Source of the DNA: Bacillota bacterium
Lineage (GTDB): Bacteria; Bacillota; Dehalobacteriia; Dehalobacteriales; Dehalobacteriaceae
Reading direction: 5' to 3'
DNA length: 64,000 bases
Assembly: GCA_050952445.1 (NCBI GenBank)
Contig: JBMNKX010000006.1
Span: 90,333 to 154,332, forward strand
Positions within the stretch are counted from its first letter, which is position 1; each line of letters begins with the position of its first letter. Both the position numbers and the translations under genes were made by a program. Below are positions 1 through 64,000 of this stretch, piece by piece. The notes below the pieces were generated by a model. The model made no database searches. It had not been told where the DNA came from and saw only the letters and a list, made by a program, of their open reading frames with translations.

Positions 1-341
1 TTTTAAATCATTTGTCAGTTGAAAAAATTATCCAGGCAGTGTTTAATGGTGATAATAATGAATTAGGTACTGTTCCGGGTATTGGAAAAAAGATTGCCCA
101 ACGATTAGTATTAGAATTAAAAGAGAAATTTAAAAAATTAAATTTTTCGAATAAAGACACTTTAACTGGGAAACCTCAGGTCGGAAACGGTAAAGATGAG
201 GCGGTTCTTGCTTTGGTTGAACTGGGCTATTCATTAAATGATGCAAAAGCAGCAGTAACAAAGGCTTCCCTTGCTTTAAGTGATGATATAGATATTCAGG
301 AATTAGTTAAAGGAGCATTGAAATTGCTTAGTAAACTATAA
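1..341 (+). CDS. ruvA: Holliday junction branch migration protein RuvA, C-terminal part (5' end outside window)
   Basis: The frame is open to the window edge. It has the HhH motif PGIGKKIAQRLVLELK and a C-terminal domain III-like tail, and sits directly upstream of ruvB. Confidence 0.9.
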   Translation, partial: LNHLSVEKIIQAVFNGDNNELGTVPGIGKKIAQRLVLELKEKFKKLNFSNKDTLTGKPQVGNGKDEAVLALVELGYSLNDAKAAVTKASLALSDDIDIQELVKGALKLLSKL

Positions 342-380
342 TAATTCTATCTGGAACCATATAAATGGGGTGTTTTAGCA

Positions 381-1433
381 TTGAACGATGAAAGAATAAT
401 TTCAGCGTCATTAAAAACAGAAGATTTGGATCATGAAACAAATAGTATTCGGCCTGTCACATTTATTGAATATATCGGACAGGATAAAGTGAGAAACAAT
501 CTGGAAATATTCATAAAAGCTGCCGTAAACCGTAATGAAGCTTTGGATCACGTCTTATTATACGGACCACCTGGATTAGGAAAGACAACTTTAGCCAATA
601 TTATTGCCAGTGAATTAAATGTGAATATTAGAACAACTTCAGGTCCTGCAATAGAACGTCCTGGTGATTTAGCTGCAATTTTAACAAACCTGGAACCAAA
701 AGATGTTTTGTTTATCGATGAAATCCATCGTCTCAACCGCACAGTTGAAGAAGTACTTTATCCGGCAATGGAAGATTTTTGTATTGATATTATTATTGGA
801 AAAGGTCCCAGTGCCAGAACATTGCGCTTAGATTTGCCAAAATTTACATTGGTTGGTGCTACTACCCGGGTAGGAATGTTATCCTCTCCTTTTAGAGACC
901 GATTTGGTGTAATATGCCGTTTAGATTATTATAAGGAAAAAGAGTTGATTGAAATAATTAATAGGTCGGCGGCAATTCTAAATATTGAAATAAAACAGGA
1001 AGGTGCTGCTGAAATTGCCCGTCGTGCTAGAGGCACTCCTCGAATTGCGAACCGTCTTTTGAGACGTATTAGAGATTATGCGGAGATTAAAGCTAATTCT
1101 ATTATTACCGGTAAAGTAGCTGAAGATGCATTAAATCTTTTAGAGGTTGATGAGTTAGGATTAGATAAAATTGACCGTAAAATAATACAAACAATTATTA
1201 ATAAGTTTAACGGCGGTCCCGTTGGTTTGGATACGATAGCTGCTACAATTAGCGAATCAGCAGATACCGTTGAGGATGTTTATGAACCATACCTTATGCA
1301 GCTGGGGTTACTTAACCGTACTCCAAGGGGGCGTATGGTAACTGCAGAAGCTTATAGGTATTTTGAAGTTCCACTACCTCAAGGCTGGGAATCTGAGATT
1401 CAAGGATCCTTATTAATAGAAAGGAAAGATTAA
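381..1433 (+). CDS. ruvB: Holliday junction ATP-dependent DNA helicase RuvB
   Basis: Walker [10 protein letters not shown] and Walker [10 protein letters not shown] are present, with full-length RuvB-like architecture. TTG start. Confidence 0.95.
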
Positions 1434-1434
1434 A

Positions 1435-1965
1435 TTGAGAATATTGCTTCACTGTTGCTGTGGGCCTTGTTCAACTTTCCCTTTAAAGACATTAAATGAG
1501 GAAGGTCACAGCATATTTGGTTTTTTTTATAATCCGAATATTCATCCATTTCAGGAGTATCAAAAAAGACTGGATACTTTTCAGGAATTTGCGGCGAAGA
1601 CCCATCTTCAAACAATTATTAAGGACAACTATGATTTAGACAAATTTCTGAGAGAAATAGCCTTTAGGGAAGAAATTCGCTGCCGGTTTTGTTATTATTT
1701 AAGGCTTACTGAAACTGCAAAGCATGCAAAAAAAGGAAAATTTGACGGGTTTTCTACAACACTTTTAGTTAGTCCTTTTCAAAAACACAGCCTAATCAAG
1801 CAAATAGGTGAAGAAATTGGAGAAATGTATCAAATACGATTCTTATATCGTGATTTTCGCATGGGTTTTAAAGAAGGGGTAGAAATATCAAAAGAAATGC
1901 ATCTTTACCGTCAGACCTATTGCGGGTGTATTTATAGTGAAAGAGATAGATACCGGAAGGAGTAG
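1435..1965 (+). CDS. queH: Epoxyqueuosine reductase QueH (DUF208)
   Basis: N-terminal LLHCCCGPCS and C-terminal YCGCIYSE cysteine motifs are typical of QueH. queA and tgt are nearby. Confidence 0.85.
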   Translation: MRILLHCCCGPCSTFPLKTLNEEGHSIFGFFYNPNIHPFQEYQKRLDTFQEFAAKTHLQTIIKDNYDLDKFLREIAFREEIRCRFCYYLRLTETAKHAKKGKFDGFSTTLLVSPFQKHSLIKQIGEEIGEMYQIRFLYRDFRMGFKEGVEISKEMHLYRQTYCGCIYSERDRYRKE

Positions 1966-1970
1966 AAATC

Positions 1971-2192
1971 ATGGATTGGCAGGCAATAGGACGGATGTTA
2001 ATTGGTGTAGGCTTGCTACTTTTAATCATAGGTATTATTTTCTATGGATTAGGTAAATTATTTAATTTTGGTGGCTTTCCTGGTGATATTCTTTATAAGA
2101 AAGGAAATATTACATTTTATTTTCCTTTGGTAAGCTGTATCGTAATCAGTATAATATTAACTATTTTATTAAACCTAATATTTCGGAAATAG
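1971..2192 (+). CDS. Small membrane protein, DUF2905-like
   Basis: 73 aa with two hydrophobic helices and a central GGFPGDILYKKGNITFYFPL motif typical of DUF2905. Confidence 0.7.
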   Translation: MDWQAIGRMLIGVGLLLLIIGIIFYGLGKLFNFGGFPGDILYKKGNITFYFPLVSCIVISIILTILLNLIFRK

Positions 2193-2229
2193 CACTAAAA
2201 AATAGCTTTCTACAAACGAATCATATAAA

Positions 2230-2970
2230 GTGGACGGGCAGGTGGTAAGTTTGGGGGAATGGGAAAATTTACTTAAAAATGCTCGAGCAGGCCAAATTGC
2301 TGCCAGGAATGAAATTATAAAACGTTTCCAACCATTAGTAATCAAAACAGCTTCATCTTTAAGAAAAAAATACATTGATAGTAATAATGATGATGAGATT
2401 AGTATTGGCTTAATGGCTATTGATCAAGCTATTGATACTTATAACCCATGTGTGGGAACTAGCTTTATTGGTTATGCTGAAATAATTATCAAAAGACGGC
2501 TTATTGATTACTATCGCCGGGAACAGCGCCATAATAAGGCGATATTGTTTTCTAGTTTGGCAGGAACTGATAACGAGGATGGGATTCAAGTTATAAACCA
2601 AATTGAATATGATAATGCTGTTTCGGAGTATTTAAAAAAACAAGAGGAAATAGAAAGGAGAGAAGAAATCAGAAGATTTACCAAAAAACTGAAAGATTTT
2701 GGGATTACATTTAATGACTTAGTTATTGGATCCCCAAAACATGAGGATGCCAGGATCCGTGCCATTGAAGTAGCTAAATTAGTATCAACCCGGGCTGAAT
2801 TAAAGTCATATTTATTGACCAGAAAAGAGTTACCCTTAAAAAAATTAGAAAAGCAAGTTAAAGTTAGCAGAAAAACATTAGAGAGACAGAGAAAATATAT
2901 TATATCTGTTTGTTTGATTATTCTAGGAGAGTTTTATTATCTCAGAGAATATTTACATAAAGTATTATAG
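2230..2970 (+). CDS. sigI: RNA polymerase sigma factor SigI
   Basis: The N-terminal region resembles B. subtilis SigI (NEIIKRFQPLVIKTASS..KYID..DDEISIGLMAIDQAIDTY). It is followed by an RsgI-type anti-sigma gene. GTG start. Confidence 0.85.
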   Translation: MDGQVVSLGEWENLLKNARAGQIAARNEIIKRFQPLVIKTASSLRKKYIDSNNDDEISIGLMAIDQAIDTYNPCVGTSFIGYAEIIIKRRLIDYYRREQRHNKAILFSSLAGTDNEDGIQVINQIEYDNAVSEYLKKQEEIERREEIRRFTKKLKDFGITFNDLVIGSPKHEDARIRAIEVAKLVSTRAELKSYLLTRKELPLKKLEKQVKVSRKTLERQRKYIISVCLIILGEFYYLREYLHKVL

Positions 2971-2981
2971 AGGGTGAAGCA

Positions 2982-4229
2982 GTGAAAAAGAAAGCAATTG
3001 TTATGGAACGAAAGGGAAATAGAATAATTCTTTTGGCGGAAGACGGCAGTTTTATTATTCAGAAAGCTTCAATTCCTTATCCTGAAATAGGAGATGAAGT
3101 CGATATTATTGTCAAAAAAAATAGGTTACCAAATATTTCCACTGCTTTTATCGCCGTAGCATCAGTTTTATTAATAACATTTTTTTTAACTAATTTAATA
3201 CCCGAACAAAATAAAGTGATACCAGCCACAGGAACCGTCGTAAGATACGTTTCAATAGATATTAACCCTAGTATAGAATTGGGTGTTAATATGAAAAATA
3301 TTGTCGTATCAATAGAAGCCCTAAATAAGGATGGAACAGTTATAGTAAAAGAAATAAAAAATGCTCTTGATCAACCGGTTGATGTACTTCTAGAAAGAAT
3401 TGTGAATGAAGCTGTCGACAAAGGTTATTTAGCGGCAAGAAAAGAAAATAATATTCTTATTGATGTTTCAAGTGAAAATCCTCAAGATATAGAAGTTCTG
3501 AAAACAATAGAATTATTATCTGAAAAAGCTGCCGAGACTTTAAGTAAGAAGAACATAAAATCCAGCATTGGATGTGTTAAAACTGATTTAAAATTAAGAG
3601 AGAGTGCTCGGGAGCGAGGAATGTCCGCAGGAAAATATGCTCTGTTAAAAAAAGCAAAAGAGATAGATATCAATATTAACGAGCAAGATATGAAAACGTT
3701 GAGTATAGTAAAAGCTATTCAGAATGCCGGGGGAGATATTGAAGATATTGATAAGATAATAAGTAGTATAACGCAGGAAAAAAAAGAATCCCCTCAAAAG
3801 ATTCAGAATAATAAAAATATAACTATTGAAAAAAATAGTATGTTGGATAAAGAAAATCAGTTAATGAAAAACTCCAAAAATGTAGAAATAAATAATGAAC
3901 AAAAAAAGAATAAAGATAATACAAAAACAAATTCTAGTCCCTCAAAGCCTGAACAAACAAGCCAGGTAAAAAAAAATATAAAAGAGAACTCCCCAAATAA
4001 TAAAATAGAAACCGAAACAAATAAAGAAAAGAAAAAAAAAGACAAATTAGAGGTAAAGAAACATATGAAAGAAAAGGACAATGTAAAAGATAAGGGAAAA
4101 GATAACAAAGATAATAAAGATAAAAAAAATAGTAAAGATAATAAAGATAATAAAGATAAAAAAATAAATAATAGTACCCTGCCAGGAAATGACCTGGTTT
4201 TTTGTTTTATTAGAAAGTGTAAAGAATAA
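2982..4229 (+). CDS. rsgI: Anti-sigma-I factor RsgI with a lysine/asparagine-rich disordered C-terminal tail
   Basis: The RsgI N-terminal domain (MERKGNRIILLAEDGSFII) is followed by one TM helix. The extracytoplasmic part ends in a long K/N/D/E low-complexity region. Confidence 0.8.
   Translation: MKKKAIVMERKGNRIILLAEDGSFIIQKASIPYPEIGDEVDIIVKKNRLPNISTAFIAVASVLLITFFLTNLIPEQNKVIPATGTVVRYVSIDINPSIELGVNMKNIVVSIEALNKDGTVIVKEIKNALDQPVDVLLERIVNEAVDKGYLAARKENNILIDVSSENPQDIEVLKTIELLSEKAAETLSKKNIKSSIGCVKTDLKLRESARERGMSAGKYALLKKAKEIDININEQDMKTLSIVKAIQNAGGDIEDIDKIISSITQEKKESPQKIQNNKNITIEKNSMLDKENQLMKNSKNVEINNEQKKNKDNTKTNSSPSKPEQTSQVKKNIKENSPNNKIETETNKEKKKKDKLEVKKHMKEKDNVKDKGKDNKDNKDKKNSKDNKDNKDKKINNSTLPGNDLVFCFIRKCKE
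4101..4172 (+). repeat. Tandem 36-nt duplication inside the rsgI tail (DNKDNKDKKNSK / DNKDNKDKKINN)
   Basis: Two adjacent 36-nt units (4101-4136 and 4137-4172) match at about 31 of 36 positions by eye. Confidence 0.8.
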
Positions 4230-4575
4230 ACCAAAAGAAATGTTTCAACACAGTATTTTACCGCAAATCACAAAAAAATCTTCTCGATTTAAGAGCCAAA
4301 AATTTTGTGTTTGTTATGCGTCTTATACAATTAATCTAAAACTTCACTGTCTTATTCTGCAGAAAATCAAAAGAGCTTTTTCACTGCAGGAAATAATGGG
4401 AATTCGTCGAATTATAGTCAAAAACCTACCAGCAGGTGTAAAAGCAGGTGTAATAATGGATAGGCTTGTAAAGTTTTACTACTTAATGCACTAATTATCA
4501 TCATTTTACACTGCCTGTTCGAGCAGAGCAGAATAGAAACTTCGATTATCTAACAATTCATAAACGGCCGTTTTT

Positions 4576-5079
4576 CAGGTAATTTATTGTTCTTATTATC
4601 TGAGAGATTTTGCCACTAATTATATTATTGCCAAATTAAATTCTGGGGATATAATTAGTGTGTTTATCAGGCAGATCAAAATTTGATATTGATAATTAAC
4701 GGAAAACAGGATGAAATATTGTATTCCAATCCGTTATTGGCTGAACCGGAGTTACGTTGGTTTGAATGTTTTTAGTTTGGGTAATAATTATTATAGTATT
4801 ATAAGTTTATAACTCTAAATTATTAGTTGTAAACCGGATCAATATTGATCACAATCCCTATGGAATTGTGGGTAAGGAAAAATAGTTATTCAGCTCCGGC
4901 GGAAGCACTGGTAAGGTAAAATCTCTGACCTTTTCAGGATACGGTTATGGATATGGTATAGGATGAGCCAGTGGGAGGCTATAGGCATGGCGGAAAAAAG
5001 ACATAACTATGGGGAAATAATTGAGCATTATTATAATCAGGGTAAGAATGACGGTGCATTAACCATAGAAAACTTATAA
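4576..5079 (+). pseudogene. Decayed SpoIID/LytB-family gene remnant
   Basis: SpoIID-like segments are split over frames. They include GNNYYSIISL*, LLVVNRINIDHNPYGIVGKEK* and FSSGGSTGKVKSLTFSGYGYGYGIG, then a frameshift at 4963 into MSQWEAIGMAEKRHNYGEIIEHYYNQG. The region has several stops and is far shorter than an intact gene. Confidence 0.65.
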
Positions 5080-5119
5080 ATCCAGCAGCTTTAAACCAAT
5101 GAGCACAAGGAGCAAATTA

Positions 5120-6142
5120 ATGAAATTAAGTGATTTTAATTATTGTTTACCTGAGGAATTAATTGCCCAGCACCCTGTTGAACCGAGAGATGCTTCCCGT
5201 CTTTTAGTGATACATAGAAAAAGTGGTGAAATAGAACATAGGATATTTAGAGATATTATAGAATACTTATACCCTGGAGATGTATTGGTAATAAATGATA
5301 CTAAAGTACTGCCAGCCCGGATCTTTGCTACTAAGGAAACAGGTGCTGTAATAGAAGTAATTTTATTAAAACAGATTGATGCTTATAGGTGGGAAGTGCT
5401 GGTGCGGCCGGGAAAAAAAGCAAAAATTGGTGCTAAATTAATATTTTTGCCTGGTGAGTTAGAGGCAGATATAATTGAACAGACACCAGAAGGGGGGAGA
5501 ATTTTAGAGTTTAAATATCGGGGAGATTTTTATGCAATTTTGGATCAAGTTGGCAATATACCACTTCCGCCTTATATTAAAGAAAAGCTAACAGATCCTA
5601 ACAGGTATCAAACTGTTTACGCTGAAAAAAAGGGATCTGCTGCTGCACCTACAGCGGGATTGCATTTTACTTCTAGTTTACTGAAAAAAATTGAGGATCA
5701 GGGCATAGAAATAGCTCGGGTTTTACTGCACGTGGGATTAGGGACATTTAGACCAGTAAAGGTAGATAATATTGAGGAACATAGAATGCATTCTGAATAC
5801 TATGAAATTGACTCTGAGAATACAGATATAATTAATAGGGCTAAAAGAAGAGGAGCTCGTATTATTGGTGTCGGGACTACTTCTGCCAGAACTTTGGAGA
5901 CAGTTGCTTTGAGTGATGGGACGGTTGTTGCCGGTAAAGGTTGGACGGAAAAATTTATTTATCCGGGATATAAATTTAAAATTATTGATGCTCTGCTCAC
6001 TAATTTTCATTTACCCAAAAGTACATTGTTAATGCTGGTATCAGCTTTTGCCGACCGGGAATTAATTATGCACGCATATCAGGAGGCCGTAAAAAACAGA
6101 TATAGATTTTTTAGTTTTGGAGATGCAATGCTAATTATTTAG
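5120..6142 (+). CDS. queA: S-adenosylmethionine:tRNA ribosyltransferase-isomerase QueA
   Basis: The start was moved to ATG 5120 ([22 protein letters not shown] 7 nt upstream). Full-length QueA-like sequence. Confidence 0.93.
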
Positions 6143-6201
6143 TAGAAACCGGTAAAGAAAAGAGAAATAATAAAGATCATAGCTGTTAATGGAGGTAATA
6201 A

Positions 6202-7311
<1,110 letters not shown>

Positions 7312-7500
7312 GCACTTCAAAAGCCCTTTGGCTGTAATAAGCTGTGGTGGTGTGTTAGGGTTAGGAATAATCCCTAATTCCTGATCTCGTAATTATTTGA
7401 TTTATAAAAAGTACGATGACAAAAGGATTTTTTCGGAAATGTGGCGAAGAACACTTCAAAACAACAACTTAAATAAAATGAAAAAGGTGGTGAGAAACAT

Positions 7501-7773
7501 ATGAATGGTTATATTGGAACGATCGTATATTTTGTTTTTATTTTTGCGATATTCTATTTTATTCTAATCAGGCCTCAGCAAAAGCGCCAAAAAAAGCATC
7601 AGGACATGATTTCCGGTTTAAAGGTAAATGATAACATTATTACCGCAGGGGGTATCTTCGGAACCATAACTCGGGTCAAAGATAATTCTATATGGTTAAA
7701 AATTTCCGATAAGGTAGAAATTGAGGTATTGAAAAGTTCTGTAAGTGCTTTTCAAAATAATGATAAAAAGTAG
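7501..7773 (+). CDS. yajC: Preprotein translocase subunit YajC
   Basis: 90 aa with an N-terminal TM helix followed by IRPQQKRQKKHQDM, the YajC signature. It precedes secDF. Confidence 0.9.
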   Translation: MNGYIGTIVYFVFIFAIFYFILIRPQQKRQKKHQDMISGLKVNDNIITAGGIFGTITRVKDNSIWLKISDKVEIEVLKSSVSAFQNNDKK

Positions 7774-7797
7774 ACTCTAATTAGGGTCTATTTTTAT
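7771..7797 (+). terminator. Intrinsic terminator after yajC
   Basis: Stem TAGACTC/GGGTCTA (one G-U pair), loop TAATTA, then a T5 tract. Confidence 0.5.
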
Positions 7798-7901
7798 TCT
7801 TAAAGAAAAAAGCAGGGTTCAGGGTTTGGTTTTGGGATTAGTGATAAGCGGTAAATAAAAGATTAGTAATAAAACACAAATTATAGACTTAATACCTTTG
7901 A

Positions 7902-7931
7902 TTGACAATTATCAGATTACAGGTTTATACT
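7902..7931 (+). promoter_or_regulatory. Sigma-A type promoter for secDF
   Basis: TTGACA (7902-7907), an 18-nt spacer, then TATACT (7926-7931). Confidence 0.5.
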
Positions 7932-7973
7932 AAGTTAGAGTGAATATTGAGGTGTTGAAGGAGGAGGAAATGG

Positions 7974-9182
7974 ATGAACCGGGGTAATAGTGTTAAACTG
8001 CTGGTGTTACTTATTCTGATAGCTGCAGCAGTTTATTTTTCAATTAATCCCATTAAAAAGAACACTAATCTGGGATTAGACCTGCAGGGTGGTGTTCATG
8101 TAGTTCTTAAGGCGGTACCTGAGGCGGGTAAAAAGGTAACGGATGACGATATGGTGAAGCTGATAGCAGTAATGCGTAAGCGTGTTGATGAATTAGGTGT
8201 ATCGGAACCCAGGATCCAGCGTGAAGGTTCGGACCGTTTAATTATTGAGTTGGCAGGTGTAGATAATCCCGAAAAGGCGATAGATATTATGGGTCGAATT
8301 GCCCGGTTGGAATTTAAGGATCCGGCCGGCCAGGTAATTTTGACCGGTGGAGATTTGAAGGATGCAAAAGCCCGAATTGATTCCAATTCGGGGAGTGGAG
8401 AAATAACATTAGAATTTACTTCAGATGGTGCTAAGAAGTTTGGATCCGCAACAGCGCGCTTAGTAGGTCAGCCTATTAGTATTGTCTTAGATGGAAAGGT
8501 TATTCAAAGTCCTACAGTAAATGAACCCATTTTAGATGGACAGGCGCGGATTACCGGAGGCTTCACTTTTGAGCAGGCATCGGAAAATGCTGCTTTGTTT
8601 CGGGCTGGGGCTTTACCGGTTAATATTAAAATAATGGAAAAGCGTACTGTTGGGCCTACATTGGGGAAAGATTCTTTAGACAAAAGCTTTATGGCAATTA
8701 TCTATGGAATAACGGCTGTTTTCATTTTTATGATAGGTTATTACCGTTTACCGGGTATTTTGGCGAATATATCACTAATTGTTTATGGCTTAATTTTATT
8801 ATGGATATTGACTTTATTAAAAGCAACTCTAACATTGCCTGCAATTGCCGGCTTCCTGCTGTCTATTGGAATGGCTGTAGATGCTAATGTTATTATTTAT
8901 GAACGGCTAAAAGAAGAGTTGAGGGCTGGTAAAACTCTTCGAGCTGCTATTGACGCTGGTTTTAACAGGGCCTTCTGGACTGTATTTGACGCAAATGTAA
9001 CTACATTGATTGCTGCTGCAGTATTATACTATTTTGGGACAGGGCCTGTAAGGGGATTTGCGGTAACATTAAGTATGGGTATCATATCCAGTTTATTTAC
9101 GGCACTTGTATTTACTCGTTACATTATCAAATGGACGGCAAATATTAGCTTCTTAAAAGATAGAAAACTATACGGGGCTTAG
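7974..9182 (+). CDS. secD: Protein translocase subunit SecD
   Basis: Periplasmic-type P1 domain (LGLDLQGGVHVVL) plus six C-terminal TM segments. Confidence 0.93.
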   Translation: MNRGNSVKLLVLLILIAAAVYFSINPIKKNTNLGLDLQGGVHVVLKAVPEAGKKVTDDDMVKLIAVMRKRVDELGVSEPRIQREGSDRLIIELAGVDNPEKAIDIMGRIARLEFKDPAGQVILTGGDLKDAKARIDSNSGSGEITLEFTSDGAKKFGSATARLVGQPISIVLDGKVIQSPTVNEPILDGQARITGGFTFEQASENAALFRAGALPVNIKIMEKRTVGPTLGKDSLDKSFMAIIYGITAVFIFMIGYYRLPGILANISLIVYGLILLWILTLLKATLTLPAIAGFLLSIGMAVDANVIIYERLKEELRAGKTLRAAIDAGFNRAFWTVFDANVTTLIAAAVLYYFGTGPVRGFAVTLSMGIISSLFTALVFTRYIIKWTANISFLKDRKLYGA

Positions 9183-9194
9183 GAGGGAAGAATT

Positions 9195-10076
9195 TTGAAT
9201 ATTAATTTTGATATTGTGGGAAAAAGAAAGATTTGGTATCTTATTTCATTAATCATTATTATTCCGGGAATGATTTCCTTTCTCTTCCGCGGCCTAAATC
9301 TGGGGATTGATTTTACCGGAGGAAATTTAATCCAGATACAGTTTAAACAAGATGTAAGTTCCAGCCAAATTCGAAATGTTGTTTCCAAGTTTGTGGAACA
9401 AACTCCTGATATTTCTGAAAGCCAGAAAAATAATTATATAATTAGGACGGTAACTATTTCAGAAGAAAAAAGCAAAGAACTTTTTCAAACAATGACAAAA
9501 GAATTAGGAGAATATAGCATTTTGCGCAATGAGAATGTAGGTCCGGTTATTGGACATGAGCTTACAATGAATGCTTTTTATTCTTTGATTATTGCTTCTA
9601 TATTAATGGTTATTTATATTTCATTTAGGTTTGAACTCAAATTTGGTATAGCAGGTGTTATTGCCTTGCTCCATGACGTATTGGTTTTAATAGGTATTTT
9701 TTCCTTGTTTCAGATTGAGGTGGATAGTACTTTCGTTGCGGCGATTCTAACAATCATCGGTTATTCTATTAATGACACTATAGTTATATTTGACCGGATT
9801 AGGGAAAATAAAAAGATTAATAGTAAGGAAGATATTGAAACACTGGCTAATAAGAGCATTATACAAACATTGACACGATCTATTAATACGGTATTAACTA
9901 CAATATTTTCATTAATTGCCTTACTGGTATTTGGAGGAGCGACCACAAAGGTATTTGCTTTAGCCCTCCTGATTGGAATTATCAGCGGGTGCTATTCCTC
10001 CATATTTAATGCCAGCCCGCTCTGGATCGACTTAACAAAATGGTCGGATAGAAGGAATAAATTAGCAAAAGCATAA
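9195..10076 (+). CDS. secF: Protein translocase subunit SecF
   Basis: SecF signature (GIDFTGG, INDTIVIFDRIREN). TTG start, directly after secD. Confidence 0.93.
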   Translation: MNINFDIVGKRKIWYLISLIIIIPGMISFLFRGLNLGIDFTGGNLIQIQFKQDVSSSQIRNVVSKFVEQTPDISESQKNNYIIRTVTISEEKSKELFQTMTKELGEYSILRNENVGPVIGHELTMNAFYSLIIASILMVIYISFRFELKFGIAGVIALLHDVLVLIGIFSLFQIEVDSTFVAAILTIIGYSINDTIVIFDRIRENKKINSKEDIETLANKSIIQTLTRSINTVLTTIFSLIALLVFGGATTKVFALALLIGIISGCYSSIFNASPLWIDLTKWSDRRNKLAKA

Positions 10077-10083
10077 ATTTACG

Positions 10084-10111
10084 AACAAGGGTACAGTTGG
10101 TACCCTTGTTT
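10084..10111 (+). terminator. Hairpin or terminator after secF
   Basis: Perfect 11-bp stem AACAAGGGTAC/GTACCCTTGTT with loop AGTTG. The T tract is short. Confidence 0.5.
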
Positions 10112-10277
10112 AAACTGAATCCAGAAGGATAAGTATGGGGCTAGTTAGACAGTTGCTCAGTTGGAAATAAACAGGATAGGGTTTTTTTGGCTGAATGAGA
10201 GGATTTTATTATATTGTGTAGAATAAATTTTTCTAAAAAGATTACCTAATGATAAAGCCTAAGTTGTTCTAGTTGAT

Positions 10278-10302
10278 AAAAGCACCCAGGGGTGCTTTTT
10301 TT
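10278..10302 (+). terminator. Orphan intrinsic terminator upstream of recJ
   Basis: AGCACC/GGTGCT stem flanked by an A tract and a T6 tract. No annotated gene ends here. Confidence 0.55.
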
Positions 10303-10340
10303 ACACGATTAAAAAATAAGGCTGGTATTTGGGAGGAAAG

Positions 10341-13300
10341 ATGGCAATTAATAAAAAACGATGGTTTCTTGATCCTATTGACTATGGACAGCAATTTGAA
10401 ATTGCTCAGAAATTAAATATTTCCCATCTGCTAGCCCAATTGTGTATGAAGCGAGGTTTCGAAACACCTGATATCATGAGAAATTTTCTATATATTTCCT
10501 CGAAAGATCTTCATGACCCTTATTGTTTTTCAGAGATGAAAAAAGCAGTTAGTATTATTGAAGCTGCCTTATGTGAGGAGGTAAAAATTCTTATATATGG
10601 AGATTATGATGTTGACGGGATTACAGGCACATCATTATTATATGATTATTTAAAAAACAGAAATGCTCAGGTGGATTTTTATATTCCTGATCGAAACCGG
10701 GAGGGCTATGGTTTAAATAATGAAGCAATATTTAAGGCCTTCAAGGAAAATTACCGTCTCATTATTACCATAGATTGTGGAATAAGTTCAGTCCAAGAAA
10801 CTGCCCGTGCAAAATCTTTGGGTTTTAAGGTGATTATAACCGATCACCACCAACCTCCGGAAGTACTTCCTCAAGCCGATGCCATAATCAATCCTCAAGT
10901 ATCATCTAGTGGTTACCCTTTTGCAGAATTAGCCGGGGTTGGGGTTGCTTGGAAGTTGGCTCAGGCATTGCATATTAGTATGAATTTTGTTCAAAAGGAA
11001 GAAATGATCCTGGGAGAGTATTTAGATTTGGTATGTTTGGGTACCGTGGCGGATGTTGTGCCCTTAGTTGGAGAAAATCGTATTCTAGTAAGTTTAGGAT
11101 TAAATTATCTTGTATCATGCGGAAGACCAGGGTTAAAAGCGTTACTTGAGGTTTGTGATTTAAAGGGTAAAAAAATTTCAACAAGTGAAGTAGGTTTTAT
11201 TCTTGCGCCAAGGTTAAATGCGGTGGGGCGCCTTTCCCATGCAAAAATTGGGGTAGAATTGTTAACTTGTTCAGATTATCATTTCTGTCTCTCGACAGCT
11301 CATAATTTGAATCAGGAAAATTCTCGCCGACGGGATATAGAGAATTTGATATTACAGCAAGCCCTGCAAATAATAGAAGAAAAGGTAAATCTTGAAGAAG
11401 ATCATATTCTGGTGCTTGCTTCCGAGGATTGGCATCCTGGAGTAATTGGGATTGTTGCCTCCAGGCTGGTGGAAAGATTTAACCGCCCCGTAGTTCTTTT
11501 ATCTATTGAAGGGGATGTTGCCAAAGGCAGTGCCAGAAGCATTGAAGGATTTGATATTTATTCATCTTTAGCACAGTGTCAAGAATTTCTTCTTCAATTT
11601 GGTGGTCATAAACAAGCAGCAGGGTTAAAGGTTTCCCCTGATAACATTTCTGGCTTACGTGCAAAATTAAATGAAATTGGCCGTATGATATTGACTAAAG
11701 AAATGCTTATCCCGGTAGAGGAAATTGATGCGGTAATTGAAGCAGAAGAGAATTTGCAAGAAATATTAAATGATGTGGAGTTAATGGCTCCTTTTGGTTT
11801 CGGAAATGAGCATCCTGTTTTTGCAATGTGGAATCTTAAGGTAATGAATGCCAGGGGTGTTGGGACTAATTCAAGACATTTAAAAATAACATTGGTTGGA
11901 AATGGATTGCAATTTGACGGTATTGGGTTTAATATGGCTGCTTATCTTAACTGGATAGTTCCCGGGATAAAAGTAGATGTAGCTTTTATTTTAGAACGTA
12001 ACCAATGGAATGGATTAGACAAGGTTCAGCTTGTTTTAAGAGATATACAACCACACCCGGTTTTTACCTTTTCCAGAGCTAGGCAAAATGGGGATGCCAA
12101 GATTAGGGAGTTTATAGCTACAAATTCTGATGATTTTATTATTTCTTCTTTGGAAAAAGGTACTAATGTGGCAGCATTTTTGCCCCTAAATCGTTTTAGA
12201 AAACTATTGTATTCTGCTGCTGCAAACCATTTGATTAATAGTCAGGGGCAAACAATTGTTTTATGCTCTTGTCCGTCTTATTTATGGAGTGAATATGTTT
12301 TAGCGGAAATAGAGCTTCATAAATTAGGAATTACCGTTGGAATAGGTTATAGCCTTATGCCTGGCGAAGAAAAGGGTTTAATTAGAAAGGCTTTTTGTTC
12401 CGGCAGGATCAATGTATTATTTGCCACTCCTGAATTTATCCAATCCTGGGAGCATTGGGAAAGAAGACAAGGGGAAATCTTATTTATCGTAGGGGTACTG
12501 GATCTGTTGGATACGGTTTGGGATAGTGATTGTTTTCTTAAACAATGTCGAAAAATCCTTAAGACGCCGGTTGCTTCTCCTTTGATGGTTTGTTCCATAA
12601 TCAGTGAGGAATCTGTTCAAAAAGCTCTCACAGATATTTTTAAGGAATATTTGATATTTAATATTAATGATCCGGTACAAATGAACATTAATGATGCCCG
12701 GGAAAGAAATAATCCATTGGATTATTTGCAGGGATTACTAAAAGCAGGGGAAAGTTGTTTAGTTTACACAACTTTTCGGCATCAGATGGATGATTTAACA
12801 AAAAGAATCAAAAAATCAGGTATAATACCACCGGAGAAAACTATTTCATGCTACGGATCTCAACAACCGTGGTACCATAGGATGATAACTGAAAAGGTGC
12901 GGGCGGGGCTTGTGCAATTAGTAACCACTACATGTTACTTTGGTTGTAATGAAGTAGATTACTTTGATCATTTAGTTTTTTTTTACCCGCCGAGAAATTT
13001 GTTTGATTTTTATCGATTTGCGGGTGGATTTGCCAGTGGGGAAAAGCCTAAAATTCATCTCCTATATAGTAAACAAGATTTAGATTTTAGCGAACAAATT
13101 TTAAAAACTAATTACCCAAATAGGGAAATGTTGGGTAAAATATATAGAGTAATACAAAATATGTTGTCGGAGGAAGGGAAAATAGAAGGGACTGGTTATG
13201 AGATTAACCGTAGAATGGTTTTAGCTGGAAAAAAACAGTGGAAAGAAGCAACTGTTGAAGTTGGACTCTCAATTATGATAGAATTGGGCCTAATAAAAAG

Positions 13301-13475
13301 ATATTTCCAAGGCAATAGGTTTTCACTGGCAATAGAAAAATACGACAAAAAATATAATTTGGTGGATTCATTTTGTTACCGGGAAGGTATGCGAGAAAAG
13401 AATGCGGCCTATTCATGGAAAAAAGTAGCAATGTCCTTAAATTTAACAGGTTATCTTACTGATATGTTAGGATAA
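10341..13475 (+). CDS. recJ: Single-stranded-DNA-specific exonuclease RecJ fused to a C-terminal degenerate RecQ-like helicase module
   Basis: DHH motifs (DYDVDGITG, ITIDCG, ITDHH) and the DHHA1 motif GGHKQAAG lie in the first ~570 aa. About 470 extra C-terminal aa align by eye to RecQ core motifs. Start moved to ATG 10341 (GGGAGG RBS). Confidence 0.85.
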   Translation: MAINKKRWFLDPIDYGQQFEIAQKLNISHLLAQLCMKRGFETPDIMRNFLYISSKDLHDPYCFSEMKKAVSIIEAALCEEVKILIYGDYDVDGITGTSLLYDYLKNRNAQVDFYIPDRNREGYGLNNEAIFKAFKENYRLIITIDCGISSVQETARAKSLGFKVIITDHHQPPEVLPQADAIINPQVSSSGYPFAELAGVGVAWKLAQALHISMNFVQKEEMILGEYLDLVCLGTVADVVPLVGENRILVSLGLNYLVSCGRPGLKALLEVCDLKGKKISTSEVGFILAPRLNAVGRLSHAKIGVELLTCSDYHFCLSTAHNLNQENSRRRDIENLILQQALQIIEEKVNLEEDHILVLASEDWHPGVIGIVASRLVERFNRPVVLLSIEGDVAKGSARSIEGFDIYSSLAQCQEFLLQFGGHKQAAGLKVSPDNISGLRAKLNEIGRMILTKEMLIPVEEIDAVIEAEENLQEILNDVELMAPFGFGNEHPVFAMWNLKVMNARGVGTNSRHLKITLVGNGLQFDGIGFNMAAYLNWIVPGIKVDVAFILERNQWNGLDKVQLVLRDIQPHPVFTFSRARQNGDAKIREFIATNSDDFIISSLEKGTNVAAFLPLNRFRKLLYSAAANHLINSQGQTIVLCSCPSYLWSEYVLAEIELHKLGITVGIGYSLMPGEEKGLIRKAFCSGRINVLFATPEFIQSWEHWERRQGEILFIVGVLDLLDTVWDSDCFLKQCRKILKTPVASPLMVCSIISEESVQKALTDIFKEYLIFNINDPVQMNINDARERNNPLDYLQGLLKAGESCLVYTTFRHQMDDLTKRIKKSGIIPPEKTISCYGSQQPWYHRMITEKVRAGLVQLVTTTCYFGCNEVDYFDHLVFFYPPRNLFDFYRFAGGFASGEKPKIHLLYSKQDLDFSEQILKTNYPNREMLGKIYRVIQNMLSEEGKIEGTGYEINRRMVLAGKKQWKEATVEVGLSIMIELGLIKRYFQGNRFSLAIEKYDKKYNLVDSFCYREGMREKNAAYSWKKVAMSLNLTGYLTDMLG

Positions 13476-13505
13476 TGTTAACGTTATATAATAAGGGGTA
13501 AGGGC

Positions 13506-15665
13506 ATGGATATTAATTTACTCAAAAAACAAATTATTAAATATAATCCGGCCAGTAACATTGATGTGATTCAAAAGGCCTATGATTTTGCTGCAGAAGC
13601 CCATCAAGGCCAGGTCAGATTTTCAGGGGAAGCATACATTAACCATCCGTTAGCAGTAGCAGAAATTCTTGCAATGCTTCAATTAGATGATACTACTATT
13701 GTTGCCGGTTTGCTTCATGATGTAGTAGAGGATACTTGCGTCACGGAAGAGGATATTGTTGAGCATTTCGGAAATGAAGTTGCTTTATTGGTAGATGGTG
13801 TTACTAAATTAAGCAGACTGGAATATAAGTCAAAAGAAGAACAGCAGGTAGAAAACTTGCGTAAAATGTTCTTAGCGATGGCAAAGGATATCAGGGTTAT
13901 TCTCATAAAACTGGCTGACAGGCTGCATAATATGAAAACACTACGTTATCACCAGTCCATTACTAAGCAAAAAGAAATTGCTGAGGAAACTCTGGAAATC
14001 TTTGCCCCTTTAGCCCACCGTTTGGGAATTTTCAAGATTAAGTGGGAATTGGAGGATTTATCATTAAGGTATCTGGAACCTGAAAAATATTATAGTCTTG
14101 TAAAACAGATAGCTATGAAGCGACAGGGTAGAGAAGAGAGTGTTAATGAAATTTGTAAGGTGCTGGCGGAAAGATTAGCTCAGGTAGGTATTAAGGCTGA
14201 AGTACAAGGCCGGCCAAAAAATTTTTATAGTATTTACAGAAAAATGATCAAACAGCAAAAAGATTTAAGTGAAATTTATGACCTCATGGCTGTCAGGGTA
14301 ATTGTTAATAACATTAAGGATTGTTATGGAGCTCTAGGTATAATTCATACAATGTGGAAGCCGATTCCCGGACGGTTTAAAGATTATATTGCTATGCCTA
14401 AGCAAAACATGTACCAATCTATTCATACGACGGTTATTGGTTCAAATGGTGAACCTTTTGAGATTCAAATTAGAACTTGGGAAATGCACCAAACTGCTGA
14501 ATATGGAATTGCCGCCCATTGGCGCTATAAAGAAGGTAAGACAGGAGATAAAGATTTTGAAAAAAAGCTAACATGGTTAAGACGGATGTTAGAATGGCAG
14601 CAGGAACTACGGGATGCCCGGGAATTTATGGAGTCAATCAAAATTGATTTATTTACTGACTCTGTTTATGTTTTTACGCCCAAAGGAGATGTGGTTGAGC
14701 TTCCGGCCGGATCAATACCTATTGATTTTGCATACCGTGTCCACACTCAAGTGGGACATTGGTGTATTGGGGCAAAGATAAATGGAAAAATTGTTCCCCT
14801 GGATTATAAATTAATGAATGGTGATATTGTCGAAATCCTTACTCTTAAGGGAAGTGGTCCAAGTAGAGATTGGTTAAAGATTGTCAAAACCTCACAAGCC
14901 AAAAGCAGGATTAGGCAATGGTTTAAAAAGGAAAAAAGGGAAGAAAACTTGTTGCGCGGCCGGGAGCTTATAGAAAAAGAAATAAAAAAGTATGGATATG
15001 AAGTTTCATCTTTATTAAAGCCGGAAAAAATTGCGGAGGCAGCTAAGCGTTTTAATTACCTAACCGGAGACGATTTATTAGTTGCAGTAGGGGACGGAAT
15101 TATTTCTCCTGTACAAGTACTGGGCAAAATAAAAGAAGATTTTAAGAAAGAAAGAGAGAATACTAATACCCAACCGGAGGTTAAACCCTGGAATGATTCT
15201 GTAAAAAACTCTCAAGGAATTGTGGTGAAGGGTGTTGATAATGTAATGCTCAGATTGGCCCGGTGTTGCAATCCCCTACCGGGTGATCCTATAATTGGTT
15301 ATGTAACCAGGGGACGGGGAGTATCAATTCACCGGGCAGACTGTCCAAATTATCTTCAAAACCATAAAGAGGATAAGGACCGGTTGATAGATGTAATGTG
15401 GGATGGGGGGACGAAAGGGTTTTACCAAGTAGAAATAGAAGTAACGTCGTTGGACCGGCCGCGCTTAGCCATGGATATAATGACCGCAATAGCAGATACA
15501 AAGACAATTATTAATTCTGTTCATGCAAGGGCAACGAAGAATAAGCATGCCGCCGTAAATCTTAAGATAGAAATTAAGAGCCTTGATCATCTTGATTATA
15601 TTATGAATAAAGTTAGGCGAGTGAAGGATGTTATTGAAGTGAGAAGGGTTACACCGGGTTGTTAG
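13506..15665 (+). CDS. relA: Bifunctional (p)ppGpp synthetase/hydrolase RelA/SpoT
   Basis: HD hydrolase domain (HPLAVAEIL..LLHDVVEDT), synthetase domain (RPKNFYSIYRKM), and TGS and ACT C-terminal domains. Confidence 0.95.
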   Translation: MDINLLKKQIIKYNPASNIDVIQKAYDFAAEAHQGQVRFSGEAYINHPLAVAEILAMLQLDDTTIVAGLLHDVVEDTCVTEEDIVEHFGNEVALLVDGVTKLSRLEYKSKEEQQVENLRKMFLAMAKDIRVILIKLADRLHNMKTLRYHQSITKQKEIAEETLEIFAPLAHRLGIFKIKWELEDLSLRYLEPEKYYSLVKQIAMKRQGREESVNEICKVLAERLAQVGIKAEVQGRPKNFYSIYRKMIKQQKDLSEIYDLMAVRVIVNNIKDCYGALGIIHTMWKPIPGRFKDYIAMPKQNMYQSIHTTVIGSNGEPFEIQIRTWEMHQTAEYGIAAHWRYKEGKTGDKDFEKKLTWLRRMLEWQQELRDAREFMESIKIDLFTDSVYVFTPKGDVVELPAGSIPIDFAYRVHTQVGHWCIGAKINGKIVPLDYKLMNGDIVEILTLKGSGPSRDWLKIVKTSQAKSRIRQWFKKEKREENLLRGRELIEKEIKKYGYEVSSLLKPEKIAEAAKRFNYLTGDDLLVAVGDGIISPVQVLGKIKEDFKKERENTNTQPEVKPWNDSVKNSQGIVVKGVDNVMLRLARCCNPLPGDPIIGYVTRGRGVSIHRADCPNYLQNHKEDKDRLIDVMWDGGTKGFYQVEIEVTSLDRPRLAMDIMTAIADTKTIINSVHARATKNKHAAVNLKIEIKSLDHLDYIMNKVRRVKDVIEVRRVTPGC

Positions 15666-15704
15666 GTATATAAAATTTATCACATTATAGTGAGGTTAAT
15701 TTAA

Positions 15705-16154
15705 ATGAGGGCTGTTGTTCAGAAAGTTTTGAAGGGTTCTGTATCTGTGAGTGGGAACGTTGTCGGCAATATTGAAGAAGGACTAGTTGTGTTCCTTGGA
15801 GTTAGCAAAGAAGATACTCTAAGTGATGCTTGTTACCTGGCGGAAAAAATAGCTAATTTAAGAATTTTTACCGATGATGAAGAAAAAATGAACCTGTCGG
15901 TATTGGATACAAATGGGGAGATTTTAGTAATATCGCAATTCACTTTATTCGGTGATTGTAGAAAAGGACGTCGGCCCAGCTTTACCGAAGCGGCTTATCC
16001 TGATGTTGCCCGGAAATTATATGATGATTTTGTATCTTGTTTATTAGAAAAGGGTCTTACTGTAAAAACAGGAGTATTTCAAAGTCATATGGTGATCGGT
16101 ATTGAAAACGACGGTCCGGTTACCATGTTGCTAGATAGTAAAAAAGTTTTTTAG
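15705..16154 (+). CDS. dtd: D-aminoacyl-tRNA deacylase
   Basis: [29 protein letters not shown] are Dtd family motifs. Conserved position after relA. Confidence 0.93.
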
Positions 16155-16187
16155 GAGTTGGCAAATAAAAATAAAGGGTGTGATATT

Positions 16188-16808
16188 GTGATTATTAAAA
16201 CACTACAAGTAGGAATGATTGGAACAAATTGTTATATTGTAGCATGTTCTAATACAAAGGAAGCCGCAGTTATTGATCCTGGTGATGAGGCGCAGAGAAT
16301 CATGAAAACGGTAAAGGAGAATGGGTTAAGCGTTTCTGTTATTATTAACACTCATGGTCATTGGGACCATGTCGGAGGGAATAATGAATTGTTCCAATTA
16401 ACGGGAGTGCCCGTATTAATCCATGAAAAGGATGCCTCCTTTTTGGCCGAAGAAAAACTAAATTTAGGTACCTTCATAGGGAAAAAGAGTTCCAGTCATA
16501 TGGCTGATCAGTTATTAAAAGAAGGAGATCAAGTTAAGGTGGGTAATTTGTCTTTCTCAATATTACATACGCCCGGACATACCCCAGGCGGTATTTCTAT
16601 AGTAGGAAAAAATGTGGTTTTTGTAGGGGATACTTTATTTGCGGGTTCTATCGGACGTACAGATCTTCCAGGCGGAGGCTTTGATATTTTGATAAGATCA
16701 ATTAAGGATAAATTATTTTCTTTAGATGATTCTTATATTGTGTATCCCGGTCACGGTCCTAGTACTACTATTGGTTGGGAAAGGAAAAACAACCCGTTTC
16801 TGATTTAA
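16188..16808 (+). CDS. MBL-fold metallo-hydrolase
   Basis: HGHWDH metal motif. The GTG 16188 start is preferred (AAAGGGTG RBS 8 nt upstream). The ORF-track TTG 16158 start abuts its RBS. Confidence 0.85.
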   Translation: MIIKTLQVGMIGTNCYIVACSNTKEAAVIDPGDEAQRIMKTVKENGLSVSVIINTHGHWDHVGGNNELFQLTGVPVLIHEKDASFLAEEKLNLGTFIGKKSSSHMADQLLKEGDQVKVGNLSFSILHTPGHTPGGISIVGKNVVFVGDTLFAGSIGRTDLPGGGFDILIRSIKDKLFSLDDSYIVYPGHGPSTTIGWERKNNPFLI

Positions 16809-16872
16809 TAAAGTACAGGAGCCTATGAGAATAACAAATACTTGATATCATTTAACTTAATGGGGTTTTTTT

Positions 16873-18327
16873 ATGTTTATTAATATAAGCTGTAATCACC
16901 TGCAGTTTTTACCTTCCTTAAAAGATGTAATTCGCATTTTTTTTTCGGATGCCCAATTCTCGGATATTCAAGAAAATATAAAGATAAAGTTAATTGCCCA
17001 AATAAGAGAGACTGTTCAGATATTTGTTTCCATTGGACCTGAAAAGCAACAGGATTATTTTTTTGAAGAGCAACTATATGATGATGAAGAACCCCATAAT
17101 CAACTTCGCCGAGCGAGCAGGTTAGCATTATATAACTTAATAAAAAGCTGGACAGGTGATGTCGGATCTCCCTGGGGGATATTAACAGGGATACGGCCTA
17201 CGAAAATTGTTCATAGGTGGTTAGATCATAATCTAGAAAAAAAAGAAATAAAAGAGAGGTTAATATTACGTTATGCTTTAGATGAGGGAAAAGCTAAGTT
17301 ACTATTGGATGTAGCCTGTATTCAAAGACCCTTTTTATCTAAAGAGGAAACAAATAAACATATTGGTATTTATATAGCCATACCTTTTTGTCCAACCCGG
17401 TGTCTTTATTGTTCTTTTTCCGCGGAACCCTTGAAAAAAAGCGGATTTTTGGTTAAACCTTATCTCAGCTCCTTGATGGTAGAGATAGAAAATATCGGAA
17501 AAGTCATTCAAAAATTAGGGTTGACGGTAACGACTTTGTATTTAGGCGGAGGAACACCTACCTGTATAGATAATCAAGAATTTGAAAGTCTTTTAGGTTC
17601 AATAAACAATTATTTTGATGTGAAAAATCTAAAAGAATATACGGTGGAAGCTGGGCGTCCCGATACCTTGAGCAAAGAAAAACTCTTGATTATGCATAAA
17701 CAAGGAGTTAGCCGGATAAGTATTAATCCACAAACAATGCATCAAAAAACACTAGAGTTAATTGGCCGGCGGCATACTGTTCGGGAGGTTAGCGAATCAT
17801 TTTACCAAGCAGTAGATCTTGGATTTAATATTAACATGGACTTAATCATAGGTTTACCCGGAGAAAACACTGAGGAAGTTGATTTTTCATTTAGCCGGGT
17901 GGCAGAATTATTTCCTGATAATCTTACCGTTCATACGCTGGCGATAAAAAAGAAATCACAGCTTCATAGAGAAATGGAGCATTACTCACTTGCAAGAAAT
18001 AAAGAAGTATTGGAAATGATGGAAATTGCCCGTGATTGGGCTCATAAAATGGATATGTATCCCTACTATTTATACCGTCAAAAGAATATTTTAGGTGGAT
18101 TGGAGAACATTGGTTATTGCCGTCCGGGAAAAGAGTGTTTATATAATATAATGATTATGGAAGAAAAACAAACGGTAGTAGGTTTGGGAGCAGGGGCGGG
18201 GTCTAAATTTGTGGAAAACAACCCCTACTTCTTATCTGCTTTTTATAATCCCAAAGATATTGATTGTTACCGGAAACGGCTGGCTGAAGTAATAAAGAAG
18301 AAAATTGACAAATTGAAAGCTATTTAA
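16873..18327 (+). CDS. hemZ: Radical SAM coproporphyrinogen dehydrogenase HemZ-like protein
   Basis: CPTRCLYCSF radical-SAM motif with a long N-terminal extension, as in B. subtilis HemZ. About 484 aa. Confidence 0.75.
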   Translation: MFINISCNHLQFLPSLKDVIRIFFSDAQFSDIQENIKIKLIAQIRETVQIFVSIGPEKQQDYFFEEQLYDDEEPHNQLRRASRLALYNLIKSWTGDVGSPWGILTGIRPTKIVHRWLDHNLEKKEIKERLILRYALDEGKAKLLLDVACIQRPFLSKEETNKHIGIYIAIPFCPTRCLYCSFSAEPLKKSGFLVKPYLSSLMVEIENIGKVIQKLGLTVTTLYLGGGTPTCIDNQEFESLLGSINNYFDVKNLKEYTVEAGRPDTLSKEKLLIMHKQGVSRISINPQTMHQKTLELIGRRHTVREVSESFYQAVDLGFNINMDLIIGLPGENTEEVDFSFSRVAELFPDNLTVHTLAIKKKSQLHREMEHYSLARNKEVLEMMEIARDWAHKMDMYPYYLYRQKNILGGLENIGYCRPGKECLYNIMIMEEKQTVVGLGAGAGSKFVENNPYFLSAFYNPKDIDCYRKRLAEVIKKKIDKLKAI

Positions 18328-18367
18328 TAAAATATAAAACAAATAATTGTTGTAATTTGGATTGCTT

Positions 18368-18413
18368 ACTCTCGTCCCTGATGATTGCAGGTCGTCAGTA
18401 CGGGAGTTTTTTC
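18368..18413 (+). terminator. Intrinsic terminator after hemZ
   Basis: Long imperfect stem ACTCTCGTCCCTGATG.../...CGTCAGTACGGGAGT followed by a T6 tract. Confidence 0.65.
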
Positions 18414-18515
18414 ATGGTTGGTTTATTAATTAACTGTTAAATAGTATATGTTATATTATCATTAGGTGTTTATTGAAATAATTTAGTTATACTCTAGGGC
18501 AAGGAGGTTGTCTAT

Positions 18516-19775
18516 GTGTTAATAACGAAACCTCGGGGAACAAATGATTTTTTACCTGGGGATACAGAAAGGTGGCATTATCTAGAAGATTTACTCAGGA
18601 AGATTTGTAAAGAGTATGGCTACCATGAAATTCGCACCCCCATTTTTGAACATACGGAGTTGTTTCAAAGAGGAGTAGGAGAGACTACAGATATTGTAGA
18701 AAAAGAAATGTACACATTTTTGGATCGGGGAGAGCGTAGTATCACACTACGACCGGAAGGAACGGCATCTACCGTTAGAGCTTATCTGGAGCATAAACTA
18801 TTTGCCAACCCTCAGCCTGTTAAATTATATTATCTAGGTCCTATGTTCAGATATGAAAAACCTCAGGCGGGAAGATACCGTCAATTTCACCAGTTTGGAA
18901 TCGAAGTTTTTGGATCCGCAGATCCGGCTGTTGATGCAGAAGTAATTAGTCTTGCTTTAGAAATTTACTGCCGTTTAGGATTAAAAGGCTTAGAGGTTCA
19001 TTTAAATAGTGTAGGTTGCCCAAATTGCCGTCCGCAACATCGAGAAAGGCTTCATGAATTTTTAAAAAAAGAATTGTCCGGTTTATGTAAAGATTGTCAG
19101 GGTAGGTATCAAAAGAATCCCTTGCGTATTTTAGATTGTAAGAATCCCCATTGCCAAGAAATATCATCCGGTGCTCCCACCATTATGCAATGTTTGTGTT
19201 CTGAATGCCGGGAGCATTTTCATAGTGTTCAAGAATATTTGGACTTAATTGGCATTAAGTATGTGATAGATGAACGTTTGGTCCGGGGACTTGATTACTA
19301 TACTAAAACTGCATTTGAAATTATTGTCCAGGAAATTGGGGCTCAAAGTGCTATCTGTGGTGGAGGAAGGTATGACGGCCTTGTGGAATCTTTAGGTGGG
19401 CAACCGACTCCAGGGGTTGGATTTGCTTTAGGCATGGAGAGAATTTTTCCGACATTAAAAACCCAGGGCATAGATATTCCGGTTAAGAATGCAATGGATG
19501 TTTTTATTGTAACCTTGGGAAGTGAGGCAGGCAAAAAGGGTTTTCAATTATTAACCGGTTTAAGGAGAGAAGGAATCAAGGCAGAAAAAGATTATTTGAA
19601 CCGGAGTTTAAAATCTCAAATGAAATACGCTGATAAATTTCATGTTAAATATTCTATTATTTTAGGGGAAAATGAATTAAATAAAGGAGTAGTTCTGCTC
19701 CGAAATATGGTAACCTCAAAACAAGAGGAGATTCCTCTGGAAAATATTATTGATTTTCTGAAGAATATTCTGTAA
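18516..19775 (+). CDS. hisS: Histidine--tRNA ligase
   Basis: Class II aaRS motifs (RYEKPQAGRYRQFHQFG, GGGRYDGL). GTG start. Confidence 0.95.
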   Translation: MLITKPRGTNDFLPGDTERWHYLEDLLRKICKEYGYHEIRTPIFEHTELFQRGVGETTDIVEKEMYTFLDRGERSITLRPEGTASTVRAYLEHKLFANPQPVKLYYLGPMFRYEKPQAGRYRQFHQFGIEVFGSADPAVDAEVISLALEIYCRLGLKGLEVHLNSVGCPNCRPQHRERLHEFLKKELSGLCKDCQGRYQKNPLRILDCKNPHCQEISSGAPTIMQCLCSECREHFHSVQEYLDLIGIKYVIDERLVRGLDYYTKTAFEIIVQEIGAQSAICGGGRYDGLVESLGGQPTPGVGFALGMERIFPTLKTQGIDIPVKNAMDVFIVTLGSEAGKKGFQLLTGLRREGIKAEKDYLNRSLKSQMKYADKFHVKYSIILGENELNKGVVLLRNMVTSKQEEIPLENIIDFLKNIL

Positions 19776-19802
19776 TATAGGGGAAAATTGGGAGGTAACA
19801 TT

Positions 19803-21593
19803 GTGTCTGAAATAATGCTAGGTTTCAAAAGAACACATTATTGTGGCGAATTAGGTTTGGAAAATGATGGACAAGAAGTAACTTTAATGGGCTGGGTACA
19901 GAGACGCCGTGATCACGGTGGCTTAATCTTTGTAGACCTGCGTGACCGATCTGGATTAGTTCAAATTGTTTTTAATCCGGAATTTTCCAGTTCTATATTT
20001 GCGCTAGCCGAAATAGTGCGTAATGAATATGTCTTAGCAGTAAAGGGGAAAGTAGGAAAGCGTCCGGAGGGAACGGTTAATACTAATTTAGCTACCGGGG
20101 CAATTGAGGTTTATGCCCAGGAGTTACAAATTCTGAATGCGGCTAAAACCCCGCCATTTTATATTGAAGATAATGTAGATGTTGACGAAACGGTTCGACT
20201 TAAATACAGATATTTAGATTTGAGACGTCCCGAGATGCAAAAAGCTTTAATTTTAAGGCATAAAACAACTATGGTAATAAGGGAATTTTTAGACAGGAAA
20301 GGATTTTTAGAGATAGAAACTCCAATGTTGATAAAAAGCAGCCCGGAAGGTGCCAGGGATTATTTAGTACCCAGCCGGGTGCACCCCGGGGAATTCTATG
20401 CCTTACCCCAGTCACCTCAAATTTTTAAACAAATATTGATGGTTTCCGGGATGGATAAGTATTTTCAAATTGTCCGTTGTTTTCGTGATGAAGACTTGAG
20501 AGCTGACAGGCAGCCGGAGTTTACCCAGTTAGATATTGAGATGTCTTTTATGGAACAGGATGATATTTTAACCCTAATGGAAGAAATGATGGCAAGTATC
20601 TTTGAACAGGTTTTAGATCAGCATATTTCCACCCCTTTTCCACGTCTCAGCTATGATGATGCTATGGGTAAATACGGATCTGACAAGCCGGATTTGCGTT
20701 TTGATATTCCCTTATTTGATATTTCTGAGGTGGCACAGACTTGTGATTTTAAAGTTTTTGCCGGTGCATTGAAATCGGGAGGGCAGGTAAAAGGAATTAA
20801 TGCCTCTGGCTGTGGTAATTATTCCAGAAAAGAAATTGATGATTTAACTAAATATGTTAGTATTTATGGGGCTAAGGGTTTGGCTTGGATGGTTGTAACT
20901 GAGGAAGGGATAAAGTCTCCTATTGCTAAATTTTTTAGCGAGGAACAAATAAGTAAAATCAAAAGCTTGATGAAGGCAAAACCCGGTGACCTTTTACTTT
21001 TTGTAGCAGATAAGCCCTCAGTGGTCGCAGATAGTTTAGGACACCTGCGTTTGGAAATTGCTCGAAGAGAAGAATTAATTGACCAAAATGTATTTAATTT
21101 TGCTTGGGTAGTAGATTTTCCCCTGTTGGAGTACGATGAGGGGGAAAAAAGATGGGTTGCCATCCATCATCCTTTTACTGCTCCTAAAGATGAGGACATA
21201 GATTTATTAAGTACAGAACCAAGTAGAGTCAGGGCTAAGGCCTATGATTTGGTACTAAATGGTATCGAATTAGGCGGAGGCAGTATCCGTATACACCGAC
21301 GTGAAACACAAGAGCAATTATTTAAACTTTTAGGTCTTTCCCAGGAGGAGGCTTATGATAAATTTGGTTATTTGCTAGAAGCTTTTGAATATGGAACTCC
21401 TCCCCACGGAGGAATTGCTTTTGGTATTGATAGGCTTATGATGCTGATGACAAAGCGGGATACTATCCGGGATGTTATCGCCTTTCCTAAAACCCAAAGC
21501 GCTACTGATTTGATGATTCAAGCTCCGGGACCGGTTGCTTTAAAACAGCTTAAAGAGCTTCATATTAAAATTAGCGCTGTTTCTGCAAAGTAA
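19803..21593 (+). CDS. aspS: Aspartate--tRNA ligase
   Basis: OB-fold N-terminus (KRTHYCGEL), [26 protein letters not shown] and [11 protein letters not shown] 19803 is preferred (GGGAGG RBS, 7-nt spacing). Confidence 0.93.
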
Positions 21594-21652
21594 AATGGAA
21601 AACATAGAATTAAATACATAAGTACACGATGCTGTCCTGTTAATTTCTATAC

Positions 21653-21681
21653 TTGAAAAGTAGTTTTTACTGTGATAAAAT
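21653..21681 (+). promoter_or_regulatory. Promoter of the 6S RNA gene
   Basis: TTGAAA (21653-58), a 17-nt spacer, then an extended -10 TGaTAAAAT (21673-81). Confidence 0.55.
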
Positions 21682-21688
21682 TTTATAT

Positions 21689-21882
21689 AGAAGATAGCGC
21701 CCTACAATGTGCGTGATTAAGCCGATATGTTTTGAGCCAACACATTTTAAAAGGGAACTTGACTTTGATTGTAGCCTTGAAGCCTCTGAAACAGAGGAAC
21801 AAGAAAGCAATCAGGGAAGTACCCACCTGCCGGGGGCAGGTTCAAAACAACGGCAGCACGGCATCTGTGGGGTTATTCTTTA
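21689..21882 (+). ncRNA. ssrS: 6S RNA
   Basis: About 190 nt, non-coding, in the aspS-tcdA(yrvM) spacer where I recall B. subtilis 6S-1 (bsrA) lying. Long imperfect closing helix (AAGAUAGCGCCCUACAAUGUGCGUG...GCCG / CGGC..CACGGCAUCUGUGGGGUUAUUCUU), an apical stem (GAUUG..CCUCUGaaaCAGAGG..CAAUC) and a central bubble with hairpin CCUGCCgggGGCAGG. Confidence 0.7.
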
Positions 21883-21982
21883 TTGAATAAGATAGTATAG
21901 GTTTTAGGGTTGTTAACCAGATCCCCGATGAAGTACTTAAATAGTCTGATGTATTTTATCATTATTAAAAAGGTGTATCTAT

Positions 21983-22717
21983 ATGTTGCATAGATTTTCC
22001 AGAAGTGAAATGTTAATTAGCCAAGCTGGACAAAATATTTTAAAAAATGCTACCGTGGTGGTATTTGGCATAGGTGGAGTAGGATCTTTTGCTGCAGAGG
22101 CAATTGCTCGTTCCGGGGTTGGTAATTTAGTTATCATTGACCATGATCAGATTCATATCAGTAATATAAACCGGCAAATTCATGCTCTTACATCTACTGT
22201 GGGAAGATTTAAAGTTGATGTGATGAAGGAGCGGATTTTGGATATTAATCCTGAATGTCATGTTACTACTATTCGTGAATTTATGATGCCGGATAACGTA
22301 GAAAGGTACTTAAATCAAAAATATTGTTATGTTATTGATGCTATCGATTATGTTCCGGGAAAAATAGCAATTATCAAAGAATCACAAAAACTTGGTCTTC
22401 CGGTAATTTCAGCAATGGGTACCGGGAACAAACTTGATCCAAAGCAATTAAAGGTAGCAGACATATCCCAAACAAGTATATGCCCCTTAGCGCGGGTGGT
22501 ACGGAGGGAGTTAAAAAAAGCGGGAATTTTATCTGGTATTAAAGTAATTTTTTCTAGTGAAAAACCGACAATGCCTGATGAAAAAGTACTTATTGAAGCC
22601 GGGTTAAAAAGGAACAAAGGGCAAATGATAGGTAGTATGGCATTTGTACCTCCTGTGGCCGGATTAATAATGGCTGGTGAAGTAATTAACGATCTGCTAT
22701 ACAGATATAAAAATTAA
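21983..22717 (+). CDS. tcdA: tRNA threonylcarbamoyladenosine dehydratase (ThiF/YrvM family)
   Basis: Rossmann motif GIGGVGSFAAEAIARSGVG..IDHD..SNINRQ. Syntenic with B. subtilis yrvM after aspS. Confidence 0.85.
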   Translation: MLHRFSRSEMLISQAGQNILKNATVVVFGIGGVGSFAAEAIARSGVGNLVIIDHDQIHISNINRQIHALTSTVGRFKVDVMKERILDINPECHVTTIREFMMPDNVERYLNQKYCYVIDAIDYVPGKIAIIKESQKLGLPVISAMGTGNKLDPKQLKVADISQTSICPLARVVRRELKKAGILSGIKVIFSSEKPTMPDEKVLIEAGLKRNKGQMIGSMAFVPPVAGLIMAGEVINDLLYRYKN

Positions 22718-22751
22718 TTTTAATGATTTATCTTAAATTTGTAAATAATAA

Positions 22752-22801
22752 TTGAAAATAAAAGTTTACTAAGCTATAATAGAGATACCTGGTACGGGTA
22801 T
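22752..22801 (+). promoter_or_regulatory. Promoter plus CsoR-type operator upstream of csoR
   Basis: TTGAAA (22752-57), 17 nt, TATAAT (22775-80). It is followed by the inverted repeat ATACCTGGTACGGGTAT (22785-22801), which resembles the ATACC..GGTAT operators of CsoR family repressors. Confidence 0.5.
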
Positions 22802-22815
22802 AGAGGTGATGTATT

Positions 22816-23082
22816 ATGGCAGAGTGTAAAAAGGATGATATTATTCAAAGGCTAAAAAAAATAGAGGGTCAAGTAAAAGGTATCCAGCGCATGATAGTTG
22901 ATGAGAAGTATTGTGTTGATATATTAATCCAGATAGCAGCAATTCGTGCTGCTATAAATAAGGTTGGTGTTAAAATCTTTGAAAATCATGCCAGGAACTG
23001 CTTAAAAATTGCTGCAGAAGATAAAAAAAAGGATGAAATAATCGACGAATTAATCGATATTATGGTAAGATTTACAAAATAG
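22816..23082 (+). CDS. csoR: CsoR-family metal-sensing transcriptional repressor
   Basis: 88 aa four-helix-bundle type with the C33/H58/C62 ligand set (YCVDIL...ENHARNC). The spacing matches the Cu(I)-sensing C-H-C signature. Confidence 0.75.
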   Translation: MAECKKDDIIQRLKKIEGQVKGIQRMIVDEKYCVDILIQIAAIRAAINKVGVKIFENHARNCLKIAAEDKKKDEIIDELIDIMVRFTK

Positions 23083-23090
23083 GAAATCAG

Positions 23091-23172
23091 GATGTTGCTA
23101 CCATGCTACGTAAAATGGTTCCTACATATTTATGTAGTCAAACAAGTTATGTTGGGGTTTTGTAGAAGAAAA
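23091..23172 (+). repeat. Repeat family copy A (short, one-arm fragment)
   Basis: GATGTTGCTACCATGCTACGTAAAATGGTTCCTACATATTTATG..CAAACAAGTTATGTTGGGGTTTTGTAGAAGAAAAT is near-identical to the reverse complement of 32052-32144 and to 37968-38047. Confidence 0.85.
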
Positions 23173-23204
23173 TATAATTATATTTTAGAAAGGGGAATAG
23201 TAAG

Positions 23205-23534
23205 ATGGCTAATGGTAAGGTTCAAACATTTACCGATGCAAATTTTTCAAGTGCGGTATTGCAAGAAGAGAAACCGGTTTTGGTAGATTTTTGGGCTGCT
23301 TGGTGTGGACCATGCAAAATGATAGCACCTGTAATTAATGAAATAGCAGAGGATTTTGAGGGGAAGTTAATTACTGGCAAAATAAATGTTGATGAAAACA
23401 GAACAATTGCTGCTCAATATGGTGTGATGAGTATTCCAACATTGTTAGTATTTAAAAACGGTCAGCCGGTAGAAAGAATTGTGGGATATAAAACGAAAAA
23501 TGAGTTAAAAGCTATTTTAAATGGGCTATTATAA
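23205..23534 (+). CDS. trxA: Thioredoxin
   Basis: WCGPC active site. 109 aa with a thioredoxin fold sequence. Confidence 0.95.
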
Positions 23535-23719
23535 AAGCTGTGATTACTTTTGTAAAAGTATAGTTTTGTAATGATAAAAAAAGGCTGGGTGAACTAGTCT
23601 TTTTTAACTATATCTAGAATTATATTTTCCGGATATTTAGTTATTTTCTTTTGTTGACAATGTACTACACATCGATATAGATTTATCAGCTGGGATTTTG
23701 TTAATTGGAGGTGCGTTCA

Positions 23720-25048
23720 TTGGACTTATTTGATTTTTCCCGGACAGAGATATTAAAAAAATCTGCTCCACTTGCTGCTCGAATGCGTCCTCAAAATTTA
23801 GACGAATTTATTGGTCAGGAAGAAATAATAGGAAAAGGAAAATTACTACGCAGATCCATTGAAACAGATCAACTCACTTCAGTAATTTTCTATGGCCCAC
23901 CAGGTTCTGGAAAGACGACTCTTGCTCAGATAATTGCTCAGACGACACAGAGCAGGTTTGAGCAAATTAGTGCTGTGACGGCAGGTATTTTGGAATTAAG
24001 AAAAATTATTCAAAATGCAAAAGAACAGTTGGGGATATCAGGAAGAAAATCTGTGCTTTTTATTGATGAAATACATCGTTTTAATAAGGCCCAGCAGGAT
24101 GCCTTGCTTCCTGCTGTAGAGGAAGGAATTATTATTCTCATTGGTGCAACAACGGAAAACCCTTATTTTGAAGTTAATACTGCTCTTCTTTCCCGGTCAA
24201 TAATATTTCAGTTTAAAGCACTTACAGAGGAAGATGTGCGGAAAATTCTCAAGGCGGCAATGAATGACAAGCAAAAAGGATTAGGTATGTATTCTATAAA
24301 ACTTCATGAAGCAGCGCAAAGTCATTTTGTGGAAATAGCTGGTGGAGATGCCAGAGTAGCTCTGAATGCCTTTGAATTAGCTGTTTTAAGTACTCCACCA
24401 AACAAAGAGGGAGTAAGGGAAATTACGTTGGAAATAGCAGAACAATCTGTTCAAAGACGGTCAGTTCGGTATGACAAAAGCGGAGATAATCATTATGATG
24501 TTACTTCAGCGTTTATTAAAAGCATGAGAGGCTCAGATCCTGATGCAGTTCTTCATTGGCTGGCCCGCATGATAGATGCAGGTGAAGACCCGAATTTTAT
24601 TATGCGCCGTATTATTATTTGTGCTGCGGAAGATGTGGGGCTGGCGGATCCTTATGCTCTTTGTCTTGCTGTTGCAGCTGCCCAGGCATTAAATTATGTT
24701 GGAATGCCTGAGGCCCGGATTCCCATAGCCGAGGCTGCATTATACGTAGCTTGTGCTCCAAAGTCAAATGCTGTTATTTCCGGAATTGATGCTGCCATGT
24801 CTGATGTTCGTCATAAAAAGACAGGTGAAGTACCATTATATTTACGTGATACTCATTATCCCGGTGCTAAAACCTTTGACCATGGAAAAGGATATCTATA
24901 TCCCCATTCTTATAAAAAAAATTATGTACGGCAGCAGTATCTTCCAAAAGAATTATCGGGAACAAAATACTATAAACCGTCAGGAAATGGATATGAGGAT
25001 AATATTCAGCAAAGGTTAGGAGAACTGGGACTGAGAGAAAAGGAGTGA
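23720..25048 (+). CDS. rarA: Replication-associated recombination protein A (AAA+ ATPase)
   Basis: [20 protein letters not shown] and the MgsA C-terminal domain ([17 protein letters not shown]). TTG 23720 is preferred (GGAGGTG RBS). Confidence 0.9.
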
Positions 25049-25057
25049 GGGATGTAA

Positions 25058-26137
25058 GTGAGTCATAAAAAATCCGTACTGGTAGCTATGAGTGGCGGTG
25101 TAGATTCTTCGGTCACAGCTGCTTTGCTAAAAGAGCAGGGATATAATTTAATTGGGGTCACCATGCAATTAGGGACTACGGATGAAACAAACTCGGAAGG
25201 ATGCTGCAATATTTCTGCGATAGAGGATGCGCGCCAGGTAGCACACCAATTGGAGATACCATTTTATGTTGTGAATTTTCGTGAATTATTTCAAGAAAAG
25301 GTTGTAGATTATTTTCTTAATGAATATTTGGAAGGGAAAACGCCAAACCCGTGTATTGCCTGTAATCGGCATGTGAAATTTTCTGCTCTTTTTAACAAGG
25401 CAGTTGATCTGGGAGTTGATTTTATTGCCACGGGACATTATGCACGGATTTTTTATGATCCAAGTTACGGTCGTTATTTAATGAAAATGGCGGAAGACCG
25501 CTCTAAAGATCAGACATATGTATTATACAGTTTATCTCAAGACAAACTTTCTAAGATATTAATGCCCTTAGGTGAATATACGAAATCCGATATCCGTATT
25601 AAGGCAAAAGAGCTTGGTCTGTCAGTTGCCGAAAAACCAGAGAGTCAAGAAATTTGTTTTATTACAGATAATAATTACCGGCGTTTTATTAAAGAAAAGG
25701 CAGGAAATAAAATTAAACCCGGGCCATATCTAGACACTAAAGGTAATGTAATTGGGCGGCATGAAGGTTTACCCTACTATACTGTCGGACAGCGGAAGGG
25801 CTTAGGACTTGCTTTGGGAAAACCGATTTATGTGATAGATATTGACCCTGAGAGAAATGCGATTATTATTGGGGATAATGAAGATCTAATGAGGAAATCA
25901 CTTATTTCCGGGAAAAATAATTTTATTTTATTTGACCGTTTGGATAAGCCAATGGAAGTTATGGCAAAAATACGCTATAAGACTTTGGCAGCTCCTGCTG
26001 TAATAAGTCCTCTGGAAGATGGCCGGGTTAAGGTGGATTTTCAGGAGCCTCAACGAGCCATCACCCCAGGTCAAGCAGTGGTCTATTATTGGGAAGAATT
26101 TTGTTTAGGTGGAGGAATTATCGAGAAAGCTCTCTAA
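25058..26137 (+). CDS. mnmA: tRNA 2-thiouridine(34) synthase MnmA
   Basis: PP-loop SGGVDSS, catalytic Cys region NPCIACN and a C-terminal barrel. GTG start. Confidence 0.93.
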   Translation: MSHKKSVLVAMSGGVDSSVTAALLKEQGYNLIGVTMQLGTTDETNSEGCCNISAIEDARQVAHQLEIPFYVVNFRELFQEKVVDYFLNEYLEGKTPNPCIACNRHVKFSALFNKAVDLGVDFIATGHYARIFYDPSYGRYLMKMAEDRSKDQTYVLYSLSQDKLSKILMPLGEYTKSDIRIKAKELGLSVAEKPESQEICFITDNNYRRFIKEKAGNKIKPGPYLDTKGNVIGRHEGLPYYTVGQRKGLGLALGKPIYVIDIDPERNAIIIGDNEDLMRKSLISGKNNFILFDRLDKPMEVMAKIRYKTLAAPAVISPLEDGRVKVDFQEPQRAITPGQAVVYYWEEFCLGGGIIEKAL

Positions 26138-26304
26138 AACAGATAAAGAATAATTTATTATATAAAATCGTTTAAGGAAACATACTTAAAGTAAGATCCT
26201 TTTACGATTTTTTTCTCTTATTTTGGTTAAAATAAGAAGAATAGGATAGTGATTCATAGGTAATCGGGTTTCTTGGGTATGAGGAAAAGAAGGAAGGTGT
26301 TTCA

Positions 26305-26496
26305 ATGATTTGTCCGGTATGTAATGGTAGGGAAGTTGGAAAAATAGGAGCAAGCCAATTTTTTTGCTGGAATTGTCTTTTGGAATTCAACAACAGGGAA
26401 GAAGTATTTGAAATTACTGAAGACGGATCGCTGTTGAATTTTAATTCAGAAGATGAGGCAGTAGGAGGTGAAATTATTGAACAGGTCTTTTTTTAA
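26305..26496 (+). CDS. Small zinc-ribbon protein
   Basis: 63 aa with CPVCNG...CWNC forming a 4-Cys ribbon. GAAGGAAGG RBS upstream. Confidence 0.55.
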   Translation: MICPVCNGREVGKIGASQFFCWNCLLEFNNREEVFEITEDGSLLNFNSEDEAVGGEIIEQVFF

Positions 26497-26671
26497 GGGC
26501 TTGATCACAGGAGGTATAATTGGGACTTTCATCAGCATGCTAAATAAACCTCAAAAGAAACCGGTTCCTGAAACCAGAATTGTAGATACATCAGTTAAGG
26601 TCCAAAATAGTGCCAAAAAAATAATTAAGGGTATAAATAAGGGTGTATCGGAAATAATGAAAAAACACTAA
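26477..26671 (+). CDS. Small membrane-anchored protein (YtxH-like)
   Basis: N-terminal glycine-rich helix GLITGGIIGTFISML. TTG 26477 has AGGAGG 8 nt upstream. It overlaps the 3' end of the zinc-ribbon ORF. Confidence 0.5.
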   Translation: MNRSFFKGLITGGIIGTFISMLNKPQKKPVPETRIVDTSVKVQNSAKKIIKGINKGVSEIMKKH

Positions 26672-26676
26672 TAAAT

Positions 26677-26699
26677 AGTGAGGGTAACCTCACTTTTTC
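26677..26699 (+). terminator. Intrinsic terminator
   Basis: AGTGAGG/CCTCACT stem, GTAA loop, T5 tract. Confidence 0.7.
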
Positions 26700-26728
26700 T
26701 TTAGATTTATTTTAAACGGAGTGGTTTT

Positions 26729-27772
26729 GTGGAATTATTAGTTCGTCGTATTTTATTAATAATACTGCCTGTATTTTTTTTCTTACTTTTATTAAGGCTT
26801 TTATATTATATCAGAGTTATTCTTATCCCTTTTATATTAGCTATTTTATTAGCTTACATTCTTTTACCTCTTGTAAATGCTTTAGTTAAAAGAAAAGTAC
26901 CTATTACTCTTGCCATATTAATAATATATTGTTCTGTGGCAGTTATAGTTACCTTTATTGCGTTGTATGTTTTTCCGGAAATATTTAATGAATTAAACAG
27001 ATTTACTTATACTGTTCCCCAATATACTTCTACTGTCCAGCAGTGGATTAATGAAATGCACCAAGAATACAGCAGATTTAATCTGCCGGAGAGTATTAGA
27101 CAAATTATTGATGAAACCATAGTATCAGTAGAATCAAAACTAGTGAATATCATCAGAAATTTTGCTTCGTTTCTCATTAATCTGTTTAGTTATTCCCTTA
27201 GTCTCATTATAGTTCCCATACTCACATTTTACTTTTTGAAAGACCATGAGATAATCAGCAAAAAAATAGTATCTTATTTACCTCGGGCCTACCAAGAAGA
27301 ATTATTAAGCAATTGGGCAACTATTAATTTACTCCTGCGCAAGTTTATTAGAGGTCATTTAAGTGTCGCCCTTATTGTTGGTACTTTAACCAGTATCGGA
27401 TTAGCTTTTTTAGGTGTGGATTATGCACTTACTTTGGGTTTTATTGCCGGAATAGCCGATCTAATACCTTATTTCGGCCCAATAATCGGAGCAATCCCAG
27501 CAGTTTGTTTAGCCTTTTTACAATCCAAAAAACTAGCATTATACGTAATTATAGTTATGTTCATTGTACAACAAATAGAAAGTAGTATAATATCCCCCAA
27601 AATAATTGGAGACAGTGTAGGTCTTCATCCCCTAGTAATTATTTTTGTATTACTATTAGGGGGCTATTTATTTGGTATTTTAGGTATGTTGTTTGCAGTT
27701 CCTATTACTGCAGTGATGAGGGTGATAATAAACTTTGCCTATCAAAGATTGGTTTTCATCAGGTCAAATTGA
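26729..27772 (+). CDS. AI-2E family transporter (PerM-like permease)
   Basis: 347 aa polytopic membrane protein with the family motif IPYFGPIIGAIPA. Confidence 0.85.
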   Translation: MELLVRRILLIILPVFFFLLLLRLLYYIRVILIPFILAILLAYILLPLVNALVKRKVPITLAILIIYCSVAVIVTFIALYVFPEIFNELNRFTYTVPQYTSTVQQWINEMHQEYSRFNLPESIRQIIDETIVSVESKLVNIIRNFASFLINLFSYSLSLIIVPILTFYFLKDHEIISKKIVSYLPRAYQEELLSNWATINLLLRKFIRGHLSVALIVGTLTSIGLAFLGVDYALTLGFIAGIADLIPYFGPIIGAIPAVCLAFLQSKKLALYVIIVMFIVQQIESSIISPKIIGDSVGLHPLVIIFVLLLGGYLFGILGMLFAVPITAVMRVIINFAYQRLVFIRSN

Positions 27773-27977
27773 CAAAGTAAAAAGTTTTAGATAGAGTATA
27801 AAATATTGTAAAATGATAGCATAAAGTATTCCTTGATAAAGAAAAATAATAACAATTATACTAAAACCATGTTAAAATAAAGATTAGTGCCGGGTAAAGC
27901 CATTTGTTTTTATACATGCTTACGTTTTTAATTTATGGTAATTTGATTGGTTAAGGTTGGAAGAATGGAGGAGAATC

Positions 27978-30623
27978 ATGACCGGAAAAGAGCTGAGAGA
28001 AAAATTCCTTAAATTTTTTGAGGGCAAAGGTCATAAAATTGTACCTAGTTCATCTTTGGTACCCCATAATGACCCTACTTTATTATTCACAAATGCGGGT
28101 ATGGTACAATTTAAAAATGTATTTCTTGGTCTGGAGCAGCGGCCTTATTCAAGGGCGGTAACCGCCCAAAAATGTGTACGGGCTGGTGGTAAGCATAATG
28201 ATTTGGATACCGTTGGGCGTACCGCACGTCATCATACATTCTTTGAAATGCTAGGTAATTTTTCTTTTGGGGATTATTTTAAAAAAGAAGCAATTTCCTA
28301 TGCTTGGGAGTTCTTAACAGAGGAATTGCACTTACCAAAAGATAAGCTATACATAACGGTCTTTTATGATGATAACGAGGCTTATAATCTTTGGTTAGAG
28401 CTAACGGGTGTTCCTGAAAACCATATTATTAGGTTGGGAGAAAAAGATAACTTTTGGTCCATGGGTGATACTGGGCCATGTGGTCCCTGCAGTGAAATTT
28501 TAATTGATAGAGGAGAACACTTAAGGTGTAATGCTAAGGAATGTGGAATTGGCAAGTGTGATTGTGATCGTTGGCTAGAAATCTGGAATTTAGTTTTTAT
28601 GCAGTTTAACAGAGATGATAACGGTATTATCACTTCTTTACCGACACCAAGTATAGATACCGGAATGGGTTTGGAAAGAGTGGCATCTGTTGTCCAAAAT
28701 GTACCTACTAATTATGATACGGATCTCTTAAAGGAACTAATAAATTATATTGAAAAGGCAATTGGAAAAACATGTCCGCCTGATGAGAGGGGTTTTCCCT
28801 TTCGCGTTATTGCTGATCATGCTCGGTCTTGCAGTTTTTTAGTGGCTGATGGTGTTCTGCCCAGTAATGAAGGAAGAGGATATGTATTACGGCGTATTCT
28901 TCGGCGGGCCGTCCGTTTTGTGAAGGTGTTAGGACGGGAGGAGCCCTTTTTATGTGAAATGGTGCCCTCGGTAGTACGGCTGATGGGTGACGCGTATCCG
29001 GAAATTAAACAAAAACAGGAATACATACAAAAAGTAATTCGCATTGAGGAAGAGCGGTTTCATGAAACCTTAAGTGACGGGATGAAAGTTGCAGCCGACA
29101 TTATAGAAAGGATTAAAGCAGTTGGCCACAAAGAGCTCACCGGTAGTGACGCATTTTTACTATATGATACTTATGGTTTTCCCATAGACCTTACCGAAGA
29201 TATTGCCGAAGAAAATGGAATAACGGTAGATAAAGCAGGTTTTGAAGCAGCTATGGATGAACAAAGAAAAAAAGCCCGAGCTGCACGTAATGATTCAAAG
29301 TCATTCAATGAAGCGGTAGCTCTTGTTTCTTTGCTTACGGGGATTTCACCTACTGTATTTCTTGGATACGAGTCTTATCAAGCACAAGGTAAAATATTAG
29401 GATTACTGGTCAATGGAGAAAAAGTTCATAAAATGTCTAAAGGTGAACAAGGTTATTTGGTTCTTGATCAAACACCCCTTTATGCTGAATCAGGAGGGCA
29501 AGTAGGGGATACGGGAAGGATTACTAACTCTAAGGGGAAAGGGCTAGTAGTAGATACTCAAAAATTGGTTAACGGAGTTTTCTTACATCGTGTAATCCTT
29601 GAAGAAGGATCATGGGAAGTCGGTGATATGGTTGAAGCAGTTGTGGATCAAGAAAGACGTCATAATATCGCACGTAACCATACGGCGACACATTTAATTC
29701 ACAAAGTGTTAAAAACGGTAATTGGAGAGCATGCTAATCAATCTGGTTCATTAGTTGAGCCTGACCGTCTGCGATTTGATTTTTCTCATTTCACCGGCTT
29801 AAGTAAAGAGGAATTAATCCAGGTGGAAGATATCGTTAACCAGGCTGTTCTTAATAATCTTCCTGTCACAACAATAGAAACCGATCTGGATAAGGCAAAG
29901 GAAATGGGAGCTACTGCGTTATTTGGAGAAAAGTATGGTGACAAGGTCCGGATAGTTAAAATAGGAGAATTTAGTATGGAATTGTGCGGGGGAACCCACT
30001 GTCGTTCTACTGGTGAGATAGGATTAGTTAAGCTTTTAAGCGAAGAAGGAATTGGGGCAGGATTGCGCAGAGTAGAGGCTATTACGGGAAACAAAGCTCG
30101 AGAATACTTGATACAACAGGAGTTTATCCTTGGGGAAGCTGCACAAGCTTTAAAAACTATGCCTCATGAAGTTGTAAAAAAGGTTGAATTACTTCTTACA
30201 GAATTAAAATCAAAGGAAAAAGAAATTGAACAATATCAGGCCAAAATAGCAAAACAAAATGTTATTGAGCTTTTAAGTGAAGTTAGGGAAATTTCTGGGG
30301 TAAAAATATTAGTAGCGCAGGTTCACGCTCCTGATATGAATGCTCTGAGATCTATGGCGGATTTATTAAGAGATAAATTAGGCTCCGGGGTAATAGTATT
30401 AGGTGCTATTACAAATAATAAAGTGAATTTCGTAGCCATGGTAACACCTGATTTAAAAGGAAAAGGCCTGCATGCAGGAAATATTCTGCGTGAAACTGCA
30501 AAAGTAGCCGGAGGAGGTGGGGGAGGACGTCCTGATATGGCTCAAGCCGGAGGTAAAGATCCGGATATGATTTTACCAGCTCTCGATAAAGCCTGGGAAA
30601 TAATACAAGCTCAACTGGGATAA
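27978..30623 (+). CDS. alaS: Alanine--tRNA ligase
   Basis: Start moved to ATG 27978 (MTGKELREKFL). Motifs FTNAGM, the editing domain HTATHL and C-terminal GGGGGRPDMAQ are present. Confidence 0.95.
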   Translation: MTGKELREKFLKFFEGKGHKIVPSSSLVPHNDPTLLFTNAGMVQFKNVFLGLEQRPYSRAVTAQKCVRAGGKHNDLDTVGRTARHHTFFEMLGNFSFGDYFKKEAISYAWEFLTEELHLPKDKLYITVFYDDNEAYNLWLELTGVPENHIIRLGEKDNFWSMGDTGPCGPCSEILIDRGEHLRCNAKECGIGKCDCDRWLEIWNLVFMQFNRDDNGIITSLPTPSIDTGMGLERVASVVQNVPTNYDTDLLKELINYIEKAIGKTCPPDERGFPFRVIADHARSCSFLVADGVLPSNEGRGYVLRRILRRAVRFVKVLGREEPFLCEMVPSVVRLMGDAYPEIKQKQEYIQKVIRIEEERFHETLSDGMKVAADIIERIKAVGHKELTGSDAFLLYDTYGFPIDLTEDIAEENGITVDKAGFEAAMDEQRKKARAARNDSKSFNEAVALVSLLTGISPTVFLGYESYQAQGKILGLLVNGEKVHKMSKGEQGYLVLDQTPLYAESGGQVGDTGRITNSKGKGLVVDTQKLVNGVFLHRVILEEGSWEVGDMVEAVVDQERRHNIARNHTATHLIHKVLKTVIGEHANQSGSLVEPDRLRFDFSHFTGLSKEELIQVEDIVNQAVLNNLPVTTIETDLDKAKEMGATALFGEKYGDKVRIVKIGEFSMELCGGTHCRSTGEIGLVKLLSEEGIGAGLRRVEAITGNKAREYLIQQEFILGEAAQALKTMPHEVVKKVELLLTELKSKEKEIEQYQAKIAKQNVIELLSEVREISGVKILVAQVHAPDMNALRSMADLLRDKLGSGVIVLGAITNNKVNFVAMVTPDLKGKGLHAGNILRETAKVAGGGGGGRPDMAQAGGKDPDMILPALDKAWEIIQAQLG

Positions 30624-30716
30624 CTTTTTACCTGAGATTAAAAATGAGATTAATATATATTGTTTGATAAACAGGATTTTTTTATGAATTGGCGAATATA
30701 ACCATAAAGGACGGGG

Positions 30717-30989
30717 GTGGATTATGTGGCTGGGAATAATATGGAAGAGACTAAAATGTTTAGGGTTGCCAAAGAAGAAGAACTCCGTGCCAGAGATGTA
30801 TTGTTAACAGTTTACGCTGCGTTGACGGAAAAAGGTTATAATCCAATTAATCAGTTAGTAGGATATTTGATTTCCGGAGATCCTGCATATATCACCAGTC
30901 ATAATCAAGCCCGCAGCTTAATTCGTCGTTTAGAACGGGATGAATTATTGGAAGAACTGGTTAAAAGCTACTTGGAGGAAAAGAAATAA
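30717..30989 (+). CDS. ireB: IreB family regulatory phosphoprotein (UPF0297/DUF965)
   Basis: [29 protein letters not shown] signature. Syntenic after alaS. The exact start is uncertain (GTG 30717, GTG 30726 or ATG 30741). Confidence 0.85.
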
Positions 30990-30999
30990 CCTATTGTGT

Positions 31000-31028
31000 A
31001 AGGCGGCCGACAGCCGTCTTATTTTTTT
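31000..31028 (+). terminator. Intrinsic terminator after ireB
   Basis: AAGGCGGC/GCCGTCTT stem followed by a T7 tract. Confidence 0.75.
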
Positions 31029-31102
31029 ATTCGTTCAGGAAATAGGATTCTTGTCAAGGTTGTGATTTGGCTATAAATCACTTTTTTTAAGGAGTGTTAT
31101 AA

Positions 31103-32050
31103 TTGATATATACTCAACTAGGACAAACCCCTTTTAAAGTCTCCAGAATATGCTATGGGGCACTAACAATTGGTCCCCTTCAAGCAAATTTGAGTCTTTC
31201 TGAAGGGGCAGATGTAATTCGAACCGCCTTTGATTATGGAATAAATTTTATTGATACTGCTGAAATGTATTTAACTTATCCATACATAAAGGAAGCACTG
31301 AAAGGTATAAATTTTGATATTGTTATTGCTACCAAATCTTACGCTTACACTCAGGAATTAATGGCTAAAAGTTTAGAAAAAGCCCGTAAAGAGTTAGACC
31401 GGGATGTAATTGAAATATTTATGCTGCATGAGCAAGAGTCAGATCTAACACTAAAGGGGCACTGGGAAGCAATGGAGTTTTTGCTCAATGCCAAAGCTAA
31501 AGGCATTGTAGGAGCGGTTGGGATATCCACCCATGCTATAGAGGGTGTGACGGCTGCTTGCAAAATTAAAGAAATAGATGTTATTCACCCCATATTGAAT
31601 AAAAAAGGTATTGGAATCATTGATGGAGACATTAACAAAATGACAGAAGCCGTTCAACAGGCTTTCAAAGAGGGTAAGGGTATATATGGGATGAAAGCTA
31701 TCGGGGGAGGAAATCTAATAGGCAATGTTCAGCAAGCATTAGAATGGGCATTTCAATTTGAATGGGCACATTCCATAGCTATTGGGATGAAAACTCCTGC
31801 TGAAGTTCATGTTAATGTTGCCTGGCTTTTAGGTGAACAACCTGATGAGGAAATATTAAGACAGGCAAAGCGTGAAAAAAGAAAACTTCATATTGAAGAT
31901 TGGTGCTCCGGTTGTGGTGCATGTGTTCAGGGCTGCCCTCAAAAAGCCTTAAAAATTGTAAACAAAAAAGCAACGGTGGATATAGAAAATTGTGTTCTTT
32001 GTGGCTATTGCGGTGCTTACTGCCCTGATTTTTGTATTAAGGTTATATAA
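31103..32050 (+). CDS. Aldo/keto reductase fused to a C-terminal 2x[4Fe-4S] ferredoxin domain
   Basis: AKR N-terminus (RICYGALTIG, INFIDTAEMY) and C-terminal CSGCGACVQGCP...CVLCGYCGAYCP. TTG start. Confidence 0.8.
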   Translation: MIYTQLGQTPFKVSRICYGALTIGPLQANLSLSEGADVIRTAFDYGINFIDTAEMYLTYPYIKEALKGINFDIVIATKSYAYTQELMAKSLEKARKELDRDVIEIFMLHEQESDLTLKGHWEAMEFLLNAKAKGIVGAVGISTHAIEGVTAACKIKEIDVIHPILNKKGIGIIDGDINKMTEAVQQAFKEGKGIYGMKAIGGGNLIGNVQQALEWAFQFEWAHSIAIGMKTPAEVHVNVAWLLGEQPDEEILRQAKREKRKLHIEDWCSGCGACVQGCPQKALKIVNKKATVDIENCVLCGYCGAYCPDFCIKVI

Positions 32051-32051
32051 A

Positions 32052-32311
32052 TGATTCTCCTGCGAAAACCCCAACATAACTTGTTTGGTTGCATAAATAT
32101 GTAGGAACCGTTTTACGTAGCATGGTAGCAACACCCTGCGCAGGCGAACGACGAAAGGGGGCGAGCCACATGGACGGGGTGAGAGGACCATTGAACATGG
32201 ACGTGAATTGTCCCGGTACTCCTTTCGTTGTGATACAAGCAGATGGTGTTGTCCATGCGAAGTATGGTGACGAATATTTATGCATTCAAACTATTTTTCC
32301 CAGGGGAATCA
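32052..32311 (-). mobile_element. Repeat family copy B: full-length ~260-bp foldback, MITE-like element
   Basis: TIRs TGATTCTCCTGCGAAAA (32052-68) and the reverse complement of 32295-32311, TGATTCCCCTGGGAAAA, match at 15/17. TAAA flanks both sides (32048-51, 32312-15). Subterminal IR TGCATAAATAT (32090-100) pairs with 32274-84. No credible ORF. Confidence 0.7.
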
Positions 32312-32375
32312 TAAATTGATTTTGTAAAACGATGATATTTTGTTAATAATTTTATAAAAATAGGAGAAGTTAAAT

Positions 32376-32807
32376 ATGATGAGAATCATGGGTCTTGATA
32401 TTGGAGAACGAACCATCGGTGTTGCCGTCAGCGATCCTATGGGTTGGACAGCCCAGGGTATTACAACTATTAAAAGAAAGGGTAGTCTGGATGAAGATTT
32501 GAGAGAATTAAAAAAAATCATTGAGAAATATAATGTTGATCAAATTGTAGCAGGCCTTCCCAAAAATATGAATGGTACATTAGGACCATCTGCCGAAATG
32601 GTACAACGTCTGGTTACAGCGATTGAGCAGAGTATAGATATAACAGTTATAAAATGGGATGAAAGGCTGTCTACTGTAGCTGCTGAAAGGATGCTTCTGG
32701 AAGGTAATGTTTCTCGGGGAAAAAGAAAACAGGTTATTGATAAAATGGCTGCTGTTATTATTCTTCAAGGTTATTTAGATTCTCTCCAACAGAATAAAAC
32801 CAAATAA
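32376..32807 (+). CDS. ruvX: Holliday junction resolvase-like / pre-16S rRNA nuclease RuvX (YqgF)
   Basis: [20 protein letters not shown]-terminus. YqgF family. Syntenic with yrrK. Confidence 0.92.
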
Positions 32808-32892
32808 AATTGGATATATCCCTTATAAGCCATTGACATTGTTTTCATGGTAAGATAAAATGACCGTAATTTGAAGAAATTGGGGTGTTAAC

Positions 32893-33165
32893 ATGACAGA
32901 TCTTGACGATCGTAAAATTGTACTATTGGATGAACAAGGAGAAGAACATGAATTTGAAGTGCTGGATATAATAGAATTAGAAGGTTATGAGTATGCTATT
33001 TTGTTTCCGCTGGAAGAAGATGAAGAAGCCGATGAGGCATTTATATTAAAAATTGGAACTAATGAAAACGGCGAAGAAGTGCTTTATGAAATTGAAGATG
33101 ATGAGGAATGGGAAAAAGTGGCTTGTGCTTATGATAAAATGCTAGATGAAGAAAATGAAGAATAA
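32893..33165 (+). CDS. DUF1292 domain protein (YrzB-like)
   Basis: Acidic 90-aa protein whose LLDEQGEEHEFEVLDIIELEGYEYAIL pattern is typical of DUF1292. Confidence 0.8.
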   Translation: MTDLDDRKIVLLDEQGEEHEFEVLDIIELEGYEYAILFPLEEDEEADEAFILKIGTNENGEEVLYEIEDDEEWEKVACAYDKMLDEENEE

Positions 33166-33171
33166 AGATTG

Positions 33172-33194
33172 AAAGGCTCATGAGAGCCTTTTTT
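33172..33194 (+). terminator. Intrinsic terminator
   Basis: AAAGGCTC/GAGCCTTT stem followed by a T6 tract. Confidence 0.75.
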
Positions 33195-33359
33195 CATGTT
33201 CAAACCCCAAATTCAAACTCTCAAGTAACTCCAGCTTTTACACTAAAGAAGCATCCCAAAAGCCCAAAGGTTTTTTCATACATAAAGCAGAGATGAATGA
33301 ATTATTTTATCAATCGTTTCATAACATAAAATCAAAGAAAATGGTCCGGGGGGACTTTT

Positions 33360-34715
33360 TTGTTGGAAAAAAAACAAAAAAACAAAATTATCCAGTTAGC
33401 GATTTTGATGATGGTTGTTTCTTTGTTAATTTTTTTAGTTTTATTAGAGCGTCATATCATGATAAGTAATAAGATCATGAGGGGAGTATTTGTTGAAGAC
33501 ATTTACCTAGGAGGGCGATCTGCCCGGGATGCTAAAGCCTTAATTGAACCGTTATTTGATAAAGCTTTAGAAAGAAAGGTGATGATTAAGGGTAAAGATA
33601 ATAGATGGTCATATCTTCCTTCACAGCTAAAAGTGAAACCCAATGTTGAAAAAACAGTAAATAAGATATTACTTGTAGGACGTCAGGGTTACTTTTGGGA
33701 AAGATGGTGGAGTCGATGGCAAGTAAAGAAGTATTCCTTACATGTACCCTTGGTCTTTGAAGTGAATGAAGATGCAATAGCAAATACAATTAGTTTTATA
33801 GCAGAGAAGATAAATACTAAACCTCAAAATGCAGAAATAATTATTACAAAAAGTAATAAAATCGAAATAGTACCGGAAACTTATGGAAAGGAGTTAGATC
33901 AAGAAGAAAGTAAAAGCAGGCTCAGGCATATGTTACTTTCATCATCGGCAGATAGTATGGAATTGGTAGAAACTCTTCTAAGGCCAGATTTAACTGCTCA
34001 GGAGATCGAAAGGTGGGAGATAAATGATATTATTGCGACTTTTGAAACAAAGTTTAATTCAGGAAATAAATCTCGCTCCTTTAATATAAAGAAGGCCGCT
34101 CAAGCATTGGATAAAACGGTGATTATGCCAAACCAAGTTTTTTCTTTTAACAAGATTGTTGGGCCAAGGACTAAGGAAGCGGGATATAAAGAAGCCCTGG
34201 TAATTGAAAATAACCGTTTTATACCTGGAGTTGGAGGAGGTGTTTGCCAAGTATCCACAGCTTTATATAATGCAGCATTACGTGCTAATTTGGCTATTAT
34301 TGAACGGCATCCCCATTCTCTGCCTGTTTCTTATGTACCTGCCGGTTTAGATGCCACAGTATCTTATAACACAATAGACCTTAAGTTTATTAATAGCTAT
34401 CCCAATCCCATTCTATTACATACGAAATACCAGCCCGGTAAATTGACAATATTAATATTTGGTAAAAAGGAATCGGTCCCAAAGGTGAAAATAACCAGAA
34501 GGGTAATAAAATATTATTCTCCGGAAACTGAGATTATTCAAGACCCTATTGTACCACCTGGGGTTACACTTATTGAAGAAAAAGGCCGGAGGGGCATGGA
34601 AGTAGAAGTTAAAAGAGAGATTATTATTAACGGGAAAGTTTTTTCCCAGGAAATATTGACCCTTGATAAATATAAGGCTCAAAATTCAATTGTCAAAATA
34701 TGTCCGAGAGGATAG
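33360..34715 (+). CDS. VanW family protein
   Basis: N-terminal TM helix and the VanW core (GGGVCQVSTALYNAALRANL..ERHPHS). TTG start. Confidence 0.8.
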   Translation: MLEKKQKNKIIQLAILMMVVSLLIFLVLLERHIMISNKIMRGVFVEDIYLGGRSARDAKALIEPLFDKALERKVMIKGKDNRWSYLPSQLKVKPNVEKTVNKILLVGRQGYFWERWWSRWQVKKYSLHVPLVFEVNEDAIANTISFIAEKINTKPQNAEIIITKSNKIEIVPETYGKELDQEESKSRLRHMLLSSSADSMELVETLLRPDLTAQEIERWEINDIIATFETKFNSGNKSRSFNIKKAAQALDKTVIMPNQVFSFNKIVGPRTKEAGYKEALVIENNRFIPGVGGGVCQVSTALYNAALRANLAIIERHPHSLPVSYVPAGLDATVSYNTIDLKFINSYPNPILLHTKYQPGKLTILIFGKKESVPKVKITRRVIKYYSPETEIIQDPIVPPGVTLIEEKGRRGMEVEVKREIIINGKVFSQEILTLDKYKAQNSIVKICPRG

Positions 34716-34788
34716 GCTTGTTGTCTCTCTCCTACTAAGCGTGTATAATGAAAGCATCATTTTATAAAAAACGCTAAGGAGATATCAG

Positions 34789-35796
34789 ATGCCGGTCGGA
34801 TGTGAGAAAAATAGAATAACGATCCTTAAGGTGATGTTAGCAGGATTACTGATTTTGGCATGGATAATAATACAAGTTTTTATTGAAATGATACCCGTTC
34901 GGGGTAATGTTACGATAGTAGTGCCTCCAAAGTCTTCAACAACATATATTTCTGAACTATTACAGGAAAACAAATTAATACGCAGTGCGGTTATATTCAA
35001 GTTATATGCAAAAATTACCGGTTATGAGAAGAACCTTCAGGCGGGTCAATATAAATTCTCCGGACTTGTTTCTCTACAAGATATTATAAATAAAATGACT
35101 AAAGGAGAAATGGAAACAAAGAATTTTACTATTCCCGAAGGTTATACGCTGAACCAAATTGCAGAGCTATTAAGTAAAAAAGGATTGGTAAATAAAGATA
35201 AATTTATGGAGACTGCTCAAAATGGAGTTTTTCCTTATGATTATTTACCTCCTTCAGGTGAGGAACATCGTTTAGAAGGTTTCCTTTTCCCCGATACCTA
35301 TAGATTGTCGGGAAACCATTCGGAAAAAGAGATTATCGAAATGATGCTTGCTAGGTTTGATCAGATCTATAACCAGGAATGGCACCGGCGGACAGAAGAA
35401 ATGGGGATGACAGTTCAGGAAATAGTAACCATGGCATCTATTATTGAGCGTGAAGCCAAAGTTCCGATGGACAGGCCTCTAATTGCAGGTGTTTTTTATA
35501 ACAGACTGGAACGAAATATGTGTCTTGAATCTTGTGCGACGATACAGTATGCTTTGGGAAAGCAGAAAAGTGTGCTGCTTTATAAGGATTTAATGATTAA
35601 ATCACCTTATAATACTTATACCCGAACTGGTTTACCTCCTAAACCTATTGCGTCACCTGGAAAAGATGCTTTAATAGCAGCGCTTTATCCGTCTGATACC
35701 GATTATTTGTTTTTTGTTGCAAAACGTGATGGTTCCCATTACTTCAGCCGATCATTATCAGAGCACATTCGGGCAAAAAGAGAATATCTAGAATAG
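34789..35796 (+). CDS. mltG: Endolytic murein transglycosylase MltG (YceG-like)
   Basis: TM helix plus YceG domain motifs (FTIPEGYTL, ASIIEREA, CATIQYAL, YNTYTRTGLPPKPIASPG). Confidence 0.9.
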   Translation: MPVGCEKNRITILKVMLAGLLILAWIIIQVFIEMIPVRGNVTIVVPPKSSTTYISELLQENKLIRSAVIFKLYAKITGYEKNLQAGQYKFSGLVSLQDIINKMTKGEMETKNFTIPEGYTLNQIAELLSKKGLVNKDKFMETAQNGVFPYDYLPPSGEEHRLEGFLFPDTYRLSGNHSEKEIIEMMLARFDQIYNQEWHRRTEEMGMTVQEIVTMASIIEREAKVPMDRPLIAGVFYNRLERNMCLESCATIQYALGKQKSVLLYKDLMIKSPYNTYTRTGLPPKPIASPGKDALIAALYPSDTDYLFFVAKRDGSHYFSRSLSEHIRAKREYLE

Positions 35797-35845
35797 TTGA
35801 AAGAGTAACCCCGGGTAAACGACCGGCTAATGGAGTGATTACACC

Positions 35846-36487
35846 ATGAAATTTGCAGATTCCCCATTGATGAATGAAATAGCCGAAGATTGTAGCGTTA
35901 ATCATGTTGCCCTTATTCCCCAGGAAGTAGGGGAACTATTTTCTTTTTTGGTTGAATCGGGAAAGTACCGGAGAATTTTAGAGATTGGCACCGGACTGGG
36001 ATATTCCACACTTTGGTGGGCTCAGGCTGTACATCCACAAGGTGGCCATATTGTTACAATTGAAAGAATACCCCAAAGACTGGAACGGGCCAGAGAGTAT
36101 TTTAGCCGGAGTTCATACAATGATGTGATCAAGTCTTACGTTGGGGACGCCCAAGATGTAATACCATTTATTGAAGGTAGCTTTGATATTATTTTTTTTG
36201 ATGCCGCTATGGGTCAGTACTTGGATTTTTTCAATAACCTTTTCCCTAAGTTAATCCCGGGTGGATTATTGATTGCCGATAACATTTTCTTTGAAAATTT
36301 AATTTTTCTTGAAACAAGCCAAGTAAGGCGTAGGCACAGAACAATGCAGCAGAGATTAAAATCCTTTTTACAGCTAGTTTGGGAGCATCCTGATTTAACT
36401 ACCAAAATACTCTCTTTAGGAGATGGATTAGTTCTTTGTCGGCGCCACAATAAAAGACGGAGTGAAATTGGTCATGAAGAAACCTGA
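35846..36487 (+). CDS. trmR: Class I SAM-dependent O-methyltransferase, YrrM/TrmR-like
   Basis: Motif I LEIGTGLGYST. COMT-like family. Position upstream of the U32 peptidase gene as in B. subtilis yrrM-yrrN-yrrO. Confidence 0.7.
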   Translation: MKFADSPLMNEIAEDCSVNHVALIPQEVGELFSFLVESGKYRRILEIGTGLGYSTLWWAQAVHPQGGHIVTIERIPQRLERAREYFSRSSYNDVIKSYVGDAQDVIPFIEGSFDIIFFDAAMGQYLDFFNNLFPKLIPGGLLIADNIFFENLIFLETSQVRRRHRTMQQRLKSFLQLVWEHPDLTTKILSLGDGLVLCRRHNKRRSEIGHEET

Positions 36488-37691
36488 ATTGTTAGCACCT
36501 GCAGGTAACTTTGAAAAGCTCAAAATAGCTGTCAGGTTTGGCGCAGATGCCGTTTATTTAGGAGGAAAGTCTTATAGTCTCCGTTCCGGGGCCGATAATT
36601 TTTCCCTGGAAGAAATGGAACAAGGAGTAAAATATGCCCATGCTCATCATGCAAAAGTTTATGTGACATTAAATATCTTTGCACATAATAATGATCTGAA
36701 AGATTTACCGGAATATGTTACTAATATTGCTCGACTGCAGATAGATGGAATCATTATTTCAGATCCTGGTATTTTTCGTATTATTAAGAAAATTTCTCCT
36801 CAGATACCTATTCATATTAGTACCCAAGCTAATAATACCAATTGGTCTTCTGTTCTATTCTGGCAAAAAATGGGGGCAAAGAGGGTTATTTTAGCCCGGG
36901 AACTGGCTATCCGGGAAATTGAGGAAATCCATCATAAAACCTCAATCGAATTAGAAGTGTTTGTTCATGGGGCAATGTGTATTTCTTATTCCGGAAGGTG
37001 TCTTTTGAGCAATTATTTAGCTTTGAGGAATGCCAATAAAGGTGATTGTGCTCATCCTTGCCGGTGGAAATACCATTTAGTGGAGGAACAAAGGCCGGGA
37101 CAGTATTTTCCGGTTTCAGAGGACGATGGAGGTACGTATATTTTTAATTCTAAGGATTTGTGTATGATTGAACACCTGCCGGCATTGATGAATGCCGGGG
37201 TAAGTTCGTTAAAAATTGAAGGTAGAATGAAAAGCATATATTATATTGGAACAGTAGTTAAAACCTATCGTGAAGCTATTGATACTTATTTTGCAGATCC
37301 GGAAAAGTATTACTGTAAGGAAGAATGGATCAAAGAATTGCATAAGGTAAGCCATCGGCATTATACCACGGGTTTTGCTTTTGAGAAGCCTTCCACAGAA
37401 AGCCAACGCTATAGTTCTTCAGCTTACATAAGGAATTATGATTTTGTAGGCATAGTCTTAGGATATGATCCGGAAAAAAAAGAGGCGGTTATAGAACAGC
37501 GCAACCGTTTTTTTACCGGAGACGAAGTAGAGTTTGTACCTCCTCGGGGATCATTTCTGAAATGGAGAATTTCTTCAATGAAAAATGAAATGGGAGAAAT
37601 AATTGATTCAGCTCCTCACCCTCAGCAAGTAATTCTGATACCCGTGCCCTTTCCCTTAGAAAAATATTCCTTGATGCGGCGGGCAAAATAG
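36474..37691 (+). CDS. Peptidase U32 family protein (YrrO/TrhP-like)
   Basis: MKKPELLAPAG start at ATG 36474, with conserved EVFVHGAMC.SYSGRC and cysteine-rich region. It overlaps the trmR stop by 14 nt. Confidence 0.85.
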   Translation: MKKPELLAPAGNFEKLKIAVRFGADAVYLGGKSYSLRSGADNFSLEEMEQGVKYAHAHHAKVYVTLNIFAHNNDLKDLPEYVTNIARLQIDGIIISDPGIFRIIKKISPQIPIHISTQANNTNWSSVLFWQKMGAKRVILARELAIREIEEIHHKTSIELEVFVHGAMCISYSGRCLLSNYLALRNANKGDCAHPCRWKYHLVEEQRPGQYFPVSEDDGGTYIFNSKDLCMIEHLPALMNAGVSSLKIEGRMKSIYYIGTVVKTYREAIDTYFADPEKYYCKEEWIKELHKVSHRHYTTGFAFEKPSTESQRYSSSAYIRNYDFVGIVLGYDPEKKEAVIEQRNRFFTGDEVEFVPPRGSFLKWRISSMKNEMGEIIDSAPHPQQVILIPVPFPLEKYSLMRRAK

Positions 37692-37702
37692 GAGGAATTA
37701 AG

Positions 37703-37930
37703 GTGACTGTTATTGATCCATATAATATTTATATAAAATTAAATCCGGATGATATTAATCTTTTAAACAAAATTATCGAGGGATATGATAACTTAGCGGT
37801 AGTAACAGCCCTCAACCCCACCGAAGGACGAATGGTGGTACGGGTAACACCTGACACCCGAAGGGACGTATTAAAATTATTAAAGCATTTACCTTTTTTT
37901 GTGGAAATTCTGGAAGAAGAAAAAGGTTAA
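37703..37930 (+). CDS. DUF4911 domain protein
   Basis: 75 aa. The (I)IEGYDNLAVVT....GRMVVRVTPD pattern and position after the U32 gene are typical of DUF4911. GTG start. Confidence 0.7.
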   Translation: MTVIDPYNIYIKLNPDDINLLNKIIEGYDNLAVVTALNPTEGRMVVRVTPDTRRDVLKLLKHLPFFVEILEEEKG

Positions 37931-37934
37931 TTTT

Positions 37935-38068
37935 GGGGCTCGCCTCCTTTCCTCGTTCGCCTCGCAGGGTGTTGATACCATGCTACGTAAATAGTTTTAG
38001 ATATTTATGCTCCAAACAAGCTATGTTGGGGTTTTCACAGAAGAATTGCAGGAGAATTCAGGAGAATT
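37935..38068 (+). repeat. Repeat family copy C (one-arm fragment with triplicated terminal 10-11-mer)
   Basis: GGGGCTCGCCTCCTTTCCTCGTTCGCCTCGCAGGGTGTTGATACCATGCTACGTAAA...ATGTTGGGGTTTTCACAGAAGAATT matches the reverse complement of 32052-32168. Its end carries CAGAAGAATT / GCAGGAGAATT / CAGGAGAATT in tandem (38038-38068). Confidence 0.85.
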
Positions 38069-38133
38069 ATAGTATATAATTCCAGAAATTTACCCATCCT
38101 AATTCAGAAGATAATTGGAATTGGGGTGGTTTT

Positions 38134-39840
38134 TTGTTGCGTAATAAAAGGTATTTGGTGATCTATTTTTGCTTTCTCGGGGCTTTTGTGGTCCTATTGG
38201 GAAGGCTGGGTTATATTCAATTGATTAATGGCCCCATATATACCAGGCAGGCAGTGGCCCAGAGACAGCATACTATAGATTACGTCCAATATCACAGGGG
38301 GCGGATTTTGGATCGGCATCTTCGGAATTTAACCAACGTGGAAAAACAACCTTGTGCCGTTGTTTTTCCAATTATGGTACAGGATTTTGCCAAGACCGCA
38401 AATTATCTTGGGGAGGTTTTGTGTCTTGCACCGGAAACTATTACAGCAAAATTGGGAAGCCAGGGAAAACGATTAAATAATGTTGTCCAAAAACCATTTA
38501 TTTTAAAGGCAAATTTAAATGATAGAGAAATCCAAGAAATTCAAAATGCGAAGCTTCCCGGGGTGTTTGTTCTTCCGTTAATTTCCAGATATCGTCCGGA
38601 TACTCCTGCAGTGCATACCCTGGGTTATGTAGGACAAATAAGTAAAAATGAATATCAAAAAATGGAGCATGAAAAACAGGAATATAATTTGACCGATATT
38701 ATTGGTAAGAGCGGCATTGAGAAGCAATATGAGAATTATTTAAGAGGAAGTAACGGTAAAGAGGTTGCCGCATTAATTGATGAACGGGGCAGGTTACTTC
38801 AAGGAAAAGGTTTTACCCTACTTCCTGAAGATAAACGAATTACTTCTAAAAATCACAATATTGTCCTTACTATCGATGCACATTGCCAGCGAATTGTAGA
38901 GCAAGAGATGGAAGGGTATTCTGGTGCAGCAGTAGTGATGGATGTAACAAACGGGGATATTTTAGCTTTGGCGAGTAGTCCCAAATTTGACCCATATTTA
39001 CTGGGCCCGATTTCCAGTAATGATGCTTATGTTAATAAAGTATTGAAAAATTACCCACCTGCCTCTGTTTTTAAGATCGTACTTGCGGCAGGCGCATTGG
39101 AGGAGGGCATTGTTTGCCCGGAGGATATTTTTAATTGTTCCGGACATATTACTATTCCATCTGGTCGAAATGTTTCCTGCTGGAAGCCTGATGGTCATGG
39201 ACAGATAAGTTTTGCCCAGGCTTTAGCGCATTCCTGCAACCCGGTATTTATTGAAACGGGGTTAAAGCTTGGTGGCGAACTGATAATGAATTATGCATTA
39301 AAGTTTGGACTAAATGATGATAGCATCATCGGATATAGTACAGTAAGTTATAATCATTTTGATTTCAATTATTCTGTTCCCGGAGATATTGCTAATGTAT
39401 CCATTGGAGAGAAGGGTATAATGTTGAGTCCGGTTTTAGTAGCTAAACTGTATTCACAAGTAGCCAATGGAGGTTTTGGAATTACCCCCCGCTTGGTATT
39501 AAAAATCCAGGATTCGACAGGACATACTGTAAAGAATTTTTTTTCGCCAGCTAGTAAACGTATTATATCATCAAAAACAGCTCAAGAATTGAAGTTAATG
39601 TTACAGTCCGGGGTAAGGGAGGGAACAGGAAAATCTGCCCAAGTCCCGGGAATTGAAGTGGCGGGGAAAACCGGGTCATCTGAAACACATGGTGTGTGGT
39701 TTGCCGGGTTTGCACCTGTTCAACAGCCTCGGTGGGCAGTTGTGGTTTTCTTGCAAAAAGGTTCATCGGGAGGACGGGAAGCAGCACCAATATTTAAAAA
39801 GATTGTTTCACAGTTGATAGCTGAAGAAAATAACAGGTAA
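38134..39840 (+). CDS. Class B penicillin-binding protein (SpoVD/FtsI-type transpeptidase, no PASTA domain)
   Basis: N-terminal TM helix, PBP dimerisation domain, and transpeptidase motifs SVFK, SCN and KTGS. TTG start. Confidence 0.88.
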   Translation: MLRNKRYLVIYFCFLGAFVVLLGRLGYIQLINGPIYTRQAVAQRQHTIDYVQYHRGRILDRHLRNLTNVEKQPCAVVFPIMVQDFAKTANYLGEVLCLAPETITAKLGSQGKRLNNVVQKPFILKANLNDREIQEIQNAKLPGVFVLPLISRYRPDTPAVHTLGYVGQISKNEYQKMEHEKQEYNLTDIIGKSGIEKQYENYLRGSNGKEVAALIDERGRLLQGKGFTLLPEDKRITSKNHNIVLTIDAHCQRIVEQEMEGYSGAAVVMDVTNGDILALASSPKFDPYLLGPISSNDAYVNKVLKNYPPASVFKIVLAAGALEEGIVCPEDIFNCSGHITIPSGRNVSCWKPDGHGQISFAQALAHSCNPVFIETGLKLGGELIMNYALKFGLNDDSIIGYSTVSYNHFDFNYSVPGDIANVSIGEKGIMLSPVLVAKLYSQVANGGFGITPRLVLKIQDSTGHTVKNFFSPASKRIISSKTAQELKLMLQSGVREGTGKSAQVPGIEVAGKTGSSETHGVWFAGFAPVQQPRWAVVVFLQKGSSGGREAAPIFKKIVSQLIAEENNR

Positions 39841-39926
39841 ATATCGTAAATATTTTGCTTTCAAAAGTGGCACATTTTTTTAAGAAGTTCATACAATGTA
39901 GAACCGACACTTTTGGAGGTGATTTT

Positions 39927-40631
39927 ATGGGTCCCGAATGGATGGCGTTTTTTGGCTTTGCTCTCTTAAAGGGACTTCATGTTTTTTTGGGGTTTATTAA
40001 TAATAACGCTTTTCCCCAGCCTCTTACAGAAGAAGAAGAAGCCGATTACCTAGCTAAACTATCATCAGGCGATGATGAAGCACGGAATATTTTGATTGAG
40101 CATAACCTCAGGCTGGTGGCTCATATCGCCAAGAAATTTGAAACTACAGGTGTTGACAAAGACGATTTAATATCTATTGGAACCATCGGTTTAATAAAAG
40201 CAATTAATACTTTTAATACCTCCAAAGGAACTAAATTAGCCACTTATGCGGCACGGTGTATCGAAAATGAAATCCTCATGCATCTACGCTCTACAAAAAA
40301 CATAAGAACAGAAGTCTCTCTATATGATCCTATAGGTGTCGACAAAGAAGGCAATGAGGTTTCTTTAATGGATGTTATGGGAACAGAATCTGATTCGGTA
40401 CTTGAGTTAGTTGAAGCTTGCTTTGAACAAGAACAATTATTAACGAAGGTGCGTAATTTAGAAAATAGAGAGCGGTATGTATTACAGTTAAGATATGGCC
40501 TGTTTAACGGTCTTCGGAGGACTCAAAGAGAGATTGCTAAAAAATTGGGTATTTCCCGATCCTATGTATCCCGGATTGAAAAAAAAGCTATTCAAAAATT
40601 AATTAAAGAGATGTCAAATGGAAACTGCTAA
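39927..40631 (+). CDS. sigK: Pro-sigma-K (sporulation sigma factor, uninterrupted)
   Basis: FINNNAFPQPLTEEEE..NILIEHNLRLVAHIAKKFE..DLISIGTIGLIKAINTF closely parallels B. subtilis SigK, including a ~20-aa pro-sequence. ATG 39927 follows a GGAGGTG RBS. Confidence 0.9.
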   Translation: MGPEWMAFFGFALLKGLHVFLGFINNNAFPQPLTEEEEADYLAKLSSGDDEARNILIEHNLRLVAHIAKKFETTGVDKDDLISIGTIGLIKAINTFNTSKGTKLATYAARCIENEILMHLRSTKNIRTEVSLYDPIGVDKEGNEVSLMDVMGTESDSVLELVEACFEQEQLLTKVRNLENRERYVLQLRYGLFNGLRRTQREIAKKLGISRSYVSRIEKKAIQKLIKEMSNGNC

Positions 40632-40671
40632 TGTTAATAAATTGTTAATAGTTTTATTAATTAATTGACAG

Positions 40672-40713
40672 GGCTGTTGGAGTCAGACAATTCCAATAGC
40701 CTAAGTTGTTTTT
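40672..40713 (+). terminator. Probable terminator after sigK
   Basis: GGCTGTTGG/CCAATAGCC stem (one G-U pair) with a T5 tract 6 nt downstream. Confidence 0.4.
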
Positions 40714-40823
40714 AGTTAGATTAAAGCATTCGTTTAGTGGACAATTATTAGGGAAAAACATAACTGGAATAAATGAGGGAAATACTGTATAATTAAAGCA
40801 ATTTTTATAAGGGAGCGAATAGC

Positions 40824-41324
40824 TTGAAATTTCGGAGACTAACACCTGATTTATTTGTTAATTCTATTATGGATATTCCTCTAAAGGAGTTAATAAAAAA
40901 GGGAAAGAAAAACATCATATTAGATCTCGATAATACCATAACTGAATGGAATAATCCGGAGATAAGGGAAGATATCGTTATGTGGTTTAAACGCCTAAAC
41001 CAGTACGGAATTAGTGCATGTTTAGTTTCTAACAATAATGGATCCCGGGTAAGGGAAGTGGCCGATAAACTGGGTGTACCATTTGTAGCCAGAGCAACAA
41101 AGCCGCGGCGGCGTGCTTTTAAAAATGCCATGAATGTTCTTAATTGTTTACCGAAAGAATCTGTTGTAGTTGGTGATCAGCTTTTTACCGACATTTTGGG
41201 AGGAAATCGTATGGGCATTTTTACTATCCTTGTACCTCCCCTTAGTTCCAGAGAGTTTATTGGCACAAAAATAATGAGGCGTTTTGAACGGGTTGCTTTA
41301 AAAATTGTCAAGAATAATCAGTAA
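40824..41324 (+). CDS. yqeG: YqeG family HAD-IIIA phosphatase
   Basis: HAD motifs ILDLDNT and VSNN...GDQLFTDILGGN. TTG start. Confidence 0.85.
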   Translation: MKFRRLTPDLFVNSIMDIPLKELIKKGKKNIILDLDNTITEWNNPEIREDIVMWFKRLNQYGISACLVSNNNGSRVREVADKLGVPFVARATKPRRRAFKNAMNVLNCLPKESVVVGDQLFTDILGGNRMGIFTILVPPLSSREFIGTKIMRRFERVALKIVKNNQ

Positions 41325-41393
41325 TAATAATGGTTATATAGTAAAGGTGAATTGGATAAAATGATAACAAAGAGTTTTAACGGAGGATAACTA

Positions 41394-41639
41394 ATGGGTG
41401 AAATCCGAAAAATAAGCTTTGTTGTTCATTATCCAAAAGAGTCTAAAAATATTACCAGTTTTCTATGGGCGATCAGGAGAGCAATAAAAGAAATTAGGGA
41501 GAAAAACGAGGATATAAAACACCTTTTTCTTAATAATGTGGGATTATGCAGTCTTGATAGTGGTGTAAGGGTAAATCTGTATTTTGCCAGGGAGGAAAAA
41601 CAGGAATTGGCAGAGAATGAAAACAGGACTGTATTATAG
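41394..41639 (+). CDS. Hypothetical protein (81 aa)
   Basis: A good GGAGGA RBS lies 8 nt upstream and a hairpin plus T tract follows the stop. I recognise no family. Confidence 0.55.
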   Translation: MGEIRKISFVVHYPKESKNITSFLWAIRRAIKEIREKNEDIKHLFLNNVGLCSLDSGVRVNLYFAREEKQELAENENRTVL

Positions 41640-41731
41640 GTCCTTTTTTTATGGATAAAAATAAATTGTTCAAGGTTGTGAATAAATTTATTAGGCTGGA
41701 AGAGGTATGTTATTCAAGGGGGTAAACGTAA

Positions 41732-42580
41732 ATGCAAATTCTGGGGATTTTTGGACATCCGATCAGTCATTCTTTGTCCGCTATAATGCATAAGGCTGCT
41801 TTTGAGGCAGTAGGTTTAGACAAAGAATATATTTATTTGTCTTTTGATATTCATCCTGACAAATTAGCCCAAGCGGTTGAAGGGATACGAGTTCTAAACT
41901 TTAGAGGGGTAAATATTACAATTCCACACAAGGAAGAAGTAGTTGCATACCTTGACGAAGTAGACCAACAAGCTAGATTAATAGGTGCTGTTAATGTGAT
42001 TAAAAATGATAAAGGAACACTAATTGGTTATAATACTGACGGTTGGGGGTTTATAAAATCTTTAGAGGAAGAAGCCGGATTGTCCCCCGAAAATATGAAA
42101 GTAGTTGTTTTGGGGGCGGGGGGTGCTTGCCGGGCAGTTAGTGCATCGTTAGCTGCTGAGGGTGCAAAAGAGATAGTGATCATAAATCGTACTAAAAGTA
42201 GGGCTCAGTCGGTAACCCAGATGGTAAAACAATATAAAATACCGGTCAAATCTATGGATTTCTCTGATAAAGAAGTCCAGCAAACTATTTATGATGCAGA
42301 AATCATTGTTAACACAACTTCGGTAGGAATGCCGCCTAATACAGCTTCACCCTTGGAACACTATATATCTTGTTTGCACAAGGGCCAATTGGTTTGCGAC
42401 ATCATTTACAATCCCATTGAGACAACACTATTAAAGGATGCTCGGGAAAAAGGATGCCGCATTCTTGCCGGTTTGGGTATGCTATTGTACCAGGGAGTAA
42501 AAGCTTTTAATATCTGGACAGGTACTGATGCTCCGATAGAGGTAATGAGAAAGGCTCTTTGGGAAAAATTATATTCATAA
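41732..42580 (+). CDS. aroE: Shikimate dehydrogenase
   Basis: GHPISHSLSAIMH, NITIPHK, NTDG and the Rossmann motif LGAGGA. Confidence 0.93.
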   Translation: MQILGIFGHPISHSLSAIMHKAAFEAVGLDKEYIYLSFDIHPDKLAQAVEGIRVLNFRGVNITIPHKEEVVAYLDEVDQQARLIGAVNVIKNDKGTLIGYNTDGWGFIKSLEEEAGLSPENMKVVVLGAGGACRAVSASLAAEGAKEIVIINRTKSRAQSVTQMVKQYKIPVKSMDFSDKEVQQTIYDAEIIVNTTSVGMPPNTASPLEHYISCLHKGQLVCDIIYNPIETTLLKDAREKGCRILAGLGMLLYQGVKAFNIWTGTDAPIEVMRKALWEKLYS

Positions 42581-42703
42581 AATCAAATTACAGTATTTTA
42601 TGTTCTATTTTGTCCTAACAACTCGGAAAGTTCTCCAGGGGAAAAAAAGGAAATATTCAAGGATTTAGGGAATAGTAAATTTAACAAAGGGGGGATTTTC
42701 CGG

Positions 42704-43156
42704 GTGGATGCAACTCTTACTATTGATCAGGTAAGTAATATTCTGCAGGTCGAAGTAAGTACTATCAGGTATTGGGAAAAAGAATTTAACCAGTTTTTAA
42801 AAATAAACTGTCCGAAAGGGCAACGGGTGCGATATAATGAAGAACATTTAGAAGTTTTTGCCCAAATTAAGGAACTGCTATATACAGAACAATATACGAT
42901 TAAAGGGGCAAAAAGGCGCATGGAGCTTGACCGAACTTTGACCAGCGCATTAGGAGTAGAACATAATTTTCGGACAACAGTATTTTTTATGTTTTCGGCA
43001 ATAATTCAAGAACTGCAAAAAAGCAGGGAAGAAAGTAAAAATTTGGCGCATCAGCTGGAGCTTTTGCGCAAGGAAAAAGAAAGAGTGGAAGAAAAACTAA
43101 ATGAAGAGCAACAAAAAACCCTATGGAAATTTTTAACAAGTAAATTTAGCACATAA
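42704..43156 (+). CDS. MerR-type HTH protein with a C-terminal coiled coil
   Basis: The N-terminal LTIDQVSNILQVEVSTIRYWEKEF matches a MerR HTH. The C-terminal half is heptad-rich (LELLRKEKERVEEKLNEEQ). GTG start. Confidence 0.65.
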   Translation: MDATLTIDQVSNILQVEVSTIRYWEKEFNQFLKINCPKGQRVRYNEEHLEVFAQIKELLYTEQYTIKGAKRRMELDRTLTSALGVEHNFRTTVFFMFSAIIQELQKSREESKNLAHQLELLRKEKERVEEKLNEEQQKTLWKFLTSKFST

Positions 43157-43162
43157 TAAGAT

Positions 43163-43190
43163 AAAAAACCGCCAGGCGGTTTTTTTTTTT
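43163..43190 (+). terminator. Intrinsic terminator after the MerR-like gene
   Basis: AAAAAACCGCC-A-GGCGGTTTTTTTTTT. Confidence 0.8.
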
Positions 43191-43262
43191 GCAGGAAAGA
43201 AAGTATATTGGTAGAAGTTTTTTCATTCAGAGAGAAAATTATGAATATGAGGAGATTTATGC

Positions 43263-44963
43263 ATGGCGGGTATTAAAAAAAAATTAGGTGATTTGTTAGT
43301 TGAAAATAAATTGATTAATTATGCCCAACTTGAGGAAGCATTAAAGCTTCAAAAACAGACAGGTGACCGTCTTGGCCGGGTTTTAGTAAATTTAGGATAT
43401 ATAACAGAGCAGGATATTGCCAATGTTTTAGAGGTGCAGCTGGGTATTTCCCAGATAAAGCTGGGAAATACCGTTTTGCTTCCAAGTGTGATTCAATTAA
43501 TTCCTGAGGCTTTAATCCGCCGGCACCGGGTGGTTCCGGTGAAAAAGGAAGGGCGGAAAATTACTGTAGCTATGGTTGATCCCTTAGACTTAATTGTCCT
43601 TGATGACTTAAATTTAGCTACGGGCTATCAAATTGAGCCTATACTGGCTACAGAGAGGGAAATAGATGCTGCGCTGCAAAGACTTTTCGGATTTCAGGAT
43701 TTGATAAATAAAGCAGTACGGGAATTTGAAGATATGCCTGTACAAACTCCAACATCTTTTGATTTAGACGAAGTTCCAGACATCCTGGTTGAGGAAGCAC
43801 CTACTATTAGGATAGTCAACTCTCTTATCCAACAGGCCTTGAAAGAACGGGCCAGTGATATTCACATCGAACCTCATTCTGATGGAGTACGGATTCGCTA
43901 CCGAGTTGATGGACTTCTTAAAGATATAATGAATCTTCCTAACCAGTCATTAGCTTCAGTGATTTCAAGAATAAAGATCATGGGTGAGATGGATATATCA
44001 GAAAAACGTATTCCCCAGGACGGCCGGATTCAGGTAAAAGTAGCTCAGAAAAATATTGACTTGAGGATTTCTACTATTCCAACCATTTTTGGGGAGAAGG
44101 CTGTTATTCGGATTTTAGATAAGTGCACAGCCTTAGTTTCCCTTGACTCTCTAGGATTTACACCGGATGTGATTAAGCTCTATCGAAATTTAATCCACCG
44201 GACCTATGGAATGATTCTGATTACCGGTCCTACAGGTTCCGGGAAAACTACGACACTATACTCTTCATTAAAGGAAATTATTTCTTCAGATAAAAACATT
44301 ATTACTATTGAAGATCCGGTAGAGTATGTTTTAGATGAGATAAACCAAATCCAGGTTAATGCTAAGGCAGGTCTGACATTTGCCACCGGTTTACGGGCAA
44401 TTCTGCGCCAGGATCCGGACATTGTGATGGTTGGAGAAATCAGGGACAGCGAGACAGCAGGTATTGCGGTACAGGCTGCCAACACAGGGCACCTTGTTTT
44501 TAGCACTCTGCATACCAATGATGCAGCAGGAGCCCTTCCTAGGCTGATGTATATGGGGGTAGAACCTTATTTAGTAGTATCTTCAGTGATTGCTGTGATG
44601 GCCCAGCGGCTTGTTCGGGTAATTTGTCCGATGTGCAAAGAAGAATATCAGCTTCCCGACAATAGTGCTGAGCGGAGTTTTTTAAATATTCCTAACGGGG
44701 TAGCTGTTACTCTGTACCGGGGAAGCGGATGTAATCATTGCGGTCAAACTGGATACCGGGGACGGGTAGCTATTCAAGAACTTCTCCCTATAACCCAGGA
44801 ACAGAGGGAGTTGATTTTAACCCATGCATCTTCCAATGATATTAAACGGTTCGCAATAGAAAAAGGAATGGTTACTATGACACAGGACGGAATTCAAAAA
44901 GCCCTGATAGGTTTGACCACATTGGAAGAAGTGATGAGAGTTGCTTCTGCAGAAGAGATATAA
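43263..44963 (+). CDS. pilB: Type IV pilus assembly ATPase PilB (GspE family)
   Basis: N-terminal T2SSE_N domain, Walker A GPTGSGKTT, Asp/His boxes and the tetracysteine CPMC...CNHC. Confidence 0.92.
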   Translation: MAGIKKKLGDLLVENKLINYAQLEEALKLQKQTGDRLGRVLVNLGYITEQDIANVLEVQLGISQIKLGNTVLLPSVIQLIPEALIRRHRVVPVKKEGRKITVAMVDPLDLIVLDDLNLATGYQIEPILATEREIDAALQRLFGFQDLINKAVREFEDMPVQTPTSFDLDEVPDILVEEAPTIRIVNSLIQQALKERASDIHIEPHSDGVRIRYRVDGLLKDIMNLPNQSLASVISRIKIMGEMDISEKRIPQDGRIQVKVAQKNIDLRISTIPTIFGEKAVIRILDKCTALVSLDSLGFTPDVIKLYRNLIHRTYGMILITGPTGSGKTTTLYSSLKEIISSDKNIITIEDPVEYVLDEINQIQVNAKAGLTFATGLRAILRQDPDIVMVGEIRDSETAGIAVQAANTGHLVFSTLHTNDAAGALPRLMYMGVEPYLVVSSVIAVMAQRLVRVICPMCKEEYQLPDNSAERSFLNIPNGVAVTLYRGSGCNHCGQTGYRGRVAIQELLPITQEQRELILTHASSNDIKRFAIEKGMVTMTQDGIQKALIGLTTLEEVMRVASAEEI

Positions 44964-44973
44964 GGAGAGTATC

Positions 44974-45990
44974 ATGAAGATTGAGGAAATTCTTTCTGAG
45001 GCTAAAAATCAGGGAGCATCAGACACCCATCTTTCAGTTGGAATGCCGCCGGTTTTTCGACTCCACGGTGATATTATCCCCCAGATGTCTTGGCCCGTTT
45101 TAACCTCTGTAGAAACAGAAAAACTGTGTCGGCAGATGATGAACAAATATTCCCTTTCCCAAATAGAAGAAAAGGGGGAAACTGATTTTGGATACGAAAT
45201 TCCAAGAATAAGCAGGTTCCGGGTAAATATATTTAAACAAAAAGGATACTATGGTGCATCCATACGTACTATTAACTATAAAATACTGAGTTTGGAAGAA
45301 TTAAGACTACCCCAGGTTTTAGGAGAACTATGCCGGAAGCCTCGAGGATTAGTCTTGGTAACCGGACCTACCGGGAGTGGTAAAACCACTACTCTTGCCG
45401 CTATGATTGACCAGATCAACAGGGAAAGAAAAGGCCATATATTAACACTTGAAGATCCCATTGAATACATACATCACCATCAAAACTGTATTGTGAACCA
45501 GCGGGAAATAGGCAGTGACTCATTATCATTTGCCAGCGCTTTAAGAGCCGGCCTTCGTCAGGATCCTGATGTTATCTTGATAGGTGAGATGAGGGACCTG
45601 GAGACAATTTCTACTGCTGTAACAGCAGCAGAAACCGGACATCTGGTGCTTGCTAGTTTACATACATCCAGTGCCGCCCAAACAGTAGAGCGAATGATTG
45701 ATATTTTTCCACCGCATCAGCAGCAACAGATCAGGATACAGTTAGCTGCTGCAATAGAGGGTATTATCTCTCAAATACTGCTAAAAAAAGTGGATGGAAC
45801 AGGAAGTATTGCTGTAGCAGAAGTAATGATTGCTACTCCTGCGGTACGGAATCTGATCCGAGAAGGAAAAACCCACCAACTTAATTCAATGATTCAAACA
45901 GGTAGGCAATATGGAATGCAGACTATGGAGTCGGCATTAAAGGAGCTTGTGTATAAAAAGCTTATCAGAAGTGATGATATAATACTTTGA
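44974..45990 (+). CDS. pilT: Type IV pilus twitching motility / retraction ATPase PilT
   Basis: MKIEEIL..GASDTHL, Walker A GPTGSGKTT, and AIRNLIREGK-like motif (AVRNLIREGKTHQ). Start moved to ATG 44974. Confidence 0.9.
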   Translation: MKIEEILSEAKNQGASDTHLSVGMPPVFRLHGDIIPQMSWPVLTSVETEKLCRQMMNKYSLSQIEEKGETDFGYEIPRISRFRVNIFKQKGYYGASIRTINYKILSLEELRLPQVLGELCRKPRGLVLVTGPTGSGKTTTLAAMIDQINRERKGHILTLEDPIEYIHHHQNCIVNQREIGSDSLSFASALRAGLRQDPDVILIGEMRDLETISTAVTAAETGHLVLASLHTSSAAQTVERMIDIFPPHQQQQIRIQLAAAIEGIISQILLKKVDGTGSIAVAEVMIATPAVRNLIREGKTHQLNSMIQTGRQYGMQTMESALKELVYKKLIRSDDIIL

Positions 45991-46127
45991 TAATTAACTA
46001 AAATTGTAATATTCTTGAGAAAATTTTTCAAATGGTGCAGGAATTTACCAAAATAAAGAGAATACAAAATAAAAAAGAATACTTGTTCAGAAATAAAATT
46101 AATGTATTAGTTTTTAAATAATAAATC

Positions 46128-46237
46128 AAGTAATTGGTAAACTACTCGAAAGGGTAGGGCACAAAGCTATGGGTCTTCGGTTGTATTAACCATGATTGCC
46201 AGGCTGCATTAGAAAATTCTGATGCAGTTTTTTTGTT
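46128..46237 (+). promoter_or_regulatory. c-di-GMP-I (GEMM-I) riboswitch with intrinsic terminator
   Basis: GGUAAACUACUCGAAAGGGUAGGGCACAAAGCUAUGGGUC matches the GEMM-I core, including the GNRA loop GAAA (compare Vc2 GGCAAACCAUUCGAAAGAGUGGGACGCAAAGCCUCCGG). Terminator CTGCATTAG/CTGATGCAG (46204-27) is followed by a T7 tract. Confidence 0.75.
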
Positions 46238-46283
46238 ATTGATGATTTTTTCATTTGATAAATTTTTCTCTTGAGGTGGATAG

Positions 46284-47498
46284 ATGACGGTTTTTGTTTA
46301 TAAGGTGCGGGATATGGTAGGGAAAAGTCTATCGGGTACTATAGAAGCGGAAAATGAAAGGGCAGTGATAGAGCATCTCAGGAGCAAGGATTATTTAATA
46401 ATAGATATTTCCCAACAAAGATTTAGAAATATTAAAACAAAGATGCCGAAACTGTATCCGAAAGTAAAACCGAAGGATTTAGCAATTTTTTGTCGACAAC
46501 TGTCCACACTACTGGATGCCGGAGTTTCTATTCTTTCCTCTGTGAAGGTTTTACAGGAACAGTCTAACAATAGGCTGCTAAAAGAAACTTTAATTCAAGT
46601 AATAACAAATCTGGAAGAGGGAAGTTCTTTTGCCGATTCTATCCGGCCATTTCCCAAAGTTTTTCCCGGGATTGTAATTAGTATGGTAGAGACAGGTGAG
46701 GTAGGAGGAACTTTGGATGAAGTTATGGTACGACTCGCAGCACATTTTGAAAGGGAACATGATATCAATGAAAAGATAAAATCCTCCATGACTTATCCAA
46801 TAGCAATTATAGTTACTGCCACTTTAGCGATTACATTTCTTTTAGTCTTTATGATGCCTAAGATTATCGGGATGGTAACTCAAACGGGGGTAGAGTTGCC
46901 TCTGCCAACTAAAATTGTTTTGGGAATCAGTATTGTTATTAGAAAATTCTGGTGGATAATTCTGGTATTATTTATAGGAACCTTTTTTGTTTTGAAAAAA
47001 ACCGTTGGTACGAAAAATGGTAAAGGAATTAATGATTTCCTGATTTTGAGAATACCTATTTGGGGAAAATTGATGCAGGAAATGATTATTTGCCGATTTA
47101 CCCGTTCCTTAGGTACCATGCTGAGGTCAGGAGTACCTATTATTGAAGCCCTGGATACGGTACAGCGGACAGTGGGAAATCAAGTTATCAGCAAAGGTGT
47201 GGAAAATGCCCGGGCTAATATTATCCAGGGTAAAGGCATTGCTGAACCAATGCGAGAATCCGGCATCTTTCCTCCTATGGCCTTAGAGATGATGGCAGTA
47301 GGGGAAAAAACCGGGGCATTGGATGCGTTGCTGGAAAAGATCGCAGTCTTCTACGACCAGGAAGTGGATCACATGCTCTCTCGCTTATCCACTATGGTGG
47401 AATCTATCATGATTATTGGACTGGGTGTGGTTCTTGGGTTTATCATTATTGCGATGATGTTGCCTATTTTTCAGGTAGTGACCAAAATTCCTAATTAG
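46284..47498 (+). CDS. pilC: Type IV pilus platform protein PilC (GspF family)
   Basis: Two GspF repeats and three TM segments. 404 aa. Confidence 0.9.
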   Translation: MTVFVYKVRDMVGKSLSGTIEAENERAVIEHLRSKDYLIIDISQQRFRNIKTKMPKLYPKVKPKDLAIFCRQLSTLLDAGVSILSSVKVLQEQSNNRLLKETLIQVITNLEEGSSFADSIRPFPKVFPGIVISMVETGEVGGTLDEVMVRLAAHFEREHDINEKIKSSMTYPIAIIVTATLAITFLLVFMMPKIIGMVTQTGVELPLPTKIVLGISIVIRKFWWIILVLFIGTFFVLKKTVGTKNGKGINDFLILRIPIWGKLMQEMIICRFTRSLGTMLRSGVPIIEALDTVQRTVGNQVISKGVENARANIIQGKGIAEPMRESGIFPPMALEMMAVGEKTGALDALLEKIAVFYDQEVDHMLSRLSTMVESIMIIGLGVVLGFIIIAMMLPIFQVVTKIPN

Positions 47499-47545
47499 GC
47501 TAACAAAACATTTTGAATTTATTAAAATGAAAGGAGGTGAAAAGG

Positions 47546-47926
47546 ATGTTGCAAAAAATGAAGAAAATGGTTATTAATGACAAGGCTTTTACCCTCATTG
47601 AATTAATGATAGTGGTAATTATTCTTGCTATTCTGGCTGCTATTGCTATCCCCCAATTTACTCAAAATAAAGAGGAAGCACTCGATGCCCGTATTAAAGC
47701 TGACATAAAAATAATACAAAATGCTGTTGATTTGTATAAGTTTGAAAAGAATGAGTATCCGTCTTCCATTAGTGACCTAGTGAATGATGGATATTTACGT
47801 ACTGAGCCTAAGCACCCTGACGATCAAAACTATGAATATACTCTTGAAAAAGACGCAGATAATAATATAACAGGAAAAGTTACTATTACGCCAAAGTCAC
47901 CGCAAAATTTAAATGATGAGGATTAA
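47546..47926 (+). CDS. pilA: Type IV major pilin (prepilin)
   Basis: Leader MLQKMKKMVINDKA followed by FTLIELMIVVIILAILAAIAIPQF, a class III signal with Glu+5. ATG 47546 lies 8 nt after AGGAGG. Confidence 0.85.
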   Translation: MLQKMKKMVINDKAFTLIELMIVVIILAILAAIAIPQFTQNKEEALDARIKADIKIIQNAVDLYKFEKNEYPSSISDLVNDGYLRTEPKHPDDQNYEYTLEKDADNNITGKVTITPKSPQNLNDED

Positions 47927-47937
47927 TTTGTTTTTCC

Positions 47938-47972
47938 GACAGGGCTTCGGCCCTGTCTCACCCCATTTTTTT
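47938..47972 (+). terminator. Hairpin or partial terminator after the pilin gene
   Basis: GACAGGGC-TTCG-GCCCTGTC stem-loop with a T7 tract 8 nt downstream. Confidence 0.55.
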
Positions 47973-47982
47973 GAGGTGCATA

Positions 47983-48732
47983 ATGGATTTCTTATTTATT
48001 TTTTTACTAGGCCTGGTAATTGGTAGTTTTCTGAATGTGTGTATTTCCCGGATTCCTCAAGGTGAGTCCATCTCTTTTCCTCCCAGCAGATGTGATTACT
48101 GCTACACAAATCTAAAGCCGTGGGATTTGATTCCTATCGCCAGTTTTCTCTTATTAGGAAGAAAATGCCGCCATTGTGGAGCAGAATTATCCTGGCGCTA
48201 TCCGGGAATTGAATTCCTTACCGGGATAATTTTCCTCTTTTTCTATCTTCAGTTTGGTTTGAATATAAAATTATCAGCATATTTGTTTTTAGCCTCTCTT
48301 TTAGTGGTAATCTCCTTTATTGACATTGACCATTACCGGATTCCTAACTCTTTAATTCTGATGGGAATTGGGGCAGGAGTTGGGTTTATTATATTTACTC
48401 ATTTTATCCACCCCCGAGATGCCCTCCTGGGATTCTTTACCGGAGGGGGAATTCTCTTTTTCATTTCCCTGGTAAGCCGGGGAGGTATGGGAGGGGGAGA
48501 TATTAAGCTTGGTGCTTTAATCGGTCTCTTTCTCGGCTGGAAGCTATCCCTTATCTCACTTTTTTTAGCGGCATTATTTGCCTCCTTAATAGGGATCTTG
48601 TTAATTGTTCTAGGTAAAAAATCCCTTAAGGATGCTCTTCCTTTTGGGCCCTTTTTAGCTTTGGGAGCAATTTTATCTCTCTTTTGGGGAAATGATCTCC
48701 TTTCTTGGTATATACGTCATTTTGTTGCTTAA
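47983..48732 (+). CDS. pilD: Prepilin peptidase PilD (A24 family)
   Basis: N-terminal CxxC...CxxC zinc region, polytopic membrane topology, and catalytic Asp motifs (IDIDH, GGGDIKL). Confidence 0.9.
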   Translation: MDFLFIFLLGLVIGSFLNVCISRIPQGESISFPPSRCDYCYTNLKPWDLIPIASFLLLGRKCRHCGAELSWRYPGIEFLTGIIFLFFYLQFGLNIKLSAYLFLASLLVVISFIDIDHYRIPNSLILMGIGAGVGFIIFTHFIHPRDALLGFFTGGGILFFISLVSRGGMGGGDIKLGALIGLFLGWKLSLISLFLAALFASLIGILLIVLGKKSLKDALPFGPFLALGAILSLFWGNDLLSWYIRHFVA

Positions 48733-48847
48733 TAGCGGTAACTAGAAGAAATTTGAAATTGAAAGGCGAGAGGGCAGGGAAAAAGAGACAGGTTGTCGAA
48801 CCTTGTTTTTAGGTGACTATTAATGGGTATTATTTGAGGGTTCTTAT

Positions 48848-49300
48848 ATGAAATATTGTAATAATAAGGGTTTTTCTTTTATAGAACTGGCAATTGTCAT
48901 TGTCCTGATGGGGATTATTCTTGGTATTGCCTATCCAAAATTTGAACGCTCAATGGCTAATTGGGAATTAAATGTAACTGCCCGAAAAATGGCTACGGAT
49001 ATCCGAAGATGGCAGCAGAAGGCGGTAACAGAAGAAAAATCCGGGTTAAAACTAACTATCAACCAGGAGCAAAAAATATATTATCTCAAAGAAGATATTT
49101 ACATTAAAGAAACCCATGATTTAAGTGATGTGGTGAAAAGCATCAGTGTCGCGCCTGTTACCTTTAATAATATAAACTTTACACCTACAGGAAAAACCAG
49201 TGCGGCGGGAACAATAACCCTGGAAAATTGGGACGGAGGTTTTAAATATATTATTGTTAACACTACCGGGCGGGTGCGGGTATCGTCAACCCGACCTTAG
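48848..49300 (+). CDS. Minor pilin / pseudopilin (GspH/FimT-like)
   Basis: Prepilin signal NNKG|FSFIELAIVIVLMGII. Confidence 0.75.
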   Translation: MKYCNNKGFSFIELAIVIVLMGIILGIAYPKFERSMANWELNVTARKMATDIRRWQQKAVTEEKSGLKLTINQEQKIYYLKEDIYIKETHDLSDVVKSISVAPVTFNNINFTPTGKTSAAGTITLENWDGGFKYIIVNTTGRVRVSSTRP

Positions 49301-49317
49301 ATGTTGGATTTTGAGGT

Positions 49318-49707
49318 ATGAATATGAAAAAAGTGTGGGGAAATAACAGAGGATTTACCTTAATCGAAATTGTTGTCTCTATGCTTATTATTACGATTGC
49401 TTTGGTTCCCATGATGGATATGTTCTACAGCAGCCGGGATAACTATGGACGTGCTACAGAGACTACAATTGCCCTTAATCTGGCTCAGGGAAAAATGGAG
49501 GAGCTATTAGGCCAAAATCCTGTACACATTTCTGCTAATTCGACTTCATGGCTGGATTTTCCGTATTCTGGTGATTATACCTACCAGGTAAATGTTTCTG
49601 AGGCTGACCTAACTTTAAAACTATATCAAATTGATGTTCGGGTAAGATATCAAGTTGCCGGAAAAGAACAGCAGATTTCATTAAGTGCATATGCTACCGG
49701 TGAGTAG
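49318..49707 (+). CDS. Minor pilin (PilV-like)
   Basis: Prepilin signal NNRG|FTLIEIVVSMLII. Confidence 0.75.
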   Translation: MNMKKVWGNNRGFTLIEIVVSMLIITIALVPMMDMFYSSRDNYGRATETTIALNLAQGKMEELLGQNPVHISANSTSWLDFPYSGDYTYQVNVSEADLTLKLYQIDVRVRYQVAGKEQQISLSAYATGE

Positions 49708-49717
49708 GCGGTTAATT

Positions 49718-50218
49718 ATGATAGGACATGAAAAAGGCTTTACTTTAATAGAAACAGTGATTGCTATAACATTATTTATCATAATTCTTGGTGGTGTTTC
49801 TGCAATTCTCTTTTCCGGTCTGGATTCTTGGACTCGCGGGGAAGAACAGATCGATGTTGTACAGAATATGCGGATTGGGTTGGATAAAATGGTTAGAGAA
49901 ATCAGGGAGGCAGTAGATATTACTTCGTCAGGGGATACATATATTCAGTTTACAATACCCATTATAGATGATAATTCTTTAGATTTTACCGGCTCGGTGA
50001 AAAGCATAGGTTATCAATACGATAGTGCCGAACAGGAATTAGAAAGAAAAGTAGGGAGGAGTACTCCTCAACCTGTGGCCAGCCGAATAAAAAATGTCAC
50101 CTTTTCTTATTCGGGAACACCAACTAAAATAGTAAATATTACTATGGTGGGAGTCAGAAAAGATGGTCAAGAAATTACCATGGAATCCAAAGTGTTGTTA
50201 AGGTCTGTGAGCAGGTAA
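49718..50218 (+). CDS. Minor pilin (PilW-like)
   Basis: Prepilin signal MIGHEKG|FTLIETVIAITLF. Start moved to ATG 49718. Confidence 0.7.
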   Translation: MIGHEKGFTLIETVIAITLFIIILGGVSAILFSGLDSWTRGEEQIDVVQNMRIGLDKMVREIREAVDITSSGDTYIQFTIPIIDDNSLDFTGSVKSIGYQYDSAEQELERKVGRSTPQPVASRIKNVTFSYSGTPTKIVNITMVGVRKDGQEITMESKVLLRSVSR

Positions 50219-50230
50219 GGCGGGAATTGA

Positions 50231-51376
50231 ATGAAGAAAAACAAAGGTTCTGTAATTGTCCTGGTAGTCTTTACCATGATTATTATTTTCTTATTGGGAA
50301 CTGCTTTGATTGATGTTTCCCACATTGACTTTACTATGAGTAATAACCAGGTTAATGAAGTCAAGGCATATTATATTGTTGAGGCAGGGATAAATAAGGC
50401 TCTGGCAAAGCTCCGTTCTGATGCATCATTATTAAATAGCCTTTTAAATTTAATTGAAGGACAATCCCTTAATGTCATTGATAAAGAGTCTTTTGGCGGA
50501 GGGAACTATTTTGGTACCGGAACCTCTGAAGCCATTGCCTTGACGTTGAAGGAAAAAAAGATATCCGACAAATATATTATGGTGACATTAACAGCTAAGG
50601 GTACTTATCATAATGCAAAAAAAACGATTAAAGTGCAGGTGAAAGCAGACCTGGCTGATTCCTCACAAATACCGTCAACTGCTGCTATTTTCTCTAATGG
50701 GAGTACTACAGTAAATAATAATGTTACCATCAATGGTGATATTTTTAGCCGATCCCAAATTAATGTCTTAAATAATGCTGTTGTTAATGGCAGTATAACT
50801 AGTGGTGCAGGGATCATAGTAAATAAGGCCACGGTTACCGGTACAAAAACTCCGCATAGTCCCGATTCCATTCCCCCGTATCCTGAATTTTCACTTGATC
50901 AATATAAAGAAGGAGCTACGGTGCTTAGCACTTCTTCTTTGAATATTGGTACTTTGACCACCGGAAAATATTATATTTCTGATAGTGTATCCAGTGTAAC
51001 CATTAGTGGCACTTATAGGGGCAAAATTACTTTGATTTCCAAAGGTCAGATTAATATCAACGGAAATGTTCAGGCTGAAAACAGTGATTATGAGAACAAT
51101 GCTCTAACCCTAATTACTTATAATAATATTTTTGTGAGTAATAACTATTTAGCAGAAGGGGTGCTTTATGCAGCCACATACCAAGGTACATCCGGCAGCA
51201 TTACTATTGGAAACAATGCTCATGTGAAGGGAGCTATCCTGGCCGAAAACATTACCTTTGGTAATAATGCTATACTTGATTATAGTCAAGAATTAATTAA
51301 AAATTTTACCGGTTATGCCGGCGGAGTAGCAGACTATAAAAGAGTTAGTTCTCTGGATGTTATTTATTGGAAATAG
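50231..51376 (+). CDS. PilX-like large minor pilin with a repeat-rich C-terminal domain
   Basis: PilX_N-type hydrophobic N-terminus (GSVIVLVVFTMIIIFLLGTAL) without a G|F cleavage motif. The C-terminus has N/G/T-rich repeats (NNNVTINGDIFS..NNAVVNGSITSG..). Confidence 0.65.
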   Translation: MKKNKGSVIVLVVFTMIIIFLLGTALIDVSHIDFTMSNNQVNEVKAYYIVEAGINKALAKLRSDASLLNSLLNLIEGQSLNVIDKESFGGGNYFGTGTSEAIALTLKEKKISDKYIMVTLTAKGTYHNAKKTIKVQVKADLADSSQIPSTAAIFSNGSTTVNNNVTINGDIFSRSQINVLNNAVVNGSITSGAGIIVNKATVTGTKTPHSPDSIPPYPEFSLDQYKEGATVLSTSSLNIGTLTTGKYYISDSVSSVTISGTYRGKITLISKGQININGNVQAENSDYENNALTLITYNNIFVSNNYLAEGVLYAATYQGTSGSITIGNNAHVKGAILAENITFGNNAILDYSQELIKNFTGYAGGVADYKRVSSLDVIYWK

Positions 51377-51414
51377 GATAACGGTTAAGATGTTGGTGAA
51401 AGGATCGAAGACTA

Positions 51415-52545
51415 TTGCTGAAAAAATCTTTAGTTAGGCTGCGCCAGAAATTTTATCATAAAAAGGAATCATTTATAGGTATTGATATTGGTACCAGGAA
51501 CATTAAGATAGTAGAAATGGCACCGGGTAATCCTCCCCAAATAGCTAATTTGGTCAGTATACCTACTCCGTCCGGTGCTCTTGATGACGGGACTATTGTG
51601 CAGATTGATCCCGTTGCGGCAGCAATAAAAACCGCACTGGATCAGTCAGGAATAAAGATACAGAAGGCTGTAACCATGATTTCAGGGAAAAATGTGGTGA
51701 TACGCTATATTAAGCTTCCAAAAATGAATGACAAAGAGGTGGCATCAACCCTGAAGTGGGAAGCTGATAAATATATCCCTATTTCTTCAGGGACAGACTT
51801 GATTTCAGAACACCTGGTGCTGGGTGATGCAGATGCAGATAAACCCCAAACAAGTGTTTTACTTGTTGGAGTGCCTCGACGCTTAATTTACCAGTTAAAT
51901 GAAGCATTTAAACTGGCCGGGTTAGATTTGCTAGCCGTGGAAATAGAGCCCTTGTCCCTTTGGCGGAGTATCGGCTCAAATCTATCTCAAAGAAGCAATC
52001 CTTTTATTAATATGAATGAACCATTTATCGGATTGGATATTGGGGCTAAAGCATCAAATTTGACAGTTTTTCAGGGTGAAGAATTAAAGTTTTCCCGCTA
52101 TATTCTTCAAGGAGGAGATGCTTTAACCCGATCCGTAGCTCAAGCTACCGGGTTGGAATTTAATGCTGCCCAAGTGATCAAAGAAAGGGATGGCGAACTG
52201 TTCACGGAACCTTCAACTTACTTTTCAAAGGAAAAGCTATTATTGGACCAGGTACTAAAAGAGAGTGTTTCTATTTTAATAAATGAAGTGAGACGTTCTA
52301 TTGATTATTACAAATCCCAATTCAAGATAGGTGATCCTCAAGCACTGATCCTTTCTGGAGGGACAGCCAAACTAAAAGGTTTAGTTAGTATGTTACAGTC
52401 AGAGTTAGCAATACCGGTTATGTTGGGACTTCAATATATAGGAATTAAAGAAAAGCAGGCGGATTTTGAATACAACGAGGTAAGAAATGTAGACCCGGCT
52501 TTTGCCGTAGCTGTTGGTTTAGCTATGAGAGAGGTAACAAAATGA
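51415..52545 (+). CDS. pilM: Type IV pilus assembly protein PilM (actin-like ATPase fold)
   Basis: IGIDIGTRNIKIVE and LDIGAKASNLTVF phosphate motifs. Conserved position before pilN. Confidence 0.85.
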   Translation: MLKKSLVRLRQKFYHKKESFIGIDIGTRNIKIVEMAPGNPPQIANLVSIPTPSGALDDGTIVQIDPVAAAIKTALDQSGIKIQKAVTMISGKNVVIRYIKLPKMNDKEVASTLKWEADKYIPISSGTDLISEHLVLGDADADKPQTSVLLVGVPRRLIYQLNEAFKLAGLDLLAVEIEPLSLWRSIGSNLSQRSNPFINMNEPFIGLDIGAKASNLTVFQGEELKFSRYILQGGDALTRSVAQATGLEFNAAQVIKERDGELFTEPSTYFSKEKLLLDQVLKESVSILINEVRRSIDYYKSQFKIGDPQALILSGGTAKLKGLVSMLQSELAIPVMLGLQYIGIKEKQADFEYNEVRNVDPAFAVAVGLAMREVTK

Positions 52546-53090
52546 AAAAAACTATTAATTTGCTGCCCCCAGAATTACGCAGGCGTGTAAACGTTGACGT
52601 TAATAAATTCTTAAAGCCTACAGCTATTATTGCCCTGGTAGTTATGGTAACTATAAGTTGCCTATTGTTTGTCTGGACGTTTTTATTGGATTGGTGGTTA
52701 AAAAGTACTTCCAATAATTTGGAGAGAATCAAACCCCAGATAGAACAGATACAAGATTATCAGGATGAAAATAAGCGGCTTCAAATAGAAATTAGCGAAT
52801 TGGAAAAAGTTCAAAATAGTAAAGTTAAATGGGCAGGGATACTTTTAGATATTACCGAATATGTACCCCAAAATATGTGGATTGCTAATTTTTCATATGA
52901 TCAAAACGGAAAAATTCAGATAAAAGGTATAGCAGCAAATTTGGCAACTGTTGGGGTGTTTCTAAACCAAATAGAACAACTGTCATACTTAAGTAATTTA
53001 TCCTTGGAAAAATTTTCTGAAGTGAAGTTGGGTAGTGTATCTCAAGTCGAATTCACCTTGTCAGGAATTCTGGCTAAGAGGAGTGAGTAG
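52542..53090 (+). CDS. pilN: Type IV pilus assembly protein PilN
   Basis: N-terminal INLLPPE motif, one TM helix and a coiled coil. ATGA overlap with pilM. Confidence 0.8.
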   Translation: MKKTINLLPPELRRRVNVDVNKFLKPTAIIALVVMVTISCLLFVWTFLLDWWLKSTSNNLERIKPQIEQIQDYQDENKRLQIEISELEKVQNSKVKWAGILLDITEYVPQNMWIANFSYDQNGKIQIKGIAANLATVGVFLNQIEQLSYLSNLSLEKFSEVKLGSVSQVEFTLSGILAKRSE

Positions 53091-53091
53091 A

Positions 53092-54030
53092 GTGCTGGAG
53101 AAACTTTTTGCACGGATAAAGAATTATTGGCTTATTCTACTAGTTATTATGCTTTCTATAGCCGTTTGTTTTACTATTATTAAATATCAAATACCAAAAT
53201 TTGTTGATATACGTAAGGAGTTTGAGTCAGCACAAAAGAAACTACAATTAGTTAAGTTTACTAATAATGACATTGCAGATTTGAAAGCTCAAAATAAGGA
53301 TTTAAAAAAACGCTTGGATATAGTTAAGCTTCCTTATAAAAATGAAATGAGAAATGGAATTAATTATTATTTTATAGGTCAACATGCTGTAGATAATTTT
53401 GTTTTTATAACTGAAGTTCTCCCTCATCCACTACAAGATAAAAATACATATTTTGAGATACCATTGGATATTAAAGCCCGGGGAAAATTTGCAAATATTG
53501 TTAAGTTTATTATGGCAGTGGAACAGGATATGCCTAATACCTGTGAATTACGTACTTTGGTAATTAAGCCTGAAGATACTCATAGTACAGAAAAACAACA
53601 AACATCAGATCAGGAGAAATCTAATTCCTTAAATACAGATCTAATTATTGCTAGAGATCAAAAGCCTAATGTTGAGGCCACTTTTTGTTTAGTTACCTAT
53701 ATGATAAAATCACCTGAAATTATTACCATAGCACAATTGCCTCCTATGGGACGTTTTGATATTTTTGCTCCAACTATAGATGTGTCAAAAATCTTCTTAG
53801 AGCAAACTTTACCAAAACAAACATTGCCGGATTCAGGTAAAACCGACGGAACACAACAAAATTCTCCGGTTATTAATTCATCTGATCCTGTTAATACACA
53901 TAATAAAACGAATACACATCCTTCTGACAACACTACTAATGTTACCGTTCCCGCGAACGAAAAAGATACAAAAGAAACAAATGAAATGCCAAATATAATT
54001 GATAAATCAGAAACCTATTCTACAAAATAA
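53092..54030 (+). CDS. PilO-like pilus assembly protein with a T/N/P-rich C-terminal extension
   Basis: TM helix plus coiled coil (DIADLKAQNKDLKKRL) and a PilO-like core. GTG 53092 lies 7 nt after AAGAGGAG. The tail is low-complexity. Confidence 0.6.
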   Translation: MLEKLFARIKNYWLILLVIMLSIAVCFTIIKYQIPKFVDIRKEFESAQKKLQLVKFTNNDIADLKAQNKDLKKRLDIVKLPYKNEMRNGINYYFIGQHAVDNFVFITEVLPHPLQDKNTYFEIPLDIKARGKFANIVKFIMAVEQDMPNTCELRTLVIKPEDTHSTEKQQTSDQEKSNSLNTDLIIARDQKPNVEATFCLVTYMIKSPEIITIAQLPPMGRFDIFAPTIDVSKIFLEQTLPKQTLPDSGKTDGTQQNSPVINSSDPVNTHNKTNTHPSDNTTNVTVPANEKDTKETNEMPNIIDKSETYSTK

Positions 54031-54081
54031 TTTGCAAAAGAAAATAAGACAACAAATCCTTGTGTAGGCATTTTTGTTTAA

Positions 54082-54146
54082 TTGACAAACCATAAATTTC
54101 TGGTCATAATAAAGAAACACGTAAACCTACGTGTTTCTTTATTATG
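54082..54146 (+). promoter_or_regulatory. Consensus-like promoter overlapped by a perfect 19-bp inverted repeat (operator and/or pil-operon terminator)
   Basis: TTGACA (54082-87), 17 nt, CATAAT (54105-10). The IR CATAATAAAGAAACACGTA (54105-23), loop AACC, TACGTGTTTCTTTATTATG (54128-46) matches at 19/19. Confidence 0.55.
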
Positions 54147-54244
54147 GAATATTTTAATATACAGTGAAAATATTTTAGTATTTAAATCTAACTGATATTA
54201 AGTGAGATTTGGTTTAAAAACATCTTTTTAGAGGAGGTAATCAT

Positions 54245-55408
54245 ATGCGCTATTTAACTGCGGGGGAATCTCACGGACAGGCTTTGGTAACAATTATTGA
54301 AGGGATTCCCGCAAACCTGCCCATAACTGCTGATGATATTAACCGGGACCTAACAAGGAGGCAGAAAGGATATGGTAGAGGAGGGCGTATGGCAATTGAA
54401 ACGGATAGAGTGGAAATTTTATCTGGCATCCGGAATGGAGTAACTTTGGGCAGCCCGATTACCTTACTGATAAAAAATAAAGATTGGACAAACTGGGAAG
54501 AAATAATGTCTCCCTTACCGGGAGCAGAAATAGAGCAAAAGAAAATATCCCGGCCCCGGCCTGGTCATGCGGATTTGTCTGGTTGCATAAAATATGAACA
54601 GCAAGATATGAGAAATATTCTGGAAAGGTCCAGCGCTAGGGAAACTGCTGCCCGTGTTGCGGCCGGAGCAGTGGCAAAACGTTTACTGCAGGAAGTTAAT
54701 ATACGCGTTGCCGGACATGTAGTTGGTATTGGCGATATTTTATACCGGCAAAATCAACCCCAATTGACTTTAGAAGAAATTCTTGCTGCAGTAAAGGACT
54801 CCCCTGTTCGGTGTATTGATCAGGAAATTTCTCAAAATATGATATCAGCAATTGAAAGGGCAAAGGATCAAGGTGATAGTTTAGGGGGAATTTTTGAAAT
54901 TATTGTTGACGGAGTATGTCCGGGATTAGGCAGTCATGTGCAATGGGATCGTAAACTTGATGGACGTTTGGCGGGAGCATTAATGAGTATTCAAGGAATT
55001 AAGGGGGTAGAAATCGGATTAGGTTTTCTTTCCGCCCGTCTTCCCGGGTCGAAGGTTCATGATGAAATATTTTTTAAGTCGAATATTGGATTATATAGAG
55101 AAACCAATAGAGCCGGTGGTATTGAAGGTGGTATGACAAATGGGGAACCAATTATAATTCGTGCTGCCATGAAGCCAATTCCTACTTTAATGAAGCCATT
55201 GTCTACTGTTAACTTAGAAAGTAAAGAGTCCTGTCTTGCTCAAGTGGAACGTTCGGATGTCTGTGCCGTTCCTGCAGCTTGTGTGGTTGGTGAAGCAGTA
55301 ACAGCTTGGGAAATTGCCCAAGCAATGGAGGAAAAATTCGGAGGGGATACTATAAGAGAATTTCAAGAAAGGGTAGGAAAATATAAAAAATACGTAAAGC
55401 AGGTGTGA
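54245..55408 (+). CDS. aroC: Chorismate synthase
   Basis: [21 protein letters not shown] and [13 protein letters not shown] signatures. Confidence 0.95.
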
Positions 55409-55414
55409 TATGCG

Positions 55415-55948
55415 ATGCGAAACGTGATCTTAATTGGATTTATGGGAACAGGAAAAACTGCTATAGGAAGAATTGTTGCCCGATTATTAGGCTATCAGTT
55501 TGTTGATACCGATCAGATGGTTGAAGAAGCAACAGGAATGACAATAAATCAAATATTTCGTAAACATGGGGAAGTTCGTTTTAGATCCGAGGAAGCTTTA
55601 GCGGTTCAAAGGTTAAAGGGCAGTAAAAAAACGGTTATTGCCACCGGTGGAGGCATTGTTTTAGACTCTAAAAATGTGGGTATTTTAAAGGAAAACGGCA
55701 TATTTGTCCTTCTTACAGCACAGCCGGAAGTAATATTGGAAAGAGTATCCCGGAGGAATACTCGGCCTCTCCTTGCCAAAGGTAAGACTTTAGAAAATAT
55801 TAATAAACTTCTGAATGACAGACGTGACGAATACTATAGCTGTGCGGATGTAGTGGTTGATACATCTTATTGTAGTATGGAAGAGTCAGCAGAGAAAATT
55901 GTAAAAATAATAAGGGAAAAAGAAGCTTATGAAAAAAAATATAGTTAG
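55415..55948 (+). CDS. aroK: Shikimate kinase
   Basis: P-loop GFMGTGKT, DTD motif and ATGGG. Confidence 0.92.
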   Translation: MRNVILIGFMGTGKTAIGRIVARLLGYQFVDTDQMVEEATGMTINQIFRKHGEVRFRSEEALAVQRLKGSKKTVIATGGGIVLDSKNVGILKENGIFVLLTAQPEVILERVSRRNTRPLLAKGKTLENINKLLNDRRDEYYSCADVVVDTSYCSMEESAEKIVKIIREKEAYEKKYS

Positions 55949-57017
55949 TTTAGATAATGGAAGTTATGAAATAGTAATTGGTTCGGGTACATTAGAAAAT
56001 ATTGGCGCGGAAATGGCAAAACTCGGTCTGAAAGGCCGGGTATTGATAGTGTCAAATACTACTGTGGCACCACTTTACGGAAATATTGTTATTGATGCTC
56101 TAGAAAGGTTTAGTTATACAGCCAGAATGCTAGTATTGCCGGACGGAGAAAAATATAAAAATTTCGAAACAGTTGTTAAAATATTTGATGCAGCTATTGA
56201 ATGTGGGTTAGACCGGTCCAGCACAATATTAGCCCTTGGTGGTGGTGTAATTGGTGATATGGCAGGACTTGCAGCGGCAACTTACATGCGCGGTATTAAT
56301 TTTGTTCAGGTGCCCACTACCCTTTTGGCCCAGGTAGATGCCAGTATTGGGGGAAAAGTAGCAGTTAACCACCCCAGAGGTAAAAACCTTGTGGGGTGTT
56401 TTTACCAGCCGAAGCTAGTCTGGATTGATATAGATACCTTAAAAACACTATCCCAACGAGAAATGTTGTCCGGATGGGCAGAGGTAATAAAATACGGAGT
56501 AATCAGCGATTACAATTTATTTTGCTACCTAGAAGAAAATATTGCCGGAATTAAAGAAAGATCGGACAATATTCTTATTAAAGCCGTTAGTAATTCATGT
56601 GCCATAAAAGCGGAAGTAGTAAGCCAAGATGAAAAAGAACATGGTATACGAGCCATTCTCAATTTCGGTCATACTATTGGACACGCCCTTGAATCTGCTA
56701 CCAATTATTGTAAACTATGCCATGGTGAAGCTGTTAGTATCGGAATGGTAGGGGCAAGTTATTCAGCTCATCAAATGGGGATGATTTCCCTGTCTGATTT
56801 TCAGCGTATCAGATCCTTAATTATTAATGTAGGACTTCCCACAGACATTCCTGATATTACTTGGGAAAAAATTTGGCATCATATGAAAACGGATAAAAAA
56901 GCCAAAAACGGTAATATTAATTTTATCTTACCTACATCCATTGGCTCAGTAATCATAAAGCCAGTGGAACCTTTATTGATTAAAGAAGCAGTTTTAAAGA
57001 ATACATTTAGAAGGTGA
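55929..57017 (+). CDS. aroB: 3-dehydroquinate synthase
   Basis: GGGVIGDMAG, the metal ligands region EVIKYG / HTIGHALE. Overlaps aroK by 20 nt. Confidence 0.93.
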   Translation: MKKNIVSLDNGSYEIVIGSGTLENIGAEMAKLGLKGRVLIVSNTTVAPLYGNIVIDALERFSYTARMLVLPDGEKYKNFETVVKIFDAAIECGLDRSSTILALGGGVIGDMAGLAAATYMRGINFVQVPTTLLAQVDASIGGKVAVNHPRGKNLVGCFYQPKLVWIDIDTLKTLSQREMLSGWAEVIKYGVISDYNLFCYLEENIAGIKERSDNILIKAVSNSCAIKAEVVSQDEKEHGIRAILNFGHTIGHALESATNYCKLCHGEAVSIGMVGASYSAHQMGMISLSDFQRIRSLIINVGLPTDIPDITWEKIWHHMKTDKKAKNGNINFILPTSIGSVIIKPVEPLLIKEAVLKNTFRR

Positions 57018-58447
57018 TGCCTGAGATGCTTTCAAAGAGGGAACTGGAAAAAATAATAAATACTGCTTTAGCAGAGGGGGCAGAATTTGCGGATATTTTC
57101 CTGGAAAGAAAGGTAACTACCAATATTAGCTGCGAGGATAACAAAATTGAACGGGTTAATTCAGGAATTGATGCAGGTGCCGGGGTTCGGGTCATTAATG
57201 GAGAAACAACCTCTTATGCCTATACTAACAATTTAACCATCGATGGTTTAATAGAGGTAGCAAATATAGCATCAAGGGCGGCTAAAGGTACCAAAAAGAT
57301 TAGGGATATTGCGATTAATAAAAGAGTACCTGAATTTGATTTTAACATAAAACTTCCTCCTAATGAGGTGTCTGTTGAGGATAAGGTAAAACAGGTTGAA
57401 ATAGCAAATACGGCAGCTCGAAACATTGATAACCGCATTAAGCAGGTTTCAATAGGGTATGGTGATGTCATTCAAGATGTGGTTATCGCAAATTCCGAGG
57501 GTGTTTTCGTTGAAGACAAAAGAATTAGAACCCGTTTAAATGTTAATGTTATTGCAGTATCAGGTGAACAGATTCAAACCGGTTATGAATCTTTAGGCGG
57601 TACTCAGGGTTTTGAAATCCTGAGTAAAAACTCTGCAGAAGAAGTAGCAGAAAAAGCAGGAAAAAGGGCGGTAATGCTCTTAAATGCCCAGCCTGCTCCG
57701 GCAGGTAAAATGGCGGTAGTTATGGCTGCCGAAGCGGGAGGTACTATGGTCCATGAAGCTTGCGGCCATGGCTTAGAGGCTGATTTAGTCCAAAAAAAAA
57801 TTTCCGTATATGCAGGAAAAAAAGGGCAAAAGGTAGCAACACCAAATGTAACAGTAGTAGATGATGCTGTCCTAACCGGTAAGTATGGGTCCTTTCGCTT
57901 TGATGATGAAGGAAGCAGGGCCAGAAAAAAAGTATTAATAAAAGATGGCATTTTACAGGAATATATGTATGACCACTTGACAGCTAAAAAAGAGCAAAGA
58001 GAATCAACAGGAAACGGTCGCAGGGAATCTTACAGGGACAAACCAATTCCCCGGATGACAAATACTTTAATTAATCCCGGTAAAGATAATCCGGCCCAAA
58101 TTATTAAAGATACCCCGTGTGGTTTAATGGTGAAGAAAATGGGTGGAGGACAGGTGAACACAACTAATGGGGATTTTGTTTTTGATGTAGCTGAAGGGTA
58201 TCTGATAGAAGATGGTGAGGTAACAAAGCCGGTGCGGGGAGCTACTCTTACCGGTAACGGGCCGTCTGTGCTAAAAATGGTTGACCGGGTGGGAAATGAT
58301 CTGGGTTTTGCCATAGGTATTTGCGGTAAAGAAGGTCAGGGTGTACCTGTTTCTGATGCCCAACCTACCATGAGAATTAAAGAACTTATTGTGGGAGGCA
58401 GAGTCCATTCAGGCTCTAAAGGAAATCAACAAATACGGAGATTGTAG
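57017..58447 (+). CDS. tldD: Metalloprotease TldD
   Basis: HEACGHGLE metal motif, U62 family. The ATG overlaps the aroB TGA by 1 nt (an in-frame GTG 57014 is an alternative start). Confidence 0.9.
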   Translation: MPEMLSKRELEKIINTALAEGAEFADIFLERKVTTNISCEDNKIERVNSGIDAGAGVRVINGETTSYAYTNNLTIDGLIEVANIASRAAKGTKKIRDIAINKRVPEFDFNIKLPPNEVSVEDKVKQVEIANTAARNIDNRIKQVSIGYGDVIQDVVIANSEGVFVEDKRIRTRLNVNVIAVSGEQIQTGYESLGGTQGFEILSKNSAEEVAEKAGKRAVMLLNAQPAPAGKMAVVMAAEAGGTMVHEACGHGLEADLVQKKISVYAGKKGQKVATPNVTVVDDAVLTGKYGSFRFDDEGSRARKKVLIKDGILQEYMYDHLTAKKEQRESTGNGRRESYRDKPIPRMTNTLINPGKDNPAQIIKDTPCGLMVKKMGGGQVNTTNGDFVFDVAEGYLIEDGEVTKPVRGATLTGNGPSVLKMVDRVGNDLGFAIGICGKEGQGVPVSDAQPTMRIKELIVGGRVHSGSKGNQQIRRL

Positions 58448-58477
58448 TTAGTTATGGTTTAAAAGGAGGCAGTTCGG

Positions 58478-59821
58478 GTGATGGGAAAAGAATTAATAAA
58501 TATTGCCGAAAAAGCAGTACAAAAGGCAATTTCACAAGGAGTTTCTGCAGCAGAGGTGTATTTGGCCCGAAATAAAGATCTTACTATTGAAGTAAGCGAT
58601 CAAAAGGTAGAAACTATGAAATTAGCTGATGAAAAAGGATTAGGTATGAGACTTTTTCACAATGGGAAATTAGGTTTTGCTTATACCTCGGATTTGTCTG
58701 AAACAGCTCTAGAACAAGTTGTACTTCAGGCTGTGTCTAATTCCGAAAGCACCGTGGCTGATGACTATAACATTCTGCCGGAGCCATCTTCATTTTACCC
58801 GGAATTGTCTCTTTATGATCCAACTATCAACCAGATATCTCTAGAGAAAAAAATAGAGCTGGCTAAAGAAATTGAGCGAACTGCCCGGGAATATGATCCA
58901 CGGGTAAAAATAACTAAGAAGTGTGCATATACAGACTCTGTTTATGAAGTAGCAATTTTTAATTCTCTTGGAATAAAAGGCAGTTATCAGGGAGCTTACT
59001 GTGGAGCATATTCCTTTTTAGTAGCTGAGGAGAACAGTGCTTCCGAAACAGGTTTTGGATTTCAATACAAGCTGAGATATGATGATATTGATCCTCGTTT
59101 GGTTGCTGTAGAGAGTGCCCAAAAGGCGGTAAGGATGCTGGGAGCAAAAAGTATTAGCACCCAAGAAATGATTGCTGTTTTTGATCCTTATGTAGCAGTA
59201 GGATTTTTAGGGCTTATTTCCCCGTCTCTGTCGGCAAATTCTGTGCAAAAAGGAAAATCAAAATTTTCCGATAGAAAGGGCCAGCAAGTTTCTTCTGAAT
59301 TTCTTACTTTAATAGATGATGGAGTAATGGGGGAGAAGATTATGTCTGCTCCTTTTGACGGAGAGGGAGTACCCTGTCAGAAAACTGTTTTGATTCATCA
59401 AGGAATCCTAAAGGGGTTTTTATATAATACATATACAGCAAAAAAAGATAATACTGAATCAACCGGAAATGGAACCAGGAGTTATAAAGGGATACCTGAA
59501 ATTGGAACCTCCAATTTTTATATTGAAAAAGGTACTATCAGTAAAGATGAAATGCTCAAACAGATTTCAAAAGGAATCTATATAACTGAAGTTATGGGTA
59601 TGCATACCGCAAACCATATTTCCGGCGATTTTTCCGTTGGAGCTGCGGGACTTCTGATAGAAAACGGCGAATTAACTAAACCTGTTCGTGGGATTGCTAT
59701 TGCGGGAAATATTTTTGACCTTTTATTCTCTATAGATAAAGTAGCATCCGACTTAACGTTTTTTATTGGAAAAGGAAGTCCCAGCCTTCAGGTTTCACAA
59801 ATGGTAATAAGCGGGGATTAA
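58478..59821 (+). CDS. pmbA: TldE/PmbA family protein (TldD partner)
   Basis: U62 family without the HExxxH motif. Paired with tldD. Confidence 0.88.
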   Translation: MMGKELINIAEKAVQKAISQGVSAAEVYLARNKDLTIEVSDQKVETMKLADEKGLGMRLFHNGKLGFAYTSDLSETALEQVVLQAVSNSESTVADDYNILPEPSSFYPELSLYDPTINQISLEKKIELAKEIERTAREYDPRVKITKKCAYTDSVYEVAIFNSLGIKGSYQGAYCGAYSFLVAEENSASETGFGFQYKLRYDDIDPRLVAVESAQKAVRMLGAKSISTQEMIAVFDPYVAVGFLGLISPSLSANSVQKGKSKFSDRKGQQVSSEFLTLIDDGVMGEKIMSAPFDGEGVPCQKTVLIHQGILKGFLYNTYTAKKDNTESTGNGTRSYKGIPEIGTSNFYIEKGTISKDEMLKQISKGIYITEVMGMHTANHISGDFSVGAAGLLIENGELTKPVRGIAIAGNIFDLLFSIDKVASDLTFFIGKGSPSLQVSQMVISGD

Positions 59822-59890
59822 TTAAGATTAATGACTATTCAAAGGAAAAAAACTATGGTAAAATGCTTACGGGAGACGAGGTGGTAGGCA

Positions 59891-60337
59891 ATGCAAAAGG
59901 TTTTGGTTATTCATGGACCAAACCTTAATTTACTAGGTGAAAGAGAAACAGGTATCTACGGGGAAACAACACTGGAGGAAATTAACAACAGTATGATTAG
60001 CCTAGCCCGAAAACACGGTGTAGAAATAAGGATATTTCAGTCAAACTGCGAGGGAGAAATTATTAATATCTTACACCGGGAAGGGAGAGAATCTGACTGT
60101 ATAATTATTAACCCTGCCGCATATACCCACTATAGTATCGCAATCCGCGATGCGGTTAAATGTATTAATGTTCCGGTTATTGAAGTACATTTGTCTAATA
60201 TTTACTCGCGAGAAGATTTTCGTCATGTTTCTGTTGTTGCTCCTGTAGCAGCGGGGCAAATTTCCGGTTTTGGATCTCTAAGCTACCGGTTAGCTGTTTA
60301 TGCAGCCATAGATATGATTAAACAGAAGAGTTCTTAA
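59891..60337 (+). CDS. aroQ: Type II 3-dehydroquinate dehydratase
   Basis: HGPNLNLLGERE, NPAAYTHYS and IEVHLSNI signatures. Confidence 0.95.
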   Translation: MQKVLVIHGPNLNLLGERETGIYGETTLEEINNSMISLARKHGVEIRIFQSNCEGEIINILHREGRESDCIIINPAAYTHYSIAIRDAVKCINVPVIEVHLSNIYSREDFRHVSVVAPVAAGQISGFGSLSYRLAVYAAIDMIKQKSS

Positions 60338-60360
60338 ATATGTTTTTGGCGGGAGAAAAA

Positions 60361-61428
60361 ATGATTGATCAAAGGGTGCAAAAATTACGCAGGTTTCTGC
60401 AGTCGGAAAATATAGATGCCGCTTTAATTGTGCAACCGGAAAACAGATATTATTTTAGTGGCTTTACCGGAACATCCGGGTTTTTATTTATTACCCCTTC
60501 TAGTAAATATCTTCTCACAGACTTTCGATATGCAGAACAGGCAGTTAAACAATCCCCTGGATCGACAATAATAACTTATGACAAAGATGTCAAAGATGAT
60601 TTAAAGGTGTTATTGGACAGGTTGGACGGAAAGAGAATTGGTATTGAGGAAAACTATCTCACTTACCGGCAGTACAAAGAGTTTCAGGAGTCTTTTAAAA
60701 GGGAATTTTTGGGAATTAGTGAGCAGGTCAATAGAATAAGGTCGGTAAAAGATGCAAGTGAAATCCAATGTTTAAAAAAAGCAGCTTTTTTGGTAGACCA
60801 GGCTTTTGAATACATTATTACCCAAATAAAACCTGGAATCAGTGAACAGGAAATATCTTTGGAATTGGAATTCTTTATGCGCAGGAAGGGGGCTTCTGGA
60901 GCATCATTTGATTTTATTGTTGCCTCTGGGGAAAGGTCTTCTTTACCGCACGGGGTAGCAGGGAAAAAAATTATACATAACGGTGATTTTATTACCATGG
61001 ATTTTGGTTGTATTTGGCAGGGATATCATTCAGATACTACTAGAACAGTAGTTATGGGTAAAATCGACAGTAAGCAAGCGGATATTTACCAGATTGTGTA
61101 CCAGGCCCAAACAACTGCTTTAAAAGAGGTAAGACCTGGTATTTCTTGTCATAATTTAGATAGAATCGCAAGGGAAATAATTGAAAAGAATGGTTATGGG
61201 AGTTATTTTGGGCATAGTTTAGGTCATGGGGTAGGGTTGGAAATTCATGAGACACCCCGGGTAGGACCAGATTCAAGTATTGTACTTGAACCAGGAATGG
61301 TGATTACTATAGAGCCGGGTATCTATATACCTAATTGGGGAGGAGTACGAATCGAAGATATGGTGCTGGTTACTTCAGATGGATACCAAGCTCTTACAAA
61401 AGCACCAAAGGAAATTTTATATTTATAA
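60361..61428 (+). CDS. pepP: Xaa-Pro aminopeptidase/dipeptidase (M24B)
   Basis: Creatinase-like N-terminal domain plus M24 metal ligands (DFG..D..HSLGHGVGLEIHE..EPG). ATG 60361 is preferred (GGGAG RBS). Confidence 0.88.
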   Translation: MIDQRVQKLRRFLQSENIDAALIVQPENRYYFSGFTGTSGFLFITPSSKYLLTDFRYAEQAVKQSPGSTIITYDKDVKDDLKVLLDRLDGKRIGIEENYLTYRQYKEFQESFKREFLGISEQVNRIRSVKDASEIQCLKKAAFLVDQAFEYIITQIKPGISEQEISLELEFFMRRKGASGASFDFIVASGERSSLPHGVAGKKIIHNGDFITMDFGCIWQGYHSDTTRTVVMGKIDSKQADIYQIVYQAQTTALKEVRPGISCHNLDRIAREIIEKNGYGSYFGHSLGHGVGLEIHETPRVGPDSSIVLEPGMVITIEPGIYIPNWGGVRIEDMVLVTSDGYQALTKAPKEILYL

Positions 61429-61473
61429 ACCGGTTTCCGGTTTAATATTTTTATTAACAAGGGGGATATCAAG

Positions 61474-62031
61474 GTGATTTCAACAAATGATTTTAAAACA
61501 GGTGTCACTGTTGAAATAGATGGTGATGCTTATCAAGTTGTTGATTTTCAACATGTAAAACCAGGAAAAGGAGCTGCTTTTGTCCGGTCGAAACTTAGAA
61601 ACATCAGGACGGGGGCAGTTATTGAAAAAACCTTTAATGCAGGTGAAAAACTTCCCAAAGCCCATCTGGATAGAAGAGAAATGCAGTTTTTGTATTATGA
61701 CGGCGAAGCATATATTTTTATGGATGTCAATAATTTTGAACAAATTCCTCTTGGTGAGGATAAAATGGTGGAAGCTAAGAAGTATTTAAAAGAAAACATG
61801 ACTGCATCAATACTATTTTACCAGGGAAATGTGATGGGTGTTGACCTGCCTGGTCAAGTAGAGCTGACTGTAACTGAAACTGAACCCGGTATTAAAGGTG
61901 ATACCGCTTCAGGCGGTACTAAGCCAGCAATCCTGGAAACCGGTGTTGTTGTAAGGGTGCCATTTTTCATTAATGTAGGAGATGTGGTCCAGGTAAATAC
62001 CAAAACAGGGGAATATATTGGACGGGCTTAA
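61474..62031 (+). CDS. efp: Elongation factor P
   Basis: [21 protein letters not shown] with the conserved loop Lys. GTG start. Confidence 0.95.
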
Positions 62032-62087
62032 TGTTTAAAGCTTCCTAACCTGTGGCATAATAGAGTAGGCTAGTAATAAGGAGGTAT

Positions 62088-62555
62088 ATGATGAAAGATT
62101 TAAAACAACAGGTTTCTTATTTACAAGGATTAGCTGATGGTATGAATATTTCCAAGGAATCAAAGGAAGGCCGGATTATTGAGCAAATTATTGACGTTTT
62201 AGACGGGATAGTTTTTGCTATTGATGATTTAACAGCACAACAAGAGGAAATGGAAAGCTACATAAAGTCTGTTGATGATGATTTGTGTGATTTAGAAAAG
62301 GATTTCTATGATGAAGAAGATGATGATGAAGATGATGATGATTATGTAGAGGTAAAGTGCCCTAATTGTGAAGAGATTGTTTGTTTTGATGCCGACATTC
62401 TGGATGATGAAGATGTGATAGAAGTTACTTGTCCCAATTGTGATGAAATTGTATTTATTAATGATGGAAGTTATGAAACTGATCAGGATGAAGAAGATGA
62501 ATCTGAGGAAGAACAATTGATAGCAGATAATAAAAAACATACAGAAGATATATAA
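62088..62555 (+). CDS. Acidic double zinc-ribbon protein (CD1247 N-terminal-domain-like)
   Basis: CPNCEE..C and CPNCDE ribbons are flanked by poly-D/E tracts. Conserved position between efp and spoIIIAA in Clostridia, as far as I recall. Confidence 0.65.
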   Translation: MMKDLKQQVSYLQGLADGMNISKESKEGRIIEQIIDVLDGIVFAIDDLTAQQEEMESYIKSVDDDLCDLEKDFYDEEDDDEDDDDYVEVKCPNCEEIVCFDADILDDEDVIEVTCPNCDEIVFINDGSYETDQDEEDESEEEQLIADNKKHTEDI

Positions 62556-62702
62556 AGAGGGCAAATAAGCCTTCTTTTTTTATTGTCTCGGAAAGAAAAA
62601 TTTTAAATTATGTTGAAAAAAGCGGAACTGAAAGTTCCGCTTTTGGTTCTATTATCTTTGTCCACCTAATACATATTATACATAACAAGGAGGGACAAAG
62701 GT

Positions 62703-63701
62703 ATGGGAATGCCGTTAAAAATATCTTTACATGAACCGGAATCAAAAACAGTTATAAAAACATGCCGGGAGGTTTTTCCTTATTTATCTCCTGAACTGAG
62801 AAAATTGATGACATCTCTTCCAGCACAATACCTGATAGGGTTGGAAGAAATAAGACTACGGGTCAATGCACCGGTGCTTTTACGCCACCATTTAGGGGAT
62901 TCTTATTTAAGTGTTTCCGGAAACCTAACTTCAGTGCGTACAGATTCTTTTACTTGTAATAAAGAGAACTTAGAAAAAACAGTGGTGCTACTTTGTAATA
63001 GTTCCCTGTATGCCTTGGAAGAAGAAATGCAAAAAGGGTATCTTACTTTACCTGGTGGTCATCGAGCGGGATTTGTAGGACGGGCTGTTCTGGATCATGG
63101 GAACCTGAAGACATTGAAGCAGATTTCCAGTGTCAATATTAGAATAGCTCGTTTTGTATCTGGCTGTGCTCAAAAATTAATTAACTATATAGTTAATGAA
63201 AACACTGTCCAAAATACTTTAATTATTTCCCCACCAAGGGCAGGAAAAACCACTATTCTTCGAGATATAGTGACAACATTATCTGATGGTTATGGTAATT
63301 TTTCACCTATAGATGTAGGCATAGTCGATGAAAGATCAGAAATTGCCGGGTGTAGAGAGGGTATTCCTCAAATGCCGGTGGGACACCGGACAGATGTTTT
63401 AGACGGTTGTCCTAAAGCAGAAGGTATGATGATGCTGGTTAGATCAATGTCTCCACATGTAATAGCTACCGATGAAATAGGTCGTTATGAAGATACAAAA
63501 GCTATTCAAGAAGTCATAAATGCCGGAATAAAACTGGTGGCTACGGTTCATGGAAGCTCAATTAAGGAAATATGCCGCAGACCGGTTGTTCAGAACATTG
63601 TTAAACAAAGAGTCTTTGAAAGATATGTTATTTTAAGTAGAAGAAAAGGACCGGGTACTTTAGAAGCAATTTACAATAGGGACCTGCAACAGATTATGTG
63701 A
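62703..63701 (+). CDS. spoIIIAA: Stage III sporulation protein AA (AAA+ ATPase)
   Basis: Walker A SPPRAGKTT and Walker B IATDEIG. First gene of the spoIIIA operon. Confidence 0.92.
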   Translation: MGMPLKISLHEPESKTVIKTCREVFPYLSPELRKLMTSLPAQYLIGLEEIRLRVNAPVLLRHHLGDSYLSVSGNLTSVRTDSFTCNKENLEKTVVLLCNSSLYALEEEMQKGYLTLPGGHRAGFVGRAVLDHGNLKTLKQISSVNIRIARFVSGCAQKLINYIVNENTVQNTLIISPPRAGKTTILRDIVTTLSDGYGNFSPIDVGIVDERSEIAGCREGIPQMPVGHRTDVLDGCPKAEGMMMLVRSMSPHVIATDEIGRYEDTKAIQEVINAGIKLVATVHGSSIKEICRRPVVQNIVKQRVFERYVILSRRKGPGTLEAIYNRDLQQIM

Positions 63702-63717
63702 TAAAAAGGTGATCAAA

Positions 63718-64000
63718 TTGTTAAAAATATTAGGCTCATTTTTTGTAATAATCCCTTTTGGAGTTATGGGTATAATTATCGGAAAAAATTTTAGTAAAAG
63801 ACCGGAGCAAATTAGACAGCTTCAATTTGGATTACAGGCTTTAGAGACGGAGATTATGTATTCCGCTACCCCTTTACCTCAGGCTATGGAGAAAGTAGCA
63901 AAACAAGTACATGATGGTCCTATTTCCCAGCTATTCTTACAAACGGGCCGTGAATTGCTTAAAGGAGAAGGTCAAACCGCAACGGAAGCATGGTCGGAAG
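63718..64000 (+). CDS. spoIIIAB: Stage III sporulation protein AB (3' end outside window)
   Basis: Open frame from TTG 63718 (AAAGGTGA RBS) to the window edge. Translation LLKILGSFFVIIPFGVMGII..RPEQIRQLQFGLQALETEIMYSATPLPQAM is SpoIIIAB-like. Not in the ORF track because no stop is reached. Confidence 0.85.
   Translation, partial: MLKILGSFFVIIPFGVMGIIIGKNFSKRPEQIRQLQFGLQALETEIMYSATPLPQAMEKVAKQVHDGPISQLFLQTGRELLKGEGQTATEAWSE

Follow-up and report, generated by a model that had tools for sequence, protein, structure and literature searches.

What occupies the 325-nt spacer between the AKR gene and ruvX in the 64,000-nt stretch of Bacillota DNA analysed here, hereafter called the window, and how it came to lie there, are the questions raised by this locus. 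The initial annotation had proposed a foldback, MITE-like element with imperfect terminal inverted repeats that begins at the stop codon of AKR. Conserved ends, target-site duplications, copies at unrelated loci and an insertion sequence with the same ends support this reading, and the segment is best explained as a MITE, a non-autonomous cut-and-paste DNA transposon of approximately 270 bp, with a probability that we put at about 0.88. The features of the element, its relatives and the candidate mobilising insertion sequence are collected in Table 1.

Table 1. Positions of the proposed MITE and its parts, of related copies and of the candidate partner insertion sequence (IS); positions without a locus name are those of the window.
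Feature	Location	Strand	Length or duplication	Basis or remark
MITE, full-length, non-coding	32052-32311	+	260 bp; TAAA / TAAA	homology edges in alignment with six other full-length copies; rod fold
Left terminal inverted repeat, TGATTCTCCTGCGAAAA	32052-32068	+	17 bp	sequence; 17-mer common to the ends of all copies and the 1950-bp IS in L188
Right terminal inverted repeat, reverse complement TGATTCCCCTGGGAAAA	32295-32311	-		15/17 match to left repeat
Target-site duplication, left copy	32048-32051		TAAA	sequence; contains AKR stop codon TAA
Target-site duplication, right copy	32312-32315		TAAA	sequence
AKR stop codon TAA	32048-32050			AKR ORF 31103-32050
G+C-rich core aligning full length with Rfam TwoAYGGAY (RF01731)	32113-32265	+		covariance-model match and composition
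First AUGGAC hexaloop, C-G closing pair	32170-32175	+		sequence and consensus structure
Second AUGGAC hexaloop, C-G closing pair	32197-32202	+		sequence and consensus structure
Spurious ORF, P0001	32122-32319	+	65 aa	gene-caller prediction inside the element
Decayed fragment, left arm only	23088-23170	-		90% identical to 32055-32138; terminal repeat degenerate
Decayed fragment, left arm up to apex	37934-38068 (left-arm copy 37934-38046)	-		86% identical to 32054-32170
Full copy	L087 9931-10201		TCTA / TCTA	
Full copy	L099 1821-2088		TGTGT / TGTGT	
Full copy	L101 359-630		TTCA / TTCA	
Full copy	L100 2462-2731		ACGGT / ACGGT	
Full copy	L090 5264-5534		TGCT / CGCT	imperfect duplication
Full copy	L232 899-1169	-	TAAA / TAAA	
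Deletion derivative	L125		152 bp; TTGT	
Deletion derivative	L173		73 bp	
Deletion derivative	L185		76 bp	
Deletion derivative	L164		58 bp; AAAT	
Deletion derivative	L226		49 bp; TATT	
MITE with same ends, different interior	L172		122 bp; TATA	
Insertion sequence	L188 2612-4561		1950 bp; TATA / TATA	

The structural features that had been proposed for the window element, namely the terminal inverted repeats, a perfect 11-bp subterminal inverted repeat (TGCATAAATAT at 32090-32100 against ATATTTATGCA at 32274-32284) and the TAAA on either side with the AKR stop codon inside the left one, are all present in the sequence. Within the window, the pair of terminal repeats alone is weakly above chance, with two matches versus 0.38 expected and two matches reached by 7 of 100 shuffles. 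The foldback character of the whole segment is clearly non-random, as the + strand folds into one long rod of -104.9 kcal/mol (z = -5.95), a stability attained by none of 200 shuffles; the value for the - strand is -79.6 kcal/mol (z = -3.2). The rod encloses a core with a G+C content of 50-55% versus 29-44% in its flanks and, in the internal loop of the right arm, the window copy lacks 11 nt which are present in all other full copies.

Six further distinct full-length copies were recovered by a protein-database search with the spurious open reading frame that gene callers predict inside the element (and with one ORF of the - strand), followed by retrieval of the encoding contigs. These copies, 268-272 bp in length and 83-95% identical, fall into two subfamilies. 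When aligned with their flanks, all seven copies start with TGATTCYCCTGCGAAAA, the 17-bp general terminal repeat of the MITE family, and end with TTTTCGCAGGGGAATCA, so that homology extends exactly from TGATTC to GAATCA, and the flanks share no similarity outside the 4-5-bp duplications. The neighbourhoods of the seven copies are unrelated, with locations between convergent, divergent and tandem genes. Further copies and conserved ends, both of which the initial annotation had suggested looking for, are thus found, with full-length elements at seven distinct loci and short derivatives besides. The 4-bp target-site duplication proposed for the window extends to the family as well, with perfect duplications of 4-5 bp at six of the seven full copies and at four shorter elements. 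Every perfect duplication is situated in the context A-N4(5)-T, which would fit a 4-5-bp duplication with a preference for a flanking A...T and, equally, a 6-7-bp duplication with G...C as the ends of the element.

Regarding its distribution, the contigs carrying full copies range in G+C content from 37-40% to 48-51%, a spread which indicates that at least two organisms are involved. The organism of the window is present in several recent JGI metagenomes, where all contigs of the same species carry the element, as does the strain variant L006, which is 95% identical. The family is small, since a full HMMER profile scan of 1.84 billion representative proteins retrieved only about 25 short ORF clusters of the spurious-ORF kind; the two top long profile matches, P0147 and P0173, are repetitive Ig-like proteins and were discarded as false positives. 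The left-arm 20-mer ACCCCAACATARCTTGTTTG, a narrow pattern, is absent from the genome and metagenome contig collections, both of which exclude the source samples, and blastn of the element against plasmids and phages gave no match. A scan of viral contigs for the terminal repeat gave five single matches, of which three were recognized weakly by nhmmer (E >= 0.002), at the seeded 17-mer only. One junction, in L091, was considered as an element-mediated rearrangement and rejected, as the rearranged left flank is located 130 nt from the element.

How the element relates to its genes becomes apparent from the comparison with related loci. The element together with the AKR gene had been thought to interrupt an alaS-ireB-ruvX array. 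The first part of this statement stands, with the MITE as an insertion, but the second does not: of 19 related Clostridia loci with both ireB and ruvX, 11 have AKR between the two. Being syntenic in relatives, AKR lies outside the insertion, which consists of the MITE only. The spacer between AKR and ruvX is 5-106 nt in relatives, with one of 223 nt, versus 325 nt in the window; subtraction of the element and one TAAA leaves 61 nt, such that a single MITE insertion accounts for the spacer. None of 80 AlaS-anchored loci from GTDB genomes (185,579 species genomes) possesses the element, the nearest AlaS, from uncultured Clostridia/Bacillota, being 63% identical. As an empty-site allele of the window insertion (GGTTATATAAATTGATTTTG) was not encountered among the fetched loci, the evidence for mobility is comparative and does not derive from polymorphism.

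Besides full-length copies, remnants and shortened forms of the element occur. Two shorter copies had been recognized in the window and both exist, but they are inverted, comprise the left arm only and have degenerate terminal repeats. One is situated between a CsoR-like gene and a thioredoxin gene, the other between a DUF4911 gene and a PBP gene, where three tandem partial repeat units (AATTCTCCTG...) precede the left-arm fragment and reach position 38068. Elsewhere, a scan of metagenome contigs with the 17-bp terminal repeat gave at least 120 loci, most of them chance single matches, which were sorted by an nhmmer profile and by a search for inverted repeat pairs; true relatives among the matches listed belong to the LSQX01, LDZU01 and LDZT01 assemblies. 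Deletion derivatives of 49-152 bp retain both ends, and the four shorter elements with perfect 4-bp duplications comprise three of these derivatives and the MITE with a different interior. As derivatives devoid of the core occupy sites of their own with duplications, the core is dispensable for the persistence of the ends.

A MITE depends on a transposase provided in trans, and the absence of a transposase from the window, noted from the start, agrees with the finding that no homologue of the partner transposase described below is encoded there. The autonomous insertion sequence with the same termini for which a search had been recommended does exist, in other metagenomes, with TGATTCYCCTGCGAAAA ends and a 4-bp TATA duplication. 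Its ends are TGATTCCCCTGCGAAAAG... and ...TTTTTGCAGTAGAATCA, one of which carries TGATTCCCCTGCGAAAA, and its one ORF of 550 aa matches Pfam DUF772 and also DDE_Tnp_1_6 (E = 4.2e-07 and 3e-16, both passing the cut-offs). The best NCBIfam match of this L188 transposase is IS1182 (1.3e-40) with 139.7 bits, which is below the equivalog cut-off of 270 and would make it a divergent IS1182 member or a representative of a sister lineage. A copy in L228, 87% identical and with the same ends, has no clean duplication; its end upstream of the transposase gene, TGATTCCACTGCAAAAACCCCATAAAATAAC, resembles the left end of the MITE, TGATTCTCCTGCGAAAACCCCAACATAAC, over approximately 30 nt. More copies of the right end of the L188 insertion sequence are present at other sites in L171 and L216. 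Sources of matching insertion sequences are LDZU01, LDZT01 and JGI 3300038387, 3300040964 and 3300035382, and transposases of this family are frequent in Firmicutes, Heliomicrobium, Thermacetogenium, Neomoorella and Desulfitobacterium among them. In the genome and the samples of the window itself the insertion sequence was not found, with P0013, P0081 and P0032 each traced to other samples, and among plasmids the L188 transposase had only distant archaeal 'transposase' matches. The interiors of MITE and insertion sequence show no similarity, and the MITE is thus not a simple deletion derivative of the lineage found. Given identical ends, duplications of equal length and a shared target context, the L188-type lineage is likely to be the mobiliser of the MITE.

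The interior of the element, on the other hand, has an affinity of its own. At the gathering score, Rfam detects in the whole window a 6S RNA and a c-di-GMP riboswitch only, with nothing at the element, and a whole-window scan at E <= 1 gave no additional match. At permissive thresholds, RF01731 (TwoAYGGAY) matches all six tested copies over its full length (model positions 1-168) on the + strand, with 20.3 bits for the window copy and 27.3-36.9 bits for the others, the best E value being 0.0075 and the gathering score of 43 not being reached. The segment, which had initially not been recognised as any named repeat or RNA family, is thus not wholly without affinity, its core being a full-length TwoAYGGAY match below the gathering score. 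Two apical hairpins are closed by a very long stem, with 88 predicted pairs in a single rod, and both hairpin loops read C-AUGGAY-G in all copies. The core is therefore TwoAYGGAY-like by description and falls short of the family by score.

Whether this core is under selection as RNA was approached by comparison of the copies. In the consensus structure 96% of the cells of the 88 pairs are paired; compensatory changes are seen at three pairs only, and as 77-209 of 500 shuffles do as well, covariation among the six sequences is not significant. In each of the seven copies the + strand fold is the more stable one, by 6-25 kcal/mol, and stem columns holding G·U outnumber those holding A·C by 19 versus 7 (p ~ 0.01 in a simple binomial with relatedness disregarded). 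The differences between the L006 variant and the window copy are mostly U-to-C changes which convert G·U into G-C, and variation is greatest in the unpaired internal loops of 14 nt, with 53-69% identity versus approximately 90% elsewhere. Strand asymmetry, G·U excess and loop variability together suggest a constraint on the + strand RNA, or on a single strand.

These observations raise the alternative that the segment is first and foremost a gene for a functional structured RNA of the TwoAYGGAY class, a small or protein-binding RNA, for which the MITE ends are a vehicle and with selection acting on the RNA. The full-length + strand matches in all tested copies, the two identical loops kept throughout, the difference between the strands in folding energy and in G·U versus A·C, and loops that are less conserved than paired regions speak in its favour, as do distant relatives of the spurious ORF, which apparently have M replaced by T at both loop positions; judged from the protein sequence only, the corresponding ACGGAC would still fit AYGGAY. 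Weighed against this are scores under the gathering score, covariation that does not reach significance with six sequences, the inconsistent gene neighbourhood among copies and the persistence of core-less derivatives with duplications; moreover, the copies are young, so that conservation may reflect recent spread. An RNA gene is thus a possible, although doubtful, reading of the element as a whole.

The position between two co-oriented genes, directly past a stop codon, would also be expected of an immobile hairpin that regulates the AKR-ruvX operon in cis or resembles a terminator, and whose similarity to other loci stems from segmental duplication and not from transposition, but the unrelated contexts of the other copies, flanks with nothing in common past the duplications, the absence from relatives with the same operon and a stem that is not followed by a T-tract render this explanation highly improbable. 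Even less credence is given to a small protein. The ORF of 65-79 aa, annotated as hypothetical, is open in all copies and its variable columns lean somewhat towards one codon phase (9, 15 and 22 of 60 columns each; chi-square p ~ 0.06), but five of the six frames of the core are open, the last third is thrown out of frame in the L101/L102 copy by an insertion of 1 nt, the C-termini differ and extend past the terminal repeat into flanking sequence, the ATG is separated by 15 nt from the nearest AGGA, which is thus not at the normal spacing of a ribosome-binding site, and all relatives in the database are themselves copies of the element. The coding reading was discarded on these grounds, and 'hypothetical proteins' of this size annotated inside such elements are artefacts. 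An equally faint prospect is another class of repeat, whether a REP/BIME/REPIN moved by RAYT, a palindromic element derived from IS200/IS605 or a retroelement fragment: the foldback shape and fragments consisting of the left arm only, which superficially resemble end-biased truncation, recall such repeats, but these classes are devoid of the terminal inverted repeats and target duplications that the element has in the manner of a DDE-type insertion sequence, and neither a reverse transcriptase nor a Y1 transposase is associated with it.

If the segment is a MITE, its history can be outlined as follows. A DDE transposase which acts in trans, and is supplied by an IS1182-like insertion sequence that shares these ends, would bind and cleave the 17-bp terminal inverted repeats, and a staggered cut of the target would give rise to a duplication of 4 bp, sometimes 5 bp, at A-N4(5)-T sites. 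In the window, the target would have been A|TAAA|T at the stop codon of AKR, where the duplication regenerated the stop and thereby left AKR unchanged, with the spacer to ruvX growing from approximately 61 to 325 nt. The window copy is now probably fixed and immobile. Upon co-transcription with AKR and ruvX, the element would form a long RNA hairpin that, less certainly, could affect the processing or stability of the mRNA or bind a dimeric protein via its two identical loops.

The anatomy of the element has well-known counterparts. Bacterial MITEs, among them the Correia elements of Neisseria, RUP of Streptococcus pneumoniae, ERIC/IRU of enterobacteria and bcr1 of the Bacillus cereus group, are short and transposase-less, have terminal inverted repeats and a short target duplication, and exist in many intergenic copies along with decayed and deleted derivatives. 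The window element is likewise short and devoid of a transposase, with repeat ends, a target duplication and a transcript that can fold as one hairpin. It differs from those elements in its ends (TGATTCYCCTGCGAAAA), its larger size (approximately 270 bp), the length of the duplication (4-5 bp) and its A-N4(5)-T context, an IS1182-like element as the partner, an interior that is a G+C-rich TwoAYGGAY-like domain and not simply two joined ends of an insertion sequence, and its detection in uncultured Bacillota-type contigs of few metagenomes only. With the IS1182 family it has in common the 17-bp ends found in the L188 and L228 insertion sequences, the 4-bp duplication as in L188 and approximately 30 nt of the left end, but it possesses neither a transposase nor similarity to the interior of the insertion sequence. 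That it represents a new MITE family of a familiar kind, associated with an IS1182-like lineage in uncultured Bacillota, is well supported; mobile-element biology thereby gains, for uncultured anaerobic Bacillota, a MITE family that is linked to an IS1182-like transposase and follows a clean target rule, A-N4/5-T, with a duplication of 4-5 bp.

TwoAYGGAY is, to our knowledge, an orphan RNA motif to which no function has been assigned since 2010, and we know of no description of it as part of a transposable element. In the RF01731 seed alignment as stored, none of four terminal-repeat strings of the element was found. The element core shares with the motif the long closing stem, the two hairpins with C-G-closed AYGGAY loops, similar junction nucleotides (GCR-AG ... 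GG-U) and an occurrence in Clostridia, but differs in its scores of 20-37 bits versus the gathering score of 43. A long P1 stem features in the supplement to the original description (Weinberg et al., 2010; PMC2864571). Like the multicopy element, the motif is present in several copies in at least one seed genome, that of Psychromonas ingrahamii. It is conceivable, though we regard it as unlikely, that an IS1182-type MITE disperses a functional RNA in the form of the TwoAYGGAY-like domain, for example a decoy or platform to which a dimeric protein binds, or a module of mRNA processing, and that, by extension, TwoAYGGAY in general is the core of mobile foldback elements instead of a conventional sRNA. 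This link is the one point of wider interest in what is otherwise an ordinary genomic parasite: if TwoAYGGAY rides on, or is, a foldback transposon, the length of its stem and its occurrence in multiple, scattered copies would both have a concrete, testable explanation.

The terminal inverted repeats of the window MITE recur on a metagenome contig (L172) around a completely different interior, in a 122-bp MITE flanked by a TATA duplication; therefore, more than one kind of interior is mobilised by the same transposase ends. A fluoride riboswitch is located 176 nt downstream of this element. On another contig, L101, a tautomerase gene and a cluster of BREX defence genes (BrxA, BrxB and a large protein) follow a short way downstream of a full-length copy of the window MITE.

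Besides full-length copies, one-armed fragments occur in the window and on a further contig, L167. In all three, the left arm is retained and breaks off close to the apex. The truncated end of both window fragments adjoins the stop codon of the gene upstream. Such fragments may derive from hairpin-driven deletion. The decayed left-arm fragment at 37934-38046 is bordered on its outer side by three partial terminal-repeat cores in tandem (AATTCTCCTG, AATTCTCCTGC and AATTCTTCTGTG), which suggests slippage at the MITE end. Compared with contig L090, metagenome contig L091 has an inverted junction that precedes the MITE copy by 130 nt, with the adjacent 2.1-kb segment reversed and DUF6125 lost. Either the inversion is real or the assembly is chimeric; the breakpoint does not coincide with the MITE end.

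Many Clostridia-type MAGs (loci L007, L009, L010, L012, L014, L016, L021, L024, L025, L026 and L032) conserve the AKR-ferredoxin gene, which adjoins the MITE in the window, as part of an alaS-ireB-AKR-ruvX-DUF1292 array, where AKR is usually located only 5-50 nt upstream of ruvX. In Peptococcaceae bacterium BICA1-8 (L010), an unusually long spacer of 223 nt is found at the same position as the MITE and has no similarity to it.

Features of the window and of related loci
Locus	Position	Feature	Detail
Window	21696-21877 (+)	6S RNA	98.4 bits, above gathering score
Window	23088-23170	One-armed fragment	
Window	31103-32050	Aldo-keto reductase	fused 4Fe-4S ferredoxin domain
Window	37934-38046	One-armed fragment	
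Window	38036-38068	Tandem core copies	
Window	46127-46212 (+)	c-di-GMP-I-GGC riboswitch aptamer	61.5 bits, above gathering score
L010	14004-14228	AKR-ruvX spacer	
L091	2124-2131	Inverted junction	versus L090 2835-5133
L101	352-635	Full-length MITE	
L101	1575-5769	Tautomerase and BREX genes	
L167	1546-1628	One-armed fragment	
L172	322-443	122-bp MITE	
L172	619-683	Fluoride riboswitch	35.3 bits

P0147 and P0173, the top matches of a profile search with spurious ORFs called inside MITE copies, were rejected as long tandem-repeat Ig-like proteins, false positives that arose because many weak repeat scores were summed, and which call for caution in searching for DNA elements via ORFs. Only 6S RNA and c-di-GMP-I-GGC reach the gathering score in an Rfam scan of the window. 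TwoAYGGAY, the Rfam motif matched by the MITE core below gathering score, itself behaves like a dispersed repeat in Psychromonas ingrahamii (NC_008709): the seed alignment in the supplement of PMC2864571 (TwoAYGGAY.sto) contains at least five copies from this one genome, embedded within larger repeated sequence.

Follow-up and report, generated by a model that had tools for sequence, protein, structure and literature searches.

The question raised by the spacer between pilT and pilC in this type IV pilus cluster is whether the RNA transcribed from it senses c-di-GMP and, if so, whether the ligand turns the genes that follow on or off. The spacer was analysed in the context of the window (the whole stretch of 64 kb of DNA), and the results point, with high probability, to a c-di-GMP riboswitch of the canonical class I type (GEMM-I) in the leader of an operon running from pilC to pilO, whose transcription it would switch ON.

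The Pilus Cluster and Its Intergenic Spacer

Between the end of pilT, whose stop codon is at 45990, and the pilC start codon (ATG at 46284) lies a spacer of 293 nt, the same length that had been given in the first-pass annotation. The identities that this annotation had assigned to the neighbouring genes (pilB, pilT, pilC, pilins, pilD and pilMNO) were all upheld by matches to Pfam and NCBIfam models, and the coordinates of these genes are collected in Table 1 together with those of the RNA elements. The cluster is flanked by aroE and a MerR-family gene on one side and by aroC on the other. A bidirectional terminator-like hairpin between A- and T-runs was observed just 5' of pilB (43163-43185), and a 20-bp perfect hairpin was found after pilO (54104-54147), where it overlaps a promoter-like site (TTGACA-N17-CATAAT) ahead of aroC; these two hairpins are probably the boundaries of the pilus cluster. 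Inside the pilC-pilO unit, the terminator scan returned short and weak terminator-like hairpins only.

Identical copies of PilC come from metagenome contigs only, and its closest named relatives are those of Ca. Formimonas warabiya and Dehalobacterium formicoaceticum, with identities of 63% and 54%, respectively. The window also holds a gene for the sporulation sigma factor SigK (39855-40631, + strand; TIGR02846, 348.6 bits against a cut-off of 298.65), and the organism was therefore regarded as an endospore-forming member of the Bacillota.

Table 1. Coordinates of the genes, RNA elements and promoter motifs of the pilus cluster in the window.
Feature	Position	Strand	Basis or remark
SigH-like near-copy GCAGGAAA-N12-GTAGAAG	43191-43217	+	SigH-like; just 5' of pilB
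Upstream unit pilB-pilT	43263-45990	+	
pilB	43263-44963	+	T2SSE and MshEN domains
pilT	44974-45990	+	TIGR01420, 467 bits against a cut-off of 319; coordinates as called in matching public contigs
SigH-type promoter motif GCAGGAAT-N12-AGAGAAT	46037-46063	+	Conserved; sigma dependence predicted
P1 5' strand (proposed), CAAGU	46127-46131	+	
c-di-GMP-I aptamer core	46132-46206	+	RF01051, covariation
G46136, equivalent of Vc2 G20	46136	+	Base before first helix; model alignment
Outer pairs of first hairpin	46137-46138 with 46161-46162	+	Model alignment
Stem, capped by GAAA (46148-46151)	46142-46147 with 46152-46157	+	Model alignment
AAA linker	46163-46165	+	Joins the two hairpins
A46163, equivalent of A47	46163	+	In AAA linker; model alignment
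P2	46165-46205 (inner hairpin 46180-46190)	+	Model alignment
Intrinsic terminator	46201-46234	+	46201-46213 with 46218-46230, loop AAAU, T7 at 46228-46234
C46207, equivalent of C92	46207	+	Base before P1 3' strand, forming the junction with G46206; model alignment
P1 3' strand, AUUAG	46208-46212	+	Common to terminator 5' arm
Shine-Dalgarno sequence of pilC, GAGGTGG	46273-46279	+	Read from sequence; ATG at 46284
Putative regulated unit pilC to pilO	46284-54030	+	Co-transcription predicted
pilC	46284-47498	+	Two T2SSF repeats
Major pilin	47537-47926	+	Pfam/NCBIfam
pilD, prepilin peptidase	47971-48732	+	Pfam/NCBIfam
Three minor pilins	48848-50218	+	N_methyl domains
PilX-like gene	50231-51376	+	Pfam/NCBIfam
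pilM	51415-52545	+	Pfam/NCBIfam
pilN	52542-53090	+	Pfam/NCBIfam
pilO	53035-54030	+	Pfam/NCBIfam

Identification and Fold of the Aptamer

The whole 64-kb window was scanned with Rfam cmscan against 4227 families at their gathering thresholds. Two matches were obtained in all, a riboswitch aptamer of clan CL00126 at 46127-46212 on the + strand (E = 4.5e-12 for the whole window) and a 6S RNA at 21696-21877 on the same strand (RF00013, 98.4 bits, E = 1.5e-18). The top-scoring model for the aptamer was RF03167, named 'c-di-GMP-I-GGC', which passed its cut-off marginally (61.5 bits against 59), and one lower-scoring member of the clan, although above its own threshold, was suppressed in this full-length scan. 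When the sub-range 46132-46206 was rescanned without the P1 flanks, which are paired in RF03167 and left unpaired in RF01051, the latter model scored 55.6 bits against a gathering score of 35, with an E value of 4.4e-11. The first-pass annotation had described a GEMM-I aptamer core with a GNRA tetraloop in this spacer, quoted it as GGUAAAC-UACUC-GAAA-GGGUA-GGGCACAAAGCUAUGGGUC, and named a significant RF01051 score as the check to be made; the quoted core was found at 46136-46176, the GNRA tetraloop is the GAAA at 46148-46151, and the clan match together with the RF01051 score establishes the identity of the aptamer. The class II c-di-GMP riboswitch gave no match in the window at the gathering threshold and none in the spacer at E <= 10.

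Each of the 22 base pairs that RF01051 models is a canonical pair in the window, and a 121-nt region spanning the element was found to fold more stably than each of 200 dinucleotide shuffles (z = -3.9). The two hairpins, the AAA linker and the GNRA loop on the first hairpin are all present, in keeping with the description of GEMM RNAs (PMC1950547), and the ligand-contact bases G20, A47 and C92 of Vc2, the Vibrio cholerae prototype, correspond to G46136, A46163 and C46207 in the window. The aptamer therefore shares with Vc2 and the RF01051 model the two-hairpin fold, the GAAA tetraloop, the AAA linker and the G, A and C contacts, whereas it departs from them in the outer pair adjacent to the junction, which is U-A in this clade and not C-G, in a very weak P1 helix and in the tetraloop receptor of P2.

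P1 is short and AU-rich, and several registers are possible. In the RF03167 alignment, 46127 is paired with 46212 and 46129 with 46209, while an alternative register drawn by eye, which served for the fold with enforced P1, has the pairs 46131-46208, 46130-46209, 46129-46210 and 46127-46212; in one close relative (L094), a convincing P1 near the junction was not found by eye. The receptor occupies 46175-46179 and 46190-46194 in the window and reads CUUCG / CAUG, as opposed to the CUAAG / UAUG of the canonical 11-nt receptor. Four close relatives (L087, L091, L094 and L089) likewise have CUUC followed by G, C or A where the consensus has CUAAG, the other half of the receptor reads (C/A/U)AUG across the clade in place of UAUG, and L092 keeps CUAAA at the receptor position. 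A receptor in P2 commonly accompanies a GAAA loop but is not obligatory. Tetraloop receptors are known to vary among GEMM RNAs (Weinberg et al. 2007, PMC1950547), and the clade-specific CUUC may represent either another type of receptor or a contact that has become weaker. A GAAA loop that lacks the canonical receptor in P2 might lower the affinity for the ligand.

The Terminator and the Direction of Control

An intrinsic terminator directly after the aptamer was detected in two ways, by a terminator scan and by minimum-free-energy folding. The 9-bp stem with a T7 tract that had been reported earlier was recovered (46204-46212 with 46219-46227, T7 at 46228-46234), and the scan lengthened this stem to 13 pairs (46201-46230). 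[quoted passage not shown] The same overlap of aptamer and terminator was found in seven related loci (L087, L091, L094, L089, L014, L037 and L044), and the changes in the arms keep the pairing, with the U-G pair of the window replaced by U-A in L087 and by C-G in L091, L094 and L089.

The first-pass annotation had left open whether ligand binding favours or prevents termination. Because the aptamer and the terminator share bases and the leader has no separate antiterminator element, we infer an ON switch, in which the ligand would prevent termination. The same overlap was described in 78 of 322 GEMM RNAs, for which higher ligand levels were predicted to raise expression (Weinberg et al. 2007, PMC1950547). 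When the leader is folded without constraints, the terminator is formed (-34.2 kcal/mol), whereas the fold with the aptamer and P1 enforced amounts to -15.9 kcal/mol and leaves the 3' arm with only a -1.1 kcal/mol hairpin. Since the terminator is the more stable by about 18 kcal/mol in nearest-neighbour terms, control would have to be kinetic and exerted during transcription. A shortened, 8-bp terminator is still possible when P2 alone is enforced, and the decision would therefore rest on the ligand holding C92 and P1.

According to the proposed mechanism, transcripts would start at the SigH-type promoter about 55 nt 5' of the aptamer, read-through transcripts from pilB-pilT would take the same path, and the aptamer would be made first in both kinds of transcript. 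Without ligand, the 3' end of the aptamer would pair with 46218-46230, giving the 13-pair terminator followed by U7 and a stop near 46234. With c-di-GMP bound, G46136 and C46207 would contact the two guanines of the ligand, A46163 would stack between them and P1 would close; the terminator 5' arm would then be occupied, and the polymerase would continue into pilC, the pilin genes, pilD and pilMNO.

The opposite direction, an OFF switch in which c-di-GMP would favour the terminator and silence the structural genes of the pilus, was considered improbable. Class I c-di-GMP riboswitches that repress do exist, for instance 5' of the flagellar genes of Clostridioides difficile, and the 8-bp terminator that can form beside an intact P2 would be compatible with repression. 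Nevertheless, the terminator 5' arm consists of bases that belong to the aptamer itself, C92 and the P1 strand, with no separate antiterminator, an architecture that was read as one in which the ligand increases expression (Weinberg et al. 2007, PMC1950547), and c-di-GMP riboswitch control of type IV pili in C. difficile has been linked to pilus-dependent aggregation and biofilm (PMC11477304).

Other modes of control were also considered for the spacer. Translational control was rejected, as the Shine-Dalgarno sequence of pilC lies 39 nt past the U-run and in no helix of the switch, and so was a leader peptide, as the small open reading frames of the spacer are unconserved and either begin before the predicted transcript does or are encoded on the opposite strand.

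Ligand Specificity

The marginal RF03167 match raised the matter of ligand class. The consensus sequences of RF01051 and RF03167 show a single difference in the conserved core, GACGCAAAgC against GACGCGAAgC (model position 37). The core of the window reads GCACAAAGC, with A46163 at the distinguishing position, as in the canonical class, and not the G of the GGC variant. The name 'GGC' presumably refers to the bases at positions 20, 47 and 92, as judged from the two Rfam consensus lines. In the canonical complex, A47 stacks between the two guanines of the ligand. One of these guanines is recognised by G20 and the other pairs with C92, and the cGAMP-specific relatives have an A in place of G20 (PMC6140456); the window has G46136 at this position, which sets it apart from the cGAMP-type GEMM-Ib class. 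The aptamer was thus filed as canonical c-di-GMP-I, because it has an A at the base that distinguishes the GGC variant and a G and a C at the ligand contacts.

The aptamers of six further loci (L017, L019, L020, L023, L037 and L052) were also labelled RF03167 although they have A at the distinguishing position, as is seen for several Moorella and Neomoorella aptamers. The GGC label evidently tracks, in these sequences, the P1 of the model and a P2 without receptor, and not the binding site. The identification of the window aptamer as a GGC variant was consequently rejected and the label treated as an artefact of clan competition. Aptamers with a canonical binding site are in this way mislabelled as 'GGC' by Rfam clan competition, which could mislead automated annotation.

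The homologue from Ca. Formimonas warabiya (L089 2340-2426, CP017634), which also lies between pilT and pilC, carries an A in the place of G20, in the sequence UGAGUAAAC. Such an A is the signature of GEMM-Ib RNAs that bind cGAMP or are bispecific. A specificity for a ligand other than c-di-GMP in the window itself, either as a GGC variant or as a cGAMP-type GEMM-Ib, could be proposed from this homologue and from the RF03167 model coming out best (61.5 bits against 59), but it is very unlikely, as the sole core base that separates RF03167 from RF01051 is A in the window, the Moorella aptamers with A at that base receive the GGC label too, and G at position 20 discriminates against cGAMP (PMC6140456).

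Promoter Motifs and Two Proposed Transcription Units

A SigH-type promoter motif lies in the spacer 5' of the aptamer, with a -35-like AGGA (46039-46042), a -10-like GAAT (46060-46063) and a predicted start near 46070. Of the 16 loci in which pilC is preceded by the aptamer, 12 have a motif with identical spacing 5' of the aptamer, against a background of two matches in the remaining 205 kb of those loci. The matches to the pattern GCAGGAWW-N12-RNNGAAT lie at 2266 in L087, 937 in L091, 2224 in L094, 2280 in L089 and 2043 in L092, and, among the other loci, at 2315 in L019 and L023, 2321 in L017 and L028, 2327 in L020 and 2312 in L052. The SigH-type motif is also present 5' of the riboswitch-less pilC of Dehalobacterium (L090 2400), and SigA-like boxes were found in its place in L037, L010 and L011. 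The layout is that of the SigH promoters of C. difficile (PMC7438776).

The SigH pattern AGGAWWW-N11-12-RNNGAAT, matched by 46039-46063, was then counted in the whole window. It occurs seven times, at 4388, 5240, 10200, 30673, 41593, 42648 and 46039, all on the + strand, against 1.28 matches expected, and none of 100 shuffles reached seven. This excess suggests that SigH-type promoters are heavily used in this stretch of the genome. Candidate sigma-70 promoters were also sought in the spacer; the promoter scan gave weak matches only (9/12 at 45987-46015), and -10 and -35 boxes searched for by hand beside the aptamer were unconvincing for the window.

The best model from these motifs divides the genes into a pilB-pilT and a pilC-pilO transcription unit, each of which would have its own promoter, with a riboswitch leader on the second only. 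The terminator scan found no terminator 3' of pilT other than the one at 46201-46234, and read-through from pilT would therefore meet the same gate. The earlier description of the riboswitch as occupying an internal position of the cluster holds in the physical sense, but a SigH-type promoter of its own would make it the 5' leader of a second unit. The location of the aptamer and terminator supports the claim, made in the same annotation, that they are placed to control pilC through pilO.

A Possible Second Input Through PilB

Residues 7-59 of PilB match the MshE-related c-di-GMP-binding motif NF053729 with 73 bits against a cut-off of 38, and the Pfam MshEN model matches too. The motif consists of tandem 24-residue copies separated by a 5-residue spacer, with K in place of a conserved G in one copy, by comparison with the published consensus of the MshEN tandem motif (PMC11731258). 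PilB thus resembles the PilB/MshE ATPases with the same tandem motif, in which the receptor is a protein and not an RNA, and for which binding is predicted here. c-di-GMP may accordingly act on the motor activity of PilB as well as on the transcription of the structural genes. A regex search of the open reading frames of the 64-kb window for GGDEF, EAL, HD-GYP and PilZ motifs gave nothing usable, and since no GGDEF motif was seen there, the synthesis of c-di-GMP by this organism is assumed.

A multi-input gate in the spore-forming, anaerobic Bacillota of this lineage can be put forward tentatively, as a possible but rather doubtful extension. The pilB-pilT and pilC-pilO units alike would be driven by SigH-type promoters, the c-di-GMP-I ON riboswitch would add a second requirement for the structural and platform genes only, the MshEN domain of PilB would make the motor c-di-GMP-dependent, and the Formimonas copy of the aptamer would have been re-tuned to cGAMP or to dual specificity. 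If such a gate were true, pili would be made only at the transition from growth to stationary phase or to sporulation, and only at high c-di-GMP. The conserved SigH-type promoter of pilC provides a testable link by which pili and c-di-GMP could be connected with the control of stationary phase or sporulation.

Comparison with Known Systems

The pulF genes are taken here to belong to the PilC family. GEMM RNAs located 5' of pulF, pilM, pilO and pilQ, each in more than one instance, were already reported in 2007 (Weinberg et al. 2007, PMC1950547, Table 2). The RNA of the window belongs to the same aptamer class, takes the same 5' regulatory site of a PulF/PilC platform gene and has the same inferred ON logic; the 2007 paper lists gene families and not this lineage, and the type of promoter and the MshEN context of PilB are added here. 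The Geobacter cGAMP riboswitches (GEMM-Ib) have the same fold and association with pilus genes (PMC1950547), with A at position 20 where the window has G and the Formimonas copy has A.

The pilus riboswitch of C. difficile is a further case of c-di-GMP control of type IV pili in a Gram-positive anaerobe. It is a class II riboswitch that precedes pilA1, the major pilin gene with which the cluster opens, and activates the pilus genes by blocking a terminator. The present one differs from it in being of class I and in its place before pilC, after pilB-pilT. Regulation of the C. difficile type IV pilus cluster by a class II c-di-GMP riboswitch is reported in PMC11477304, which cites Bordeleau (2015).

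The proposal of the first-pass annotation that a class I aptamer at this site is a different solution was overstated, as both GEMM RNAs at pilus genes and the ON logic of the overlap were reported in 2007 (PMC1950547) and the aptamer recurs directly before pilC in 10 of the 80 listed pilC loci. There are precedents for the class, for the gene association and for the mechanism, and the understanding of how this riboswitch class works is unchanged. What is specific here is the lineage, the conserved SigH-type promoter, the CUUC receptor half of the clade and the A at the G20 position in Formimonas. An uncultured relative of Formimonas and Dehalobacterium would thereby join the organisms with RNA-level c-di-GMP gating of type IV pilus genes.

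Occurrence in Related Pilus Loci and Covariation

The same aptamer was found in 16 related pilus loci. Five close relatives have it in the pilT-pilC spacer, namely L087 (79% identity in PilC), L091, L094, L089 (Formimonas) and L092, with RF01051 scores of 60-72 bits; it was not found in the pilT-pilC spacer of L090 (Dehalobacterium) and L093. In a wider comparison, 80 pilC loci from diverse Bacillota were taken as the matches listed from a species-level genome collection, and close named relatives were added separately. The aptamer lies directly 5' of pilC in 10 of these 80 listed loci, among them those of Desulfofundulus, Desulfovirgula, Tepidanaerobacteraceae and Moorellaceae, which makes the pilT-pilC spacer a recurrent aptamer site. 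In three of the 80, the aptamer lies 3' of pilC instead (L012 3859-3946, L039 3951-4036 and L044 3811-3901), and the gene that follows is a pilin (GFTMIE) in L012 and a second pilC-like gene in L044. The position of the riboswitch therefore varies among pilus clusters.

Covariation was evaluated on an alignment of 17 sequences with the RF01051 structure, and controls were obtained by sliding the partner columns by 1-3 positions. The proportion of paired cells was 98.1% in the 17 sequences and 23-50% in the slid controls, compensatory (double) changes were found in 14 of the 22 pairs, and the covariation score was 0.634, compared with 0.06-0.18 when slid. The RF01051 structure is thus strongly supported by covariation in this aptamer family. 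That the hairpin might be a plain terminator of the pilB-pilT operon, with the aptamer as a decaying or non-regulatory relic, would suit the lack of another terminator after pilT and the degenerate tetraloop receptor, but such a reading is hardly credible against the 22 of 22 modelled pairs that are canonical in the window, the aptamer and terminator overlap that is kept with compensatory changes across lineages of 40-79% PilC identity, and the conserved promoter directly 5'.

The sequence of L092 was kept in the alignment although it is poorly aligned in the P2 3' half. In this locus (2116-2330), the P2 3' half seems to be interrupted, with a second copy of CAUGAUUGCCAGGUUGCAUCA about 60 nt past a diverged first copy, and the terminator lies much further downstream; the L092 aptamer may carry an insertion.
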